A stretch of DNA of 64,000 nt, taken from the NCBI GenBank assembly GCA_036170915.1, contig JAVHQC010000016.1, positions 32,001 to 96,000 of the forward strand, given 5' to 3'. The stretch is from Cyanobacteria bacterium auto_48_18. Lineage in GTDB: Bacteria > Cyanobacteriota > Vampirovibrionia > Obscuribacterales > Obscuribacteraceae. Every line of letters starts with the position of its first letter. Position 1 is the stretch's first letter. This document shows positions 1 to 64,000 of this stretch, piece after piece. The translations under genes and the position numbers were made by a program. The notes under the pieces were generated by a model that was not told where the DNA came from, ran no database searches, and saw only the letters and a list, made by a program, of their open reading frames with translations.

Positions 1-354
1 GAACTTCTGCGCGGTGCACCAGCTCTGGTGCCATTGCTTTCTCCTCTGCTCAATCGCGGGCCTGTAGCCGTGGGCGGCAATCATGACACTGTTTCGAGCA
101 TGGAAGAATCATTGCGCCGCAGCAGCACTCATTCGGTCTGTAGCTCAGGGCCAACCATGCGTATGCTGGTGGACCTCTCTGACGATGAAAAGTTCTATCA
201 GACTCTATCTCTTGGCCAGAGCGGCAATATGCTTTCATCTGCCAACGGCGATCAGTTGCGTGCCTGGTTAAATAACAAGCCACTGCCGGTTGCCTTCTCT
301 CCAGCCCTGGAAGAAAAGCTTTCCACTCACCGTTTACTTTTTACTGACCGTTAA
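1..354 (+). CDS. Penicillin acylase (Ntn-hydrolase) family protein, C-terminal part (5' end outside window)
   Basis: Frame is open from base 1. GPTMRMLVDLSD...GQSG...DQ..AW matches the C-terminal motif pattern of penicillin amidase beta chains. Confidence 0.75.
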   Translation, partial: ELLRGAPALVPLLSPLLNRGPVAVGGNHDTVSSMEESLRRSSTHSVCSSGPTMRMLVDLSDDEKFYQTLSLGQSGNMLSSANGDQLRAWLNNKPLPVAFSPALEEKLSTHRLLFTDR

Positions 355-361
355 GCTAATC

Positions 362-2752
362 GTGAAGACAGCAAAAAAATATTTGTCATCATTGCTGTGT
401 TTCTGCATCACTTCAGGCTTCATTATGCCTGCCACGGCTCAAGTTTTTACCGACCCTACACAGAAGTTTCGTCGCCCCACTGAAATTAAACTTACAGAAG
501 AAGCGCCAAAGCGTACGTTTGGCACGGCCAGTTTAAAAGACATGTTTCCACAAATGACCGTGGCTGCGCATCAACCGCAACCACTGACCTTGACCGGCAT
601 GAATCTGGATGGTTTGGGCGTCAAAAGCAGCAAAATGCTTGGTAACAATCATTTTGTGGTGGTGCAGGGCACCGCTTTTGATACCATGTCTGCGATATAT
701 AAATCAAATCGCGAGAGCGACAAAAGCAATTTCATTACTGCTGACCCTTTTGTGCATGCTTATTTTGCTTTTAATAATGCCATGGCATTTCGAGTTGTGA
801 GCGACACTCTTTATCCGGAATTGCGCACGCTCTTAATGGCTCTAATGGAATCTTGCGTCAAAGATTATCGCCTTTGCGAAATAGATGAAGTTAAAGATGA
901 TATTCAGCGCAATCTGGCCTTTATTATTGTCGCCCTCAAATTGCTCGATCCTAAGGTCGTATTACCTGATATGGGTGGTGCCAGCGACCTGGCCCGCAGT
1001 GAGATGGAGATTATTTCTCGCGGTAAAAAAGGGCGCTCTGTGATCTTTAACCGTGAAGAAGACTTCAGCTCTTTACGCCCCATGGGTCTTTATTTGCGTA
1101 GTGAGAAAACCGCAAATTATTTTCGCAGTGTGGCATGGCTTTCGCGCATGTATTTGACTTTGTCTGATGTCACCAACAATTCTGAGACTGGTGGCGGAAA
1201 TACGTTTCGCCGGGCACTTTTGCTCTACCGCGCTCTGGAATTAGGCCGCAGCAACCGCAGCGGCAAAGCAGCCGCTGCTGCCGGTGAGTCGCTCATGCCG
1301 GCCTGGCAGCGTATTTATGAAATCAGCCTGAGTATAAATCCAAGTTCGCTCACCCGAGAGCAGACAGTTTATCCGCGCGAACTAAAGAGCATGTTTCAAG
1401 CAGGCAATTTAGAATTTCGCGACATGTTACAAACACTGGCGCAACCTTTTTCTCGGGCTAGATTGCTGCTATCGATTAAAAAGCAGAAGCCGCAAGGTCT
1501 CGATGCCGCTTCTATTTTTGAAATGGAAAAAAATCGTGGTGCGGAAGAAAATTTGTTGGTGATGCGCTTTTTGCCGCCAGTAAACAGTTATGAATTAGAT
1601 TGGCTCAAGACGCAAACTGCTACTTACAGAGAAGAAGGCGAAGAAGGATTTATTTCGCCGCTGTCGTTGTTTATTCTTTATGCCTGGGGCTCTCCGGTGG
1701 CAAGCAATATTTTGCACTCCCTTAGTGATCGCATGGATCCTAGTTTGATCAATACGTTGCCCGAGTTGGTTCGAGTTGCCGGTAAGCGCCGAGTTGAAGC
1801 TGACCCCAATGCGCCAAACTGTCTGGCTGAGAAACGATGGGCAATTATCACAGAGTATTTTCGGCCGTTTAAGAAAAATTCGCTTTCTTGTTTGCTTTCA
1901 GAGCTATGGTATTGCCAGCATGTTCTAAGCGCTTCGGCGGCCTTTGCCGATTCATACACCGCATTTGATGCTCCCGCTGTTACTGCAAGTGCAACTGCGA
2001 CTACAACTGGTCAAGCTGCTGGCGCAAAGCCAGAATCTAAGCCCGAATCTAAGCCTGAGTCAAAGCCTGAAGTTAGCGCTGCAGCTCGCATGTTTGGTGC
2101 TGCCCGGCCTGCAGTCAGGCGTGCTTCTAACTTTCACTACCTTGAGCCTATGCCCGATTTATATCGCAAACTGGGCGCTTTGATGAGTATCACAGAAAAT
2201 GATTTGACCAGACTAAAATGTTTTCCTGAGGAGCGGCGCAAAAGGTCGGCCGACTATGTTCGTCTTCTGGATCGCCTGGCAAAAATTGCTGATCAAGAAT
2301 TAGCCGTACAGCCTCTTAACGAGGTCGACTTTAAATTGCTTGCTAACATAGATCAGATATTAAGCGCTATCGGCTCACCAGTGCCGGGTAGCATCTACGT
2401 GCCTGGTATCGGGGCCGGTGCTGCCAGCATGGGGCCAGGCGACGCTGGTGTGGTCAATGCCATCTTCAGTACTACTCAAGGTGCCTATCTCAGTCGCGGC
2501 GCTGTCTACACTTATTATGAAATTGCTGGCGGGCCATTTAAGCAAGCACACTGGGAGCGCAAAAAACAATTTGGTTTTTTGCGGCCTCCAGGATGGATAA
2601 CTGCAGCCGATATTATTTCTGACGCCAATAAGCCTAACGCCAATAATTCTAGTCTTCAAACCAATGGCACTAAGTCTGGTATCACCAAGACTGACGGGTC
2701 GTTAAAACCTCCAGAATCACTTGATACAAATGCAGTTAAACCCAGTATATAA
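362..2752 (+). CDS. DUF3160-family exported protein
   Basis: Signal-peptide-like N-terminus from GTG 362 (track ORF extends to 290). NFITAD..H, YFRSVAWL, YLEP.PD.Y, RGAVYTYYE and RPPGW segments resemble DUF3160 proteins. Confidence 0.65.
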   Translation: MKTAKKYLSSLLCFCITSGFIMPATAQVFTDPTQKFRRPTEIKLTEEAPKRTFGTASLKDMFPQMTVAAHQPQPLTLTGMNLDGLGVKSSKMLGNNHFVVVQGTAFDTMSAIYKSNRESDKSNFITADPFVHAYFAFNNAMAFRVVSDTLYPELRTLLMALMESCVKDYRLCEIDEVKDDIQRNLAFIIVALKLLDPKVVLPDMGGASDLARSEMEIISRGKKGRSVIFNREEDFSSLRPMGLYLRSEKTANYFRSVAWLSRMYLTLSDVTNNSETGGGNTFRRALLLYRALELGRSNRSGKAAAAAGESLMPAWQRIYEISLSINPSSLTREQTVYPRELKSMFQAGNLEFRDMLQTLAQPFSRARLLLSIKKQKPQGLDAASIFEMEKNRGAEENLLVMRFLPPVNSYELDWLKTQTATYREEGEEGFISPLSLFILYAWGSPVASNILHSLSDRMDPSLINTLPELVRVAGKRRVEADPNAPNCLAEKRWAIITEYFRPFKKNSLSCLLSELWYCQHVLSASAAFADSYTAFDAPAVTASATATTTGQAAGAKPESKPESKPESKPEVSAAARMFGAARPAVRRASNFHYLEPMPDLYRKLGALMSITENDLTRLKCFPEERRKRSADYVRLLDRLAKIADQELAVQPLNEVDFKLLANIDQILSAIGSPVPGSIYVPGIGAGAASMGPGDAGVVNAIFSTTQGAYLSRGAVYTYYEIAGGPFKQAHWERKKQFGFLRPPGWITAADIISDANKPNANNSSLQTNGTKSGITKTDGSLKPPESLDTNAVKPSI
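2027..2071 (+). repeat. 12-bp coding tandem repeat (KPES x3 + KPE)
   Basis: aagccagaatct aagcccgaatct aagcctgagtca aagcctgaa. Confidence 0.85.
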
Positions 2753-2760
2753 AGGAACGC

Positions 2761-3483
2761 ATGACAAAGAAGCATATGACCAAAAAGCACTTTCTCTTTC
2801 GCTCTACCTTGATTGTATCGTTGGTCTGTCAGGTCAATATGAGCGTAACGAGCGCTCCGGCCATTGCTGATGGTCTTAGCTCCATGCCTGGCTCAACGCC
2901 TGGCTCAACAGCAGGCTCAACGGCAGCTACTGCACAACTTCTACCTGAAGATGACTTCAAGGGTGAACTGCGCGATTTACACGAGAACTTAAGACGCATA
3001 GAAAGCTCGCTTCGAGATCTGGAGCGAGAGGCAGGACGAAGGCAGATGGTGGCTAATCCACTAAGTAATAACGATGCCGTCATTGCCGACCCCTGGAGTG
3101 CTTTCACTCCAGCCAGTGCCGCTATGCTAATGAACGACAGTGTTCGACCAGGCCCTTATTTGAAATGCCGAGCTGCTTTTCTCAATCAGTCACTCAGCTC
3201 CATAGACACCTCTGTAGCCGCTGTGCAACTTAATACCAAACAGTTGACCACACTTAAGCATCAATTGACCGCAGGCTCCAAGAAAAATCTTTCAAAAGCC
3301 GCCGTAGACCTTGACGTGATGCGCGACGCTGTAGCCGACTTCAATCAAAAGCTGGTTGCTTTAAAACAACTTTGTTCTGCCGATCCGCCTGATAATGTGT
3401 TGATACTTACAGCCGTGCATACCTTGCAACAGACTGTCGATGGTATCGATACGGTGGGCAAGCGACTGTGGAAAGTTGAATAA
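2761..3483 (+). CDS. Hypothetical exported helical protein
   Basis: 240-aa ORF with AAGGA RBS, signal-peptide-like N-terminus and coiled-coil character. Confidence 0.7.
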   Translation: MTKKHMTKKHFLFRSTLIVSLVCQVNMSVTSAPAIADGLSSMPGSTPGSTAGSTAATAQLLPEDDFKGELRDLHENLRRIESSLRDLEREAGRRQMVANPLSNNDAVIADPWSAFTPASAAMLMNDSVRPGPYLKCRAAFLNQSLSSIDTSVAAVQLNTKQLTTLKHQLTAGSKKNLSKAAVDLDVMRDAVADFNQKLVALKQLCSADPPDNVLILTAVHTLQQTVDGIDTVGKRLWKVE

Positions 3484-3666
3484 TAGAATTTGTACCCTAA
3501 CTTATTTCGTTTTATTAAAGCGACGTAAAGCCGGGCTGGTAGCCCTTCGCTATCGTTTAATCAAATGTATATCTTATCGCTCACTTGTCAATGCGTTCAA
3601 ACATCACTACCATGCTGGCTTAGATGGTTTACCCCTTTCGAATCTGTAGACAATATTTAGAATCCC

Positions 3667-4644
3667 ATGATCGATTTAACTGCCCCCACCTCGGTTACTC
3701 CTGTTATTAGCCCGGTTTCTTCCCGCAAGACCTTAACTACAGAAGAGATAATTTGTCCGGCTCCAGAGCCTGAGCGAGCGGCAGAGTCTGCCACTGTTCA
3801 AGTGGAGTTGAGACAGGCTGTGGATTATTTTAAGATGGCCATGGAGTATTTGACTCAAGGTCGTTTTGATGATGCCGAAGAGCTTTACCGCATGGCTCTC
3901 AATGTCTCTGAGACAGCCATGGGTTCGGCCAACCCTGCCATCATTGGACATCTTGAAGAGCTGGCCAATTTTTATGTCGGTCGAGCTAAGTTTGAAGCAG
4001 CAGAACCTTATCTCAAGCGCATCTATGCATTGAGAATCAGTAGCGACCAGAATCAGTTGTCTGATTATTTTGATCTCGCCGACACTGTAGAAAAGCTATC
4101 AACAGTGTTTGAGCGCACCGGCCGTTCATCTGAAGGCGAGAAGCTATTTTTAGCACTTTTGCGCAGTCAAGAAAAACTCAAAGGCGGGCTAGACGAAACC
4201 ACTCTTGATGTTTTGAACCGACTTGGTGCCTTTTACCTGCGCACCGGAGTTTATGCAGCGGCCAGAGCAGTTTTCGAAGAATTGCTTGATATTCAAAGTG
4301 CAACTACAGCAGTCAGTGCTGAAGTAGCTGCGGTGCTTGCCAATCTTTCTGTAGTCTACGGTAAGCTTGAATTGCACATGGAGCAAATTGCAGTTCTAGA
4401 GCGCCAGGTAGATGTGCTTGATACCATTCATGGTGGCAGTGGGCTTTCGCTGGCAGCAGCATTAACCAGATTAGCTGATGTGCTTTCCGGAGCTGTGCGC
4501 GTCACCGGATGTAGTGACATTTTAGAAAAAGCTGAGCTTATTTATCGCCGCGCGCTCACCATATATGAAAAGCATTATGGACCTTCCACGGCCACTGTTG
4601 AAGGCTTGCGCTTGCGTTTAAAGAGTCTTGCACGCAAAGACTAA
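3667..4644 (+). CDS. Tetratricopeptide-repeat protein (kinesin-light-chain-like TPRs)
   Basis: Repeated G...AE.LY..AL...E...G..P and L..LA..Y motifs. Confidence 0.85.
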   Translation: MIDLTAPTSVTPVISPVSSRKTLTTEEIICPAPEPERAAESATVQVELRQAVDYFKMAMEYLTQGRFDDAEELYRMALNVSETAMGSANPAIIGHLEELANFYVGRAKFEAAEPYLKRIYALRISSDQNQLSDYFDLADTVEKLSTVFERTGRSSEGEKLFLALLRSQEKLKGGLDETTLDVLNRLGAFYLRTGVYAAARAVFEELLDIQSATTAVSAEVAAVLANLSVVYGKLELHMEQIAVLERQVDVLDTIHGGSGLSLAAALTRLADVLSGAVRVTGCSDILEKAELIYRRALTIYEKHYGPSTATVEGLRLRLKSLARKD

Positions 4645-6020
4645 GAGTTATCTTTATCTTTGCTGGCCTTTTCTTCTTTATCTTCGTGTTTGTCTTGATC
4701 GATCAAACCTTTTGAAAATTCAGTCTTACCCGCTGCTTTTCTTACTGGTTGTGGTGCGGTCGGATACATTTTAAAGGAGCCGTCAATAAAGCCCAATTGC
4801 AGCTTGCCGTCTACGTCTTGATAGTATTGCTGCAAAATGCGATCAAATGTCCAGCCGCGTTTGGCAAACATATTGGCGCCATGTTGGCTGAGACCGCGGG
4901 CGCCATTGCCATGGCCCCGATAAGTGAAGACCCAGTTTGAACCTTCGTCATGTACGTCTAAAATTCCGGCGGTGGCAAAATTCAACATGCGCGCCAGGGC
5001 AATGCCATCTACCTCGCGGCTGTTTCTCACGCCCATAACTTGTATGTGGCTGGCGTTGCCGGTGGCATTCCATTGCTTGACAGTGACGCCGACGATGCCC
5101 TTAATGCCTGTGATTTGTTCAAGATGACTTTGCGAAACAGCGCTCTTTTTGATATTGAGATTTTCCATTTCGTCGCCAACCCAGGCGCGATAAAATCCGG
5201 GTTTAACTTTGTCGGCATTTTTCAAAATCAAGCCGCGAGTTTGAAAAACCGCTGCCAGTGTTGATGGTGCTTCGGCCGCAAGCCCCTTGTAGGCCTGGTC
5301 GCGCACGTCAGGCACCATATCAAAGCCTTCGCTTTTCCATTTTGAACCTTTGCCCATGTGTGCATAGGCGTAGCTACGCGCCGCCACAGCCTGACACTTC
5401 AAAGCTTCGGGCTGCCAGCTGGAAGGCATTTCAGATGGCACCACACCTTGCAAATAATCTTCTAAATCGAGCAGATTAATGGCGGTTACGTATGTCGGCA
5501 TGTTGATGACTTCCAGACAACCGCGCCACCAGCGGTTTACAGTCCAGACTCGATAATCGGGAGCCGATATGTGACAGCGCTGATCATATGGCAGTGTGCA
5601 ACTGCGACCGGTACCAAGTTCTGTAATTTTGCCGGGCGTGATGGTGTAAACCATGCGCGGTTCCAGGGCGAAAATTGGCATTCCGTTAACAAAAACTGCA
5701 CCCTGTTGCCAGATGGCTACGCGAATAGCCGAACTTTTTGTGCTCAGGCCGATGCGCACCGGGTGAATCATAGGCGGATAGGGCAAAAATGAATTGATTA
5801 CAGGTGGAACAGTTGTAGGCTGGACTGCTCTAGTTGATGTCGCTCGTGGCTGAGTTTTTGCCACTGCCTTGCTGCCGCTCTTTGCATCAGTGGCGCCACT
5901 GGCCGAAAGCAGAGTGGATAACACTACCAGGGCACACAAAATCAAATTTTTATTTTGCTGGAAACGCACAAGAGTTATCGACCGTCGAGATAGAGTTCTT
6001 ATTGTACTGAACATTGGCAC
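4641..6020 (-). CDS. SpoIID/LytB domain protein (peptidoglycan lytic transglycosylase family)
   Basis: LEDYLQGVVPSEMP..W..EALK.QAVAARSYA, DQAY and GHG.GLSQHGA...ILQQYY motifs. Start codon uncertain. Confidence 0.9.
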   Translation of the reverse strand: MPMFSTIRTLSRRSITLVRFQQNKNLILCALVVLSTLLSASGATDAKSGSKAVAKTQPRATSTRAVQPTTVPPVINSFLPYPPMIHPVRIGLSTKSSAIRVAIWQQGAVFVNGMPIFALEPRMVYTITPGKITELGTGRSCTLPYDQRCHISAPDYRVWTVNRWWRGCLEVINMPTYVTAINLLDLEDYLQGVVPSEMPSSWQPEALKCQAVAARSYAYAHMGKGSKWKSEGFDMVPDVRDQAYKGLAAEAPSTLAAVFQTRGLILKNADKVKPGFYRAWVGDEMENLNIKKSAVSQSHLEQITGIKGIVGVTVKQWNATGNASHIQVMGVRNSREVDGIALARMLNFATAGILDVHDEGSNWVFTYRGHGNGARGLSQHGANMFAKRGWTFDRILQQYYQDVDGKLQLGFIDGSFKMYPTAPQPVRKAAGKTEFSKGLIDQDKHEDKEEKASKDKDNS

Positions 6021-6176
6021 AACTTACTGAAATCCCGTCCAATTCAAGCATGTGATTATCTATAGGTGTCTTGAAAACTCCGCCGCCTCGTGACCTATAT
6101 ATTGGCAAGAGTCTACTAGCAAGACTCCAATACCTAGACTCTAATAGCGAGAGTTTAATTGCAGGAGTGATACTAT

Positions 6177-6890
6177 GTGGATCCCAATTTCAACCGGTTT
6201 GGCCCATTGAAGAAACTACTAATAGTCGATGATGAAGTAGATATCGCAACCAGCATTCAATACGTGCTGAATCAAGAAGGATTTTCTACTTTATTAGCCC
6301 ACGACGGTATCAAAGCCATTCAGTTATTCGAGCATGAAAAACCAGATCTGGTCATTCTCGATTTGATGATGCCTGGTCTTGATGGATACGAAGTCTGTCG
6401 TCGAGTGCGCGCTTTCGATAAACGCACGCCCATATTGATGCTCACCGCTCGCACGTCTGAAATTGACACCGTGGTCGGTCTCGAGCTTGGTGCCAACGAT
6501 TACATCGCCAAACCCGTGCGATTGCGCGAACTGGTGGCCAGGGTCAAAGCGCATCTGCGCGAAACTCCTCAGGTTCAGGAAGTTACCAAAGGCATTCGCC
6601 TGGGCGATTTGTTCATCGACACTGATAGCCGCACGGTGCTGGTGGGCGAAAAATCCATTGACCTGACTTTTAAAGAGTTCGAATTGCTTTTGGCCATGGC
6701 CAGGCAACCCAATCGAGTCTTTTCCCGCGATCAACTCTTCCAGGGGGTCTGGGGTTCCGATTTTCTAGGCGAGAGCCGTACCGTCGATGTGCACATCAGA
6801 TATTTGCGGGAAAAATTAGAAGCCAACCCCAGTGCTCCGAAGCATATTTTGACGGTGCGCGGCGTCGGCTATCGATTGGTTTGGGACTGA
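6177..6890 (+). CDS. OmpR/PhoB-family DNA-binding response regulator
   Basis: LIVDDE, LDLMMP and KP receiver motifs; winged helix LTFKEFELL...SRTVDVHIRYLREKLE...TVRGVGY. Confidence 0.95.
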   Translation: MDPNFNRFGPLKKLLIVDDEVDIATSIQYVLNQEGFSTLLAHDGIKAIQLFEHEKPDLVILDLMMPGLDGYEVCRRVRAFDKRTPILMLTARTSEIDTVVGLELGANDYIAKPVRLRELVARVKAHLRETPQVQEVTKGIRLGDLFIDTDSRTVLVGEKSIDLTFKEFELLLAMARQPNRVFSRDQLFQGVWGSDFLGESRTVDVHIRYLREKLEANPSAPKHILTVRGVGYRLVWD

Positions 6891-7073
6891 GTAAGTAACA
6901 TTAATAATTGCTCCATGGGAGTTCTCCCACTGGGTCAACGAAGAATGGGCACTTCTGTAAGCGGTTTGCGTATTCTTCCCAGTGACAGGTGCGGTGAGGT
7001 TTCATAGACTAAAGCAGTCGATTGTTATGTTCGGCAACAAACAACCTACTTTCTTTGGCGAATCAGGTATCAG

Positions 7074-8309
7074 ATGAAATCACATGCATTTTTAGTTGGC
7101 GTGAACGTAGCGGCGAGTCTTCCGCTGGTATTCACACAGCAAGCCATGGCCGACGGTGGCATGAGCTCCACGGCGAGTTTCCTCAAAGCGGCCGTAGCTG
7201 AAAAAGCCACAGCTCACGCTCTCAGCGATCCTCATGCTGTTGCCAGTTTTAAGTCTTCGAAAAGGTCTTTGCCAATCAAGCGCGATTTCAGCAGCGCCAG
7301 CTTCTCTGAGCCACGGGCGGTGCAAACCAGACTGGCCATGACCCCGATTGCCGGATCCGTTAAATTGCGCCCATTCGTGCCTGGTAGAAAATTACCGAGC
7401 CGTTCCGAGTTGCAAGCGCAAATGCCTCAACTCGATAACAGCAATCAGCCTAATCTCTCCGCCACCATTAATGAATCAAGTTTTGCCGCACAGCCAGCCC
7501 AGAATGATTCTAATTATTCAGCACCCGGCTACAACTCCTATCGCTCGCAGCAACTAAACACAGCGCAAAACCGCAACCGTCTGCGTCAAGCTGCTGATTG
7601 TGTCGCAGGCTTCCAGCGCAAGAACGCAGCTCGCTCCGTTCCAGGGCAGTCACCATCGACTCCCGGTCAGGTTGGTTTCCCTTGTGCACAACAAGCTGTA
7701 GCTCACATGCCTGCCAGCAAAGCAGCCCCGTCTGAAGCTGAATGGACTCAAATGGCTCGCAATGCCGCCAACGGTTCCACCACTGAAAGTGAAGCCGAGC
7801 AAATGGCCAGCTTACAAGCTGAATTTGCCGCCAGCCAGCCACAATCGCATGCTACAGCAGGACCAGCGCCATTCCCGCTCAGCTTAATTCCTGAGGCTTC
7901 ACTGAAACAGTTGATCGGCAGCAGTGCTAAGTCTGCTCCAGCTGCTGGTGGAAGCTCTATGAATGGAAGCTCTATGAATGGAAGTTCAATGCACGCTCAA
8001 AAAGCCATGACTCCGAGTTATTTTGGCTCGTGGCACGGCAGTCAGCATGCCCCTGCACAAGGTCACGCTCACAGCAATTTGCAACCATCAGGTTTCCACA
8101 CTTATCTGGCAGGAGCTGGTAACAGCACCGGTCGCAGTGGAAGAGTAGTCTCAGCCAGCGCCTTCAAGTCTTACGCGCCAATGGCTTACAAAGCTACGCG
8201 CCGCAGCGCTCCGCACATTGCTGCTGTGGTGAAAAAGACTGCACCGGCTCACTCTGCTCCGGTGGTCGCCACCTACGGTACCTACCACTCAACACCTACT
8301 GCACTGTAA
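7074..8309 (+). CDS. Hypothetical exported low-complexity (Ala/Ser/Gln/Pro-rich) protein
   Basis: 411-aa ORF with a signal peptide ending AMA-D, biased codon usage, a GSSMN tandem repeat and a downstream terminator. Confidence 0.75.
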   Translation: MKSHAFLVGVNVAASLPLVFTQQAMADGGMSSTASFLKAAVAEKATAHALSDPHAVASFKSSKRSLPIKRDFSSASFSEPRAVQTRLAMTPIAGSVKLRPFVPGRKLPSRSELQAQMPQLDNSNQPNLSATINESSFAAQPAQNDSNYSAPGYNSYRSQQLNTAQNRNRLRQAADCVAGFQRKNAARSVPGQSPSTPGQVGFPCAQQAVAHMPASKAAPSEAEWTQMARNAANGSTTESEAEQMASLQAEFAASQPQSHATAGPAPFPLSLIPEASLKQLIGSSAKSAPAAGGSSMNGSSMNGSSMHAQKAMTPSYFGSWHGSQHAPAQGHAHSNLQPSGFHTYLAGAGNSTGRSGRVVSASAFKSYAPMAYKATRRSAPHIAAVVKKTAPAHSAPVVATYGTYHSTPTAL

Positions 8310-8333
8310 TTAATTTTCAGAGCATCAATCTTT

Positions 8334-8360
8334 AGAGGCGCCCGGCGCCTCTTTTGCTTT
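8334..8360 (+). terminator. Intrinsic terminator
   Basis: AGAGGCGC-ccg-GCGCCTCT hairpin followed by TTTGCTTT, 25 bp after the stop at 8309. Confidence 0.75.
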
Positions 8361-8486
8361 GCGGACCAAATTTAAGGTCATTTACTAACTTGTCGAAAAA
8401 GCAGCGTGGACGGATACATATATAGGTAAGCTGCTTAGCCAAAGCAACAGTTTTTAAGAAGGTACAATGATTTCACTGGTAGGCAC

Positions 8487-11390
8487 ATGCAAGAAGCGAT
8501 ACGGTCGAGGCTTTCGATGACTGATTCTCACCGCGAGAAAAAACGTCGCGGCAGGCACATGGTTAACGAAAACGTCCTCAACGAAATTGAGGCACTGTCT
8601 ACTGCCGCCTATGAGCAGCTGCTCGTAGGAGGTGGAAAAGAGGCCCAGGCATTGCTTCTTCAAGCGCTAACTTTATGCCAGGATGCTCCTTATGCGGAAA
8701 AACCAAAAGCGGTAGTGCTGACTTATTTGGGCCAGACTGAACGCATGATCGGCCTTCATGCCCAATCAATAGAGCATTTGCATCAGGCCATCGAACTTTG
8801 CCGTCAGGCCAATTTGCTCGAATGTGAACTGCAAGCGCGATTGTTTCTCGCCGAACAACTGGCCGGGCAAGGCGATTTTACTGAGGCCCAGGGCCATTTT
8901 GACCTGGCTTACAACACAGCGTCATTTTTACAAGATTTCAATTCTATGGAGCTGGCGGCCGGCAATCTTGGTTCGGTTTGCATGTCTTTATCGCATTTAG
9001 AAGCCGCCACCGACTGGTTTAACATTGCTCTGGAGCTGGCTGATCACACAGCTTCGGGCGAAAAAAGTGTTTGGCTTGGCAGTCTTGGTCTGGCATTAAG
9101 TGAGCTTGGTCAGTTCGAGCAAGCGACCAATTATTATCGACGTGCCTATCTCGAAGCCGAATATGAATCAGACGCGCTGACTATGTCTATCTGCCGTGGC
9201 TCGGAAGGCAATATTTGCTTTGAGCAGGCCAAGTTTAGTCAGTCGTTTGACCTCTATAAAGAAGCGCAGCATCTGGCCTCTCAAGGCAAAGACCGCCGGC
9301 GTGAGGGCATCTGGCTTGGTAATCAGGGCGTGTCGCTAGCCCGTTTGACCCAAACCGATGAAGCGATTTTGCTTTTAGAAAAAGCCCTGTTTATTGCCCG
9401 TGAACTTTCAGATACGGCCACCATTGCCGCTCATCTGGATAGCCTGGGTGACTGCTATAAAGCTCTGGCTGACTTTGAACGTGCCAATGAATATTATACG
9501 GAAGCGCTGACCATTAGCCGCTCCATCAAAGATCGCCTCGGCGAGCGTATTTACCTTGGTAATTTAGGAAAATTGAAAGCGCAAAGCGGCGAACTGGCCC
9601 CGGCTTTCGAATATTTCCGCCAGGCTGTGGAGTTGTTTGACGAGCAGCGCGGCATGATTAAAGCCGACGATTTAAAGACTAGTTTTGCCAATCGCGGACA
9701 GGAACTTTATGGCGACATGGTCTCAACTTGTCTGAAGTTGAATTTGCGGGTGGAAGCACTTGAGTATGTAGGTAGAGCAAAGTCACGAGCACTGCTCGAT
9801 TTGCTCAGCAATTCACCCATTGATGTTAGCGAGCTAGCCGCTGTTGGTGATGATGATGGCAGTGTGAGTAGCGATGGCACAGGTGGCACTGGTGTCACCC
9901 GCAGCTTAAAAGATTTGATGTCACGAGAAGCTGATCTGCGAGCTCAAATTGCCCATCTAGAGCGCCAGTTTTTCCACGGTCAACCTGAAGATGACTCGGG
10001 CACCGGTAGTGGTGGCAATACTGGCAATACTGGAAATGGTGGCAATACAGGTCTGCGCGGTTCTCAGGCACCACAAGAAGATACGCGTAAGCTCTATTTA
10101 GAATGGCGCGAAGTTTTAAATCAACTGCGTCGCCGTCACCCTAATTATGCCAATCTGGTATCAGCCAGCACACTCAGTTACGGCGAAATTCAGTCACTCT
10201 GGCAATCAGGCAAACTGGCTGATGATACTTGCGTCATTGAGTTTTTCTTTCCACAAGATTATCTGCTTGTAGCATGCGTGCAAAATGAAAAAAATCTGCA
10301 AAATTTGAAGAGTGATGATGGCCTATCTTCTGATGCAGGCAGCAGACCTGGCCTGTCTACTCACGCAGTGATGGATAGCAAGGCCCTGGACCAGATTCGC
10401 GATGATATTGCTACATTTTTGGAAATGAGTTCTACAGAAGGCTGGGAAGTGCCGGTTTCTCTCTGCAAAAGGCTTTACAACAATTTGCTCGGTCCTGTGA
10501 TTGAAAAGCTTCACCCGTCAGTGAAAAGACTGTTGCTAATTCCTCATGGCAGTCTTTATCATTTGCCTTTTTCAGCCCTTCATGATGCTTCTGCTTACGT
10601 TTGTCAGAGCTATGCCATCAGCTACGTGCCGACGGTGTCACTGATTCCAGTGTTAGCCCAGACTCGTGGTGCGGTTAGTGCGTCTAGTGCGGCCGGAGCG
10701 GTTACGTCTGACGGCTCAGGTGCAATTCAAAAAGAAGCGGCAGCCCGTTATCTTGTTTCTGCCATTAGTGATTATTCCGCCACCAGAGAAAGTGGCATGG
10801 TCTTCAGCTCGCGTTTGCGTTCGTCAGCAGGCTTAGAAGACCTGGCATATACCATGGAAGAGGCAAATTCGATTTTGTCGCTTGGCCAGGGCACTGCCGG
10901 TAATGGCACTCTGCTCACTAACGAAGAAGTGAAGCGCTCTTTGTCCGAATTATTCGGCGAATTTGAAGTAGTACACTTCGCCGGCCATGCCATTTTCAAT
11001 CATGATGAACCAATGGCTTCCGGGCTGGTGCTCTCAGACGGCAGCATTCTTTCGGCAGCATCAATTCTTGAAGGCAATGCTCTGCGTACCCATAAAGGTC
11101 GCCTGTTAGTGCTTTCCGCTTGTCAAACCGGTGTCAACGTTGTCACTGAAGGCGGCGAAATTCTTGGTCTGGCCCGTGCGCTCATGTATGCCGGCATGCC
11201 CAATCTGGTCTTGTCGCTCTGGGAAGTAGCAGACCGCTCCACAGCCGCCTTGATGCAAGATTTTCATACCGCATGGCAGTTAGGAAAAGTCTCTGTGGCC
11301 CAGGCCTTGCGTCAGGCTCAGATGAAAGCAATTGAAGCCAAACAGCCGGTACACGCCTGGGCGCCCTTCATACATTTTGGTATTGAATGA
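8487..11390 (+). CDS. TPR-CHAT domain protein (caspase-like protease)
   Basis: N-terminal TPR array. C-terminal CHAT domain with IPHG.L..LPF.AL, VHFAGHA (His), LSACQTG (Cys), SLWEV.D and AL..AQ...HAWAPF motifs. True start may be ATG 8559. Confidence 0.93.
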   Translation: MQEAIRSRLSMTDSHREKKRRGRHMVNENVLNEIEALSTAAYEQLLVGGGKEAQALLLQALTLCQDAPYAEKPKAVVLTYLGQTERMIGLHAQSIEHLHQAIELCRQANLLECELQARLFLAEQLAGQGDFTEAQGHFDLAYNTASFLQDFNSMELAAGNLGSVCMSLSHLEAATDWFNIALELADHTASGEKSVWLGSLGLALSELGQFEQATNYYRRAYLEAEYESDALTMSICRGSEGNICFEQAKFSQSFDLYKEAQHLASQGKDRRREGIWLGNQGVSLARLTQTDEAILLLEKALFIARELSDTATIAAHLDSLGDCYKALADFERANEYYTEALTISRSIKDRLGERIYLGNLGKLKAQSGELAPAFEYFRQAVELFDEQRGMIKADDLKTSFANRGQELYGDMVSTCLKLNLRVEALEYVGRAKSRALLDLLSNSPIDVSELAAVGDDDGSVSSDGTGGTGVTRSLKDLMSREADLRAQIAHLERQFFHGQPEDDSGTGSGGNTGNTGNGGNTGLRGSQAPQEDTRKLYLEWREVLNQLRRRHPNYANLVSASTLSYGEIQSLWQSGKLADDTCVIEFFFPQDYLLVACVQNEKNLQNLKSDDGLSSDAGSRPGLSTHAVMDSKALDQIRDDIATFLEMSSTEGWEVPVSLCKRLYNNLLGPVIEKLHPSVKRLLLIPHGSLYHLPFSALHDASAYVCQSYAISYVPTVSLIPVLAQTRGAVSASSAAGAVTSDGSGAIQKEAAARYLVSAISDYSATRESGMVFSSRLRSSAGLEDLAYTMEEANSILSLGQGTAGNGTLLTNEEVKRSLSELFGEFEVVHFAGHAIFNHDEPMASGLVLSDGSILSAASILEGNALRTHKGRLLVLSACQTGVNVVTEGGEILGLARALMYAGMPNLVLSLWEVADRSTAALMQDFHTAWQLGKVSVAQALRQAQMKAIEAKQPVHAWAPFIHFGIE

Positions 11391-11432
11391 GGTTATACTG
11401 AGCAAAATTCCTGCCCTGTTTTTTGTGAAAAT

Positions 11433-11978
11433 ATGCTCAATTTACGATCTGCCCTGACCTTTGCAAGCGCCGTCTTACTTGGTTTTTCTTCCACCGCTTT
11501 TACCAGCGCCCTCGCCGAAAGCAGCGATAAAGAAAAAGATTCAAAGCACAGAAGCGACACTGAAAAAACTTTCGGTAATGCTATAGTGCCCCATCCGAAT
11601 TTGCCCGGTTCGGTGATGGTACAGACTGATCCGCTGGCCATCTATAAAGAAGCCGGCATCGATAAAGAACAAGAACGCAAAATTCGCATCATGGCCAAAG
11701 AGTTTGAAGACGGCCAACGTGTGCGACTGGCTCTTTTTGGCAACTTGCTCAAAGAAATGCGCGATTTGCAGTTTGAGCCTGATCCTGACGAAAGAAAAGT
11801 GCTGGCCAAGCAAGACGAAATCAATAAGGTGCAAGCCGAGATCGGCACCGAGAGAGTTAAGCTGGTGCTCAAGATTCGTTCGATTTTAAGCTTTGATGAA
11901 AAACAGCGCCTGGTTACTAATTTGAGATTGTCATCTCGCTACGGCAAGGCCGGCGTGGAGCCAGTCAAAAAAGATTAG
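11433..11978 (+). CDS. Spy/CpxP-like periplasmic helical protein
   Basis: Signal peptide; GIDKEQ and ILSFDEKQ resemble the paired LTxxQ motifs. Confidence 0.65.
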   Translation: MLNLRSALTFASAVLLGFSSTAFTSALAESSDKEKDSKHRSDTEKTFGNAIVPHPNLPGSVMVQTDPLAIYKEAGIDKEQERKIRIMAKEFEDGQRVRLALFGNLLKEMRDLQFEPDPDERKVLAKQDEINKVQAEIGTERVKLVLKIRSILSFDEKQRLVTNLRLSSRYGKAGVEPVKKD

Positions 11979-12619
11979 CCTTTAAGAACAGGGCTGACAG
12001 CCATAAAATGAACGGTGGCAAAGTTTTGACTGAAGTCGATTCTGGTCACAGAACCAGTTGGTACTGAAAGGCGCCAGAAGTTTTGCACAGGCATTCCTAA
12101 AGCGTAAACCAGAATTGAGCGAATAATGCCTGAGTGGGTGACCATGGCGATGGTTTTGCCGCAATAAGACGGTGAGCCAACTAAAGTTTTGACACTCTCA
12201 GCAATGCGATGGCTTAATTGCTTGATAGACTCACCCCCAGGTGGTGCGTTTTCAATCGGATCTGCGCACCAGCTGTGGTACTGTTCGCCATCATTCTTTT
12301 TTATGTCAAGATATGTTCTGCCTTCCCATTCACCCACCTGCCATTCTTCGAAGCCTTCTACAACTTCGGCCGTCAGCCCCGTTTCTTGCTCTAACGGGCG
12401 GCATGATTGAATGACGCGCACAGCCTGGCCGCAAATTAGTTTTTGTGGCTTTAATGCGGCGACATATTGAGCCGCTGCTTGAGCTTGTTTTTCACCTTTG
12501 GCAGTGATTTCTATTTTTACATCACTGTAAAGTAAACCTAGTTCGGTAGCTCTTGTGTGACCGTGACGCACAAGATAGAGAGTGGTAATTTCTTCCAGAG
12601 GGTGTAGTTCGTCACTCAT
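11975..12619 (-). CDS. Histidine phosphatase family protein (PGM/CobC-like)
   Basis: LYLVRHG, GEWEG, PPGGES and VTHSG motifs; ATGA overlap with the upstream aldolase gene. Confidence 0.9.
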   Translation of the reverse strand: MSDELHPLEEITTLYLVRHGHTRATELGLLYSDVKIEITAKGEKQAQAAAQYVAALKPQKLICGQAVRVIQSCRPLEQETGLTAEVVEGFEEWQVGEWEGRTYLDIKKNDGEQYHSWCADPIENAPPGGESIKQLSHRIAESVKTLVGSPSYCGKTIAMVTHSGIIRSILVYALGMPVQNFWRLSVPTGSVTRIDFSQNFATVHFMAVSPVLKG

Positions 12620-13320
12620 CGGGTGCCTGCTTCAATAATTTGCGCGGCATTCTTGGGAGCAGTCATGCCATAAACTTGACAGACAGCAAAGAGGTCTTCA
12701 ACCTGTTTAGCTGAAAGTGTTTTTTCTCCACCTAACATATGGGCCAGTAACAATGTTTTTGCGTGATGCTCGAGAGTTTCAAGTCGGTAAAAGGCCTGGA
12801 AAATATCACTGCCGAAAGTCAATGCGCCATGGTGTGAAAGTAAAATTGTGTCGGTGTGCTGCAGGTGGGCTTTGATGCTTTCAGGTACTTCGTCGGTGCT
12901 TGGTGTCGCATATGGTGCCACTGCAATTTCGCCTAATGTCAAAATTGATTCAGGCATAACGCAACGGTTCAATGATTTGCCGGCGATGGTGAAAGCTACC
13001 GCTGTAGTCGGATGTGCATGGGCAACTGCTAATACGTCTGCTCTGGCGGCGTAAACAACCAGATGCATCTTTAGCTCGGTTGAGGCCTTTTTGCCTCGAT
13101 TTGAGTGGGTATCGAGCAGCTCACCATTGAGATTTGTTAAAACAAAATCAGATTCATTTAATGAACCTTTACAGCTTCCCGCCGGAGTCGTTAACAGAGT
13201 GGCGTCATTTAATTTGAGGCTGAAATTGCCCTCAGTGCCGCAAATGTAACCACGCTCATAGGCAAGGGCACATACTTTAGCCAGTGCGCATCTGGCTTTT
13301 TCTTCGCTTAATGGCTGCAA
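12616..13320 (-). CDS. Class II aldolase/adducin family protein (FucA-like)
   Basis: GTEGNFS, TPAG, STE..MH, HAHP and HHG metal-binding motifs. Confidence 0.9.
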   Translation of the reverse strand: MQPLSEEKARCALAKVCALAYERGYICGTEGNFSLKLNDATLLTTPAGSCKGSLNESDFVLTNLNGELLDTHSNRGKKASTELKMHLVVYAARADVLAVAHAHPTTAVAFTIAGKSLNRCVMPESILTLGEIAVAPYATPSTDEVPESIKAHLQHTDTILLSHHGALTFGSDIFQAFYRLETLEHHAKTLLLAHMLGGEKTLSAKQVEDLFAVCQVYGMTAPKNAAQIIEAGTR

Positions 13321-13476
13321 GTTTGTATTTCATCCTTAGAAAATTAGACCATGACATCTACTGAGATCGCCAAGGATAGGTATTATATACTCGGCTGTTG
13401 TGCCCGTGGTTTGGATACGTACCGTCATACGTACCATCCATACCTCCTTTCTGGTCTGGCGATTGGGATGTGACCC

Positions 13477-15375
13477 ATGCGTTGCCCTGAATGTACTGTT
13501 AGAAATTCTGTCGCCGCTGTTCAGTGTAAAGAATGCGGCGCTAAACTGGCGCGCAAAAATGCACTTAGCCCTAAAGTGCTCAAGTATGGTGCCATAGGTG
13601 TAGCAGCTGTGGCTCTGCTCGGCCTTGGAGCTGTATCGCTGGCCATGATTCCATCAATGTTCGATTCAGACGCTGACTTGCGTAAAGTATCGAGAATGGT
13701 GGCAAAGGGCCCCAAATCGAAAGAAGATGCCGATCATCTAAGAAGCGAGCTAGAAAACAGCGTCAAGCGTTTTCTCGAAAAAAATGTGACTTTGCCACCG
13801 GCCGAAATAGCGGCAAAAATGCAAAAGCTTTTGCCTACTTCCGCTTATGAAATTCACGTTTTTGATTTGCCTAAAGGTCTTAAATTAGTAGAAGTAGATA
13901 CGGTTTTACAGCCCTGCAACTACATAATTTCAGGCAAAGATGTAGCCGTACTGCGTAAGTTTGACGTTTTCGACGAAGCAAAAGTTTTGGGTCCGGCCGG
14001 CGATGTCTTGGTTCTACTTGGCCACCACAATGCGCAAGCTGGTGGCAAGCCGCAAGTAAAAGTTTTTGCCCTGACTGCTAATGGCGTAAAAGATTTGAGC
14101 GACAAATCGGTGCCATTCTTTAGCGGTGGCGGTGAAGGCAAAACAGCATTTGCCGCCAATGGCAAAGACATTGATATTGAAATGACCGTGGCCTCGCGGG
14201 CCAGTGAAGAAGAATTGTTCACGCCATCGAGTTTGAGGGCTTTAGGCCTGCCTGATGAAAAACTCAAGCTCAAATTGGTGTACAACAATGCCGCCTATGA
14301 GCTGCAAGACGATAATGGACGAGGTCCAATGGCCGCTTTGCGTGCCATTGCCTTTACTGTGGCAGACCCGGCGCAGAAGCCGCGTTTTAGAAGATTTCTG
14401 ACCAATGCGGTTGGCGATTCTTTAGGCCGTGTGGGGAAATTAAAAATCTGCCCTCCTGCTTTTGAGATCAAGCGCAAAGGCGCGGCGGCAGTGTCTAGCG
14501 CAGGGGCTGAAGACGACAACAGCGGCTCACGTCGCAGCCGCAGAAGACGCAGGGAAGCGGCTCGGCAAGCGATTCAGAGCGGAGCACCCGTTTACTTCAT
14601 GGGCAATGCTGAAGACGCGTTTGAAGTTGTGCTGGCCAGAGGCAGCTCAGGTGTTATGCAGACACGCGAATTACGGCGTGTCAAAGTGCAAGGACATGGT
14701 GCCGAGAGTGACAATGCTTCTGTGGCTTCAACTTATGAAAATAAGACGTCGACATTAGTCGACAAGTTGTTGGCTACTCCTGATGACCACGTTGCAAAAA
14801 ACGATACCAACGACTCGAGCAATTCTAATAGCAACACTAATTCTAGTAGTCATAGTGCTTCACCTCCTGCTGTTGCAGTGGCACCTTTAGCTATGCCAGT
14901 GATTAAAGCAGTTGATAAGACTGCTTCAACTAAGGTGATTGAGAAAGTCAGCGAAGCCGAAAAAGGCACTGTAATAAGTTCTTTGTCGAGCGAAACAGTG
15001 AAAGTTAGACGGGGCGTGGGCACTCATTACCGCACCATTGCCGAGATTCCGCGCGGGGCTGATGTAGCTATCATTGGCAAGAAGGAAGGCTGGTATAAAG
15101 TGCGGGTGAACGGCCGAGAAGGCTACATCTATGGCGGCTTTATCAATTGCAAAACCGGCGATGCTTACACCACAGCCACGGTGAAGAGCGTTAACTCTGT
15201 CAAAGACGAAGGTAACCGCACTCTGACACACACCCAGTCAGGTGACCGGGTAGTGGTCTTAGGTGGCATTAATAACAACAAATACAAAGTGCAAATGGCA
15301 AACGGGCGAACTGGTTACATCGATAAAGATGCCCTAGACGTGAGTGTCGAAGGCCCACCGCAGTTTGTACCGTAG
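13477..15375 (+). CDS. Membrane-anchored protein with N-terminal zinc ribbon and C-terminal bacterial SH3 domains
   Basis: CPEC..CKECG followed by a TM helix; C-terminal VKVRRG.G......GWYKV...GREGYI and KYKVQMANGRTGYI SH3b-like repeats. Confidence 0.8.
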   Translation: MRCPECTVRNSVAAVQCKECGAKLARKNALSPKVLKYGAIGVAAVALLGLGAVSLAMIPSMFDSDADLRKVSRMVAKGPKSKEDADHLRSELENSVKRFLEKNVTLPPAEIAAKMQKLLPTSAYEIHVFDLPKGLKLVEVDTVLQPCNYIISGKDVAVLRKFDVFDEAKVLGPAGDVLVLLGHHNAQAGGKPQVKVFALTANGVKDLSDKSVPFFSGGGEGKTAFAANGKDIDIEMTVASRASEEELFTPSSLRALGLPDEKLKLKLVYNNAAYELQDDNGRGPMAALRAIAFTVADPAQKPRFRRFLTNAVGDSLGRVGKLKICPPAFEIKRKGAAAVSSAGAEDDNSGSRRSRRRRREAARQAIQSGAPVYFMGNAEDAFEVVLARGSSGVMQTRELRRVKVQGHGAESDNASVASTYENKTSTLVDKLLATPDDHVAKNDTNDSSNSNSNTNSSSHSASPPAVAVAPLAMPVIKAVDKTASTKVIEKVSEAEKGTVISSLSSETVKVRRGVGTHYRTIAEIPRGADVAIIGKKEGWYKVRVNGREGYIYGGFINCKTGDAYTTATVKSVNSVKDEGNRTLTHTQSGDRVVVLGGINNNKYKVQMANGRTGYIDKDALDVSVEGPPQFVP

Positions 15376-15447
15376 AGTTGCCTGATTAAATAGCTGAGTG
15401 GTCAAGTAGGCAAGAGCTTTACTTTTTGTTTTCAGCGCCGGCCGGTG

Positions 15448-15456
15448 TGATATATT
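15448..15456 (+). promoter_or_regulatory. Extended -10 element for tRNA-Pro
   Basis: TG-A-TATATT located 7 nt upstream of the tRNA. Confidence 0.45.
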
Positions 15457-15463
15457 TGAAAGC

Positions 15464-15537
15464 CGGGACGTAGCGCAGCTTGGTAGCGCGGTTGCTTTGG
15501 GAGCAATAGGTCGCAGGTTCAAATCCTGTCGTCCCGA
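15464..15537 (+). tRNA. tRNA-Pro (anticodon TGG)
   Basis: Cloverleaf: acceptor CGGGACG/CGTCCCG, D-arm GCGC-AGCTTGGTA-GCGC, anticodon arm GTTGC-TT-TGG-GA-GCAAT, T-arm GCAGG-TTCAAAT-CCTGT. CCA not encoded. Confidence 0.97.
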
Positions 15538-15560
15538 TATTTTCCAATTCAAAGAAGAAA

Positions 15561-16088
15561 TCAGCGCAGCTTTTGATAAATGGCGCTGATGCCTGAGTCG
15601 GACGGACAGTCAGACTCTAGCTTTGCCTCACGCACCAGAGCAAAACCTGCTTTTTCCAGGGCGCGGCGGGAGGCAAGATTGTCTTTTTGCGGCACCGCCA
15701 CCACTGAGTCAATATCAGAATAAAGTGAGAGAGCCATCTTTGTCATCATTCTGATGGCATGCGTACCCACACCTTTGCCGATTTGCTCAGCGACACCCAC
15801 AACATAATCAATGCCCAGGGCTTTATCGATGGCCACTGTTCTTTCCCAGGCCGGATAGTGGCAATGCTTGTAGCTCTGGATCATGCCCACCGGTTTCTGG
15901 TCTACTTGAATAATATAAACACGCGTCAAAGCCTGTGGTTCAAGGCAAGCTTGATATTTGCTTTGCAAAGTTTCTTGATCGGTTATACCGTCCCACCATG
16001 GTGCCACATGTGGTGCGCTGAACCATTGACTGAACAGTGCAATGTCATCTGCCTTTATCGGTCTCAAAGTGGTGTCGCGGTTAGTCAA
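15561..16088 (-). CDS. GNAT N-acetyltransferase (AAC(6')-Ib / Acetyltransf_8-like)
   Basis: W...PHVA.WW, PVGMIQ.Y, GIDY..G....IGKGVG and N.ASRRALEKAGF motifs. Confidence 0.85.
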   Translation of the reverse strand: MTNRDTTLRPIKADDIALFSQWFSAPHVAPWWDGITDQETLQSKYQACLEPQALTRVYIIQVDQKPVGMIQSYKHCHYPAWERTVAIDKALGIDYVVGVAEQIGKGVGTHAIRMMTKMALSLYSDIDSVVAVPQKDNLASRRALEKAGFALVREAKLESDCPSDSGISAIYQKLR

Positions 16089-16657
16089 TTTAAGTTAGCA
16101 GCCGCGGTGAGCTTGAGCAGGGCCTCTTGAGCCGAGTGGTCGTACAGACGTTCTAGAGCATCATTGGTGCCGCGTAAACCAGCCACAACTTGTTTTGACC
16201 AGTCTACATACTCAATGCAGCGTTGCTGGCTCCATGAAGCTGGTGGAGATTTTCCCATGTCTCGAACATTGCTGATTTTATCGGCTAATTTAATGCATTT
16301 GGCTCTAGCGCTTATAAGCGGTGCATGCTCAATTTGCTTTTGCTTGCGTTCTGCCTGGGGCAAACTTTTGTCGTAAGTACATTCCATCACCAGTGAAGCT
16401 ATTTCATCGCCAAACAAATCTTCCAGACATTCGCGGGTGGTATCTGTATCTTCAACAGTATCGTGCAAAATACCGGCGGCAATTATGGTACTGTCAGCGA
16501 TACCACCAACTTCGTGCAGTAATCTTGCTACTTCTATGGGGTGGTTAATGTACGGCGATGCTTCCTGGTCTTTTCGTCTTTGATTGCGATGCTTGTCGGC
16601 GGCAAATGACATTGCCGACATAATGACGCTCAAGTCTGTTTTAGATTGATTATCCAT
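16085..16657 (-). CDS. Mesh1-like small alarmone hydrolase (HD domain, (p)ppGpp hydrolase family)
   Basis: H..QRRKD...PYINHP..V, LHDTVEDT and IKLADKISN.RD motifs. Confidence 0.9.
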   Translation of the reverse strand: MDNQSKTDLSVIMSAMSFAADKHRNQRRKDQEASPYINHPIEVARLLHEVGGIADSTIIAAGILHDTVEDTDTTRECLEDLFGDEIASLVMECTYDKSLPQAERKQKQIEHAPLISARAKCIKLADKISNVRDMGKSPPASWSQQRCIEYVDWSKQVVAGLRGTNDALERLYDHSAQEALLKLTAAANLN

Positions 16658-16755
16658 GCTGTTTATCCATGCTGTTTACATTTTACCGTCAGAAGTCATC
16701 GGTGGGTTACTTATATGCTAAAAATAGATCCAGCAAGTCGTAAAGGCAGGAGCCA

Positions 16756-17016
16756 ATGAAAGAATCGTTCATGATATTTGTGATTATGGCCGTGATTCTA
16801 ACTCCATTTTTGCCTTCATTACTAAAGGGAAAATGTCCTAACTGCGGCAAGCGAAAACTTGATACTTTTGAGCCTGAGCTGGCCGAAGCGCCTCCGCCTG
16901 GCACGTATATGGCTTATTTTAGTTGTCAGAACTGCGAGATGCGCTTTGAGCGCAATAAAAGTGGTCCGTTGGTACCACTTCAGTCTGATGCAATTCCGCA
17001 TGTGCAGGTACAGTAG
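16756..17016 (+). CDS. Small membrane-anchored zinc-ribbon protein
   Basis: AGGAG RBS, hydrophobic N-terminus, CPNC...CQNC. Confidence 0.65.
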   Translation: MKESFMIFVIMAVILTPFLPSLLKGKCPNCGKRKLDTFEPELAEAPPPGTYMAYFSCQNCEMRFERNKSGPLVPLQSDAIPHVQVQ

Positions 17017-17028
17017 CCGTAGATCAGG

Positions 17029-18168
17029 TTAAGGCGTTGCTAGTTTAGTTCTGGTCAAACCTTTTAGCTTTTCTCTAATGGCCGGGATCGCTTTACGGGC
17101 AGCCACCTCCCCCGATTCTATGGCAGCTGCTATATCATCGCGATCAAATTCATACATATTCAAATTGTCGGCATTGGGTTCAATAACCACATCTGCCTGC
17201 CCGGGTCTGTCTTCGATCTCAGCCATGAGAATGCTTGCCAGTTTATCGGCGTAGCCAATGACGCTGTTGAATTGTTTTGTTTTTTCACTTTTGAGATATG
17301 CGTGCAGTTTGACTGCTACCACCAGTCTGGCGCCCACTGAATTTGCCGGCTCGGTGGGGAGGTTGGAGCGCAAGCCGCCGTCCACCAACAGGGTGTCGCC
17401 CATGGGTACGGGCTTGAAAAGAAAAGGTACGCTACAGCTAGCTTGCACTGCTTTGCTTATTGGCCCTTTGTCTAACCACACGGGGCGAGTATCTACTATA
17501 TTGACCGCCAGTGCTGAATAAGGAGTCTTCAATTGTTCAATAGTCGTAATCCCAGGTGGTAAATTCCTGCTGACAAATTTTGCGATCGTATTGCCGCTAT
17601 AAAGGCCTATGGACGGCTTAATAAACACCATGCGCTTAAGCAAGTATGGTGGCACCACCAGTGCCGCTTTTAGTTTAATGGGCAGCGGATAAAAAGCTTT
17701 CTTGAATTCTTTGCTGAGCACCAATTCTTCGATTTTGGCGGCGGGAACGCCGGCACAGTAAAGGCTGCCGACCATGGAGCCCACGCTGCTGCCCACTAGT
17801 AAATCAATAGGAATTTTTTCTGCTTCAAATACTTTTAGAACACCAACATGTGCTGCCCCTCGCGCGCCTCCACCGGCTAATATCAATGACAAGCGCGGAT
17901 TTTGCACTACTTGTGAAAGGTCGCCATTCTCAACGGGTGCAGCCGGTTGGTGCACAGATTCACCAGGACCAGTAGATGGCTTCTCGTCGGTTACTACTGT
18001 AGCGGGACCGTTAGCTTGCGGCTTCGGTAGGGTCGGGGGAGTGACAGGCGCGGTTAGAACCACAGCTGCTGGCGGCTCTATTAATTTGTCTGCCGCCCAT
18101 GCTGGTGTTGAGAACAGCAGCTGAGCTGCTATGAGAGCTGAGATTGTGCACCATTTTTGATTATTCAC
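17029..18168 (-). CDS. Exported patatin-like phospholipase
   Basis: Signal peptide; GGGARG, GSSVG (nucleophile) and DGG motifs. Confidence 0.92.
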   Translation of the reverse strand: MNNQKWCTISALIAAQLLFSTPAWAADKLIEPPAAVVLTAPVTPPTLPKPQANGPATVVTDEKPSTGPGESVHQPAAPVENGDLSQVVQNPRLSLILAGGGARGAAHVGVLKVFEAEKIPIDLLVGSSVGSMVGSLYCAGVPAAKIEELVLSKEFKKAFYPLPIKLKAALVVPPYLLKRMVFIKPSIGLYSGNTIAKFVSRNLPPGITTIEQLKTPYSALAVNIVDTRPVWLDKGPISKAVQASCSVPFLFKPVPMGDTLLVDGGLRSNLPTEPANSVGARLVVAVKLHAYLKSEKTKQFNSVIGYADKLASILMAEIEDRPGQADVVIEPNADNLNMYEFDRDDIAAAIESGEVAARKAIPAIREKLKGLTRTKLATP

Positions 18169-18291
18169 AGAACTTTCTCTAACTGGTGACGGTTGTAGAC
18201 GACAGCTAATCGGTCAGGTTGTTCCAATTCATTGAGGAATGCCAATAACCTATACTTTTACTGGTATCTGGTACTGCATCTGGAGTTCACA

Positions 18292-19092
18292 ATGCCGGCT
18301 GAAAATGTAGATGAAAACCTGAAGCCCGAGAACCTGGCTCAAATTGTGCGTTTGAAGGCTCTGGCCGATTTGTGTTTCGGGCCGGTGGTTGTGGTCACAC
18401 GCCAGAAGCATCTTTCTTTCGTGGACCGCATTTCTGCCTTTCACGAAGCACAAAAATTGATGGCCGTTGATAAGGTTACTGCCTATGTGTTGCTGGAATA
18501 TTTAAATGCTTCTGTAGGCGCCAGTAAACTGCCGGTGGTGCTCGGCGATGGCAGCACTTTTGCTGACGACGGTGAAGCCATTAATTATATTGGCGAGCAA
18601 AAGCCGGCAATAGAGCGAGAGGCAGAGATTCTCACTGTAATTCAGAGTAAGCAAAAATCAGCTCGGTTGTATCAGTATGGTGTCTTGATTTTTCGCGGAA
18701 ATAGCGCTCCGAAGAATTTTACTGCCGGTAAAGCCTTTTGGACCAAACTGGCTGAGGCAGGGGATCTGGAAGCACAGTTTATAGTGGGTGATATTGCTTT
18801 TAACGATAAAGATTACGAACAGGCTTTTAAGTGGTTGGAGATGTCCGCTGGGCAGGGGCATATCGAGGCTACATTTGCTCTTGGACTTTGTTACCTTGAT
18901 GGGCTGGGTGTAGAGCAAAATCTCGAACGCGCGTCTGGTTGTGCCTTGCTGGCAGCTGAAAAAGGTCACGCCCATGCGCAATATACAATTGGAGTAAGTG
19001 AAAAAGATCCTGCCGAGAAGAAAAAGTGGCTGGCTAAAAGCGCAGCGCAAGGGTTCGCCCCAGCAATAAAGGCAATGGCCGAATTTAATTAG
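18292..19092 (+). CDS. Sel1-like repeat protein
   Basis: GGAG RBS before ATG 18292. AQF.VG...A.KW...SA.QG, A.F.LG.CY..G.GV and AAEKGH..AQY repeats. Confidence 0.8.
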   Translation: MPAENVDENLKPENLAQIVRLKALADLCFGPVVVVTRQKHLSFVDRISAFHEAQKLMAVDKVTAYVLLEYLNASVGASKLPVVLGDGSTFADDGEAINYIGEQKPAIEREAEILTVIQSKQKSARLYQYGVLIFRGNSAPKNFTAGKAFWTKLAEAGDLEAQFIVGDIAFNDKDYEQAFKWLEMSAGQGHIEATFALGLCYLDGLGVEQNLERASGCALLAAEKGHAHAQYTIGVSEKDPAEKKKWLAKSAAQGFAPAIKAMAEFN

Positions 19093-19119
19093 TCAATGGG
19101 TCTTTTTAATCTTTGCCAT

Positions 19120-19146
19120 TGAACTATTTTTGTTGTTTGAGCGTCT
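19120..19146 (+). promoter_or_regulatory. Putative ECF sigma promoter
   Basis: TGAACT-N16-CGTCT, about 60 bp upstream of the ATG at 19206. Confidence 0.45.
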
Positions 19147-19205
19147 GATCAAGAGGACTGGTAAGAACGTGCTCTTAAAAAGAACTTTCCTGCAAAGAGT
19201 ATTCA

Positions 19206-20288
19206 ATGACATATCGCCTGCGTATCTTCTTGCCCCTGGTCATAGCACCGATCTTAGGTGTCTGCTTGAGCGCTCAGGTATTTGGCCAGACTAATTCTCA
19301 GGCTAATTCCCAGACTAATTCTCAGGCTAATTCTCAAAGTCGCACTCGACTTGCTCGCCCCAGCGAAGCTAACTCATCAATACCGGTCCCGAATTTGCCT
19401 GTCCCTTCCAGTTTGCCTGTGGATGGCCGGCCTTTTAGTCTGGGTGTGCAAGAAAAACATCTCGGGCCAGCTATTCTAAATGGCACCATTAATGTTGCTC
19501 CTCCGCTTTCAGGGGCCTTGTCCACCGGTGGCGCCCTGAAGAACCAGAGCGGCATTTTTGACCAGGTGCCTTCGAACATGTTTTCAGCCAAAGACACTCG
19601 CACAGTTTTGCAGGGCAACGCCAATAGTCAAAAGCTCTCTGCCGGCGCCATGTCGGTACAGTTGCTTGCCAATTACGATCTTGAGCTGATTGTTGACGCT
19701 TCTTTGTCTATGCGTAGACGAGATTGTCCTGGTGGTCTATCGCGCTGGGAATGGTGCGGCAATCAAACTACAGATTTAGTGCGTCGCCTGACGCCTTTTG
19801 CGCCTAAGGGCTTGACCCTGACGTCTTTCGCCTCAGAGTTTCAGGTCTATCCAAATTCTTCCACTGCTGATATTGCCAATCTTTTCAATAATCCGGCCTT
19901 TATGTGGGGCACACATTTAGCTGAGCCCCTGGACGATCGGTTAAAGGCTTTCCTCGCCCGGCGTAAACCGGGGTCCAAACCGATGTTACTGGCGGTGATT
20001 ACCGATGGGGTGCCGGCTCCGCGTTACGAACCGCAGATGGTTGTCGATACTCTTGTGGCCACCACAAAACAGCTTCGCCACCCCAATGAGGTAACTGTAG
20101 TATTTTTTCAAATTGGGGCTTCAGAATACAGAGGGGCGCGTTTTTTAAACGAGCTTGATAATGGCCTGGTAAGCTATGGTGCCAAGTATGATATTGTGCG
20201 TACGTTCAGTTTCGATCAGCTGCAAAAATTGGGGCTGGCAAAAGCGTTAGTGCAGTCTATTCAAGATTTTACCGCCACCAGTAAGTAG
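19206..20288 (+). CDS. Exported VWA-like domain protein
   Basis: Signal peptide; MIDAS-like DASLS and ITDG motifs; N-terminal (T/A)NSQ tandem repeat. Confidence 0.75.
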   Translation: MTYRLRIFLPLVIAPILGVCLSAQVFGQTNSQANSQTNSQANSQSRTRLARPSEANSSIPVPNLPVPSSLPVDGRPFSLGVQEKHLGPAILNGTINVAPPLSGALSTGGALKNQSGIFDQVPSNMFSAKDTRTVLQGNANSQKLSAGAMSVQLLANYDLELIVDASLSMRRRDCPGGLSRWEWCGNQTTDLVRRLTPFAPKGLTLTSFASEFQVYPNSSTADIANLFNNPAFMWGTHLAEPLDDRLKAFLARRKPGSKPMLLAVITDGVPAPRYEPQMVVDTLVATTKQLRHPNEVTVVFFQIGASEYRGARFLNELDNGLVSYGAKYDIVRTFSFDQLQKLGLAKALVQSIQDFTATSK

Positions 20289-20361
20289 TTCAGATATGTT
20301 TTTGTGGCACAGTTGGCTGTTGGTCTATATCTAACGATATGTCCAAAATTGATATTGTCAT

Positions 20362-20387
20362 GGAACTTTGAGGCAACACCTGGCGTC
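20362..20387 (+). promoter_or_regulatory. Putative ECF sigma promoter
   Basis: GGAACT-N16-CGTC upstream of the ORF at 20546. Confidence 0.45.
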
Positions 20388-20545
20388 CCCGCTGCTAACA
20401 ATTTAATTTGATGTGTATTAATAAACGGTTTTTTGTAGGTTAACGCTCTTTTCTAGCGGTATAAGCTCAGTTATGATACCCTTGACGACTGCCTTGAGCC
20501 TGAACTGTCCTGGCGATGTCCTAGATCAATGTACTTAGACCACCG

Positions 20546-21508
20546 GTGACCATGAAATTTTCTCTCAAATTATTGCCATTCTGCTGCATTGCGGCTTTTG
20601 TCTGTTTGCCCGCAGTCTCTGCTGAGACTGTCAAAACTGATGGCGATCGATATGATTCAGATCTTTCTGTTCCAGACGCTGCTGCCGGTTCTACAGCAAC
20701 CACAAAAGTAAGCCAGAAAGCCAGTATTACAAAGAAAGTGGCGGCGGTGCTGCCCAAAGTAAAGAAAAAGTTTTACCTCAACCCTTTGAAAAGTTTTGCT
20801 CAAGATAGCAAGCTGATGTTCAGTCCTCTGCTGGAAGACGTCAGTCTGCCGCTCAAAGGCACTGAAAGCAACCTTAAGGCCTTGCAGGAGCCACTGCGCA
20901 ATCTCGAAAAGCCCTTACAAGAAGTGAGCGGTTCGGTGCACACTCTGAAGGCACCACTGGAAGATTTGAAGGCTCCGATGAACGACCTCAAGGCTCCCAT
21001 CGGTGAGTTGAAAGAGCCTATTGCTGAATTGAAGCATCCAATCAACAATTTAAACAAACCAATCACCCAACTGGCTCGTCCGATTCAAGATCTCAGTGCT
21101 CCTATTAACAAGTTGCAGCACACCATGACCGCCATTCCTCAGCCTCTAGAAAGGCTAGTGCAGCCACTGGACAGCTTGCGCAAACCGCTTGATGGCATTG
21201 CTTCTCCACTGAATAATTTGCAACCCAGTATCAAAAACCTAGCACCACCGGTTGCTGAGCTTTCCAATTCAGTCAGTAGCCTCAACCGTGAAGTGCGCTC
21301 TTTATCAGGCGAAATGAAACAGCTTCGTGAGGCTGTTTTTGACATTTGTATTTATGTTAGTTTGGCCATCGTTTTAGGTTGCAGTTTAATCGCCGGCACT
21401 TTAATGTGGTTTATTCGCCACTTTGCCCGCAGTTACGGATTATCACCGGCGAAAGCTTTGCGCTTTGTCGCCAATCTTGATGACGTTAAAAACGATCATC
21501 GCCGCTAA
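20546..21508 (+). CDS. Exported, C-terminally membrane-anchored protein with proline-containing heptad repeats
   Basis: Signal peptide, about 20 LxxPxxx-type heptads and a C-terminal TM helix (IYVSLAIVLGCSLIAGTLMWFI). Confidence 0.8.
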   Translation: MTMKFSLKLLPFCCIAAFVCLPAVSAETVKTDGDRYDSDLSVPDAAAGSTATTKVSQKASITKKVAAVLPKVKKKFYLNPLKSFAQDSKLMFSPLLEDVSLPLKGTESNLKALQEPLRNLEKPLQEVSGSVHTLKAPLEDLKAPMNDLKAPIGELKEPIAELKHPINNLNKPITQLARPIQDLSAPINKLQHTMTAIPQPLERLVQPLDSLRKPLDGIASPLNNLQPSIKNLAPPVAELSNSVSSLNREVRSLSGEMKQLREAVFDICIYVSLAIVLGCSLIAGTLMWFIRHFARSYGLSPAKALRFVANLDDVKNDHRR

Positions 21509-21518
21509 TTATCTGTGT

Positions 21519-22217
21519 CTACTGGCGCACATAAATTTCCAAATACTCTTTGTGATTGGCCTCCCAGCTGCCTGTGGTGGTAGTGGATTCTAATTTCCAC
21601 TGGCTGGCCATTTTTTGATAGAAGGCCGGCGTGGCACAACAAGTTTTGTCGCCGATGACAATAATTTTGTTTCCTTTATAGGCGCTCAGTGCGTCCATGG
21701 CCATAGGATTTCGCGGCGGCCAGATCATCAGCAGGGTATGCCCAGGATAATCAACTACCGACTGGCTGTCACCTTTGACGATTTTAGTGAAGCTGCTGCC
21801 TGAGGTGGTTGGCAGGCCGACTATGCTGGTGCTGAAGAACCAGTTTTTACCTTCCTCTACTGGGAATGCATCCATAGCAATTGTTTCTGCGCCCATTTGC
21901 TGCAATAACCAGGCGTTATAACCATTGCCGGCGCCTAGTTCAACGATAGGGGCATGGTCGGCGATTCGTTGCAAAATTTCTGGTGATAAAACTGAATAAG
22001 CATACTTCTCCCGCAGGGTGAGAAAGAAAATTTCTTCGATCAAGCGCGACGAATTGAAAGGGAGGCAGGAAAGCATTTTGATTTTGGTGCGTTTCCATTG
22101 ATTGAGGCCCGCTTCAACTTCAAGCCCTTCTACTGCTTTGAGACGCTCTGCGTTGCTCTTCAGTCTAAGGCTGACCAGCTGCGAATATAAATCCCAATAA
22201 GGGTGTTCAATTTTCAT
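21519..22217 (-). CDS. SAM-dependent methyltransferase-like protein
   Basis: IVELGAGNGY motif I, followed by LLMIWPP and IIVIGD. Confidence 0.6.
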   Translation of the reverse strand: MKIEHPYWDLYSQLVSLRLKSNAERLKAVEGLEVEAGLNQWKRTKIKMLSCLPFNSSRLIEEIFFLTLREKYAYSVLSPEILQRIADHAPIVELGAGNGYNAWLLQQMGAETIAMDAFPVEEGKNWFFSTSIVGLPTTSGSSFTKIVKGDSQSVVDYPGHTLLMIWPPRNPMAMDALSAYKGNKIIVIGDKTCCATPAFYQKMASQWKLESTTTTGSWEANHKEYLEIYVRQ

Positions 22218-22219
22218 GC

Positions 22220-23020
22220 TTACTTTTGTTTTACTGTGCCGCTAACTTTGCCTACTCCAACTTTAGGCGTGGGTAGACTGCCACCATTTAGCAATGCTTT
22301 GTGTTGAGTATTGAGCAATGAAAGTTCGGTTTTGAGAGCTTCAAATTCGCCAGCCAGATTGCGTTCTGCGTCTAAAATTTTACTGCGCTTAAGCAACTCA
22401 CCATCAGCGTGAGCGCTCTCCTGGCGGGCATTAGCCAGCCGACCTTCCGCATTTGAGAGATCTAGTTCTGCTCTGGCTAAACGTTCTTGATCGCCTCGCA
22501 GTTGATTAGAAAGTTTGCCATTTTCAGCTTCTGAAATTCTCATTCCCGGACATAAATGTGGTGGCGGTATTGGTGGCAGATGGTATTGGTCGACGTGCAT
22601 AGTATATTTTTTTGCGTGCTCTTGATATAAGCGCTCAGTTTCTTTGCAATGACCGAGGTCTCGTTCGACCTGGTCGAGATGCGCTTTGTAGCTGCCTACG
22701 TGATTTTTAAAAGCCTCCAGATCGACTTTGTACTGATCGATATTTCCGGCACTAATTTTAGAGAGTTTGTTGGCACCACCTGTGAGGCTACGAGCTTTAC
22801 GAATGGCGTCTTTCATATTCACAGTTGACTGCGAAGCATTCAATTGAAAATCTTTGCTTTCGGCAATCAGCTCACGGGCCGAATCAACGCGACCAGGCTG
22901 GGTGCATTGCTCATCTGGAATTGTGTGTTCTCGCGCCACCGCAACAGGTGCGCTGAGCACTAGTAAAGTGCAAGCGGCGAGTTGCTGCAAGCCGTCAAAC
23001 TTCTTCAACATTTTTGCCAT
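22220..23020 (-). CDS. Hypothetical exported coiled-coil protein
   Basis: Signal-peptide-like start from ATG 23020 and long heptad helices. The track ORF extends to 23146 but overlaps the upstream gene. Confidence 0.65.
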   Translation of the reverse strand: MAKMLKKFDGLQQLAACTLLVLSAPVAVAREHTIPDEQCTQPGRVDSARELIAESKDFQLNASQSTVNMKDAIRKARSLTGGANKLSKISAGNIDQYKVDLEAFKNHVGSYKAHLDQVERDLGHCKETERLYQEHAKKYTMHVDQYHLPPIPPPHLCPGMRISEAENGKLSNQLRGDQERLARAELDLSNAEGRLANARQESAHADGELLKRSKILDAERNLAGEFEALKTELSLLNTQHKALLNGGSLPTPKVGVGKVSGTVKQK

Positions 23021-23045
23021 CAATTTATTCCTGAATTTAAGAACT

Positions 23046-24305
23046 TTACTTGAGCTTATTGGCTTTGGCAGCCAGTTCGATAGCCGGATCTTCGGGTACT
23101 GGTGACTCGGTCCAGCTTGGCGTTTCGTTACCATAATAACGCACATAAAGGTTTGTGCCGAGCGCTCTTAGTTTTGCATTGCCTGGTCTGGTTGGTTGCA
23201 TCATCAAGCTCTTTAAGTTGGAGGCGCTCTGGGCCACAAAAGCAGCCTTGCGTGTGGCCTCGGCTCGCGCTCTTGTACCTTGCACAACGGCATCATTGCG
23301 CAAGTAGCTAGTGCGCAGACTTTCGAGATTACTCATTTCATTGTCGTTATAAAGTTGATAGCCGCGGCGTCTTAAGACTTGCACTTGTGAGTGGCTGTCT
23401 TGAGCCAGTCGACGCAATTGAATGTTTGCTAAATCAGTGCGCCAGCGCGACCAGGTTTGACCCTCGGTGGCATAACGGTTACCAAGATCGTTTGATTGTT
23501 TGTTGATTAGCTTGAGGGTGCGTTCCACCACTATTGGTGTGTCTTGTGGTTGCGTGCGTCTGTAACCTTCGTCAGCAGCCATACCCATCAGGCGTGCTTT
23601 GCCATAGCGGCCGTACTGCCCAAAGGGATCTACTTCGAAACCGGCTCTGTAAGCTTCTTTAGCTCCTTCGTAATCTTTAAGCTTAATCAACACGTCGCCG
23701 AGATAGGCATAAGCGGGCGAGTAACGCGGGTTCATGTTGATTACTTTGAGGAGACCGTCTGCAGCAGCATGATAGCGCTTCAACTTGATGTCTTGAGCAG
23801 CAATGGCATAGGTCTGGTTAAAGGTGAGTTTTTTTGCTTTGCCTTGCTTCTTCGGCACGGGCAAAGACAATGGAGGTAATTTTGCCAGGTCTGTCTTTTT
23901 TTGATTGCCTGATTTGGCCAGGGCTTGTTCAATCTTGTGCAAACGCAAAGGAGCATGATCACTTGAAACCTGGCCAAATATCAGATTCTCCAGCCGTCTC
24001 AATCGTTTTTCTACCGGCTCTTGAGCGTAACTGTGGCCAAAATACCGGGCCTCCAGTTCAATCAGACGAGCGTTCATAAGATCTTGCGCAGGGACCTTCG
24101 AAGGATCTTTCGTAGGATCTTTCGTAGGATCTTTTAGTTCTGCAGCAGTAGTTTCAGCTTTCGCGGTGTCAATTTTGGCGGCCTCAGCCTGTAAAACCTC
24201 TGGCGTTGCCAGGCTAACGGCCGTTTGCGCCCAGGCATGGTCGCCGGCCGCGAACGACAGGAAAATTGCAGCCAGGAGAACAAATATGAAAGTGCAGTTC
24301 TTCAT
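23046..24305 (-). CDS. Exported TPR-containing protein
   Basis: Signal peptide; TPR segment NPRYSPAYAYLGDVL......EGAKEAY....VDP; KDP(T/S) tandem repeat. Confidence 0.75.
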   Translation of the reverse strand: MKNCTFIFVLLAAIFLSFAAGDHAWAQTAVSLATPEVLQAEAAKIDTAKAETTAAELKDPTKDPTKDPSKVPAQDLMNARLIELEARYFGHSYAQEPVEKRLRRLENLIFGQVSSDHAPLRLHKIEQALAKSGNQKKTDLAKLPPLSLPVPKKQGKAKKLTFNQTYAIAAQDIKLKRYHAAADGLLKVINMNPRYSPAYAYLGDVLIKLKDYEGAKEAYRAGFEVDPFGQYGRYGKARLMGMAADEGYRRTQPQDTPIVVERTLKLINKQSNDLGNRYATEGQTWSRWRTDLANIQLRRLAQDSHSQVQVLRRRGYQLYNDNEMSNLESLRTSYLRNDAVVQGTRARAEATRKAAFVAQSASNLKSLMMQPTRPGNAKLRALGTNLYVRYYGNETPSWTESPVPEDPAIELAAKANKLK

Positions 24306-24389
24306 TTATAAAGCTTCTGGAAAGCTCTATTATACATACCTTGTCAAGTGCCTCAGCGATGGCTGGTATTGTGTATCGCGCCCTGCGCG

Positions 24390-26506
24390 TTATTCGAGCT
24401 TGAACCAGTCGGCAGGTGATTCATTGCCGAATTTTGCCATAGTGGCCTTAGGGCTGATGTCTCGATTAACTTTCAATTTGTGGTCGCGAAAGTGATTTTG
24501 CAATTTTTTTACTGCCGCATCGCTCACCTGACAGCTGTTTAAGTCAATGAAGCGCAGGTGCGGCAAATCGTAAAGATAGGTCAGAGTCTTGTCGTTAGCG
24601 TCAGAGGCTCCAAAGTCGATATGCTCCAGATTTTTAAAAGTTGAGAGCACGGCGGCACCGCTATCTCCCAGTGGTGACTCGCAACCAGCAAGGTAAAGAC
24701 GATCTAACTTGGTCGAACCCTCTAAGGCTTTAAGTAACGGCTCAAGACCCTTATTGCCGCAGAAAGATAAGTTGGTCAGATTTTTCAGATATTTGAATTT
24801 ACTCAGTCCCGCACCGGTAACTCTGGTGTAATTGAAATTGAGTACCTGCAAATTGGGTAACTGATTCAAATACTCAACGTCATTGTCGCTAAAATCGGTT
24901 TGTTGAAAATTGAGTCTTTTCAAACCTTTTAGACGTACCAGATATGGCAGGTCTTCATGCATATTGCTTTTTTCCATTCTTGATGGACTACTCACCGAGG
25001 TAAGATCGTCAGCGGCGAATGAATTAAAAATTTGCGGCCTGGCAATGACATAGTCACTAGGAAAATAGTGCACAGGTTTCCCAGCCTTGAAAATTACCTT
25101 TCCTCGGGCAGGCTGGTAACTTTCTACTGCATAATCGTCGCTGATTCTGCCCAGGTCGACGTTGGTAGGAAAATCAAATTCTATTCTGTCACTGTAACGT
25201 GTAGAAAATTTGGGAAAAAGCAATTCGGCTTTAACGGGGTCGCCTGCCACTACACCTGGTGCAAACTCCTTAGGTTTTAAGGGCGTTGTGCGAACGCTGG
25301 TGGCCTTATCTTTTTGCAGCATAGCTACGTAGCAAATTGCGGCAGTTGCAGCCAGAAGAAATAGTGTGGCCACAATTGCCATGATTTTGGTTGGAAACCT
25401 TTGAGGCAGCCTGGCTTTGGCACCGGTTTCATTTTCGTCCTGATAGTCTGAGTTATCGTCTAGATTATCCTCGTCATTATCGTCGTCATTGAGATCGCGC
25501 TCAAAAAGATCACGATTTTGAAAAAATTGCACGTCTTCGCCACGGAGCACTCACTTTGCAAATCTTCTGCCAGTGCTTCTAAGGTTTGATAGCGGTCTAT
25601 GGGGTCTTTAGCGAGCAAATTGAGCAGGACATTTTCCATTGACTGCGGAAATTCTTTGCCCGAGACACTGCTCAAGCTTGGAACATCATTTTCTCTATGC
25701 ATCAGCATAGTCAAAAGCGGATTAGCCCCACGAAAAGGAGGTTTGCCCGTTAGAGTTTCAAAAAGCGTGCAACCCACTGAATAAATGTCAGAGCGCGCGT
25801 CGATAGCCTTGCCCTCACATTGTTCCGGGCTCATATAAAAGGGGCTGCCAAAGACTTCACCAACGCTCGTAAGATTTTGATTGTTGGGATCACTGGCACC
25901 AGCCAGTTTGGCAATGCCGAAATCCACCAGTTTGACGGTTGCGCCTGATACGTCTGGCTGGTCCAAAATGATAATGTTGCCCGGTTTAATATCGCGGTGA
26001 ATAATGCCCTTTTTGTGCGCAAAGTCCAGGCCGGCACAAATTTGAAAAAATACAGGAATTGTTTGAGCTAGATTGAGCGACCCTCTGGTTTTTAGGATAT
26101 CGGCGAGATTTCGCCCCTGTAGCAAATCCATCACGTAGTATGGCAATTTGCCCTGGTGAATACCCAGATTGTGAATAGCGACAATATTGGCGTGGTTAAT
26201 GCGGGCTATTGCCTGCGCTTCAACCTGCAGGCGCCGCCATGCCATCTCTGTGACGGCGTTACTGTTAATGGTTTTCATGGCATAGATTTTTTGCAAAATG
26301 CGGTGGCGGGCACTGTACACGCAGCCCATGCCACCAACGCCAAGCAATTCGATGATTTCATAATTGTCGCCGACTATGTCGCCGGCCACTAACCGTCCGT
26401 CAGAGAGAAATGGTCGAGCAGCCCCTAGCTGCCCCGCTGGTCCTCCAGTGGCGCGAGTGGTGTCTTGCCCGTCGTCAGAAAAATTTGGCTCGACTTCTCT
26501 AGTCAT
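24390..26506 (-). pseudogene. Ser/Thr protein kinase-TM-leucine-rich-repeat protein split by a frameshift near 25520-25555
   Basis: 26506-25460 holds a full Hanks kinase (GVGGMG, AMK, HRDIKPGN, DFG, SPE). 25550-24390 holds an acidic linker, TM helix and LRRs, in an overlapping different frame. Confidence 0.7.
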
Positions 26507-26589
26507 TTAAGTTTCTGACCTAGTTCTTCTTTCGGGTTCCAGCCTATTCAGGCTACTTTCCGGACTATGAGGTTACTCCGGTCTCTATG

Positions 26590-27738
26590 TTATTCCCTGT
26601 AGGTTTCAATTTTGGCAATTTCATTTTTGAGAATCTGGCAATTAAACCGCGCCGAGCTTAGTAAAACCTCAACCTCCTGCCACTTTTCCGCCTTGATTGA
26701 GCGTTTTAAATTGCTTAACTGCACTTGTAATTGTTCGGTGGTAGCAGCAGCCGTGCGCGAATCAGGATGATGTTTGGCAAGAAGATCTGCCATCTCTACA
26801 AGATTTTCGCGCAAAGAAGGATTTTCTGAAATTGAAAAATCCATATTTTGCAGGCTTGAGTTTGAATTGTCTAAATCTTTGGTAGCAAACTCTTTGTATT
26901 TGAAAAGTGAAGTGGCTTCGATTTTGCCCAGGCGCAAAGATTTATCTAACTCTTCATTGTCGCCTTCGAGATAGGCATTAAGAGCGTCATGCAAGCTATC
27001 TTCCAGCGATGAGAGATGTGCGCGTGCTTCTTTTATCTGTTGCAGGGAAGGAATGGCAGAGAATATCCCCGCGGTTGATTGCCAGGCAAACTGATTCAAT
27101 GCGCGCATAGATTTACTCAAAGATTTTTTTGGATAGAGCTCATCACCAGTTAGTTGCCCATAGATAAATTGTGCCCAAACCAGCCCACACTCAGCGGTTT
27201 TCTCTGCCATCTGCGCTTGACCGTGAGATTCATTATCTTCTTCAGAGCGGCCATATTGTTCAATGGCGTCTTGCAATAATTGCACTACTTGAGACAATCT
27301 GTGAGTCAGTGCTTTGTTTAAAGTTATGCCTTTATATTCGACAATGAGCTTGATGCGACAAATCGCATCTGTAAGCATGCTAATTAACTCTTCGCTGCTG
27401 TCATCGAAATCGGGTGCGGGGGCCGTCATTTGTCCAAGATCTACTTTGCCTGAGTGCAGATGGTTGAGAGCTAGATCGAGGTGCAGCAAACCGCGCACGG
27501 CGTGCTCGCTGGCTTCATCATAATAGTCGTTGTTCAGTGCAGTTTTGGCTTTGTGATAGGCGCGTTTGGCTTTGTCGAACCGTTGTTGAAAGAGCTCATT
27601 GTGCACACTGGCATCAGTAGCGTCAATGCTGGTAAATTCGGCAATGCTGATGGAAAGCTTTGATAGAAGCTGCTCAGCCACTTGCACAGACGCTTTTTTG
27701 CGATTTTTATTTTTGCCGTCATAATCAAATAGATTCAT
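26590..27738 (-). CDS. Hypothetical all-helical protein
   Basis: 382-aa ORF with a GAGGAG RBS. Confidence 0.75.
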   Translation of the reverse strand: MNLFDYDGKNKNRKKASVQVAEQLLSKLSISIAEFTSIDATDASVHNELFQQRFDKAKRAYHKAKTALNNDYYDEASEHAVRGLLHLDLALNHLHSGKVDLGQMTAPAPDFDDSSEELISMLTDAICRIKLIVEYKGITLNKALTHRLSQVVQLLQDAIEQYGRSEEDNESHGQAQMAEKTAECGLVWAQFIYGQLTGDELYPKKSLSKSMRALNQFAWQSTAGIFSAIPSLQQIKEARAHLSSLEDSLHDALNAYLEGDNEELDKSLRLGKIEATSLFKYKEFATKDLDNSNSSLQNMDFSISENPSLRENLVEMADLLAKHHPDSRTAAATTEQLQVQLSNLKRSIKAEKWQEVEVLLSSARFNCQILKNEIAKIETYRE

Positions 27739-27741
27739 TGG

Positions 27742-28188
27742 CTAGCTCTCCTCTGCGGCTTGAGAAGCGCTTGCATCTTGCGCTTCAACCATAGCCTGAT
27801 AACTATCGAGGCGACGCTGCAATCGGTTTAAAATTTCACTGAGACGTTTTTTTGTTTGTTCCGGAGATGGAATTAATTCCAAAAACTGACCACGGCCAAG
27901 CAGATGTTCAGTGGCTTCGGCCGCGAGAATATCTTGGGCAAATTTAGCGTAAAACCAGGCCACATTGAGCAGTCTTTCTGCCTGCCAAATTTGCTCTTGA
28001 GCCAATACTTTTATTGATTCTGTCAGGGCTGAATTAGCGTTAGCAATCGACCTTTTCACCACTTCGCTCGAATGATAATCGGCCTCGCGATGCGCCGTTT
28101 GTATGAGAAAAACATACTGCTCGAGTACAGCGGTTCGCTGTATCAACTGTTTCACCTCTTTACTTTTTTTAGTCATTTTCCACAACAT
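27742..28188 (-). CDS. Hypothetical helical protein
   Basis: 148-aa ORF starting 10 bp after the cstA stop, same strand. Confidence 0.65.
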   Translation of the reverse strand: MLWKMTKKSKEVKQLIQRTAVLEQYVFLIQTAHREADYHSSEVVKRSIANANSALTESIKVLAQEQIWQAERLLNVAWFYAKFAQDILAAEATEHLLGRGQFLELIPSPEQTKKRLSEILNRLQRRLDSYQAMVEAQDASASQAAEES

Positions 28189-28198
28189 TCAAAAATAA

Positions 28199-30370
28199 TC
28201 AGCAGCAGCGCATCGGAGGATTATTCATATCAGAAGCAACACTGTTGTTACCTGCCTCTCTTTGAGCCAGAGCTTCAGTGCTGATTTCCCCGGCCTGGCT
28301 GTGGCTTTCGAGCCTTTCCCTGTCTGGCTTGAGCCAGCTTTTTATTGACTCAAAAAGAATGATCAGAACTAGCACAATAAACAAGCCACCAAGAGCGGCG
28401 TCAAGATAATCATTGAAAATCAGCACGCTGGTGGTGGCACTTTCTTGAGTACTTAGACCAGTCTTAATTTTATTCTCGAGCATATGAGCGTGGGCGAGAA
28501 AACCCAGTTTAGAGTCGGGCGAAAATATTTTCAAATAACCAGCCGTCAGTGTAACTGTAAGCAAAAATGACAGTGGCAGCAGAGTTACCCATGCATACTG
28601 GCGTTTGCCCATAGAGATGATGCAAGAAGTAGCGACACAAAGTGCCACCACGGCGAGCAGCTGATTACTAATTCCAAATAGTGGCCAAAGGCTGTTGATA
28701 CCGCCGAGAGGGTCGATTACACCTTGATAAAGAAAATAACCCCAGCCGCCTACAACCAGCGCTGAACTGAGCACCACAGCGGGGTACCAGTCAGTGCGCC
28801 CTAATGGTTTATATAGCAATCCGAGAAAATCTTGCAAAAGGAAACGGCCCACCCTTGTGCCCGCATCAAGGCAAGTCAAAATAAAGAGTGCTTCGAACAT
28901 AATGGCAAAGTGATACCAGAATGAAATTGTCAATTCCGATAATCCTTTAATTGGCAATGCCGCAAGCACTCGAGCAAATATGTGAGCCATTCCCACAGCC
29001 AGGGTGGGCCCGCCGCCGGTGCGGCCCCAGAGATTTTCTTCGCCCATATCGTGAGCCAGTGTTTGCATTTGCCCATCGCTCACCGGATATCCCCATGAGG
29101 TGATAGTGGCGGCTGCCTGCACATGATTTTCTCCCACCACACCCTTGGGTGAATTGATGGCAAAGTAAGTGCCGGGTGCAATGACGCAAGCTGAAATAAT
29201 GGCCATGATGGCCACGGCCGCTTCGCAGAGCATGCTGGCATAGCCAATCGGACGAGCATGAGTTTCGCGAGCAATCATTTTAGGAGTGGTGCCGGATGCC
29301 ACCAGTGAGTGGAAACCGGAAATGGCACCACAAGCAATGGTGATAAAGCAGAAAGGAAAAATATTGCCATTAAAGAGTGGCCCCTGGCCGTCTACAAATA
29401 TGGTCAGGGCAGGCATTTCTAAATCAGGTCGAAGCAGTAAAATGCCGAAAGCCAGCAAACTGATAATTCCTACTTTCAAAAAGGCTGACAAATAGTCTCG
29501 CGGCGCAAGAAGTATCCAGACTGGTAAAACTGATGCGATGAAGCCATAAACCATGACCGAAATCGCTAGCTGGGTGCCGCTTAAAGTAAAGAAGGCCCCC
29601 CAGGCCGGGTCTTGTGCTACCCATTTTCCTGCCACCACAGCCAGTATCGTCAGGATCACACCGATGGTAGAGCCTTCCATGATTTTTTCCGGCCGCAATA
29701 TTTTCATGTACAGACCTACCGCCATGGCTATAGGTACCGTGGCAAGCAGAGTAAAAGCGCCCCATGGGCTGGCCTTGAGGGCGTTGACAATAACTAAAGC
29801 CAGTACTGCCATTAAGATCATCATGATCAGTAAAATTGCAATTAGAGCAACGAAGCCTGCCAGGGGGCTGATTTCGTCTTTTGCCATTTGCCCCAGTGAC
29901 TTGCCGCCCCGGCGCATGGAAGCGCATAAAATAACAAAGTCTTGCACCGCCCCTGCTACCACAACTCCGACGATTATCCAGAGCGTGCCGGGTAAAAAGC
30001 CAAACTGGGAGGCCAGAATAGGCCCCACTAGCGGACCAGCGCCGGCAATAGCTGCAAAGTGATGGCCGAATAACACCCATTTGTGTGTGGGCACATAATC
30101 TTTGCCATCGTCAACAATTACAGCTGGTGTGGTGTGGCAATCTTGCAGAACAAAAACTTTCTCTGCTAAAAATTTGCTGTAAAAACGATAAGCCACGGCA
30201 AAGGTGCATGAGCTGGCGAGAATGAGCCAGACCGCGTTTACTTTTTCGCCTCGACTGCATGCCAGTGTATAGAGCGAATATAAGGCTATTAGGGCTATTG
30301 GCACCCATATGGCCGCAGCTCTTATTGAACTTCTATTTTTAGACTTTGAGTCAATCACTGGGTCAGTCAT
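28199..30370 (-). CDS. cstA: Carbon starvation protein A (CstA/BtsT peptide or pyruvate transporter family)
   Basis: [37 protein letters not shown] and [13 protein letters not shown] motifs. C-terminus PPMRCC. Confidence 0.95.
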
Positions 30371-30398
30371 TTTGTATGCGCCGTGTTTCCTTTTACTA

Positions 30399-31691
30399 TC
30401 AAGTCAGAAGACCGGCCAGGGTGGCTGACAAATAAGAAGCGAGGGTGCCGCAAATCAGTGCCTTTACACCAAGCCGGGCCAGATCTTCGCGGCGGTTGGG
30501 GGCAATTTCACCAATGCCGCCAATTTGAATGGCAATGGAAGAGAAATTGGCAAAACCGCAAAGCGCAAATGTAGCGATAGTTTCAGCCTGTGCGGTTAGT
30601 GTATTGGTTGGGCTCTTGAGCATATTAGAAAGATCGGTATAAGCCACAAATTCGTTGATAACCAGCTTCTCGCCCATTAGACGGCCGACTGTGTGAGCGT
30701 CTTGCCAGGGCACGCCTAGAACAAATGCCACAGGAGCAAAAAGTGCGCCGAAGATTCCTTTCAATTCCAGGTGGGCAAGGTCGAGGCCGACGCCATCAAG
30801 GCGCAAACCCCAGATGTACAACCAGTTGCCCGCCCAGCCGATGACAGCGTCGCAGAGCGCAATTAGAGCAATGAAAGCAATGAGCATGCCGACCACATTA
30901 AGGCCAATGCGCAAACCTTCTGAGGCACCATGGGCGGCGGCATCGATAATATTAGCCTGAGTGCGTTTTACTTCTACTTTTACTTCGCCTTGAGTATCTG
31001 AAACTTCAGTTTCGGGCCAGACGATTTTGGCAATCACAAGGGCTCCAGGAGCAGCCATAATGCTGGCTGTAAGCAAGTAGGATGCTTTGATACCAAGGCC
31101 GATATAAACGGCCAACACACCACCAGCCACACAGGCCATAGATCCCGCCATTGATGCCAGCAGTTCCGACATGGTCATTGTGGGCACATAGGGTTTGATC
31201 AAAAGCTGCGCTTCTACCTGACCGACAAAAACCGAACCGGCATTAGAAAGCGCCTCGGCGCCACTGGCACCCATGGTGACAGAAACTATTTTGGCCACGA
31301 TCTGCACAAATTTTTGCATGATGCCGAGGAAATAAGAGATGCTCACCAGGCTGGAGACAAAAATAATTGTGGGTACAACGCGAAAAGCGAAAATATAATC
31401 GGCTCCTGGGCCAAAGACTGCCACTAACTTTTCAGGGTTGTTGACCAGAGGGCCAAAGACAAAACCGGCACCTTTGTCTGAAAAATGCAAAAGCTGAGTA
31501 ATGCCATCGCCCAAACTGCGAAAGAGCATCTGGCCAAACTCAATTTTGAGCACGAAAATTGCCAGGAGCAACTGTAAAACCAAGCCTGAAATCACCAGGC
31601 GATAGTTGATTTTTTTGCGATTGTTCGACATCAGGTAAGCGGTGCCCAGTATGAGCACAAAGCCGACCAGACCCATTAGTTTGGGGGGCAT
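30399..31691 (-). CDS. NupC/CNT concentrative nucleoside transporter
   Basis: [22 protein letters not shown] and [18 protein letters not shown] motifs. ATG 31691 is the likely start. Confidence 0.93.
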
Positions 31692-32037
31692 GCAGCCTCT
31701 ATTGTCTATTGCTTGCGAATAACCCGGCAACTATAACTCAGTGGCGCCCGCTTATGCCCCGGCGGCTGCTCTGCTTATTTAGCTTTAAGGAAGGATCACC
31801 TCAAAAGGGCAGTCTAAAGTTCCATAGTATTTTCTAAAACTTGGCCTTAAGTATAAATTCTGCTGCCCCAAACGTCGACAGGTGCAACCGCCTCGTGGCT
31901 CTGCTCCATCTTAAACTCGGTGGGCAACTCGATAGCTCACGGGCTTATCGAACCGAATACGGTGCCGTGGGCTTACAATTACGATAATTTGTACAGAATG
32001 GCAAAGTGTCTAGCTGGCAAAAAGGAGAAAGTAAACT

Positions 32038-32484
32038 TTGATCTTCCCAAAAGCCTGTCTTTGCAATTTTTTCACCGTAGTACTACTGAGTTTTACAGCA
32101 ATTTTTTGTAGGTGCGAAGCGCAAAACTTAGTAGATTTCGAGCAAACTATTCTGAATGCAAAAGAGCTAGAGACGCGCTATACAATGTACGATCACTCCA
32201 AAAGCGCCAATTTTCGAGCATACGAGCAACTTTTAAACAAAGGTGGAAAAATTAAGCAGAGGCTTTTAAAAATGTTTCCAAAAGCCTCACCGGCGGGAAA
32301 ATTTTATATAGTCATGCTGCTCTATAAAACTTCCCCTAAAGATGGATTAGCTGCCTTAAAAGGTCTCTCTTCGGACAATTCAAAAGTAAGATATAGAAGA
32401 GGTTGCATTGGTGAGATGTTCACTGTCGCAAGATTAGCGGCAAAATTTCAAAATGAGCTACCGCAAAATTATCTTGAGAATTGA
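32038..32484 (+). CDS. Hypothetical exported protein, AT-rich
   Basis: 148-aa ORF with a signal-peptide-like N-terminus, visibly more AT-rich than neighbours. Confidence 0.5.
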   Translation: MIFPKACLCNFFTVVLLSFTAIFCRCEAQNLVDFEQTILNAKELETRYTMYDHSKSANFRAYEQLLNKGGKIKQRLLKMFPKASPAGKFYIVMLLYKTSPKDGLAALKGLSSDNSKVRYRRGCIGEMFTVARLAAKFQNELPQNYLEN

Positions 32485-32692
32485 AAGCAGCTAAATGTTT
32501 AGTGGTGGTGTCCCCTTCTTAGAATCTGTCACTAAGCAGGTGTAGGAAGCTCAGAAGGTGACAGGCGGGGTAAAAGCAAATTACAAATTCCACAAATTCT
32601 CAGCACCAGCTCTGAATGAGGTAACAATGAATTCGGTTGGAGATATTTTGCGCTCATTTGCCTGAGGCAGCGGCCAGCCAGGGCTCAGCTAG

Positions 32693-33589
32693 TTAGGCTT
32701 GCTGCAAGGGTTTAGGTTCCACCGGTTGACCGATAATGTCGCCGGTTGTTTTATTGTATTGCTCCATGGCTTTTTGTTTGAGCATAAAGGCATCACTGCT
32801 CTTGCCGCTCATCTCAAGCACTTGGGCCATTACATAACGACTGGCGGCCTGTTCGCCGGCAGCTTTAAGCAGGGGCTCTTGAGCTTTCTGCAGCGCCTCG
32901 GTGGCTTTCGTTAGATTGACTTCGGCAGCCTTGGCAATATCAAAACTTTTGAGCACATCAGGATATTCACCCACTGATTTACGCAATTCAGCTGTCAAGG
33001 CTGGGCTCAAGTCATCATTTTGCATGAGATTAATCATGCCTGCCACCTTTTCGCGCTTTTCTTCAGGCACTTCTTTCAGGTTCGCATTCATAGCCTGAAC
33101 CCGGGTCATGAATGCGGAAGCTTTAAAACTGACGTCGCGCCTTGCCAGGTTGAGATCACCCCACTGAGAGGCCACGGTGTCTACATAATCTTGGTCAGTC
33201 TGTTTAATCGCTGCTTCAAATTTGGGCACAAAGCGCCCAGCAGCCTGCTTTGGATCGCTTTCCAGCGACAGTTCTTTAGCTGCATCGCGGGCTAGATTAA
33301 GTCCAGGTCCAAGCTTTTCTGGCGGCAAACTAATTAGATACTTGAGAATATCTTTGTCTTGTTTTTTATCGCTGGGAGCTGCGGGTTTATCGCTGCCTTC
33401 AATCTTCTCTGACTTTTCTGACTTCTCTTGCTTGTCTGCTGCATCAACAAGAATCAAATTGCTCAGGGGAAAGTCTTTTCCGCTGGTCTTTAAACCCAGA
33501 GTCTTAAATTGGACCATTTCGTCCTGTAATGCAGTGCCCACGGGTTCAGACGGTTCGGGGATGAATCTTTCTAGCTCTGGTTGGGCCAT
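32693..33589 (-). CDS. Hypothetical helical protein
   Basis: 298-aa ORF with an AAGGAG RBS. Confidence 0.75.
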   Translation of the reverse strand: MAQPELERFIPEPSEPVGTALQDEMVQFKTLGLKTSGKDFPLSNLILVDAADKQEKSEKSEKIEGSDKPAAPSDKKQDKDILKYLISLPPEKLGPGLNLARDAAKELSLESDPKQAAGRFVPKFEAAIKQTDQDYVDTVASQWGDLNLARRDVSFKASAFMTRVQAMNANLKEVPEEKREKVAGMINLMQNDDLSPALTAELRKSVGEYPDVLKSFDIAKAAEVNLTKATEALQKAQEPLLKAAGEQAASRYVMAQVLEMSGKSSDAFMLKQKAMEQYNKTTGDIIGQPVEPKPLQQA

Positions 33590-33696
33590 AATTTGCGCTC
33601 CTTAGCTTTGCCATAGTTTGGGGCTAGTACGCCAAAGACACAACACGGTTATTCCCATGGTGGAATTATTGCCAAAATAGCGTCTGAACTTTCAGC

Positions 33697-33764
33697 GATA
33701 GCAGATCTGATACCAAGCGCGATACCAGATCTGATGACATCAGTGATGACATAAATGATGCATG
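33697..33764. repeat. Degenerate 12-bp tandem array (GAT-initiated units)
   Basis: gatagcagatct/gataccaagcgc/gataccagatct/gatgacatcagt/gatgacataaat/gatgcatg. Confidence 0.6.
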
Positions 33765-34112
33765 TTAGTGCTCCAGGGTCACACCAACATAATCTTGCCT
33801 TTTAAAATCGAGCTGCTTAAAGAATGTTTTATAGCCTGGTTTTCTAACTTCCAGCAGATGAGGGCCGTTATTGAGGTGACACCAGAATGCGCCTCCGCTC
33901 AGCCCTGAATTGTTGGCAGTTTTTATCATTCCCAGATATGCTCCGTCAACAAAAACGACTCCACCAACTGATTCTGAGTCGCCGTTTAAAAACAAATTGG
34001 AATTTCGCTGGCCGGTTGAGCGGGTTTCAGCAAATAGCAATGCCAGTACAGCAGCAGCAATAAAAAGCCAGACCCTGGGTGCCTGAGAGCGTTTTGGGGC
34101 GTAGTGCGACAC
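33765..34112 (-). CDS. PEGA domain protein
   Basis: N-terminal TM; G..VFVDG..LG...L..G.H.LEVRKPGYK motif. Confidence 0.7.
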   Translation of the reverse strand: MSHYAPKRSQAPRVWLFIAAAVLALLFAETRSTGQRNSNLFLNGDSESVGGVVFVDGAYLGMIKTANNSGLSGGAFWCHLNNGPHLLEVRKPGYKTFFKQLDFKRQDYVGVTLEH

Positions 34113-36502
34113 TACCTGGCACCGTCTTTAGGATTGGCCGGCAGCCATAGACTGGGTGCTGCATAAGGCATCAAGCGACCAGAGCCTTCCTTATCTGTTG
34201 GAGAAGCACTGGAGCTACTGGTGGGAGTATTTGAAGCTGAACTAGAGGTGGATGACGAAGTGGGAGTTGAAGCCGGTGAACTAGAGGCAGAACCAGGAGT
34301 TGGTGCTGAGGCTGCGGCTGGTGCCGACGCAGGGCCAGGAGCAAATGCTGGAGCATCACCAGTGCTGCCGGTCACAGATGGTGCAATCGCCGGTGCGGAA
34401 CTGCTCGTAGCAGGCGAAACCGGCGAAACCTGTGAACCCGGTGTGCCTGGCGTAACATCGGTGACATTTTCATTGGTGCCAGGCTGGGGAGCACCATCTG
34501 TGTGGTCAGTGGGCGATGAGTCTAAAGGCTTAGCAACTGGTGGAGCATCCGGATTTTTAGCCAGCTGATCACCCGACTTTTTGATGTCGTCAGGTGAGAT
34601 TGGTGACGGAGCCATGAAGCTGCCTGGCGGAGTTGGTCTGGCCTTGTAAAATGCTTCGTTGTAGTCATGCCAGATTTTAGCCATGATTACGCCACCAGTG
34701 ACGTTTTTACCTTCGATGGCTTTGTTTTCATCATTGCCGCCCCAGACTGCGGTCACCATATCTGGTGTGAAGCCGATGAACCAGATATCTTTGCCTTCAT
34801 CAGCGGTGCCGGTTTTACCAGCTACCGGCCGGTCTGTTAGCTTAGCCTGGGTGCCAGTTCCCCATTTGACGCAATCTTGCATGCACTCAACTAAGCGAGC
34901 CACTGGTTCAACCTGAAAAGCCCGGTCAGCTTTGGGATCAAATATTTCAATCACCTGGCCGCGGTTGTTTTCAATTTTGCGAATTACTTGAGGCTTAATG
35001 GCAATACCAAAGCGAGCCAGCGTTGAATAAGCGCCTGCCATTTCCAGCGGTGAAGCAGCGGAACTACCAAGAGCAAGTGATAAATTTGGATCGAGTTTAG
35101 CTGTGACGCCAGCCAACCTCGCTGTTTCTACAACGCTTTCCATGCCGACCATTTGCCCAACTTTAACTGCCGGAACGTTGCGTGAAAGAGCAAGACAACG
35201 ACGAACAGGAATGCGGCCGTAAAATTTACGGTCAAAGTTCTTCGGCGCGTAAGCAGGTAAACCCCAAGGTTGTTTTATTACCAGCGGACTATCATCAATA
35301 ATGCTGTCGGGTGTCAAAACGTTTTTGCTAAATGCAGTCAGGTAGACAAATGGCTTAAATGATGAGCCCACAGTGTGAATATTGGTAGCGCGGTTGAACT
35401 GGTTTTTCCAGAAATTACCCACGCCCCCTACCAGTGCCACCACTTCGCCACCGCTCACCGACACTGAAACCAGAGCACCCTGTGTTACACCTTTTGGTGC
35501 CTTTTTAATGCCTTCATTTAGTGTCTTCTCTGCTAAGTCTTGAGCCAGTGGATCTAAATTGGTATAAACGCGCAGACCCTGCCGCCGCATTTCGGCCTGG
35601 CTGAAGCGCTCGCGCAAAACTTGCAGTACATAACTTATGTAGTACGGATATTTTTGCAGCGAGTTGGTGCCTTTTTTAAAGGAAAGCTTTTCTTTTTTTG
35701 CTGCTGTTGCTTGAGTCTCTGAGATGTAGCCATACTCAACCATTTTGTCGATGATTTCTTTTTGTCTGCTGTATGCAGCTGCGCGGTTTTGTGGCAGACC
35801 TAATTCGGAAGGAGCTTTAACCAGACCAGCAAGAAAAGCTGCTTGCGCCAGTGATAGCTGTGCTGCACTGCGGTCAAAATAACGGGAAGCGGCGCGCTCA
35901 ATACCATAGGCGTTGTTGCCGAAATAAACCTGGTTGAGATACATGCTGAGAATGCGTTCTTTGCTGTAATGCTGCTCAAGGTTCCAGGCTACATATGCTT
36001 CTTTGACTTTACGATCATAAGTGCGGCCGGCGTCGGCAAAGAACAGATTTTTCGCCAGCTGCTGGGTGATGGTTGAGCCGCCTTCTTTGACGTGACCGGC
36101 AACAGCGTTGGCCATTGAAGCGCGGGCGATACTATAAAGGTTGATACCATTGTGTTCGTAAAAGTGGTGATCTTCAGCGGCAAGAATAGCTTGCTGCATT
36201 TTTGTGGAAATTTGGTTAAGTGGCACTACACGCCTGTCTTCATCGCCTTCCACTGTGCAAATCATGTGGTCTTGTTTGTCAAAAATTTGAATTGCTTCAA
36301 TCGGTTCGAAGCGTTCTACGATAGTAATATCGGGCAACTCTTGAATGTGTTTATAAAGAGAAGCGCCACCATAACCCATTCCCACGGCCAGCACAACAAA
36401 GCCCACCACGAGTGAACGTTTCATCCAGGTGCCGGCAGTGCTCAAAGCTCCCTGGTTTTTTCGCCTGGCGACTGATCTTCGATTGGAATTAGTCTTGGCC
36501 AA
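34112..36502 (-). CDS. Class A penicillin-binding protein (PBP1A family transglycosylase/transpeptidase)
   Basis: EDHHFYEH, GGSTITQQLAKN and RKVKE glycosyltransferase motifs; SSFK, SRN and KTGT transpeptidase motifs; Ser/Pro/Ala-rich tail. Confidence 0.95.
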   Translation of the reverse strand: MAKTNSNRRSVARRKNQGALSTAGTWMKRSLVVGFVVLAVGMGYGGASLYKHIQELPDITIVERFEPIEAIQIFDKQDHMICTVEGDEDRRVVPLNQISTKMQQAILAAEDHHFYEHNGINLYSIARASMANAVAGHVKEGGSTITQQLAKNLFFADAGRTYDRKVKEAYVAWNLEQHYSKERILSMYLNQVYFGNNAYGIERAASRYFDRSAAQLSLAQAAFLAGLVKAPSELGLPQNRAAAYSRQKEIIDKMVEYGYISETQATAAKKEKLSFKKGTNSLQKYPYYISYVLQVLRERFSQAEMRRQGLRVYTNLDPLAQDLAEKTLNEGIKKAPKGVTQGALVSVSVSGGEVVALVGGVGNFWKNQFNRATNIHTVGSSFKPFVYLTAFSKNVLTPDSIIDDSPLVIKQPWGLPAYAPKNFDRKFYGRIPVRRCLALSRNVPAVKVGQMVGMESVVETARLAGVTAKLDPNLSLALGSSAASPLEMAGAYSTLARFGIAIKPQVIRKIENNRGQVIEIFDPKADRAFQVEPVARLVECMQDCVKWGTGTQAKLTDRPVAGKTGTADEGKDIWFIGFTPDMVTAVWGGNDENKAIEGKNVTGGVIMAKIWHDYNEAFYKARPTPPGSFMAPSPISPDDIKKSGDQLAKNPDAPPVAKPLDSSPTDHTDGAPQPGTNENVTDVTPGTPGSQVSPVSPATSSSAPAIAPSVTGSTGDAPAFAPGPASAPAAASAPTPGSASSSPASTPTSSSTSSSASNTPTSSSSASPTDKEGSGRLMPYAAPSLWLPANPKDGAR

Positions 36503-36593
36503 TTTTTACTCTTTGATTTTTCAATCAACAGCAGATGCTGACATTATATATATTAAGTCGCCAGGGTTCAGTTTCGGTCAAATTCAGGTAAAG

Positions 36594-36625
36594 AAAAAAA
36601 GCGAGCCTGCTTAGACCCGCTTTTT
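36594..36625 (-). terminator. Intrinsic terminator downstream of the xerC-like gene
   Basis: Minus strand GCGGGTCT-aagc-AGGCTCGC followed by T7. Confidence 0.7.
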
Positions 36626-36661
36626 CTCATTAACTTAGCTTCAGACTGGAGTCTTTAACTA

Positions 36662-37711
36662 TCAGGCCCGTGGATGGGTGTTCATGTATACCCGCCGCAA
36701 GCGGTCAAGGCTGACATGAGTATAAATCTGCGTGGTGTTGATAGTGGTGTGACCGAGCAGGTCTTGCACTACACGCAGGTCAGCTCCGCCTTCGAGCAAG
36801 TGGGTGGCGAACGTGTGTCTCAAGGTGTGAGGGGTGATTGGCTTGTTGATACCGGCCTTGAGGGCATATTTCATCACGATTCTGTGAACTGAGCGCGAAG
36901 ACAATCTTGTAGCCTGACGGCTAACAAAGAGTGGATGTTCGGCCTGAGGCGTACGGCCTTCGGCGAGCTTGGTCCAGGTTTCGCTTAGATATTTTTTCAG
37001 CCAGCTGTGTGCACTCTGGTTGAGCAACACAACACGCTCTTTGCCACCTTTACCCAGAACGCGCATTTCCATGCCTTCCTGGTTATAGTCTTGCACTCTC
37101 AAACCACATAGTTCGCTTACACGCATACCTGTAGCGTAGAGGGTCTCCATTAATGCGCGGTCGCGCACGCCTAGAACCGAATTAGTGTCAGGCGACATGA
37201 GCAGGCGAACAATTTCTTCTTTGTCGAGACAGGCTGGCAAACGGCGAGTGAGCTTAGGCCCACGCACTTGTTTTGACGGATCTTCGTCGATCAATTGTTC
37301 TCTTCTTAAATAGCGATAGAAAGAACGGATGGCCGAAATCTTTCTGGCTACAGTAGGTCGTGAATATTGTTCTTGAATCTGACGAATATAAGCGCGCAAG
37401 CCTTCTGCTTCAAGCCAACCGGAACCAGCTTCGCTATTAATTCTGGTATCGGCTGTAGTATCGCCATTATTATCAGTCGCATGCGCAGTATTAACTACTG
37501 TAGCGGTACCAATACTGGTATCACTGACAGTATTATCTGTAGCAGCTGTAGCACCTGATTCGGCACTAGCAGTGATATCACTGCCAATCAGCTGTTTGAG
37601 ATCGTTCATGTAAGCGCGAATGGTATGAGATGAGTAGTTGCGTTCTACTTCTAAGTAGCCTGCAAACTGGTTGAGCCAGTTCTTGTGAGCGTTAGGCAGG
37701 CTTATTTCCAT
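36662..37711 (-). CDS. xerC: Tyrosine recombinase, XerC-like
   Basis: YS.HT..AY..DL, RK.SA.RSFY, TGMRVSEL, GKGGKER, HTLRHTFATHLL..GADLR.VQ.LLGH and TTQIYTHV motifs. GAGG RBS before ATG 37711. Confidence 0.8.
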   Translation of the reverse strand: MEISLPNAHKNWLNQFAGYLEVERNYSSHTIRAYMNDLKQLIGSDITASAESGATAATDNTVSDTSIGTATVVNTAHATDNNGDTTADTRINSEAGSGWLEAEGLRAYIRQIQEQYSRPTVARKISAIRSFYRYLRREQLIDEDPSKQVRGPKLTRRLPACLDKEEIVRLLMSPDTNSVLGVRDRALMETLYATGMRVSELCGLRVQDYNQEGMEMRVLGKGGKERVVLLNQSAHSWLKKYLSETWTKLAEGRTPQAEHPLFVSRQATRLSSRSVHRIVMKYALKAGINKPITPHTLRHTFATHLLEGGADLRVVQDLLGHTTINTTQIYTHVSLDRLRRVYMNTHPRA

Positions 37712-38005
37712 AGAACCTCGTGCATTATTTGACATGGTATCCGGCAGGCCGATATTGAGTCCTCCAGATTGCGTTCCACTTGTACTATGAGTGTCCGAGG
37801 TTCCATTTTGAAAAGTCACAGTTAACCGTCTTTCTAGATTTAGTAATTGATGTGCACCACAATAACAATTATGAGAACTTTGAAAGCTTTGTAAAGACCC
37901 CAACAGTCACCATCTGTGATGTCATGGGGCGAATAGGGTTTCAATTATCGGCTGCGCCGATAAAAAAAGCGGTGTCATCCATGGTGGCGTAAAGTCACTA
38001 ATGAT

Positions 38006-38101
38006 CGGGGATGCGTGGGAATCGAACCCACCCAGGGCAGCGTAAATCTACCCCGCAACGGTTTTGAAGACCGCACACCACACCAGCGATGCTCCATCCC
38101 C
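38006..38101 (-). tRNA. selC: tRNA-Sec (anticodon TCA)
   Basis: Minus strand: GGGGATGG-AG-CATCGC-TGGT-GTGGTG-T-GCGGT-CT-TCA-AA-ACCGT-TGC-GGGGTAG-ATTTACG-CTGCCCT-GG-GTGGG-TTCGATT-CCCAC-GCATCCCC-G. It has a 6-bp D stem with 4-nt loop, a long variable arm, an extended acceptor and a G discriminator. Confidence 0.93.
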
Positions 38102-38318
38102 ATAGAGCTGCTCAATTGCTGAGGTTCGTCCAAAGCAAGGTGAACTGCCGATCTTAGTAACTTATGTAAGTTTCATGGGCATTAAGAAAAACAAAAGTTA
38201 TTAATGAAATTTTATGAAGCAGAGCAATGCCTCAGCGGGCGAGGTGCTCGGGGATCGTGTAAAACTTCTAATAGCGGTTGTAAGGAGCCCAAGAACGTCA
38301 CAGTTCCCTACATTTGCA

Positions 38319-38348
38319 TTGACAATATAAGAGAGTAATACGTATAGT
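38319..38348 (+). promoter_or_regulatory. sigma70-type promoter of the rpoB operon
   Basis: TTGACA (38319-24) - N18 - TATAGT (38343-48), about 90 bp upstream of rpoB. Confidence 0.7.
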
Positions 38349-38439
38349 TCCTTCCCTGTGCCTGCATTTGCCTACGCAACTGCAATTTCGTGCAGCTTTG
38401 CACGTGCACATAAGTCCAGCCACTCAACAGAGGTAACCG

Positions 38440-41400
38440 ATGGCTTTAGAGTTGTCTGAGCGCGTCCGAACCTTCGGGGCGGGAAGTTCGCGCATCGCGG
38501 ATTTACCTGATCTCGCTGAAATTCAGAAAAGTTCGTTCAAATGGTTTATCGAAGAAGGTCTTGCAGAGGAACTGCGGGCTTTCAGTCCTATCAAGGACTA
38601 CACAGGAAGGTTGGAGCTCCATTTCCTGACAAATTACAATTTTGAGGATCATACTGAGCCTAACAAGCCCAAGACTCCCGAAGACGCCAGAGCGTTAGAT
38701 GCCAGCTTCACCAAGAAGCTGCGTATTCAAATGCGACTGGTCAATCGCGAGATGGGTGAGATTAAGGAGCAAGAGATTTACGTCGGTGACATACCGATGA
38801 TGACCGACCGCGGTACCTTCATTATTAATGGAGCAGAGCGGGTGATCGTTTCTCAGATTGTTCGCTCTCCTGGCATCTACTATAAAAGGGAAGTAGATAC
38901 GAACGGTAAGCGCACATTCTCAGCTACATTGATTCCCAACCGTGGGGCCTGGCTGAAATTTGAAACTGATGTCAATGACATCATCTATGTAAAGATCGAC
39001 AAAAATAGAAAACTTCCTGCCACTACACTGCTGCGTGCCCTGGGCTACTCAGACAGTGAAATGGAAAGTCTTTTCCGTCACAAAGAATTCCTCAAGAAGA
39101 CTCTTGATAAGGATTCCAACAAGACTCGCGAAGATTCATTGATTGAGGTCTACCGCAAACTGCGTCCAGGCGATCCGCCTTCCGTAGCCGGCGGTCAGAG
39201 CATTCTCGACAGCCGTTTCTTTGATGACAAACGTTATGACTTGGGTCGCGTTGGTCGTTACAAGCTCAACAAAAAGCTCAGTCTTTCAGTGCCTGAAGCA
39301 CAACGGACTCTCACAAGAGAAGACATTGTCGCCGCTGTTGACTATCTAATCGGCCTCCACTATGACGAAGGTCACGTGGATGATATCGACCACTTAGGCA
39401 ATCGCCGCATCAGATCTGTGGGTGAGTTGCTGCAGAACCAGTTCAGAATTGGTTTGACCCGTCTGGAAAGAATTGTGCGTGAGCGCATGACTTTGCAAGA
39501 TGCCGACACTCTCACTCCAGCTAACTTGCTTAACACCAAGCCTCTGGTAGCAGCCATTCGCGAGTTCTTCGGATCATCGCAATTGTCTCAGTTCATGGAC
39601 CAGACTAATCCTCTGGCAGAACTCACCCACAAGCGCAGACTGTCTGCTCTTGGACCTGGTGGTTTGTCTCGTGAACGCGCCGGATTTGCTGTTCGAGATA
39701 TTCACCCTAGCCATTACGGACGTATCTGTCCTGTAGAAACTCCTGAAGGTCCTAACGCTGGTCTGATTGGCTCACTGGCTACTCATGCTCGCGTTAACTC
39801 TTACGGTTTCATCGAAACGCCTTATCGCCGTGTTGAAGGTGGTATCGTCACCGACCAGATTCATTACTTAACTGCTGATGAAGAAGATAACTACAGAGTC
39901 GCTCCTGGCGACGCTCCGGTTAACGATGACGGCACATTTGTTCATCCACTGGTGCCTGTGCGTTACCGCGCAGAGTTTATTGAAACCGGCCCCGAACAAG
40001 TTGACTATGTGGGCGTCAGCCCAATTCAAATTGTCTCTGTGGGAACGGCCTTGATTCCATTCCTCGAGCACGATGACGCCAACCGCGCCCTCATGGGTTC
40101 GAACATGCAACGTCAGTCTGTGCCTCTGGTACGTACTGAAAGACCACTGGTGACAACCGGTATTGAGCGTCAATCAGCCAGAGACTCAGGCATGGTGATC
40201 GTGGCCGATTGTGAAGGTAAAGCAGAATACGTTTCCGCTACATCTATACATATCCGCACCAAAGACAAACGCCTCGTCAAATACAGACTGTCGAAGTTCC
40301 AGCGCTCCAACCAGGATACTTGCTTGAACCAGAAACCAATTTTGCGTGTTGGCGACAGCTGCAAACCTGGTGACGTGATCGCCGACGGTGCTGCCACCAA
40401 CACTGGTGAACTATCTGTAGGTCGTAACCTGCTCGTGGCCTTTATGCCATGGGAAGGCTACAACTTTGAAGATGCGATTTTGATTAGCCAGCGTCTGGTT
40501 TTCGAAGATGTATTGACTTCCATTCACATCGAGAAACTAGAAATCGATGCTCGCTCAACCAAGCTTGGTCCTGAAGAAATCACCCGTGAAGTGCCAAACG
40601 TCTCGGAAGAATCTTTGCGCCACCTGGATGAAAACGGCATCGTGCGCATCGGTTCAAGAGTTTATCCTGACGATATTCTCGTGGGCAAAATCACTCCTAA
40701 AGGTGAATCCGAGCATCCTCCTGAAGAAAAACTTCTACGAGCAATCTTCGGTGAAAAAGCACGCGACGTGCGCGACAACTCGTTAAGAGTGCCGCACGGA
40801 GAAGGCGGACGCGTAGTAGACGTTAAAGTCTTCGACCGCGAAAAAGGTGACGAACTGCCACCTGTTGCCAACAAAGTGGTGCGCGTCTATATCGCTCAGA
40901 AACGTAAAGTTTCAGTGGGCGACAAGGTTGCGGGCCGCCACGGTAACAAAGGTATCGTCGCTAAAATTCTGCCAACAGAAGATATGCCATTCTTGCCTGA
41001 CGGTACACCAGTCGACATCGTTCTTAATCCGCTGGGCGTACCAAGCCGGATGAACGTTGGTCAAACTTTTGAAACACTGCTTGGTCTAGCAGCGATGCTC
41101 ACCAATCAGCGTTATGAAGTGCCACCATTCGACGAAATGTACGAAAAAGAAGCTTCTTATATGAGCGTCAACCGCGAAGTCGTAAAAGGCAAAGCGATGA
41201 CAGGCTTCGATTGGATTGGCGATGACGGAAAAGTCACCTTATATGATGGCCGCTCCGGCGACGCTTTCGAAAATCCAGTATCGGTAGGCAAAATCTACAT
41301 GATGAAACTCGTTCACTTGGTGGACGATAAGATTCACGCTCGTTCAACTGGTCCTTACAGCTTGGTTACACAGCAACCGCTGGGTGGTAAAGCGCAATTT

Positions 41401-41973
41401 GGTGGTCAGCGTCTGGGAGAAATGGAATGCTGGGCTCTTGAAGCCTTCGGCGCCGGTTACTCTCTGCAAGAAATGCTCACCATCAAGTCAGATGACGTTA
41501 ACGGCAGATCGAAAGCTTATGAATCAATCGTTAAGGGTGAAAACCTGAGACGTCCTGGAATTCCTGAGTCATTCAAAGTGCTGGTTCGCGAACTGCAATC
41601 AATCGGTCTTGATGTTTCTGTGGCTAAGCGCACTCGTGAAGGCCAAGAAGTAGAAGTCGATTTGATGACAGAAGTGGAAGAAGTTCGACCACGCGGACTG
41701 CGCAGATTGAGTCCATTCGGTGAAATCGGTCTGGAGTCTGAGCTCGCTGAGCTCTCACGCCATACTGCTATTCCAGCTTCGGCAGTCGCTACTGTGGACT
41801 CTGAAGAAGGTGAAGAAGGTGATGTGGCTGACGAAGGATTCGATCCTCTCGCACTGCTCACGCCTGTTGTTGCACCTATCGTCGGAGCCGTTGAAGCCCT
41901 TGTTGGAGCCGTGGAAGATTTGTTTGCTCCTGAAGTAGACGACGATCTGGTCGACGATTCTGACGACGCCTAA
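38440..41973 (+). CDS. rpoB: DNA-directed RNA polymerase subunit beta
   Basis: [25 protein letters not shown] and [13 protein letters not shown] motifs. Confidence 0.99.
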
Positions 41974-42017
41974 GCTAGCTAAAAACCTGATATTCAAAGA
42001 GAGGACTGTCATCTAAT

Positions 42018-43817
42018 ATGACTACGAGTATTGACCGTTTTGACTACATCAAAATTGGAATCGCATCACCGGAACGTATCCTTAGCTGGTCACATGGCGA
42101 AGTAACAAAACCGGAAACCATTAACTACCGTACTCTCAAACCTGAGAAAGACGGTCTGTTTTGCGAACGCATTTTTGGACCATCAAAAGACTGGGAATGC
42201 TATTGCGGTAAATATAAAAGAGTGCGTCACAGAGGCATCACTTGCGAACGTTGCGGCGTTGAAGTAACTGATTCCAAAGTGCGTCGTCACCGCATGGGCC
42301 ATATCAAACTGGCTTCACCAGTGACTCACATCTGGTTCCTCAAAGGTATTCCAAGCTATATCGGTTTGCTTCTCGATTTGCCTTTGCGCGATTTAGAGCA
42401 AGTGGTGTACTTCAATGCTTATGCGGTGACCAACCAGGGTAACTCGCCAGATTTGCACAAGAATCAACTTCTTGCTGAAGACGAGTACGAGAAACTCTTA
42501 GAAGATCCAAACATGCAGTTTGACGTCGGTATCGGTGCAGAAGCTGTTAAACAGCTCTTGTTCGATATTGCCAGACCGCAATACGAGCGTCCTGATAACA
42601 AAGACGATCGCGGCAGATTGCTTGAATTACCTGGTTTGAAAGAACTCTCTAAGCAATTACGTGAAGAACTGGCTGGCGCCGGCGGCTCGCAACAGAAGCG
42701 AGCAAAAATCATCAAGCGTCTGCGTTTGGTGGAAGCTCTCGTTAATTCCCACACTGACCCAACCTGGGTTGTGCTCGATAATCTACCGGTGACACCACCT
42801 GATTTGCGCCCCATGGTGCAGTTGGATGGTGGACGATTCGCTACTTCAGACTTGAACGATCTGTATCGCCGAGTAATCAACCGCAATAACCGTCTGGCTC
42901 GTCTGCTCGAGATGGGCGCTCCTGAAATCATCGTGCGTAACGAAAAGCGTATGTTGCAAGAAGCTGTTGACGCTTTAATTGATAACGGTAGACGCGGTCG
43001 CGTGGTGGTTGGTCCAAACAACCGTCCACTGAAATCACTCTCGAACATTATCGAAGGTAAGCAAGGTCGTTTCCGTCAGAACTTGCTCGGTAAGCGGGTT
43101 GACTACTCAGGACGATCTGTAATCGTAGTTGGTCCAACTCTCAAATTGCACCAGTGCGGTTTGCCTAGAGAAATGGCTCTTGAGCTCTTCAAGCCATTTG
43201 TAATCAACAAACTGATTGAAAGACAGATTGTTCAGAACATCAAATCTGCCAAGAAACAAATCGAAAAAGGCTCAGCCATCGTCTGGGAAATTCTTGAAGA
43301 AGTTATTCAAGGACACCCTGTACTCCTGAACCGCGCTCCTACACTGCACAGACTGGGTATTCAAGCTTTTGAACCAGTACTGGTGGAAGGCCGCGCTATT
43401 CAGTTGCACCCGCTTGTTTGTTCGGCATTCAACGCCGACTTCGACGGTGACCAAATGGCCGTGCACGTTCCTCTGTCAGTTGAAGCTCAAGCTGAAGCAC
43501 ATATGCTGATGCTGGCTTCGAATAACACACTTCTTCCGGCTACCGGACGTCCAACCATCACTCCTACTCAGGATATGGTGCTTGGTATTTATTACCTGAC
43601 TATCGAAAAGCCAGGCAATGATGATCCGAAAGTTTGTCGTGGTGCCGGCATGAGATTTGTCTCTTTAGCTGATGCAAGATCTGCTTACGAAGCTGGAATT
43701 CTTGATTTGCACGCCAAAATCAACGTGCGTGATGTGGACGGCAAAATGGTTGCCACCACTCCCGGACGAGTTATCTTCAACGAAGTGGTACGCGAAGCCA
43801 TTCTAGTAATCAACTAG
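42018..43817 (+). CDS. rpoC1: RNA polymerase subunit gamma (N-terminal half of split beta')
   Basis: Zn finger and [12 protein letters not shown] active site; ends after 599 aa. Confidence 0.98.
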
Positions 43818-43884
43818 TTTTACTGGTTATCAAAATAACTAGAGCTTCAGCGGTTTTTCAAAACCTTTATTTAAAGAGGGACTA

Positions 43885-46800
43885 ATGGTCACAGCAGGCG
43901 ATAAGAAGAAAGAAACAATGGATTTCATCAACACCACTGTTGATAAGAAGAAGCTCGGCAATCTTCTATCAGATGTGTATGAGAGATTCGGCACAGCAAG
44001 AACGGCCGAACTGGCCAACTCGCTGAAAAATTTGGGCTTTAAGTTTGCCACCAAAGCCGGCGTCACCGTTTCAATCGATGACTTAGATGTACCGGAAGCC
44101 AAAAAAGGCTTGATTTCGGCTGCAGAAAAAGAAATCGAAGAAGCGCAGCGTCGTTACGAGCGTGGTGATATCACAGAAGTAGAACGCTACAACAAAGTAA
44201 TCGACACCTGGTCAGCCACCACCGACCAGTTGACTAAAGAAGTTGTAGATAACTTTGATCGCTTGAACCCCGTATACATGATGGCTTTCTCCGGAGCTAG
44301 AGGTAACATCTCTCAGGTTCGTCAGTTAGTTGGTATGCGTGGTCTGATGGCTGACTCACAAGGTCAGATCATCGACTTGCCGATTAAGTCGAACTTCCGT
44401 GAAGGCTTGAACGTTACCGAGTACATCATCTCTTCTTATGGCGCCAGAAAGGGCCTTGTAGATACAGCTCTGAAAACCGCCGACTCAGGATACTTGACCA
44501 GAAGACTGGTTGACGTTGCTCAAGATGTGATTGTGCGTGAACCAGACTGCGGCACCGTACGCGGTATCTTCATGCAACCGATTGCAGAAGGCGACAAAGA
44601 CTTAGTGACATTGCAAGAGCGCATCTTTGGCCGCTCAGCATCTGTTGACGTAGCTGATCCTAATACCGGTGAAGTACTGGTTCGCGCAGGCGAACTAATC
44701 AGCCGCAAAATGGCCGCTACTCTCGACGAAACACTAAAAAGACCAAACAAAGTAGTAATGGTGCGCAGCCCACTGACTTGCGAAAGCCAGTATGGCGTTT
44801 GCCAGAAGTGCTACGGTTGGGCCCTCACCAGCCACCGCCCAGTTGACCAGGGTGAAGCGATTGGTATTATCGCCGCTCAGTCAATCGGTGAACCAGGAAC
44901 ACAGCTGACTATGAGAACGTTCCACACTGGTGGTGCGGTATCAGGCGGTAAGAGCCGTAACCAGGTCAAAGCACCTGCTAAAGGCGTTGTTTCATTCAAA
45001 ATTCAAAGCCGTTCTATGCGCACCGCCTACGGTGACGTTATGGAACAGACAACTCGCGATGGCGTGATGAAAGTCACTGTGGGCGAGAAAGAACATTCAT
45101 TCCCAGTTCCAGTCGGCACACTGCTCTTCTTGCCCACTGGCTCTGAAGTAGTAGCCGGACAGATTCTGGCTGAGTACGATCCACCAGGTTCGAAGAAGAA
45201 CTTGACCGAGCGCGCCAGCAAAGACATCACCGCCGACATCTCCGGCCGTATTATGTTCCAGAATTTCCAGGCTGACGAAAAACGCGACCGTCAGGGCAAC
45301 ATCTCAAGAACAGCCAACCGTGCCGGTATCATTTGGGTACTGGAAGGCGACGTGTACAACTTGCCATCAGGCGCTCACGTAGTGGTCAAAGATGGTCAAG
45401 ACGTAAACGCATTAGATGTGTTGGCCGAAATTCAAATCACTTCCGAGCATGGTGGTGAAGTTAGATTTGGTCCTGAAATCGAGACTGAAACAGTCAAAAT
45501 CTCCAAGACTAAATCACAAGTAAGACTGACCAAGGGCAAAGAGATGAATGTGATCATCGCCTCGGTCGGTGCTAATAACGCCAAGCTTGAGCCTGGTCAA
45601 AAAGGCCACATCTGGAGAGTCTCTAAGCAAAAAGAATCGTTCGCCATTAAAGTGGTAAACGAAGAAGTTGTAGAGAACGGTAAAATTATTGCTGAGTTAG
45701 TTGATGACGGCTTGAACGTAGTCAGCTGCGGCGGCGAAATTATTTATGACGGCGTTGAAATCGACGATCGCCGCGTAGTCACCAAAGCCGGCAAAGTGCT
45801 CTTCGTTCCTGAAGAAGTACACTTCATCTCTAAAGACTCTTCACTGAAAATGTCTGAGACTGGTGAAACAGTTACAGCGGGTCAGGAAGTGGTTAAAGAT
45901 GTCTTCGCTCACATGGAAGGTATCGTTGAAATCATTGCCGATAACGACATTATTCACGAAGTAATTGTCAGACCAGGTGACCTGGTGCCAATCGGCGATC
46001 CATCTGAAGTGAAAGTACCTGAAGGCCAGATTGTTGAGCCAGGCACTGAGATTGTCGAAGGCTATGCCTACAAAGATCGCAAGCTGGTTAACCTCTTCGA
46101 AAAAGAAGATGGTTCCTGCTACGTCATTGTTCGTCCAGTAGAAGAGTATTGGATTGAGCCTAGAGAGACCAAGTTCAAGCATAAAGCCACTGATGAAAAA
46201 ATCTCCCTGCGCTCTGTCACCCAACTTCTGTTCCGTGACCGAGAAAAGGTTCGCCACATTCAAGGCGCGCAGTTGACCAGAACTTCTCTAGTTCTGCAAA
46301 TGCAAGGCCACCTGCAATCTCTCAAGGGTATTGTAGAAATGGGCGAAGACCTCAATATCGTTGTGCAAGAAAATATTCTCTTGCGCCGCGAACAAGATCT
46401 GAACGTCACTCTGCTTTCTGTTGAACATGGACAAATCATTGACGCTAAATCAGCTGTTGCCACCACGCAAGTGCTGACCAGAACCGATGCCCGCGTACAA
46501 CTGTCTAAGACTGACGAACGCAGAATTCTGCTCGTCACCGAAGAACAGCAAGTACACCAGAAAATCAAAGGCACTTGCAACCTGAAAGAGGGCGATTTGA
46601 TTCGCTTCGGCGATCCGCTTTCCAAAGCCTCCACCGCTTGCATTTCAGGACAAATCGTCTCCAATGAAGGAGCTGAAATTGTCTTGAGAAAAGGCCGTCC
46701 GTATCTGATCTCAGTCAACACACAATTACAGTGCGAAGACGGAAACCTGGTACAACGGGGCGATTTGCTGGCCACACTGATATTTGAACGTCAGAAAACC

Positions 46801-47580
46801 GGAGACATCGTTCAGGGTCTGCCTAGAGTTGAAGAAGTTCTGGAAGCAAGAAAACCTAAAGAAGCTGCCATTCTCGCTGAGCGTGAAGGCAAAGCTAAAC
46901 TGGTCACCGAAGATGACACCACAAGACTCTACATAGTCTTTGGTGATGGCACTGAAGAAGAAATTCCAATTCCTCAAGGTCTCAACATCATCTTAGAAGA
47001 CGGCGACGCTGTCACTTTAGGTATGCCACTGACCGACGGCCCACCGAACCCGCACGATATCGTCAGACTGCGCGGCATTGAAGCTGCTCAGAAATATCTG
47101 GTAGATGAAGTGCAGTCGGTTTACCGCTCGCAAGGTGTAGAAATTGCCGACAAACACATCGAAGTAATCGTCAGACAAATGACTCGCAAAGTCAGAGTCG
47201 ATGATCCGAAAGACACGATCATGTTGCCGGGCGAACTGATGGAGCGCTATCACATCGACCAGGAGAACGAGAAATCGGCTCAACAAGGTCTTGAAGGTGC
47301 TACATACACTGATGTATTGCTTGGTATCACCAAGGCATCACTGAACACCGAGTCATTCATCTCTGCCGCATCATTCCAGGAAACCACAAGAATTCTGACT
47401 GAAGCTGCTGTAGAAGGTAAGAAAGACTGGTTGCGCGGTCTGAAAGAGAACGTCATCATCGGCCGTCTCATTCCTGCGGGTACTGGCTTCCAGGGCCACG
47501 CCATGCCGGTTGAAGAAGAGGAAGAAGAAGAAGATATCTATCCACCAATCGGTGAAGGTAGCTTCAACGTTCCTGCTTAA
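43885..47580 (+). CDS. rpoC2: RNA polymerase subunit beta' (C-terminal half of split beta')
   Basis: GARKGLVDTALKTADSGYLTRRLVDV, GEPGTQLTMRTFH and SFISAASFQETT motifs; large insertion in the trigger loop. Confidence 0.98.
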   Translation: MVTAGDKKKETMDFINTTVDKKKLGNLLSDVYERFGTARTAELANSLKNLGFKFATKAGVTVSIDDLDVPEAKKGLISAAEKEIEEAQRRYERGDITEVERYNKVIDTWSATTDQLTKEVVDNFDRLNPVYMMAFSGARGNISQVRQLVGMRGLMADSQGQIIDLPIKSNFREGLNVTEYIISSYGARKGLVDTALKTADSGYLTRRLVDVAQDVIVREPDCGTVRGIFMQPIAEGDKDLVTLQERIFGRSASVDVADPNTGEVLVRAGELISRKMAATLDETLKRPNKVVMVRSPLTCESQYGVCQKCYGWALTSHRPVDQGEAIGIIAAQSIGEPGTQLTMRTFHTGGAVSGGKSRNQVKAPAKGVVSFKIQSRSMRTAYGDVMEQTTRDGVMKVTVGEKEHSFPVPVGTLLFLPTGSEVVAGQILAEYDPPGSKKNLTERASKDITADISGRIMFQNFQADEKRDRQGNISRTANRAGIIWVLEGDVYNLPSGAHVVVKDGQDVNALDVLAEIQITSEHGGEVRFGPEIETETVKISKTKSQVRLTKGKEMNVIIASVGANNAKLEPGQKGHIWRVSKQKESFAIKVVNEEVVENGKIIAELVDDGLNVVSCGGEIIYDGVEIDDRRVVTKAGKVLFVPEEVHFISKDSSLKMSETGETVTAGQEVVKDVFAHMEGIVEIIADNDIIHEVIVRPGDLVPIGDPSEVKVPEGQIVEPGTEIVEGYAYKDRKLVNLFEKEDGSCYVIVRPVEEYWIEPRETKFKHKATDEKISLRSVTQLLFRDREKVRHIQGAQLTRTSLVLQMQGHLQSLKGIVEMGEDLNIVVQENILLRREQDLNVTLLSVEHGQIIDAKSAVATTQVLTRTDARVQLSKTDERRILLVTEEQQVHQKIKGTCNLKEGDLIRFGDPLSKASTACISGQIVSNEGAEIVLRKGRPYLISVNTQLQCEDGNLVQRGDLLATLIFERQKTGDIVQGLPRVEEVLEARKPKEAAILAEREGKAKLVTEDDTTRLYIVFGDGTEEEIPIPQGLNIILEDGDAVTLGMPLTDGPPNPHDIVRLRGIEAAQKYLVDEVQSVYRSQGVEIADKHIEVIVRQMTRKVRVDDPKDTIMLPGELMERYHIDQENEKSAQQGLEGATYTDVLLGITKASLNTESFISAASFQETTRILTEAAVEGKKDWLRGLKENVIIGRLIPAGTGFQGHAMPVEEEEEEEDIYPPIGEGSFNVPA

Positions 47581-47607
47581 GCTGGGCATAGCTCAAATGG
47601 AAATATT

Positions 47608-47661
47608 AAAGACCCTCTTGCGAGGGTCTTTTTTTTGGGGTCTCTCGCAAGAGGGTCTTTT
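47608..47661 (+). terminator. rpo operon terminator with an inverted second copy
   Basis: AAAGACCCTC-ttgc-GAGGGTCTTT plus T-run, then CTCGCAAGAGGGTCTTT, the reverse complement of 47608-47624. Confidence 0.85.
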
Positions 47662-47784
47662 ATGTCTTCGAAAAAAAAAGATCTACTTGAGCGATTTGTG
47701 CAAGTTTTGTGCAATGGCAATAAGTTGATTCTTTGGCGTTCTAATAGACTAGAATATGGTCCCCATTTTACAGTCTGCTAAATT

Positions 47785-48459
47785 ATGTCTCGCATTTTGG
47801 TTGTAGAAGATGAAGAAGGTTTATCTGGAGCCATTCAAGAATGGCTTGAAGAGGAATGCTACGTCGTATCGGTTATTAGTGACGGAGCTATTGCACTGGA
47901 AAAACTTCTGGCTGAACCTTACGAGCTTGTTTTACTAGACTGGATGCTGCCTAATTTAAGCGGAGTCGACATCTGTCGAAGTTATCGGGCGTCTGGTGGA
48001 AAAACGCCCATTCTTTTGCTGACGGCTAAGAGTACTCTAGCGGCAAAAGAAGAAGGACTCGACAGCGGCGCTGATGATTATTTGACCAAACCATTTAACA
48101 TGCGTGAGCTTTCGGCCCGAGTGAGGGCGCTTTTGCGCAGGCCCAAGACTCAGCCTCAGATTTTATTGGCAGCCGGCAATATCAAATTAAATAGAAATTC
48201 TCGCACGGTGACAAAGAACGAGCAGACTCTTAAACTGTTGCCGAAAGAATTTATACTGTTGGAAGTTTTAATGCGACATCAACAGACGGTCTTGAGCACT
48301 GAGGAGTTGATGGATCATGTCTGGGGTGCTAATGCACAAATTGCACCAGATACGGTGCGTTCCCATATTAAGGCTCTGCGAAAGAAAATCGACGATCCTC
48401 TTGGGTCTTCAATCATCAAAACCGTGCATGGGATGGGCTATATGATTGAGGCTGATTGA
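47785..48459 (+). CDS. OmpR-family response regulator
   Basis: ILVVEDE, LDWMLP, GADDYLTKPF and TVHGMGY motifs. Confidence 0.95.
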   Translation: MSRILVVEDEEGLSGAIQEWLEEECYVVSVISDGAIALEKLLAEPYELVLLDWMLPNLSGVDICRSYRASGGKTPILLLTAKSTLAAKEEGLDSGADDYLTKPFNMRELSARVRALLRRPKTQPQILLAAGNIKLNRNSRTVTKNEQTLKLLPKEFILLEVLMRHQQTVLSTEELMDHVWGANAQIAPDTVRSHIKALRKKIDDPLGSSIIKTVHGMGYMIEAD

Positions 48460-48461
48460 GC

Positions 48462-49736
48462 ATGTTTAAGCACTTTCGCTGGCAAATAGCACTCTGGTTT
48501 TTGGGTCTGTCAACGGCAGTTTATTTCGCATTTGCCATCTTGGGAGGCTTGTATTTTTATGGCAGTCTTTCTAGTGCTATGGATGACGAATTAAAAGTTG
48601 TAGCCTCGCAGATTGGACATGCCATCCATTTAGATGGTGCAAAACCGTCATTTCGCGATTGGTTGAGGGTAGTTGAAACCGAGCCGGCACGCTCCATTAT
48701 GAGCATGCAACTTTTTGATTCTTCTGGACAACTGTTGGAGCACTATGGTCCAGTGGGAATTCCAAAGTTGGTTACGGATAGGGTAGAGATTTCTGAAGGC
48801 GCACTAACTATGCGCATTCGCCATACAAAACTGATTCATAAGGGCGTTTTAGTTGGTTTTTTGCAATTGCAGCTGCCGACAACCAAACGAAGTGAAGTGA
48901 CCAGAGAGTTCCTGATGACTATGACAGTAATGGCACCTTTGATTTTAGTTGGATTCGGCCTTTGTGGTTATTTCGTGTCAGGCATTGCTGCTAGACCCAT
49001 AGAAGGGCTTGTGGGAACTTTGCAGCGCTTTGTCGCTGATGCGAGCCATGAGCTAAATACACCGGCCAGCATCCTGCAAGCTCGAGCTCAATCACTGGAA
49101 AGAAAACTGTCCAAGCTTGGTCTATACGAAGACGATCTTCGAATTATTGCCTCTTCCGCTGAACGAATGGGCTACATCGTCAAAAAGTTGATGATGTTAG
49201 CCGAATTAGACAGTCAAAATCAGGATTCGGTTAAAACAAAAGTTGAGCTAAAGGAGCTTGTGGAAGCTGTGATCACCGAGTTTTCCGAACCGTTCGATGA
49301 GAAAAGTATCGTCCTTAGATTGGGTGTTGTAGACGAGGTCTCCTTTGTGGCGGCCAGAGAATCACTACATTGCATTCTGGCAAATCTCCTAGAGAATGCG
49401 CTCAAATATACAGAGCCGGGCGGTTGTGTGACTGTAAGTTGTGTTGTCAGCGGCGCGGAGGTTCGCCTTACGGTGCAGGATACGGGCATTGGAATACCGG
49501 CAGAATCTTTGCCGTACATTTTTGATCGATTTTACAGAGTCGACAAATCCCGCAGTAGGTCGTCAGGCGGTTCTGGGCTTGGCCTGTCAATAGTTAAGAC
49601 CATTGTTGATAGACTGCACGGTCGGGTATTGGTCGATAGCCGCCCCGGAGAAGGTAGCCAATTTCAAGTGGTATTCCCGATTAACAGAGCCGCTATTGCA
49701 CGAAATTTGCACACAAATTCTGAGGCGATCCAATAA
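48462..49736 (+). CDS. Sensor histidine kinase
   Basis: Two TM helices; FVADASHELNTP, NLLENALKY, DTGIGI and GSGLGL motifs. Confidence 0.93.
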   Translation: MFKHFRWQIALWFLGLSTAVYFAFAILGGLYFYGSLSSAMDDELKVVASQIGHAIHLDGAKPSFRDWLRVVETEPARSIMSMQLFDSSGQLLEHYGPVGIPKLVTDRVEISEGALTMRIRHTKLIHKGVLVGFLQLQLPTTKRSEVTREFLMTMTVMAPLILVGFGLCGYFVSGIAARPIEGLVGTLQRFVADASHELNTPASILQARAQSLERKLSKLGLYEDDLRIIASSAERMGYIVKKLMMLAELDSQNQDSVKTKVELKELVEAVITEFSEPFDEKSIVLRLGVVDEVSFVAARESLHCILANLLENALKYTEPGGCVTVSCVVSGAEVRLTVQDTGIGIPAESLPYIFDRFYRVDKSRSRSSGGSGLGLSIVKTIVDRLHGRVLVDSRPGEGSQFQVVFPINRAAIARNLHTNSEAIQ

Positions 49737-49738
49737 TA

Positions 49739-51292
49739 TTGTCTTTAATAATGTTGAAAGCGTCTAAAGATCATGTGCTCCACACCAGGCATGGAGAGAG
49801 ATTGAGTACGAAGTACTGCGAGCGGCTGAACATATTGTGCTGCTTATTCGCACTGGCCTACGCCACAGTCATGGCTCTACCGCAGAAAGGTGCTTGTGCA
49901 GAGCAGGAGACACCTTTAAAGTTGCGTCCGGCTATTCCGGTCAACGAGCGAGCACTCACACTGGTTGGTGCTGTGCAATTGGCCGAGACTTCTTTTCCCC
50001 GGATTCTGCAAGAACAAGCTGAAGTCCGGGCGGCTAAGCGCGCCGTAACCCTGCAAAAGGTTAGAGAATACAATCCGGTCTCAATGCTTTCCTATCAAAC
50101 AGTTGCGGGCTCGCACAATCGCCTCACTCAAACACTTTTCTCTACTTCTGTTCTTCCTGCTACCCCTGGGCCAGGTCCTGAGAGAGTGACGATGAAGGGT
50201 GATGCTTTTAGTGGCGCCGGCTTTATTATCGATTGGGCCCCGATTGATTTTGGCCTGCACAAAGCCATGATTGGCAGGGCCAAAACTGAATATGATCTCT
50301 CCAATGCAAGCTACAAATTAACGGTGCTTGATGTAGCGGTTGAGGCTGCCGCTAGCTATCTTGATGCATTGGTAATGCACGAACAAGTGGCCGTTGCCGA
50401 AGCGAACGTTCAGCGGTTTGCTGAATTTAGCAATGTTGTACATGCTCAGGTGTCAGCAGGTCTACAGCCTGGAGCTGATGCTTCCTTGGCGGATGCCCAA
50501 TTAGCTAATGCAAAAAACGATTTGATTCGAGCCCGTTTAAATGATGAATTAGCTCGAGCGGCTCTGGCATTTGCTGTAGGACGCAGCGGCCAGATGGTTG
50601 ACATCGAACCTGGTGGAATTGTTAGCGTCACTGAGCCCGTCGCAACTCAGAAGTCAGCACCAGTATTTGCAAATCATCCACTGGCCCTGCAAGGTCAGGC
50701 CGTCATCTCCACCCGGCTTGCCAGTAAGAAAGTTTTGGATAAAGAATACTATCCGAGATTACGCTGGCTTGGTGGTGTTAACCTCAGGGGCACCACTTTC
50801 AATACCAATCGTGGCGATGTTCCTGCCCCGGATGTGAGCGGTATTTTTCCTGTGGTTCCAAACTGGAATGTGGGTTTGATGATTGATTTCCCCTTCTTTG
50901 ACATCATTCGCATTAAGGCCGAAAAGAAGGTGGTGCTTGAGCGCATAACGGCCGCCCAACACGGTTATGAACTCGCTATTCAGCGACTGAAGAAGGATGA
51001 TGTGCAGGCAAGGGCCATGTTCAATGCTGCTGTGGCGCTGGCAGCCAATATGCCTGTTCAAGTGGAGGCAGCCAACTTAGCTGCCAGACAAGCACAAGCA
51101 CGCTATGAGGCTGGCTTGGCAACAGTTGCTCAAGTGGCGGAGGCCAATCAAATTTTGGCTGACTCGAGAGTGAAAGAAGCGGTGGCCAATGTGGGTGTTT
51201 GGAAGTCGCTGCTTGCAGTAGCTAACGTCCACGGAGATCTACACCCTTTTCTTAAGGCAGCAGACAGCGCTACGCGGAGAGAAAATAAGTAG
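49739..51292 (+). CDS. TolC-family outer membrane efflux protein
   Basis: OEP repeats (V..AA.YLD, YYPRL, ARYEAGL). Start codon uncertain. Confidence 0.85.
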   Translation: MSLIMLKASKDHVLHTRHGERLSTKYCERLNILCCLFALAYATVMALPQKGACAEQETPLKLRPAIPVNERALTLVGAVQLAETSFPRILQEQAEVRAAKRAVTLQKVREYNPVSMLSYQTVAGSHNRLTQTLFSTSVLPATPGPGPERVTMKGDAFSGAGFIIDWAPIDFGLHKAMIGRAKTEYDLSNASYKLTVLDVAVEAAASYLDALVMHEQVAVAEANVQRFAEFSNVVHAQVSAGLQPGADASLADAQLANAKNDLIRARLNDELARAALAFAVGRSGQMVDIEPGGIVSVTEPVATQKSAPVFANHPLALQGQAVISTRLASKKVLDKEYYPRLRWLGGVNLRGTTFNTNRGDVPAPDVSGIFPVVPNWNVGLMIDFPFFDIIRIKAEKKVVLERITAAQHGYELAIQRLKKDDVQARAMFNAAVALAANMPVQVEAANLAARQAQARYEAGLATVAQVAEANQILADSRVKEAVANVGVWKSLLAVANVHGDLHPFLKAADSATRRENK

Positions 51293-54200
51293 ATGTGGCT
51301 AATTCAGTCAGCGATGGGTCGGCCGGTCACGATTGTGGTCATGATCGTTACTCTGGTCTTGTCTGCATTTCTTGCTGCCACCAGCATGAAAGTAGACATT
51401 TTCCCCAACATGAATTTGCCGGTGGTATACGTCATACAGCCTTACGGTGGTATGGACCCTGCCCAATTAGAAGCGTTCGTTGTGGCGCACTATGAGAATC
51501 ACTTTCTCTATATTTCTGGCGTTGATCACATCGAATCGAAATCTATTCAAAACGTAGCTGTTTTGAAAGTAGTTTTTAAGCCAGATACAGATATGGCTGC
51601 AGCCTTGGCCAACGTGGTTGCGCAAGTAGAGCGTTCGCGCTCCAAAATGCCACCAGGGACAGTGACACCTTTTATTCTTCGTTTCGACGCCGGCAATGTG
51701 CCTGTCGGGTATGTCGTTCTGTCAAGTAAGACTGAATCAGTGGCAAAAATAGCCGCCCTGGGCGACGAGCGCGTTCGCCCAATTATTTCAACTATTCCGG
51801 GTGCCACTACAACTCACCCTTTTGGCGGAAACGTCCGCACTATTGTGTTGACTGTTAGTCCAGAGCGAATGCGGGCCCTTCATCTGAGTTCTGACGATGT
51901 TGTCAACGCAGTCACTAACGGCAATTTGATCACACCTTCCGGGCTTGTGCGCACAGGCAAAATGCAGCGGATAGCAAATTTAAATTCTACTGTTCTAGAC
52001 ATCCATGAACTGGAGAAAATTCCAATAAAGCTGGGCGCTGGAGCCACTATCTTCGTTGGTGATGTCGCGACAGTTAGAGATGACATGGACATACCTACCG
52101 GCTGGGCTCTGGTAAATGGCCGACGCACTGTTTTTCTCACAATTTCCAAGTTGTCAGATGCCTCAACCGTTGAAGTTGTTCAGTCTGTGAAGGCTGCTTT
52201 GCCGAGCATGCGAGCGGTTGTACCTGATGACATTGAAATTTCATTCGATTTCGATCAATCAATCTACGTTACCGAGGCAGTAACCGGTCTGATCTATGAA
52301 AGTTCGATTGGCGCCCTGCTCACAGGGCTAATGGTGTTGCTGTTTTTGCGTGATTTGCGCAGTGCGATTATTGTTGTAGTCACTATTCCAATAGCACTTG
52401 CAGCTGCAATTATCGGCTTAAGTTGTTTGGGGCAAACAATAAATATCATGACCCTTGGGGGGCTTTCCCTGGCTGTTGGTGTACTTGTTGACGAAGCCAC
52501 GGTGGCAATTGAAAACATCCACACTCATTTGGATCGAGGCACGCCCCTGTACGCGGGTATTGCTGAAGCCTGTCGCGAGGTAATCACACCGCAGCTATTG
52601 GCCGTCATGTCTGTTATTTCGGTTTTTCTGCCGTCCTTTTTTATGCAAGGCACAACAAAAGCCTTGTTCGTTCCACTGTCTCTGGCCGTCGGCATGGCTA
52701 TGATTGCTTCGTATGTCCTGTCAAACACTCTAGTGCCTGTTCTATGTGGTTGGATGCTCAAGAGTCACAATAAATCTGAGCATCACGGCAAGAACAAAAA
52801 CATCGGCTTTCTGGCAAAACTTCGTCGGGCTTACGCAAGCACTTTAACGCGAATATTCAGGTTCAGATGGCCAGTTTTAATTTCGTACACTCTGGCATCA
52901 ATCGCACTGCTATATTTCATTGTCCCTACTCTGAAAACAGAGATTTTTCCTATGGGAAATCCATCGAGTTTTCAGTTGAGACTAACGGCTCCACCAGGCA
53001 CACGCATTGAGGTTACCGAGCAATACACGCAAAAAGCTCTTCAGATAATCACTGATCAAGTTGGAGAAAAGAACCTCGACATAAGCATCTCGTATGTTGG
53101 CACTCAGCCCCCGAACTTTGCTGTGAGTAACGTCTACATTTGGACCAGTGGCCCCCAGGAGGCAATCGTTTTAGTCTCCCTTAAGCACGGCGCCAATATT
53201 CGCATCAATACCCTGAAGGAGAAGCTCCGAGAAGAGTTGCATAAAGCCCTTCCTGATGTGGCCATATCATTTGAGGCTGGTGACATAGTCAACAAGATTA
53301 TGAATTTGGGTGCGCCAACACCAATACAGATTGATATTACTGGTTCAAATTTACAAACCAATTCACTTTACGCTCAAAAAATCATTGCTGAAATAAATAA
53401 GATTCCTGCTATTCGTGATGCTGTAGTGGTGCAGCCCCTGGCCTATCCGACAATCGATGTTTCGGTTGACCGCGTGCGCGCCGGGCAACTTGGTATAACC
53501 GCTGCTGACGTCAGTAAAGCGCTTGTGCCTGCTGTTTACTCCAGCCGATTTGTAAAACAAATATGGTGGCGTGACCCTCATCATGGCCACTCATATCAAA
53601 TTCAAGTGCAGTATCCTGCTGCAAATATCAGTTCACTTAAGGATGTGGAAGCCATTTCGTTAAAGTCAGGCGTTGCATCAGGCCCTTCTATTGCTGATGT
53701 CGCCCAAGTAAATTATGGCACTATGGTTGGTGAGTATGATCGCTACAATTTGCGTCGAATAATCAGTATTACAGCCAATATTGCCAACGATGATTTGGGA
53801 AGCGCCGCAAGAGAAGTGCAGAGTGCCATTCAGCGTGTTGGTAAGCCACCACGAGGCATGAATGTTGATATCCGTGGACAGGTTCCCATTCTTCACAAGA
53901 CATTCGCAGGCCTGAGTAACGGCCTAGTATTGGCTGTAGTGGCAATTCTCCTCATGCTTGTTGGATATTTCCAGCGCATGAGATTAGCCATGGTGGTAGT
54001 GTCAGTAATACCAGCCATTCTGGTTGGTGTTGTGATTAGCATTAAGCTGACTGACGTAACCCTCAATGTGCAGTCATTTATGGGAGCGATCATGGCAGTG
54101 GGCATTGGCATCGCCAACGCTATCTTGATCGTTGCATTTTCAGAAACAAGGAGAATGGCCGGTGTGAGCTCGGGACCGGCTGCCATTCGTGGTGCAGCCA

Positions 54201-54457
54201 GTCGACTGCGACCGGTTCTAATGACCAGTATTGCCATGATTGTTGGCATGATTCCAATGGCTTTCGGTATGGCTGAAGGGGGAGAACGAACGGCCCCTCT
54301 GGGAATTGCCGTTATTGGTGGCCTTTTATTCTCGCTGGCGGCTGTACTTTTTGTCTTGCCGTTGATATTCGCAGTGGTCCAGAAAGGAGCTTCGGTGGTT
54401 GTGCCGAGTATGCTGATTGACAAAGTTCAACAAAATGAAGAAGGAACACCAGGATGA
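51293..54457 (+). CDS. RND efflux permease (AcrB/CusA superfamily)
   Basis: 1054 aa; DIFP, NIMTLGGL..AVG.LVDEA.V..ENI and RLRPVLMT motifs. Confidence 0.95.
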   Translation: MWLIQSAMGRPVTIVVMIVTLVLSAFLAATSMKVDIFPNMNLPVVYVIQPYGGMDPAQLEAFVVAHYENHFLYISGVDHIESKSIQNVAVLKVVFKPDTDMAAALANVVAQVERSRSKMPPGTVTPFILRFDAGNVPVGYVVLSSKTESVAKIAALGDERVRPIISTIPGATTTHPFGGNVRTIVLTVSPERMRALHLSSDDVVNAVTNGNLITPSGLVRTGKMQRIANLNSTVLDIHELEKIPIKLGAGATIFVGDVATVRDDMDIPTGWALVNGRRTVFLTISKLSDASTVEVVQSVKAALPSMRAVVPDDIEISFDFDQSIYVTEAVTGLIYESSIGALLTGLMVLLFLRDLRSAIIVVVTIPIALAAAIIGLSCLGQTINIMTLGGLSLAVGVLVDEATVAIENIHTHLDRGTPLYAGIAEACREVITPQLLAVMSVISVFLPSFFMQGTTKALFVPLSLAVGMAMIASYVLSNTLVPVLCGWMLKSHNKSEHHGKNKNIGFLAKLRRAYASTLTRIFRFRWPVLISYTLASIALLYFIVPTLKTEIFPMGNPSSFQLRLTAPPGTRIEVTEQYTQKALQIITDQVGEKNLDISISYVGTQPPNFAVSNVYIWTSGPQEAIVLVSLKHGANIRINTLKEKLREELHKALPDVAISFEAGDIVNKIMNLGAPTPIQIDITGSNLQTNSLYAQKIIAEINKIPAIRDAVVVQPLAYPTIDVSVDRVRAGQLGITAADVSKALVPAVYSSRFVKQIWWRDPHHGHSYQIQVQYPAANISSLKDVEAISLKSGVASGPSIADVAQVNYGTMVGEYDRYNLRRIISITANIANDDLGSAAREVQSAIQRVGKPPRGMNVDIRGQVPILHKTFAGLSNGLVLAVVAILLMLVGYFQRMRLAMVVVSVIPAILVGVVISIKLTDVTLNVQSFMGAIMAVGIGIANAILIVAFSETRRMAGVSSGPAAIRGAASRLRPVLMTSIAMIVGMIPMAFGMAEGGERTAPLGIAVIGGLLFSLAAVLFVLPLIFAVVQKGASVVVPSMLIDKVQQNEEGTPG

Positions 54458-55740
54458 CTGATCGTTTTGTGAAAAGGTTTGCAGCTTTGGGATTGGTTGT
54501 CTTCGCCTTGGCCGGATGCGCTCATAAGGAGGAAAGCACAAACTCGCCAACGGAGAATAGTTCAAAGGAAAAAGAGCTTGTGCAAACAGAGACAATTTTA
54601 GTGACAAGCCATTTGCTTAAGCGCAGTGTTCGTATTCCATCTGAATTAGCTGCCTTCAGAGACGTGGAAATTTATCCCAAGGTGCAGGGATTTGTGAAAA
54701 CCATGAATGTCGACCGTGGGGCGGTGGTAAAAAAAGGTCAAGTTTTAGTTGAGATTATCGCACCCGAATTAAATGCCAATTATCGAGAAGCAGAGGCAAA
54801 ATATGAAGCAGTGCAAGAGTCATTGTTCGAAACTCAATCCAAAATTGCCAGCTTGGTAGCCCAGAAAGAAGAAGCTCAGGCAAAGCTTGCTGCTGATGAA
54901 GCAAACTATAAGCGAATTCAAATCGCTGCAAAGACAGCTGGAGCAATTGCTCCAGTTGATTTAGATTTGGCCGAGCAAAAAGTGCGCGGGGATGAAGCGA
55001 AAGTGCGTGCGGCGGCACAGATGGTGATTGCTACTCAGTCAGCTTTGGCCTCGGAGAAGAACAGAGTCAAAGGAGTAGAACAAGCACTGCGTTCAATTCG
55101 AGAAATGAAAGGATATTTGACGGTCAGAGCGCCTTTTGATGGTGTAATTAGCGAGCGGAACGTCCATGAGGGCAGTCTTGTCAGCTCTTCATCTTCAAAT
55201 CCGCCGATGCTGAAAATCGAGCAAATTTCGCCGTTGCGTCTTCTTGTTCCTGTGCCGGAAAATGCTATTGCTGGTGTTAAGAACGGCTCGGAGATGAAAT
55301 TTACGGTGGCAGCGTTTGTCGGCAAACAATTCGCAGCCAAGATCTCACGGGTGAGTCATGAACTTGATCGCAAGACCAGAACTATGATGGTTGAGCTTGA
55401 TGTGCCAAATACTAGTAAAGAGCTTGAGCCTGGTATGTATGCGGACGTACTATGGCAAATGGAGCGACCTTATCAAACACTGTTTGTGCCTGCTTCAGCC
55501 ATCCTTAGCAAAGAGGACAAAACTTACCTTGAGTTTATTAAAGATCAGCGGGCCAAACTGATTCAGGTAGCCCGAGGACAGACCATGGGGAAACTTGTTG
55601 AGGTGGTCGGCGATATAAAGGCTGGAGACGAAGTCGCTTTGCACCCGCACGAAGAAGTAAGTGACCATCTGGTGCACAACAAGTTATTGACCAAGAGTGA
55701 AGTGGAAAAGCTACTCAGTGAGAGCGGTAAGCAGCATTGA
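54454..55740 (+). CDS. RND periplasmic adaptor (MFP) lipoprotein
   Basis: Lipobox LAGC; PKVQG.V....VDRG..VKKGQ, RAPFDG and LEPGMYA motifs. Confidence 0.93.
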   Translation: MTDRFVKRFAALGLVVFALAGCAHKEESTNSPTENSSKEKELVQTETILVTSHLLKRSVRIPSELAAFRDVEIYPKVQGFVKTMNVDRGAVVKKGQVLVEIIAPELNANYREAEAKYEAVQESLFETQSKIASLVAQKEEAQAKLAADEANYKRIQIAAKTAGAIAPVDLDLAEQKVRGDEAKVRAAAQMVIATQSALASEKNRVKGVEQALRSIREMKGYLTVRAPFDGVISERNVHEGSLVSSSSSNPPMLKIEQISPLRLLVPVPENAIAGVKNGSEMKFTVAAFVGKQFAAKISRVSHELDRKTRTMMVELDVPNTSKELEPGMYADVLWQMERPYQTLFVPASAILSKEDKTYLEFIKDQRAKLIQVARGQTMGKLVEVVGDIKAGDEVALHPHEEVSDHLVHNKLLTKSEVEKLLSESGKQH

Positions 55741-55826
55741 CGAGATCTGGTTGCGCCCTGGCTTAGGGTAACAATAAACAAGACTTTAGAATTAAGAATG
55801 CCAAAGGTTTGAGGGCTCGGCGTATA

Positions 55827-56282
55827 TCAGTGGCGATGAGTCTTGTGGTGATTTCTGTAGTCAGCGGCCAAAATCTGATTAGCATTGAACCGTTTGCGAA
55901 TGCGGCTGGCCAGAAAGTAAGTACCAACCTTGCGTGACGGGTTACAACGTTGGTCCAACAGTAAATGTGTCAGAAGTGACAAAGTAATGCCCACCCGGTA
56001 GGGTTGGCGAGATTTACCTCTAAAAAAAAGAAAGAAAAGGGCTATAAGTTCGTATGAATGGAGCGGTAAATAAATCTTTCCGCTGTAATTTTCGTGTGAG
56101 GCTTCTTTCACCTTCGACCAGTTCATAGTCCAGCCATGAGCCCTGACATAGTCAAATATGTGGTCCAAGTCAATTAGAAAACCTACTAAAAAGCTTGCCC
56201 ATGCTGCCTTCGGCGACCTGTAAACATAGTAACTGGCGTAACTTACGCCTGCCGAAGTGATGATGTGACCAACTGTTCTCAT
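55827..56282 (-). CDS. Membrane-bound metal-dependent hydrolase-like protein
   Basis: GH...DLDH...LH...THLLLD pattern with hydrophobic segments. Confidence 0.6.
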   Translation of the reverse strand: MRTVGHIITSAGVSYASYYVYRSPKAAWASFLVGFLIDLDHIFDYVRAHGWTMNWSKVKEASHENYSGKIYLPLHSYELIALFFLFFRGKSRQPYRVGITLSLLTHLLLDQRCNPSRKVGTYFLASRIRKRFNANQILAADYRNHHKTHRH

Positions 56283-56438
56283 AGTTTCATGATTCCCTAT
56301 TTTGCCAGAATCCTTGATAAAATCGGTGCTGCACTCTTTTTGCCGTTGCCCCGGAATTCGTGCTCAGACCGGAGATGGTCTTGAAGTTATACCCGGTGGG
56401 CAATTTCGGCAAACAAACACCTTCGGAGTTTTCAACAA

Positions 56439-57659
56439 ATGCAATCTGTGGCTGGGCCTCTAGGCCGTAAAACGAAGCTATTTTCTGTTAGCGTAGCGCT
56501 CGCCTCTAGTCTCCTCTACGCCACTGCTTTTGATGACTCTACTGCAAGGGCTGATGTTCCAGTTATTCCAGCCTCAACAGCCACCCAGGCCGTTGGTATG
56601 TACAATCTTGGTCTAGCTGCTTACAAACAAGGCAGCCTCGAATCAGCCATTATTTTCTTCCGCCGGGCCACTGATATGGACCCTAATCTGGCTGATGCCC
56701 AGTACAATCTCGGTGTGCTTTATCAGAGCCAACGTCGCTTGAAAGAAGCAATACCGCGCTTTCAGGAAGTTTTGCGCGTTAAGTCAGCCGACCCTGATGC
56801 TCATTTTCAGTTAGGCATTGCTTTGATGGACATGGGCCGCGCTGCCGAAGCTAAGGGGCATTTCAGCGCCATTGCTCCGACCTCGCCGCACTTTGCAGAC
56901 GCTCAAAAACGCATTCAAACTTGTGACGCTCAACTGGCCGGCGCTACTGTGGCTACACCGAGCTATAACCCTGCGCCATCTAATTCAAATTCTGTCGCTC
57001 CGGCCAACAATGCTTTTAACAGCACCGCTAATAGTGCCATGAACCTAAATGCTGGTGGCGATACTACGGCTGTGATTAATCGCAGCGAATATGTAGATCC
57101 TGGCAACACTATCAGCCATGTGGTTCAGCCTGCGCCGTCTCAAGTACAGCAGACTCAACAGCCTCAACAGATTCAACAAGTTCAACAGGCTGCACAACAG
57201 CCTAAACCGATTACGCGCCCCCTTAGCCCGCCTAAAGCCGGCACACCAACTGCGGTGCTCGCCAATTCATCGGCTCGCATCATTGCCACTGGTTTTTCCG
57301 CTCCCAGCGGCCTGACATTTGATCGGCTTGGTAATCTATACGTAGCAAACTACACAAGCAACACAGTCGACCGCATTTCTGCTGATGGCACACGTATGCA
57401 ATTCAGTTCAGGCTCTAACTTGAAGGGTCCTATTGGGCTGGCTGCTGATGACGGCGGTAACATTTATGTGGCCAATTATGATGGTGGCACTGTCGCGCGC
57501 ATCAGTCCTGCTGGAGTTTCTACAATCATTGGTACCGGCTTCAGACAGCCTTATTACCTCACTCTTGATAGAGAAGGCAATTTGTTCGTCAGCCAGCAGA
57601 TTGATAATTCCATCGTTCGCTTGACCTTGCCTCGCCCGGTTGTTTCGCGGAATCAATAA
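56439..57659 (+). CDS. Exported TPR + NHL/beta-propeller repeat protein
   Basis: Signal peptide, three TPRs (ADAQYNLG), Gln/Asn-rich linker and P.GL..D..GNLYVAN repeats. Confidence 0.85.
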   Translation: MQSVAGPLGRKTKLFSVSVALASSLLYATAFDDSTARADVPVIPASTATQAVGMYNLGLAAYKQGSLESAIIFFRRATDMDPNLADAQYNLGVLYQSQRRLKEAIPRFQEVLRVKSADPDAHFQLGIALMDMGRAAEAKGHFSAIAPTSPHFADAQKRIQTCDAQLAGATVATPSYNPAPSNSNSVAPANNAFNSTANSAMNLNAGGDTTAVINRSEYVDPGNTISHVVQPAPSQVQQTQQPQQIQQVQQAAQQPKPITRPLSPPKAGTPTAVLANSSARIIATGFSAPSGLTFDRLGNLYVANYTSNTVDRISADGTRMQFSSGSNLKGPIGLAADDGGNIYVANYDGGTVARISPAGVSTIIGTGFRQPYYLTLDREGNLFVSQQIDNSIVRLTLPRPVVSRNQ

Positions 57660-57660
57660 G

Positions 57661-58353
57661 TTGACAGACCCTGAATTAAAAAGCGCTGAAGAGGCGGCAA
57701 AGCCCAAAAAAATTGTGGCGGCACCACTTGACCCTGCGCGCTTTGATCAAAAGCGCATTGGCGTACAGATGATGGTCGGCAACAAGTTTGTCATGCCATA
57801 CCATTTCATTATGACTCGACTGAAAGTAGAGGGTCGCGAGAATATTCCCAAAGAGGGGTCACTGATTGTGGTGGCAAATCACATTTCTACCTTAGACCCG
57901 CCATTGTTTGCTTACGTTACTCAAAGGCACATGCTTTACATGGCCAAAAGCGAATTGTGGAACAACTGGTTCATGGGCAAGCTACTCGATTGGTTAGGTG
58001 CGCTGCCAATTAATCGCGACAAGCCCCAGCTCTCAACGGTCAAATTTATGCGCCAGATCATGAAGACTGGTTGGTCATTAGGAATGTTCATTGAAGGCAC
58101 TCGCTGCAAGGTGCCAAATTCAATTGGTCGCCCTCATGTGGGCGCTGCTTATTTTGCCAAAGTGACTAACAGCCCAATTTTGCCCATTGGTATTACAGGC
58201 ACCGACAAACCATTTGGACCAGCTCGAGTCAAAATTGGCAAAATCATTCAACCAGGCGATGACTTAGAAGCTAAAACCTGGGAAATCATGGACACATTGG
58301 CAGAGCTCACCGGTTTTCAGATTCTCGAACGCAAGATGGCTGACAAACACTAG
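57661..58353 (+). CDS. plsC: 1-acyl-sn-glycerol-3-phosphate acyltransferase (PlsC family)
   Basis: NHISTLD (HX4D), AK.EL, FIEGTR and ILP motifs. TTG 57661 is the likely start. Confidence 0.85.
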   Translation: MTDPELKSAEEAAKPKKIVAAPLDPARFDQKRIGVQMMVGNKFVMPYHFIMTRLKVEGRENIPKEGSLIVVANHISTLDPPLFAYVTQRHMLYMAKSELWNNWFMGKLLDWLGALPINRDKPQLSTVKFMRQIMKTGWSLGMFIEGTRCKVPNSIGRPHVGAAYFAKVTNSPILPIGITGTDKPFGPARVKIGKIIQPGDDLEAKTWEIMDTLAELTGFQILERKMADKH

Positions 58354-58364
58354 CTCCAGCTCTA

Positions 58365-58901
58365 TTATTTGGTTTTTTCTTCGCCCTGCCAAAGCGGGCC
58401 GGCTTTAAATTTCTCTACAGTGTCAAAACCGCTGTGCCAGAGGTCTTCCAGCACGTAAGACTGCGCGTAACCGGCGTTAACTATCTGCGGCAAGCTGGCA
58501 AAGTTAAGTGAAATACGACGGCTAGGGAAAAGATTATTGGTGCAGTAAACTACCACCGTAGCTTTTTTGTCAGGCACGAATTTTTCCAGGCGAGCCTGGC
58601 TGATGTCGGGGCCAAAATTGATGGCGCCCTTGATGTGGCCTTGATTGTACTCATGCTCGCTGCGCAAATCTAAAATTACCAGCTGGGGTTTTCCGTGTAG
58701 CTTTTCCAATTGCGAAAGAGGCATGGTGTGTTCTTTGATATTGATATTGTTGACCGCAGATTTGTATTCGTTGAAAGTTAGAGGGTTAACCTCAGGTTTT
58801 TCGAGTTGACCTGGCTTTGCTTCGGCCGAGCAGGCAGTAGCTGTGCACAAGGCCAGAAACATTGCTGCGACTTTAACTTGGGTTAGCGGAACTTGCTTCA
58901 T
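58365..58901 (-). CDS. Exported single-domain rhodanese-like protein
   Basis: ILDLRS..EY..GHIKGA and VVYC (active-site Cys) motifs; signal-peptide-like N-terminus. Confidence 0.85.
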   Translation of the reverse strand: MKQVPLTQVKVAAMFLALCTATACSAEAKPGQLEKPEVNPLTFNEYKSAVNNINIKEHTMPLSQLEKLHGKPQLVILDLRSEHEYNQGHIKGAINFGPDISQARLEKFVPDKKATVVVYCTNNLFPSRRISLNFASLPQIVNAGYAQSYVLEDLWHSGFDTVEKFKAGPLWQGEEKTK

Positions 58902-58968
58902 GCTCTAGACCTTCATAATTAATCTGAGGGGGCCTGACAAATGGGTGCTTCAGGTTGATGATAGTAGT

Positions 58969-60048
58969 ATGAAAAATTTGAAAAATTACAGCCGGTACGT
59001 TGCTTTAAGCATTATAGCCCTCGGTGCTGGCCTCTACCTAAACCCGAATACTGCTGCCGCGTCGCCTGGCCTTATAGACGGTCGCGATGTGCGTACAAAC
59101 ATTGATAATTTGACCAGGCAAGTGCTGTGGTTCAGCAATTTGAGAGACGCTCAAGACTCAGCCCGGCAGAAAAACAGGCCTGTGCTCTGGGTGCACATGT
59201 TGGGGCAAATTGAGGGTGCCACGTGAAGTGCCGGCAATAGCCTGAGAGCCGTGTCGCTCTCAACACCTTCAGTAATCAACTACTTAAAAAGCAATTATGT
59301 CTGCGGCACTCGCGATATTACCGGTGAGCCTTATGCCGGTATTTCTGGTCGCCATGAAATTAACGGCAATGCAGTCAACACCACTAATGGTGCGGGTCCT
59401 CACAACATTCAAATGTTTGTGTTGGCAGCTGACGGCACAGTGCTTCATTGCCTGCCAGGTTACTGGGCAAGTCAGGATTTAATCGAAGAATTACAGTTTG
59501 CCCAGCAGCTTAACTCTGTCTGGCAATCGAATACATCTATAGAAAATAAACGTCGTCTTTTCACTTCAATGCAGTTAGCTCACATCAATAAGCATTCACC
59601 AGCTATGGTGGCACGCAGTCAGATGCAAAGCTTTGACCAGAAATACGAAGCGCGCACAAGGCTCGGTACTTCCGATACCATTTTAGATCAGGCTTTAGCG
59701 GCACAATCGCTGGAGATGGGCGGCAAGATGGCTCGCGGAGCTTTCAAAACCACCGATGTGATTATGCATGAACGCATGGCGAAAAGGCCATTTTTGCCCT
59801 ATCAACAATTTGATGTCATGGCTTTTTCCGATTATGGTAAGCCCAAGTACGACAAACATGAAGACTACCGCGACGCCCGGGGCATGGTAGACAAACAAGC
59901 GGCTCGCAACGCCCCTGAGCTGGGTGCAAAAGCGGTGGCAACTAGTTCAGCATCAGGCGGCAAGATCAGACCGGCAATGTATATGGCCAGGCATGGCATC
60001 AGAACATACGGACAGGCCGGTCGCAACTTACGCAATTCGGGCTATTAA
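58969..60048 (+). CDS. Putative exported thioredoxin-fold selenoprotein (SelN-like); in-frame TGA at 59224-59226 read as Sec
   Basis: ORFs 58945-59226 and 59251-60048 are in the same frame with only TGA plus 8 sense codons between them. The joined sequence is W..L..A...[49 protein letters not shown] hairpin follows the TGA and tRNA-Sec is present in the window. Confidence 0.8.
59224..59271 (+). promoter_or_regulatory. Candidate bacterial SECIS element
   Basis: 7-bp stem TGAGAGC(59243-49)/GCTCTCA(59256-62) with loop CGTGTC, starting 16 nt after the TGA. A lower pairing TGAAG/CTTCA is also possible. Confidence 0.6.
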
Positions 60049-60062
60049 GCTTTAGGTCTAAT

Positions 60063-63017
60063 TTAAGCTTTAGAGCGGCGGCAGAACAACAGGCGTCCTT
60101 TTTCCGGATCATCTAACTGCGAGCGCAGCCAGCTGTGTCTTTGCTGGTGGCAGCTGAATAGAATAATTTGATGTTCTTTGGCAATGACGTTAATGAGAAA
60201 ACGCATCATTTTTAAGAAGCGATCATCGTCCGCCTCAGAAAAAGGCTCGTCCATAATAATCGGCAGCGAATTTTTCTGAGAAAGATAACGAGCCACGATC
60301 ATGCGAGCCAGCCAGTGCAGCTGCTCTTTTGTGCCCATAGAAAGCTGGCTCATAATCTGCGCCGAAGAAATTTCTTCAGTTTGATTCTTGCGTTTTGCCA
60401 CCAGACGCAGTTGGTCATCAAAGCGCACTTCTTCGTAATCAAGCCCTAATTTGCTCAGCATTTCTTTGCCAATATTGTTGAGATTGGTAGACCAGTCAAC
60501 ATAATTCTCGCCGCTCAAGCGCTTAAGTGTGTCTCTAGCCATCTCTAAAGCAATTTTGGCGCGCTTCGCCCCCTGCAAACGAAATTCTGTTAAATCTAGT
60601 TCTTCCAGACAGGAGAGATACTGCTCATCGCAGGTGGCTGAGAGCGTGCGCACGCGCATTAAAAGCTCTTCGCGCTCTTCCTTAAGACCTTCAACTTTTT
60701 TGATGTCTTGTGGTGCTTCTTCCCCTTCAGCTTCTTTTTCTTCTTCGCTCAGAGGCGGCATAGATTCGATGCCTGGATATTGCGAACGCAGAGCATCAAG
60801 CTGTTGAATGACGCGTGATTGGTAATCTTCAAGGCTTTTAATCAGTGGTGGCAGTTCGGTAATTGGCGAGCCGCTTTCATGTTCAAGACGATTGAGTTCG
60901 TTTGACAAATTCATCCAGTCAGAATAGGCATTCAATCTCTTGCTGACTTGCTCTAAACCTTTGGCTAGCTCGCCGGGTGAGCTAATATCTAAATTGATGC
61001 CGACTTTGCCCAGCAGGTTAACGAGGGCTTGTTCTGTGTCCTCAATTTCTTCTTGCAGCTGCGAAAGTTTTCTGGTGGAAGTACCAGCGTCTTGAAACTC
61101 TTGTTCCAAAGTCTTGGCCTCTTCCATATAACCTGAAAGACCCTGGCTCAGTTGCTTAGCTGTGGCGGCACTGAGCTCTGCGTCTAATTTACCGGAGCGT
61201 GCCACAAAGACTGAAAGATCGGCCTTATAACGATTGAGAGTGGCCATGCGCTGTTCATACATCTGGTCGAGCAGATCCAGCTCTTTCAATTTTGCTGCCT
61301 GCACTGCATATTGATCAAGACGTGACAAAAGATCGGTTCGTGAAGTAAGGCCAACTTTGCGAGCCAGGGTGTCGAGCTTTAATTCTAAAGCGGCCACTTT
61401 AGTGTGATTAGTCTCGGCATCGGCTGTGATTGCCGCTGTTTCTTTTTCGATGGCAACAAAATCGGCGGCGAACAATCTTTCTGGTTTAAATACGGGAATA
61501 GCCAGGAAGGCCGAACCGATCAGACCGAAAATTCCGAGGATAGACAAAACGGGCGTAATAAATGCCGCTTGCTTGACGGTCACCCACAAAATAAAGGCAG
61601 CCACCAGAACAATTATTGAAATCATACCGAGGAGCATAAAGAGCTTGCGCCGCTTATTAAGCTCTTCTTTGCGCTTGTTTTCAAATTCAGTGTGTTTAGC
61701 GCGTGATTGATGTAATTTTTTTTCTGCTTCTAAAATTTGATCTTGAAAAACTACTATCAATGAATTGTATGAGCGGGCGTTTTCGATTCCTTCCGCTTCC
61801 AGAGATTGCATCGATTGGCGCACAGCTACCAGATCTTGCTCACTTCCGGCATCGGTAAGCTTTTCCAATTCGACTTTGCGTTTTGCAGTCAGGCCTTCCA
61901 GTTCGTTTTCAGCATTTGTCATGCTGCCTGCCAGTGAAGCTACTTGCTGTACTTCATCAATGGTGAAAGTATCAAGACCCTTTGAGCGGCTCAACAAGTC
62001 TGCTTTCTTTTCTTCATACAACATTTGTTGTGGTGAAAGGTCACGCTTGATGCGTTCGATTTCTTCGGCTTTATTGTTGCGGCGCTCCCACAATTCTTCA
62101 ATTGGTCGCTTCAGTTCTGCCGGGAAATCTTCAACACCATCTAAGCCCCCAAGGCGCTCGCTCACTTCTTTGTGACGGGCCGAAATATCGCGCAATTTAG
62201 ACAGGCGGCTTTCAGCGTCGTTGAGCTGGAATTTTAGATTCTGATATTCAGTAGCTTTAAAGCGACTATTATCACCTGAGAGCACGCGGTTAATAATCAT
62301 CAAACGATCGAATGAAGCTGCCACGTCCTGGCGATCTCTTTCGTAAGCTCGAATTTTGTTTAGTAAATCTTGCCGCACAAGCTCAAGGTCGCGCACAAGA
62401 TTGTCGACTTTTATTTTGCGATCGTTAATTGGCACATGCTCTAAAGTGTCGTTTAAGACACGCACTGCTTGAGTGGATGTGCCCGAAGGGCTGGCCGAGT
62501 CAGCTATGCTTTGCACCAGTGTAGCCAGGTCAGCAGCACCGCCGAAGGCGTGCTCGTCTAGTTCGCGCTGGCCCACAAAACAGGTGCTGCGAAAGAGCTC
62601 GCGGCTCATGCCGGTTAGTTTAAGGCCAATTTCGTCTTCACCATTGGGCCCTTTAAACTGAGACGTCACTTCTTGATTGTTGCGATCGCGATCAAAAACC
62701 TGAAAAGTCTTGGCGCTGAAATCGCGCTGAATTGTCAATCGCCGATCTTGCGAGTTGACGTCCATGCGAGCTGAATAGACACCACCTTTTTTCGGCCGTC
62801 TGGCTTCACGCTCGCTCAAATGCGTTGCATCACCTGCAGCCAGAGTCGCAATTTCTTCGCTGCCAAAATCGAAAATTACTGACCAGATGGCTGTCGCCAT
62901 GGTGCTTTTGCCATATTCGTTGGGCTCAACCATGAGGTTGAGTTTATCTTGAGCAAACAGAACGCTCTCACCCTGTATGCCGCCGTACCCGGTTAACTCA
63001 ACGCGTTCAACCCACAT
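60063..63017 (-). CDS. Rad50/SbcC-like (YhaN-like) SMC-type ATPase with internal TM hairpin
   Basis: PNEYGKST Walker A, FVGQ Q-loop, long coiled coil, LSMG signature, IMDEPF Walker B and SCH. Confidence 0.85.
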   Translation of the reverse strand: MWVERVELTGYGGIQGESVLFAQDKLNLMVEPNEYGKSTMATAIWSVIFDFGSEEIATLAAGDATHLSEREARRPKKGGVYSARMDVNSQDRRLTIQRDFSAKTFQVFDRDRNNQEVTSQFKGPNGEDEIGLKLTGMSRELFRSTCFVGQRELDEHAFGGAADLATLVQSIADSASPSGTSTQAVRVLNDTLEHVPINDRKIKVDNLVRDLELVRQDLLNKIRAYERDRQDVAASFDRLMIINRVLSGDNSRFKATEYQNLKFQLNDAESRLSKLRDISARHKEVSERLGGLDGVEDFPAELKRPIEELWERRNNKAEEIERIKRDLSPQQMLYEEKKADLLSRSKGLDTFTIDEVQQVASLAGSMTNAENELEGLTAKRKVELEKLTDAGSEQDLVAVRQSMQSLEAEGIENARSYNSLIVVFQDQILEAEKKLHQSRAKHTEFENKRKEELNKRRKLFMLLGMISIIVLVAAFILWVTVKQAAFITPVLSILGIFGLIGSAFLAIPVFKPERLFAADFVAIEKETAAITADAETNHTKVAALELKLDTLARKVGLTSRTDLLSRLDQYAVQAAKLKELDLLDQMYEQRMATLNRYKADLSVFVARSGKLDAELSAATAKQLSQGLSGYMEEAKTLEQEFQDAGTSTRKLSQLQEEIEDTEQALVNLLGKVGINLDISSPGELAKGLEQVSKRLNAYSDWMNLSNELNRLEHESGSPITELPPLIKSLEDYQSRVIQQLDALRSQYPGIESMPPLSEEEKEAEGEEAPQDIKKVEGLKEEREELLMRVRTLSATCDEQYLSCLEELDLTEFRLQGAKRAKIALEMARDTLKRLSGENYVDWSTNLNNIGKEMLSKLGLDYEEVRFDDQLRLVAKRKNQTEEISSAQIMSQLSMGTKEQLHWLARMIVARYLSQKNSLPIIMDEPFSEADDDRFLKMMRFLINVIAKEHQIILFSCHQQRHSWLRSQLDDPEKGRLLFCRRSKA

Positions 63018-64000
63018 TTCTGACAGTTACCTTTTTAGTTCGCAATGCATCAAGACCATAATAAAGTGCGTCTTCCACTGTTTTTCCCGAAACGTCCGAT
63101 CCCGGTATGCCAGTGAGGCTGTCGCCGCCAAGCTCCTGATTTTTAGAGCGTTCGGCTCTCGTTTTCATCTCCAACATCGCTTCCACATATTTCCATTCGG
63201 TGGTGCGCTGATCAAATCTTTCGGCCAGATAATTTGGCCTGGTGTTGTCCATCACACGCAAACAATAAAAATCTTGGGCTAAGCTGTCGGCAATTTCTTT
63301 GGGGGTGGCACCAGGCTTGTGGCGACCTTCAAGGGAAAGGGCAACAATGTCGGTGTCGCTACGCACACCAGATTCTTCCAGATTTACCAAAATTTCGTCA
63401 CGCATTTCATCATCACCAAGACCTGATACATCGACAGTGACAAACATCATGCGGCGCAAATCAAGTTCTTGCGGAATCAAATTGACGGTAGATTTACCGT
63501 TGCTGTCGACTTCTACCTCACCAAGAATGGCATAGCGTGGGCCCAGTTCGTCAAAGGTACCTCCAGCCAAACAACCGGCATAGGCGCCCAGTAACCGTTC
63601 GCCACCAGCGTCCCCGGTGGTTATCTGGTAGGCCTCTTTAATATTGCCCACAGCAGCATAAGTAAGATTTTGATTGGCCAGTTCTTCTTCTGAAAATGGA
63701 TAAATCAGGGGTTTCTGCACCTGCAAGCGACTGGCGTCGGCGATTACCGACGGATGCGATTCGAGAGTACCAGCAAAAACGCCGATATTAATTGCTGCTT
63801 TGGCCAGCTTGGGCAATTTGCCAGACAAAATGCGTTCAGTGCGGCGGGATGCTTTGGAAAATGCTCGACCGACAAAGGCCACGTCACCACGAGTAGGGTG
63901 AGCTACAGAGGTGAAATGTTCGCTGGTGAAAATATGCACATTGGCCGGCCAGTGCCGGTAGCCTCGAGCGGAGAGCATATCATTGGTATAAAGGCAGCTT
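63007..64000 (-). CDS. Mre11/SbcD-like (YhaO-like) metallophosphoesterase, 5' end outside window
   Basis: WP.NVHIF, YAAVG.I and AY.G...G..FDE.G.R motifs; translationally adjacent to the SMC-like ATPase. Confidence 0.7.
   Translation of the reverse strand, partial: SCLYTNDMLSARGYRHWPANVHIFTSEHFTSVAHPTRGDVAFVGRAFSKASRRTERILSGKLPKLAKAAINIGVFAGTLESHPSVIADASRLQVQKPLIYPFSEEELANQNLTYAAVGNIKEAYQITTGDAGGERLLGAYAGCLAGGTFDELGPRYAILGEVEVDSNGKSTVNLIPQELDLRRMMFVTVDVSGLGDDEMRDEILVNLEESGVRSDTDIVALSLEGRHKPGATPKEIADSLAQDFYCLRVMDNTRPNYLAERFDQRTTEWKYVEAMLEMKTRAERSKNQELGGDSLTGIPGSDVSGKTVEDALYYGLDALRTKKVTVRNVG

Follow-up and report, generated by a model that had tools for sequence, protein, structure and literature searches.

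An in-frame TGA conserved in Obscuribacterales genomes points to an unannotated family of exported thioredoxin-fold selenoproteins

Two open reading frames on the forward strand of the window, that is, the whole 64-kb stretch of DNA that was analysed, lie in the same frame and are parted by a TGA codon. The question is whether they are the remains of a broken gene or a single gene in which the TGA is decoded. The upstream frame starts at GTG 58945 or ATG 58969 and ends with the TGA at 59224-59226, while the downstream frame runs from GTG 59251 to the TAA at 60046-60048, with 24 nucleotides, or eight sense codons, between the TGA and its start. The original prediction, which took the two frames for a hidden selenoprotein, was correct in its coordinates, in the local sequence and in the length of the read-through product. 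When TGA is read as U, 359 residues are obtained before the TAA, with U at position 86, and homologues align along the entire length of the gene, across the TGA. As judged from the sequence, positions 58969..60048 (+) very probably constitute one intact gene for an exported thioredoxin-fold protein, with 359 codons, a single selenocysteine (Sec) codon and the TAA stop. The reading of the UGA at 59224..59226 (+) as selenocysteine, residue 86, is supported by the comparison of homologues and by its alignment with the first Cys of a WCxxC motif. The prediction is borne out by several lines of evidence, namely the conservation of the TGA, homologues with Cys, a hairpin of the SECIS type, and the presence of tRNA-Sec, SelB and SelD.

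The conservation of the TGA was evaluated by a six-frame search of 41 genomes, namely the own genome and its relatives, of which 26 have the gene. Within the order, and without counting the own genome, it occurs in 22 of 24 genomes of family f1 and in all three of family f2, and it was not found by this search in any genome of the other six families. Most of the matching genomes have two to five copies, and almost all matches across the site contain one TGA. Of 30 loci taken from the relatives, L045 is cut short by a contig end; the other 29 cover the site, and all of them share the column of the TGA. Species-representative genomes were also scanned with the peptide pattern T-[TS]-N-G-A-G-P-H-N, which is 54 residues away from the Sec site, and this gave 183 relatives; TGA occupies the column in every one of the best 80. 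Pooling these two overlapping sets of 29 and 80 loci leaves 84 distinct sequences, all with TGA, and the conservation reaches down to approximately 42% protein identity and includes several paralogues per genome; the compared sequences are kin, and these counts, like the p-value given below, overstate their independence. A TGA conserved in this way goes far beyond what chance would produce. The titles of the records are almost all those of Candidatus Obscuribacter, Obscuribacterales or Melainabacteria metagenome-assembled genomes, including Ca. Obscuribacter phosphatis.

The expectation that standard annotation would split this gene and miss it was confirmed by the public protein entries, nearly all of which contain the part after the TGA only. 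A search of a protein collection gave 599 matches, nearly all with 230-300 residues and restricted to this part, and an exhaustive profile search gave 997 matches at E<=0.001. Among the best 150 of these 997, 15 stop precisely at profile position 77, immediately before Sec, and 124 start only from position 82 onwards, which leaves 11 that cross the Sec column. Twelve homologues are full length, with a sense residue at this column. The identity of this residue had been proposed as a check on the prediction and it agrees with it, given that, beside the uniform TGA of the genes, Cys is found in six of the 12 proteins (P0066, P0129, P0167, P0173, P0260, and P0267), of which P0167 and P0173 belong to clusters that include NCBI records named Planctomycetota. 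Four others have Ser (P0128), Ala (P0206 and P0207) or Pro (P0209), which means that some relatives do without a redox residue.

Downstream of the UGA, and within the coding sequence, a hairpin typical of a bacterial SECIS element (bSECIS) was found at 59243..59262 (+). It has a 7-bp stem, (U)GAGAGC paired with GCUCUC(A), closed by the 6-nt loop CGUGUC; the hairpin starts 17 nt after the UGA and its loop 23 nt after it. When folded in isolation it has an energy of -10.7 kcal/mol and a z of -4.26, and none of 200 shuffles was as stable. The criteria for bSECIS elements given in the available text of PMC13188914 are a loop of 3-9 nt, a stem of 4-16 bp, a G in the first two loop positions, a distance of 16-37 nt from the UGA and a minimum free energy <= -7.5 kcal/mol. 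With its 6-nt loop, 7-bp stem, 23-nt spacing and -10.7 kcal/mol, the hairpin of the window falls within these published ranges, as do those of 76 of 81 distinct sequences on all four criteria; the five others depart from them in energy only (-5.7 to -7.0 kcal/mol). In 75 of the 81 it is formed in the minimum-energy fold. In a set of 16 diverse sequences, 99% of the hairpin cells are paired, with one compensatory change from A-U to C-G and two wobble changes. Two variants of the hairpin are GAGGGACGUGUCCCUUUC, found in four loci, and GAGGGCCGUGAGCCUCUC, found in five, the latter with a Ser codon changed from TCG to AGC; both are still able to fold an equivalent hairpin, one in a shifted register and the other with a bulged U.

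The conservation of this region is also seen at the level of the codons. The relative codon entropy is 0.37 for codons +1 to +12 after the TGA (11 columns), versus 0.90 elsewhere (67 columns). Only columns with an amino-acid conservation of 90% or more were included, and the Mann-Whitney p of 1.6e-7 is indicative only, given that the sequences are related; what counts is the difference between columns within one alignment. Ala at +8 is encoded by GCC in 80 of 80 sequences, and Val at +9 by GTG in 84 of 84. This suppression of synonymous change at the hairpin shows selection on the RNA. The arrangement is that of the recoding in E. coli fdhF, with a UGA in frame, a hairpin directly downstream of it in the open reading frame, and a G-U in the apical loop, whereas the sequence of the hairpin is unrelated to that of the E. 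coli element and its stem is short (6-7 bp). No Rfam family was found around the TGA at E<=10. In line with selection on the RNA, positions 59221-59265 are the only ones at which short paralogue fragments accumulate among the aligned contigs. No RNA run was listed as containing the stretch.

The presence of selA, selB and selD in the genome had been suggested as a further check, and selB and selD are present, as is a gene for the tRNA. A tRNA-Sec gene with anticodon TCA is located at 38006..38101 (-), 21 kb upstream of the gene and within the same window; it matches Rfam RF01852 with 75.8 bits (gathering score 47) and is called tRNA-SeC by ARAGORN. SelB and SelD are present in the own genome with 333.5 and 364.5 bits, both above the cut-off. 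SelA was not found with TIGR00474 or PF03841 in this genome, which is 86% complete and consists of 39 contigs. SelA scores above 500 bits in 13 of the 14 genomes of the genus, and it is present in 20 of 29 relatives overall; incompleteness of the genome is likely the reason why it was not found. The usual anchor selenoprotein is formate dehydrogenase, and this too was not found in the 86%-complete genome.

With respect to the protein, its N-terminus has the characteristics of a signal peptide in residues 1-31, at 58969..59061 (+), with a K/R-rich start, a hydrophobic core, and A-A-A followed by S-P-G at the putative cleavage site. A hydropathy scan predicts this segment, and in 24 of 24 aligned members the N-terminus is signal-like, given that the part preceding the domain contains an 11-residue window whose mean Kyte-Doolittle hydropathy exceeds 1.6, which supports the prediction that the protein is exported. 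The thioredoxin-fold domain covers residues 43-186, at 59095..59526 (+), and contains an insertion of approximately 30 residues with an invariant N-G-A-G-P-H-N loop. It is followed by an all-helical C-terminal domain, residues ~168-313 at 59470..59907 (+), for which the structural comparison gave no match. The AlphaFold model, calculated with an alignment of 24 sequences, has a mean pLDDT of 80.2 and a pTM of 0.74, with values of 89-98 around the Sec site and low confidence in the segment of the signal peptide. In this model the fold is continuous across residue 86, which is placed between strand 72-77 and helix 87-96. A profile-profile alignment with 12 Thioredoxin_7 domains from the genomes of relatives (probability 94.1%, E 1.3e-7, 116 columns) agrees with the model that a thioredoxin-like fold spans the TGA, as had been proposed.

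Searches with single family models gave matches below the thresholds only. Pfam gave no domain at E<=1 on the protein of the window and none at the gathering score on any of the 24 members, the best being Thioredoxin_7 (PF13899), with E 0.14 in one member, and Thioredox_DsbH (PF03190), with E 0.023 in two. No NCBIfam model reached its cut-off on any of the 24, and the best match to a selenoprotein family was Trx_VPGUxxT_one (E 0.017, three members). From the evidence of the alignments, the family can be shown to belong to the broad group of Thioredoxin_7/DsbD-gamma/DsbH/AGR/UAS-like thioredoxin folds. Among sequences of 708-2020 residues, a range outside the length of selenoprotein N, no longer or fused relative was found at E<=1, which is weak evidence against fused forms. 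When the family profile was searched against the sequences of solved structures, only a chance match to MarR was obtained (E 0.88).

The profile-profile alignment places U86 on the first Cys of W-C-x-x-C, in agreement with the position that had been assigned to the TGA. The absence of a second Cys, which had also been pointed out, is seen in the sequence U-S-A-G, where G89 falls on the column of the second Cys, and the homologues that have Cys in place of Sec likewise lack it. A basic residue is found at +7 (R93 in the protein of the window) in all 18 aligned rows with Sec or Cys, 17 of them with Arg and one with Lys (P0129). This Arg is also found in two of the three forms with Ala or Pro (P0207 and P0209), indicating that it is no marker of redox-active members. 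Sec and Cys forms both keep the glycine-rich N-G-A-G loop and a D-G-T-V...G-[YF]-W strand-turn, and the helical domain has the conserved motifs R-S-x-M-Q-x-F-D, F-K-T-T-D-x-I-M-H-E-R-M, and Y-G-K-P-x-Y-D-K. Pro144, a candidate for the cis-proline, is not kept in the Cys forms from Planctomycetota.

Another cysteine of the protein, Cys161, is found in 81 of the 84 Sec forms and missing in three. It is missing in five of the six Cys forms, with P0066 as the only one that keeps it. Both Planctomycetota forms are among these five, which means that Cys161 cannot be essential to the family. It may act as the resolving residue in the forms that contain it. The sequence U-S-A-G-N-S resembles the Cys-x-x-Gly loops of rhodaneses and phosphatases. 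This resemblance was considered as a functional signature and dismissed, given that in the Cys forms the Gly at +3 is not kept, and V, F, L, S or G is found there; in the Sec forms this stretch is constrained by the RNA hairpin.

Thioredoxin_7 (PF13899), DsbD-gamma, DsbH and Thioredox_DsbH are exported thiol:disulfide oxidoreductases (PDB 3f9u, 1vrs, 2ju5, and 3ira). The comparison of sequences indicates that the family is distantly related to the Thioredoxin_7/DsbD-gamma/DsbH oxidoreductases and would work like them. It differs from them in having Sec for Cys and Gly89 for the second Cys, and in the addition of the ~30-residue N-G-A-G-P-H-N insertion and of a helical domain of approximately 150 residues. 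The proteins AGR2/AGR3 and ERp18/19 (PDB 3ph9, 9i3u, 1sen, and 2k8v) are eukaryotic, contain Cys and not Sec, and are devoid of the C-terminal helical domain. With the known bacterial thioredoxin-fold selenoproteins, as far as they are described in the available sources, the protein shares its bacterial origin, Sec at the redox position and a SECIS element within the open reading frame, whereas the T-U-S-A-G context without a partner Cys and the architecture are different.

The original prediction had likened the protein to selenoprotein N (SelN, SELENON) of animals. The analogy appears a fair one when both are viewed as selenoproteins with a thioredoxin-like fold and a lone Sec without the CxxC pair, facing an oxidising compartment, which for SelN is the lumen of the endoplasmic reticulum and for the bacterial protein would be the cell envelope. 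According to the available text of PMC8148124, the lone selenol of SelN is proposed to pass electrons to partners. A true homology with the catalytic domain of SELENON, nearer than that with other thioredoxin-like families and with the same way of working, is nonetheless unlikely. The hallmarks of SelN given in the sources consulted are the SCUG motif, or Cys-Sec dyad (PMC12839072, PMC8148124), and a luminal EF-hand as well as anchoring, as a type II protein, in the membrane of the animal endoplasmic reticulum (PMC12839072, PMC8148124, PMC10650576). The dyad is absent from the bacterial family, where Thr precedes the Sec column in 23 of 24 members, with Ala in the Cys form P0066, and no EF-hand was found with Pfam (E<=1 for the protein of the window; E<=10 for the 24 members). 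SelN has Arg at +4 (p.Sec462, p.Arg466 in the numbering of the available sources), whereas a nearly invariant Asn is found here. SelN is described as animal-specific in the available text of PMC2375036, and the nearest named groups that were found for the bacterial protein are Thioredoxin_7, DsbH and DsbD-gamma. The descriptions available of SelN are those of a type II membrane glycoprotein of animals with a eukaryotic SECIS and an EF-hand that senses calcium, and all these features are absent from the bacterial protein, whose gene has the hairpin inside the open reading frame. A search of protein clusters with P0066 retrieved only unnamed Cyanobacteriota clusters (score 0.93) and clusters bearing Thioredoxin_7 (score 0.77), none of them labelled SelN, and no SELENON entry is among the PDB matches listed. 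It is a doubtful proposal that the family is the bacterial counterpart of the SelN catalytic domain, both being single-selenol modules of the Thioredoxin_7/UAS-like type in an oxidising compartment, and that, with its two to five copies per genome in Obscuribacterales, it may be the main reason why this lineage keeps the Sec machinery. If true, it would provide a tractable bacterial model of a human disease protein and place the use of Sec firmly within the phylum Cyanobacteriota.

A different way to obtain one protein from the two frames would be a reassigned code or a suppressor tRNA that places Trp, Gly or Cys at the UGA. The presence of Trp at the column in two of the 12 full-length homologues (P0122 and P0135) speaks in its favour, and non-Cys residues at this position had been named as evidence against a selenoprotein. 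These are the only two with Trp, both being database translations, and P0122 is identical in 320 of 323 positions (99%) to the product of locus L042, whose DNA has TGA there. Given that this near-identical gene reads TGA, the Trp of P0122 is best and most simply explained as a translation made with a table in which TGA encodes Trp. TGA remains an ordinary stop in the own genome, where it ends 538 of the 2081 open reading frames of at least 300 codons, and it also terminates members of the family, namely one paralogue of the gene and four orthologues. The sense residue of the natural homologues is Cys and not Trp or Gly, and a SECIS-type hairpin, tRNA-Sec, SelB and SelD are all present. Together, these observations make read-through by any residue other than Sec highly improbable. 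Least probable of all is a pseudogene or an assembly error, that is, a former Cys gene split by a nonsense codon or two separate genes: standard gene calling does yield two open reading frames and the database entries are almost all downstream-only, but the same TGA persists in the 84 distinct sequences, at low identity and among paralogues of the same genome, both halves are conserved as protein with synonymous change free outside the hairpin, the thioredoxin fold needs the strand encoded before the TGA as well as the helix encoded after it, a second assembler gave an identical sequence of the gene, and a contig of ~92% identity that was obtained in another study spans the gene and keeps the codon, with no difference listed between 59218 and 59279.

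For the preferred reading, decoding as selenocysteine, the following sequence of events can be proposed. SelB carrying Sec-tRNA(Sec) would recognise the hairpin at 59243-59262 and insert selenocysteine at the UGA at 59224-59226, after which translation would continue as far as the TAA at 60046. The product would be secreted by means of its N-terminal signal peptide and would adopt a divergent Thioredoxin_7-like fold followed by the helical domain, with Sec86 at the N-terminus of the first helix, in the place of the attacking Cys of CxxC, and Gly in that of the second Cys. A protein with these features may function as a single-selenol oxidoreductase in the oxidising environment of the cell envelope. 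Its selenolate would attack an oxidised substrate, such as a peroxide, a sulfenate or a disulfide, and form a selenenic acid or a selenenylsulfide, which an external thiol would then resolve; in most Sec forms Cys161 might do so instead. With selenium, the lone redox residue would be protected from irreversible over-oxidation. The chemistry may be the reduction of peroxides or sulfenates, thiol-disulfide exchange in the envelope, or the handling of metals or chalcogens; from the predicted fold and the position of the residue, any one specific reaction is tentative at best.

The sequences thus give good support to a real selenoprotein gene, and the unannotated family to which it belongs is of the same kind as the bacterial thioredoxin-fold selenoproteins. 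The 2026 review PMC13188914 lists 119 prokaryotic selenoprotein families in its Table 1, and none was seen among them, in the available text, that fits this protein; NCBIfam, which models most of these families, gives no match. The main texts of deep-Sep and BSepDB make no mention of cyanobacteria or Melainabacteria, and their supplements might list such genes. A search of the literature gave nothing that links Obscuribacter with selenocysteine, and the publications that name both selenoproteins and Melainabacteria are studies of the gut microbiota. The family would add to the bacterial selenoproteome a large multi-copy group, with the 997 profile matches, the 183 species-representative loci and the 2-5 copies per genome, which standard annotation splits everywhere, leaving hundreds of post-TGA entries that are called hypothetical. 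Its predicted active site is unusual, with a lone Sec without a partner Cys in an exported thioredoxin fold that is joined to a conserved helical domain. The 2022 review PMC9312934, in the text available, counts Cyanobacteria among the few lineages apparently without Sec; in contrast, the present data indicate that selenocysteine is used by the Obscuribacterales, a non-photosynthetic branch of Cyanobacteriota. The SECIS of this lineage is sharply conserved, which makes it usable to find the remaining selenoproteins of the Obscuribacterales.

The helical domain has a local similarity to the selenoneine synthase SenA, which was rejected as homology. The similarity is short, restricted to residues 273-303 and found in eight of the 24 members, with a best E of 6.7e-4 for a model with a cut-off of 420 bits. 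With respect to the gene neighbourhood, there is no conserved operon, and the flanking genes (27 flanking open reading frames in 13 loci) are uninformative on function given that they differ from locus to locus. An exported rhodanese adjoins the gene in the window, and it recurs only in the locus of the closest orthologue, L021.

The genome from which the window derives (G000) carries two paralogues of the selenoprotein gene, one of 350 codons (G000:C22:55372-56289, reverse strand) and another of 453 codons (G000:C22:441504-442340, reverse strand), both with a signal peptide and with a Sec-site motif and hairpin identical to those of the window gene. The terminal stop of the 350-codon paralogue is TGA, which means that this triplet serves as Sec codon and as stop within one gene. 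In the window, a tRNA-Sec gene with anticodon TCA (38006-38101, reverse strand) precedes the selenoprotein gene by 21 kb. In G000, which is 86% complete, no match was obtained for SelA with TIGR00474 or PF03841, nor for the selenocysteine-type formate dehydrogenase alpha (FdhA) with TIGR01553. If FdhA is truly absent, the exported thioredoxin-fold family may rank among the principal users of the Sec-decoding apparatus in this genome.

In f2, the sister family within the Obscuribacterales, small Thioredoxin_7 (PF13899) matches occur at G025:C91:16376-16630, G026:C46:3110-3364, and G027:C291:2195-2449, all within frames of approximately 143-145 residues that contain one in-frame TGA apiece; these may represent a second, separate thioredoxin-like selenoprotein. 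Distant relatives, each likewise with a single in-frame TGA, are located at G020:C30:150487-150849, G022:C222:4954-5361, G017:C116:3511-3987, and G021:C524:5486-5827; these share 25-29% identity with residues ~40-210 of the selenoprotein and may constitute a more divergent Sec-containing branch.

The Obscuribacterales-type gene is also present in MAG records titled as photosynthetic cyanobacteria (Planktothrix, Drouetiella, and Oculatellaceae; loci L073, L095, L102, L103, and L112), Proteobacteria (L084, L098, L104, and L127), and Bryobacterales (L131). These labels look doubtful.

Within the selenoprotein, residues 273-303 (window 59785-59877) show a weak, local similarity to positions 320-350 of the selenoneine synthase SenA profile (NF041186). 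This similarity is seen in 8 of the 24 family members, with a best E-value of 6.7e-4, far under the 420-bit cut-off.

The divergent neighbour of the selenoprotein gene (58365-58901, reverse strand) encodes an exported protein of 178 residues that has a signal-like N-terminus and a rhodanese domain (PF00581, E = 8.5e-14). This pairing is seen again only at the locus of the closest orthologue and is absent from the other loci examined. Downstream, on the opposite strand, lie a 984-residue coiled-coil ATPase (60063-63017, reverse strand) with AAA_27 at its N-terminus (E = 2.7e-6) and, overlapping it, a 323-residue ORF (63007-63978, reverse strand) with no Pfam match; together these may form an SbcC/SbcD-like pair.
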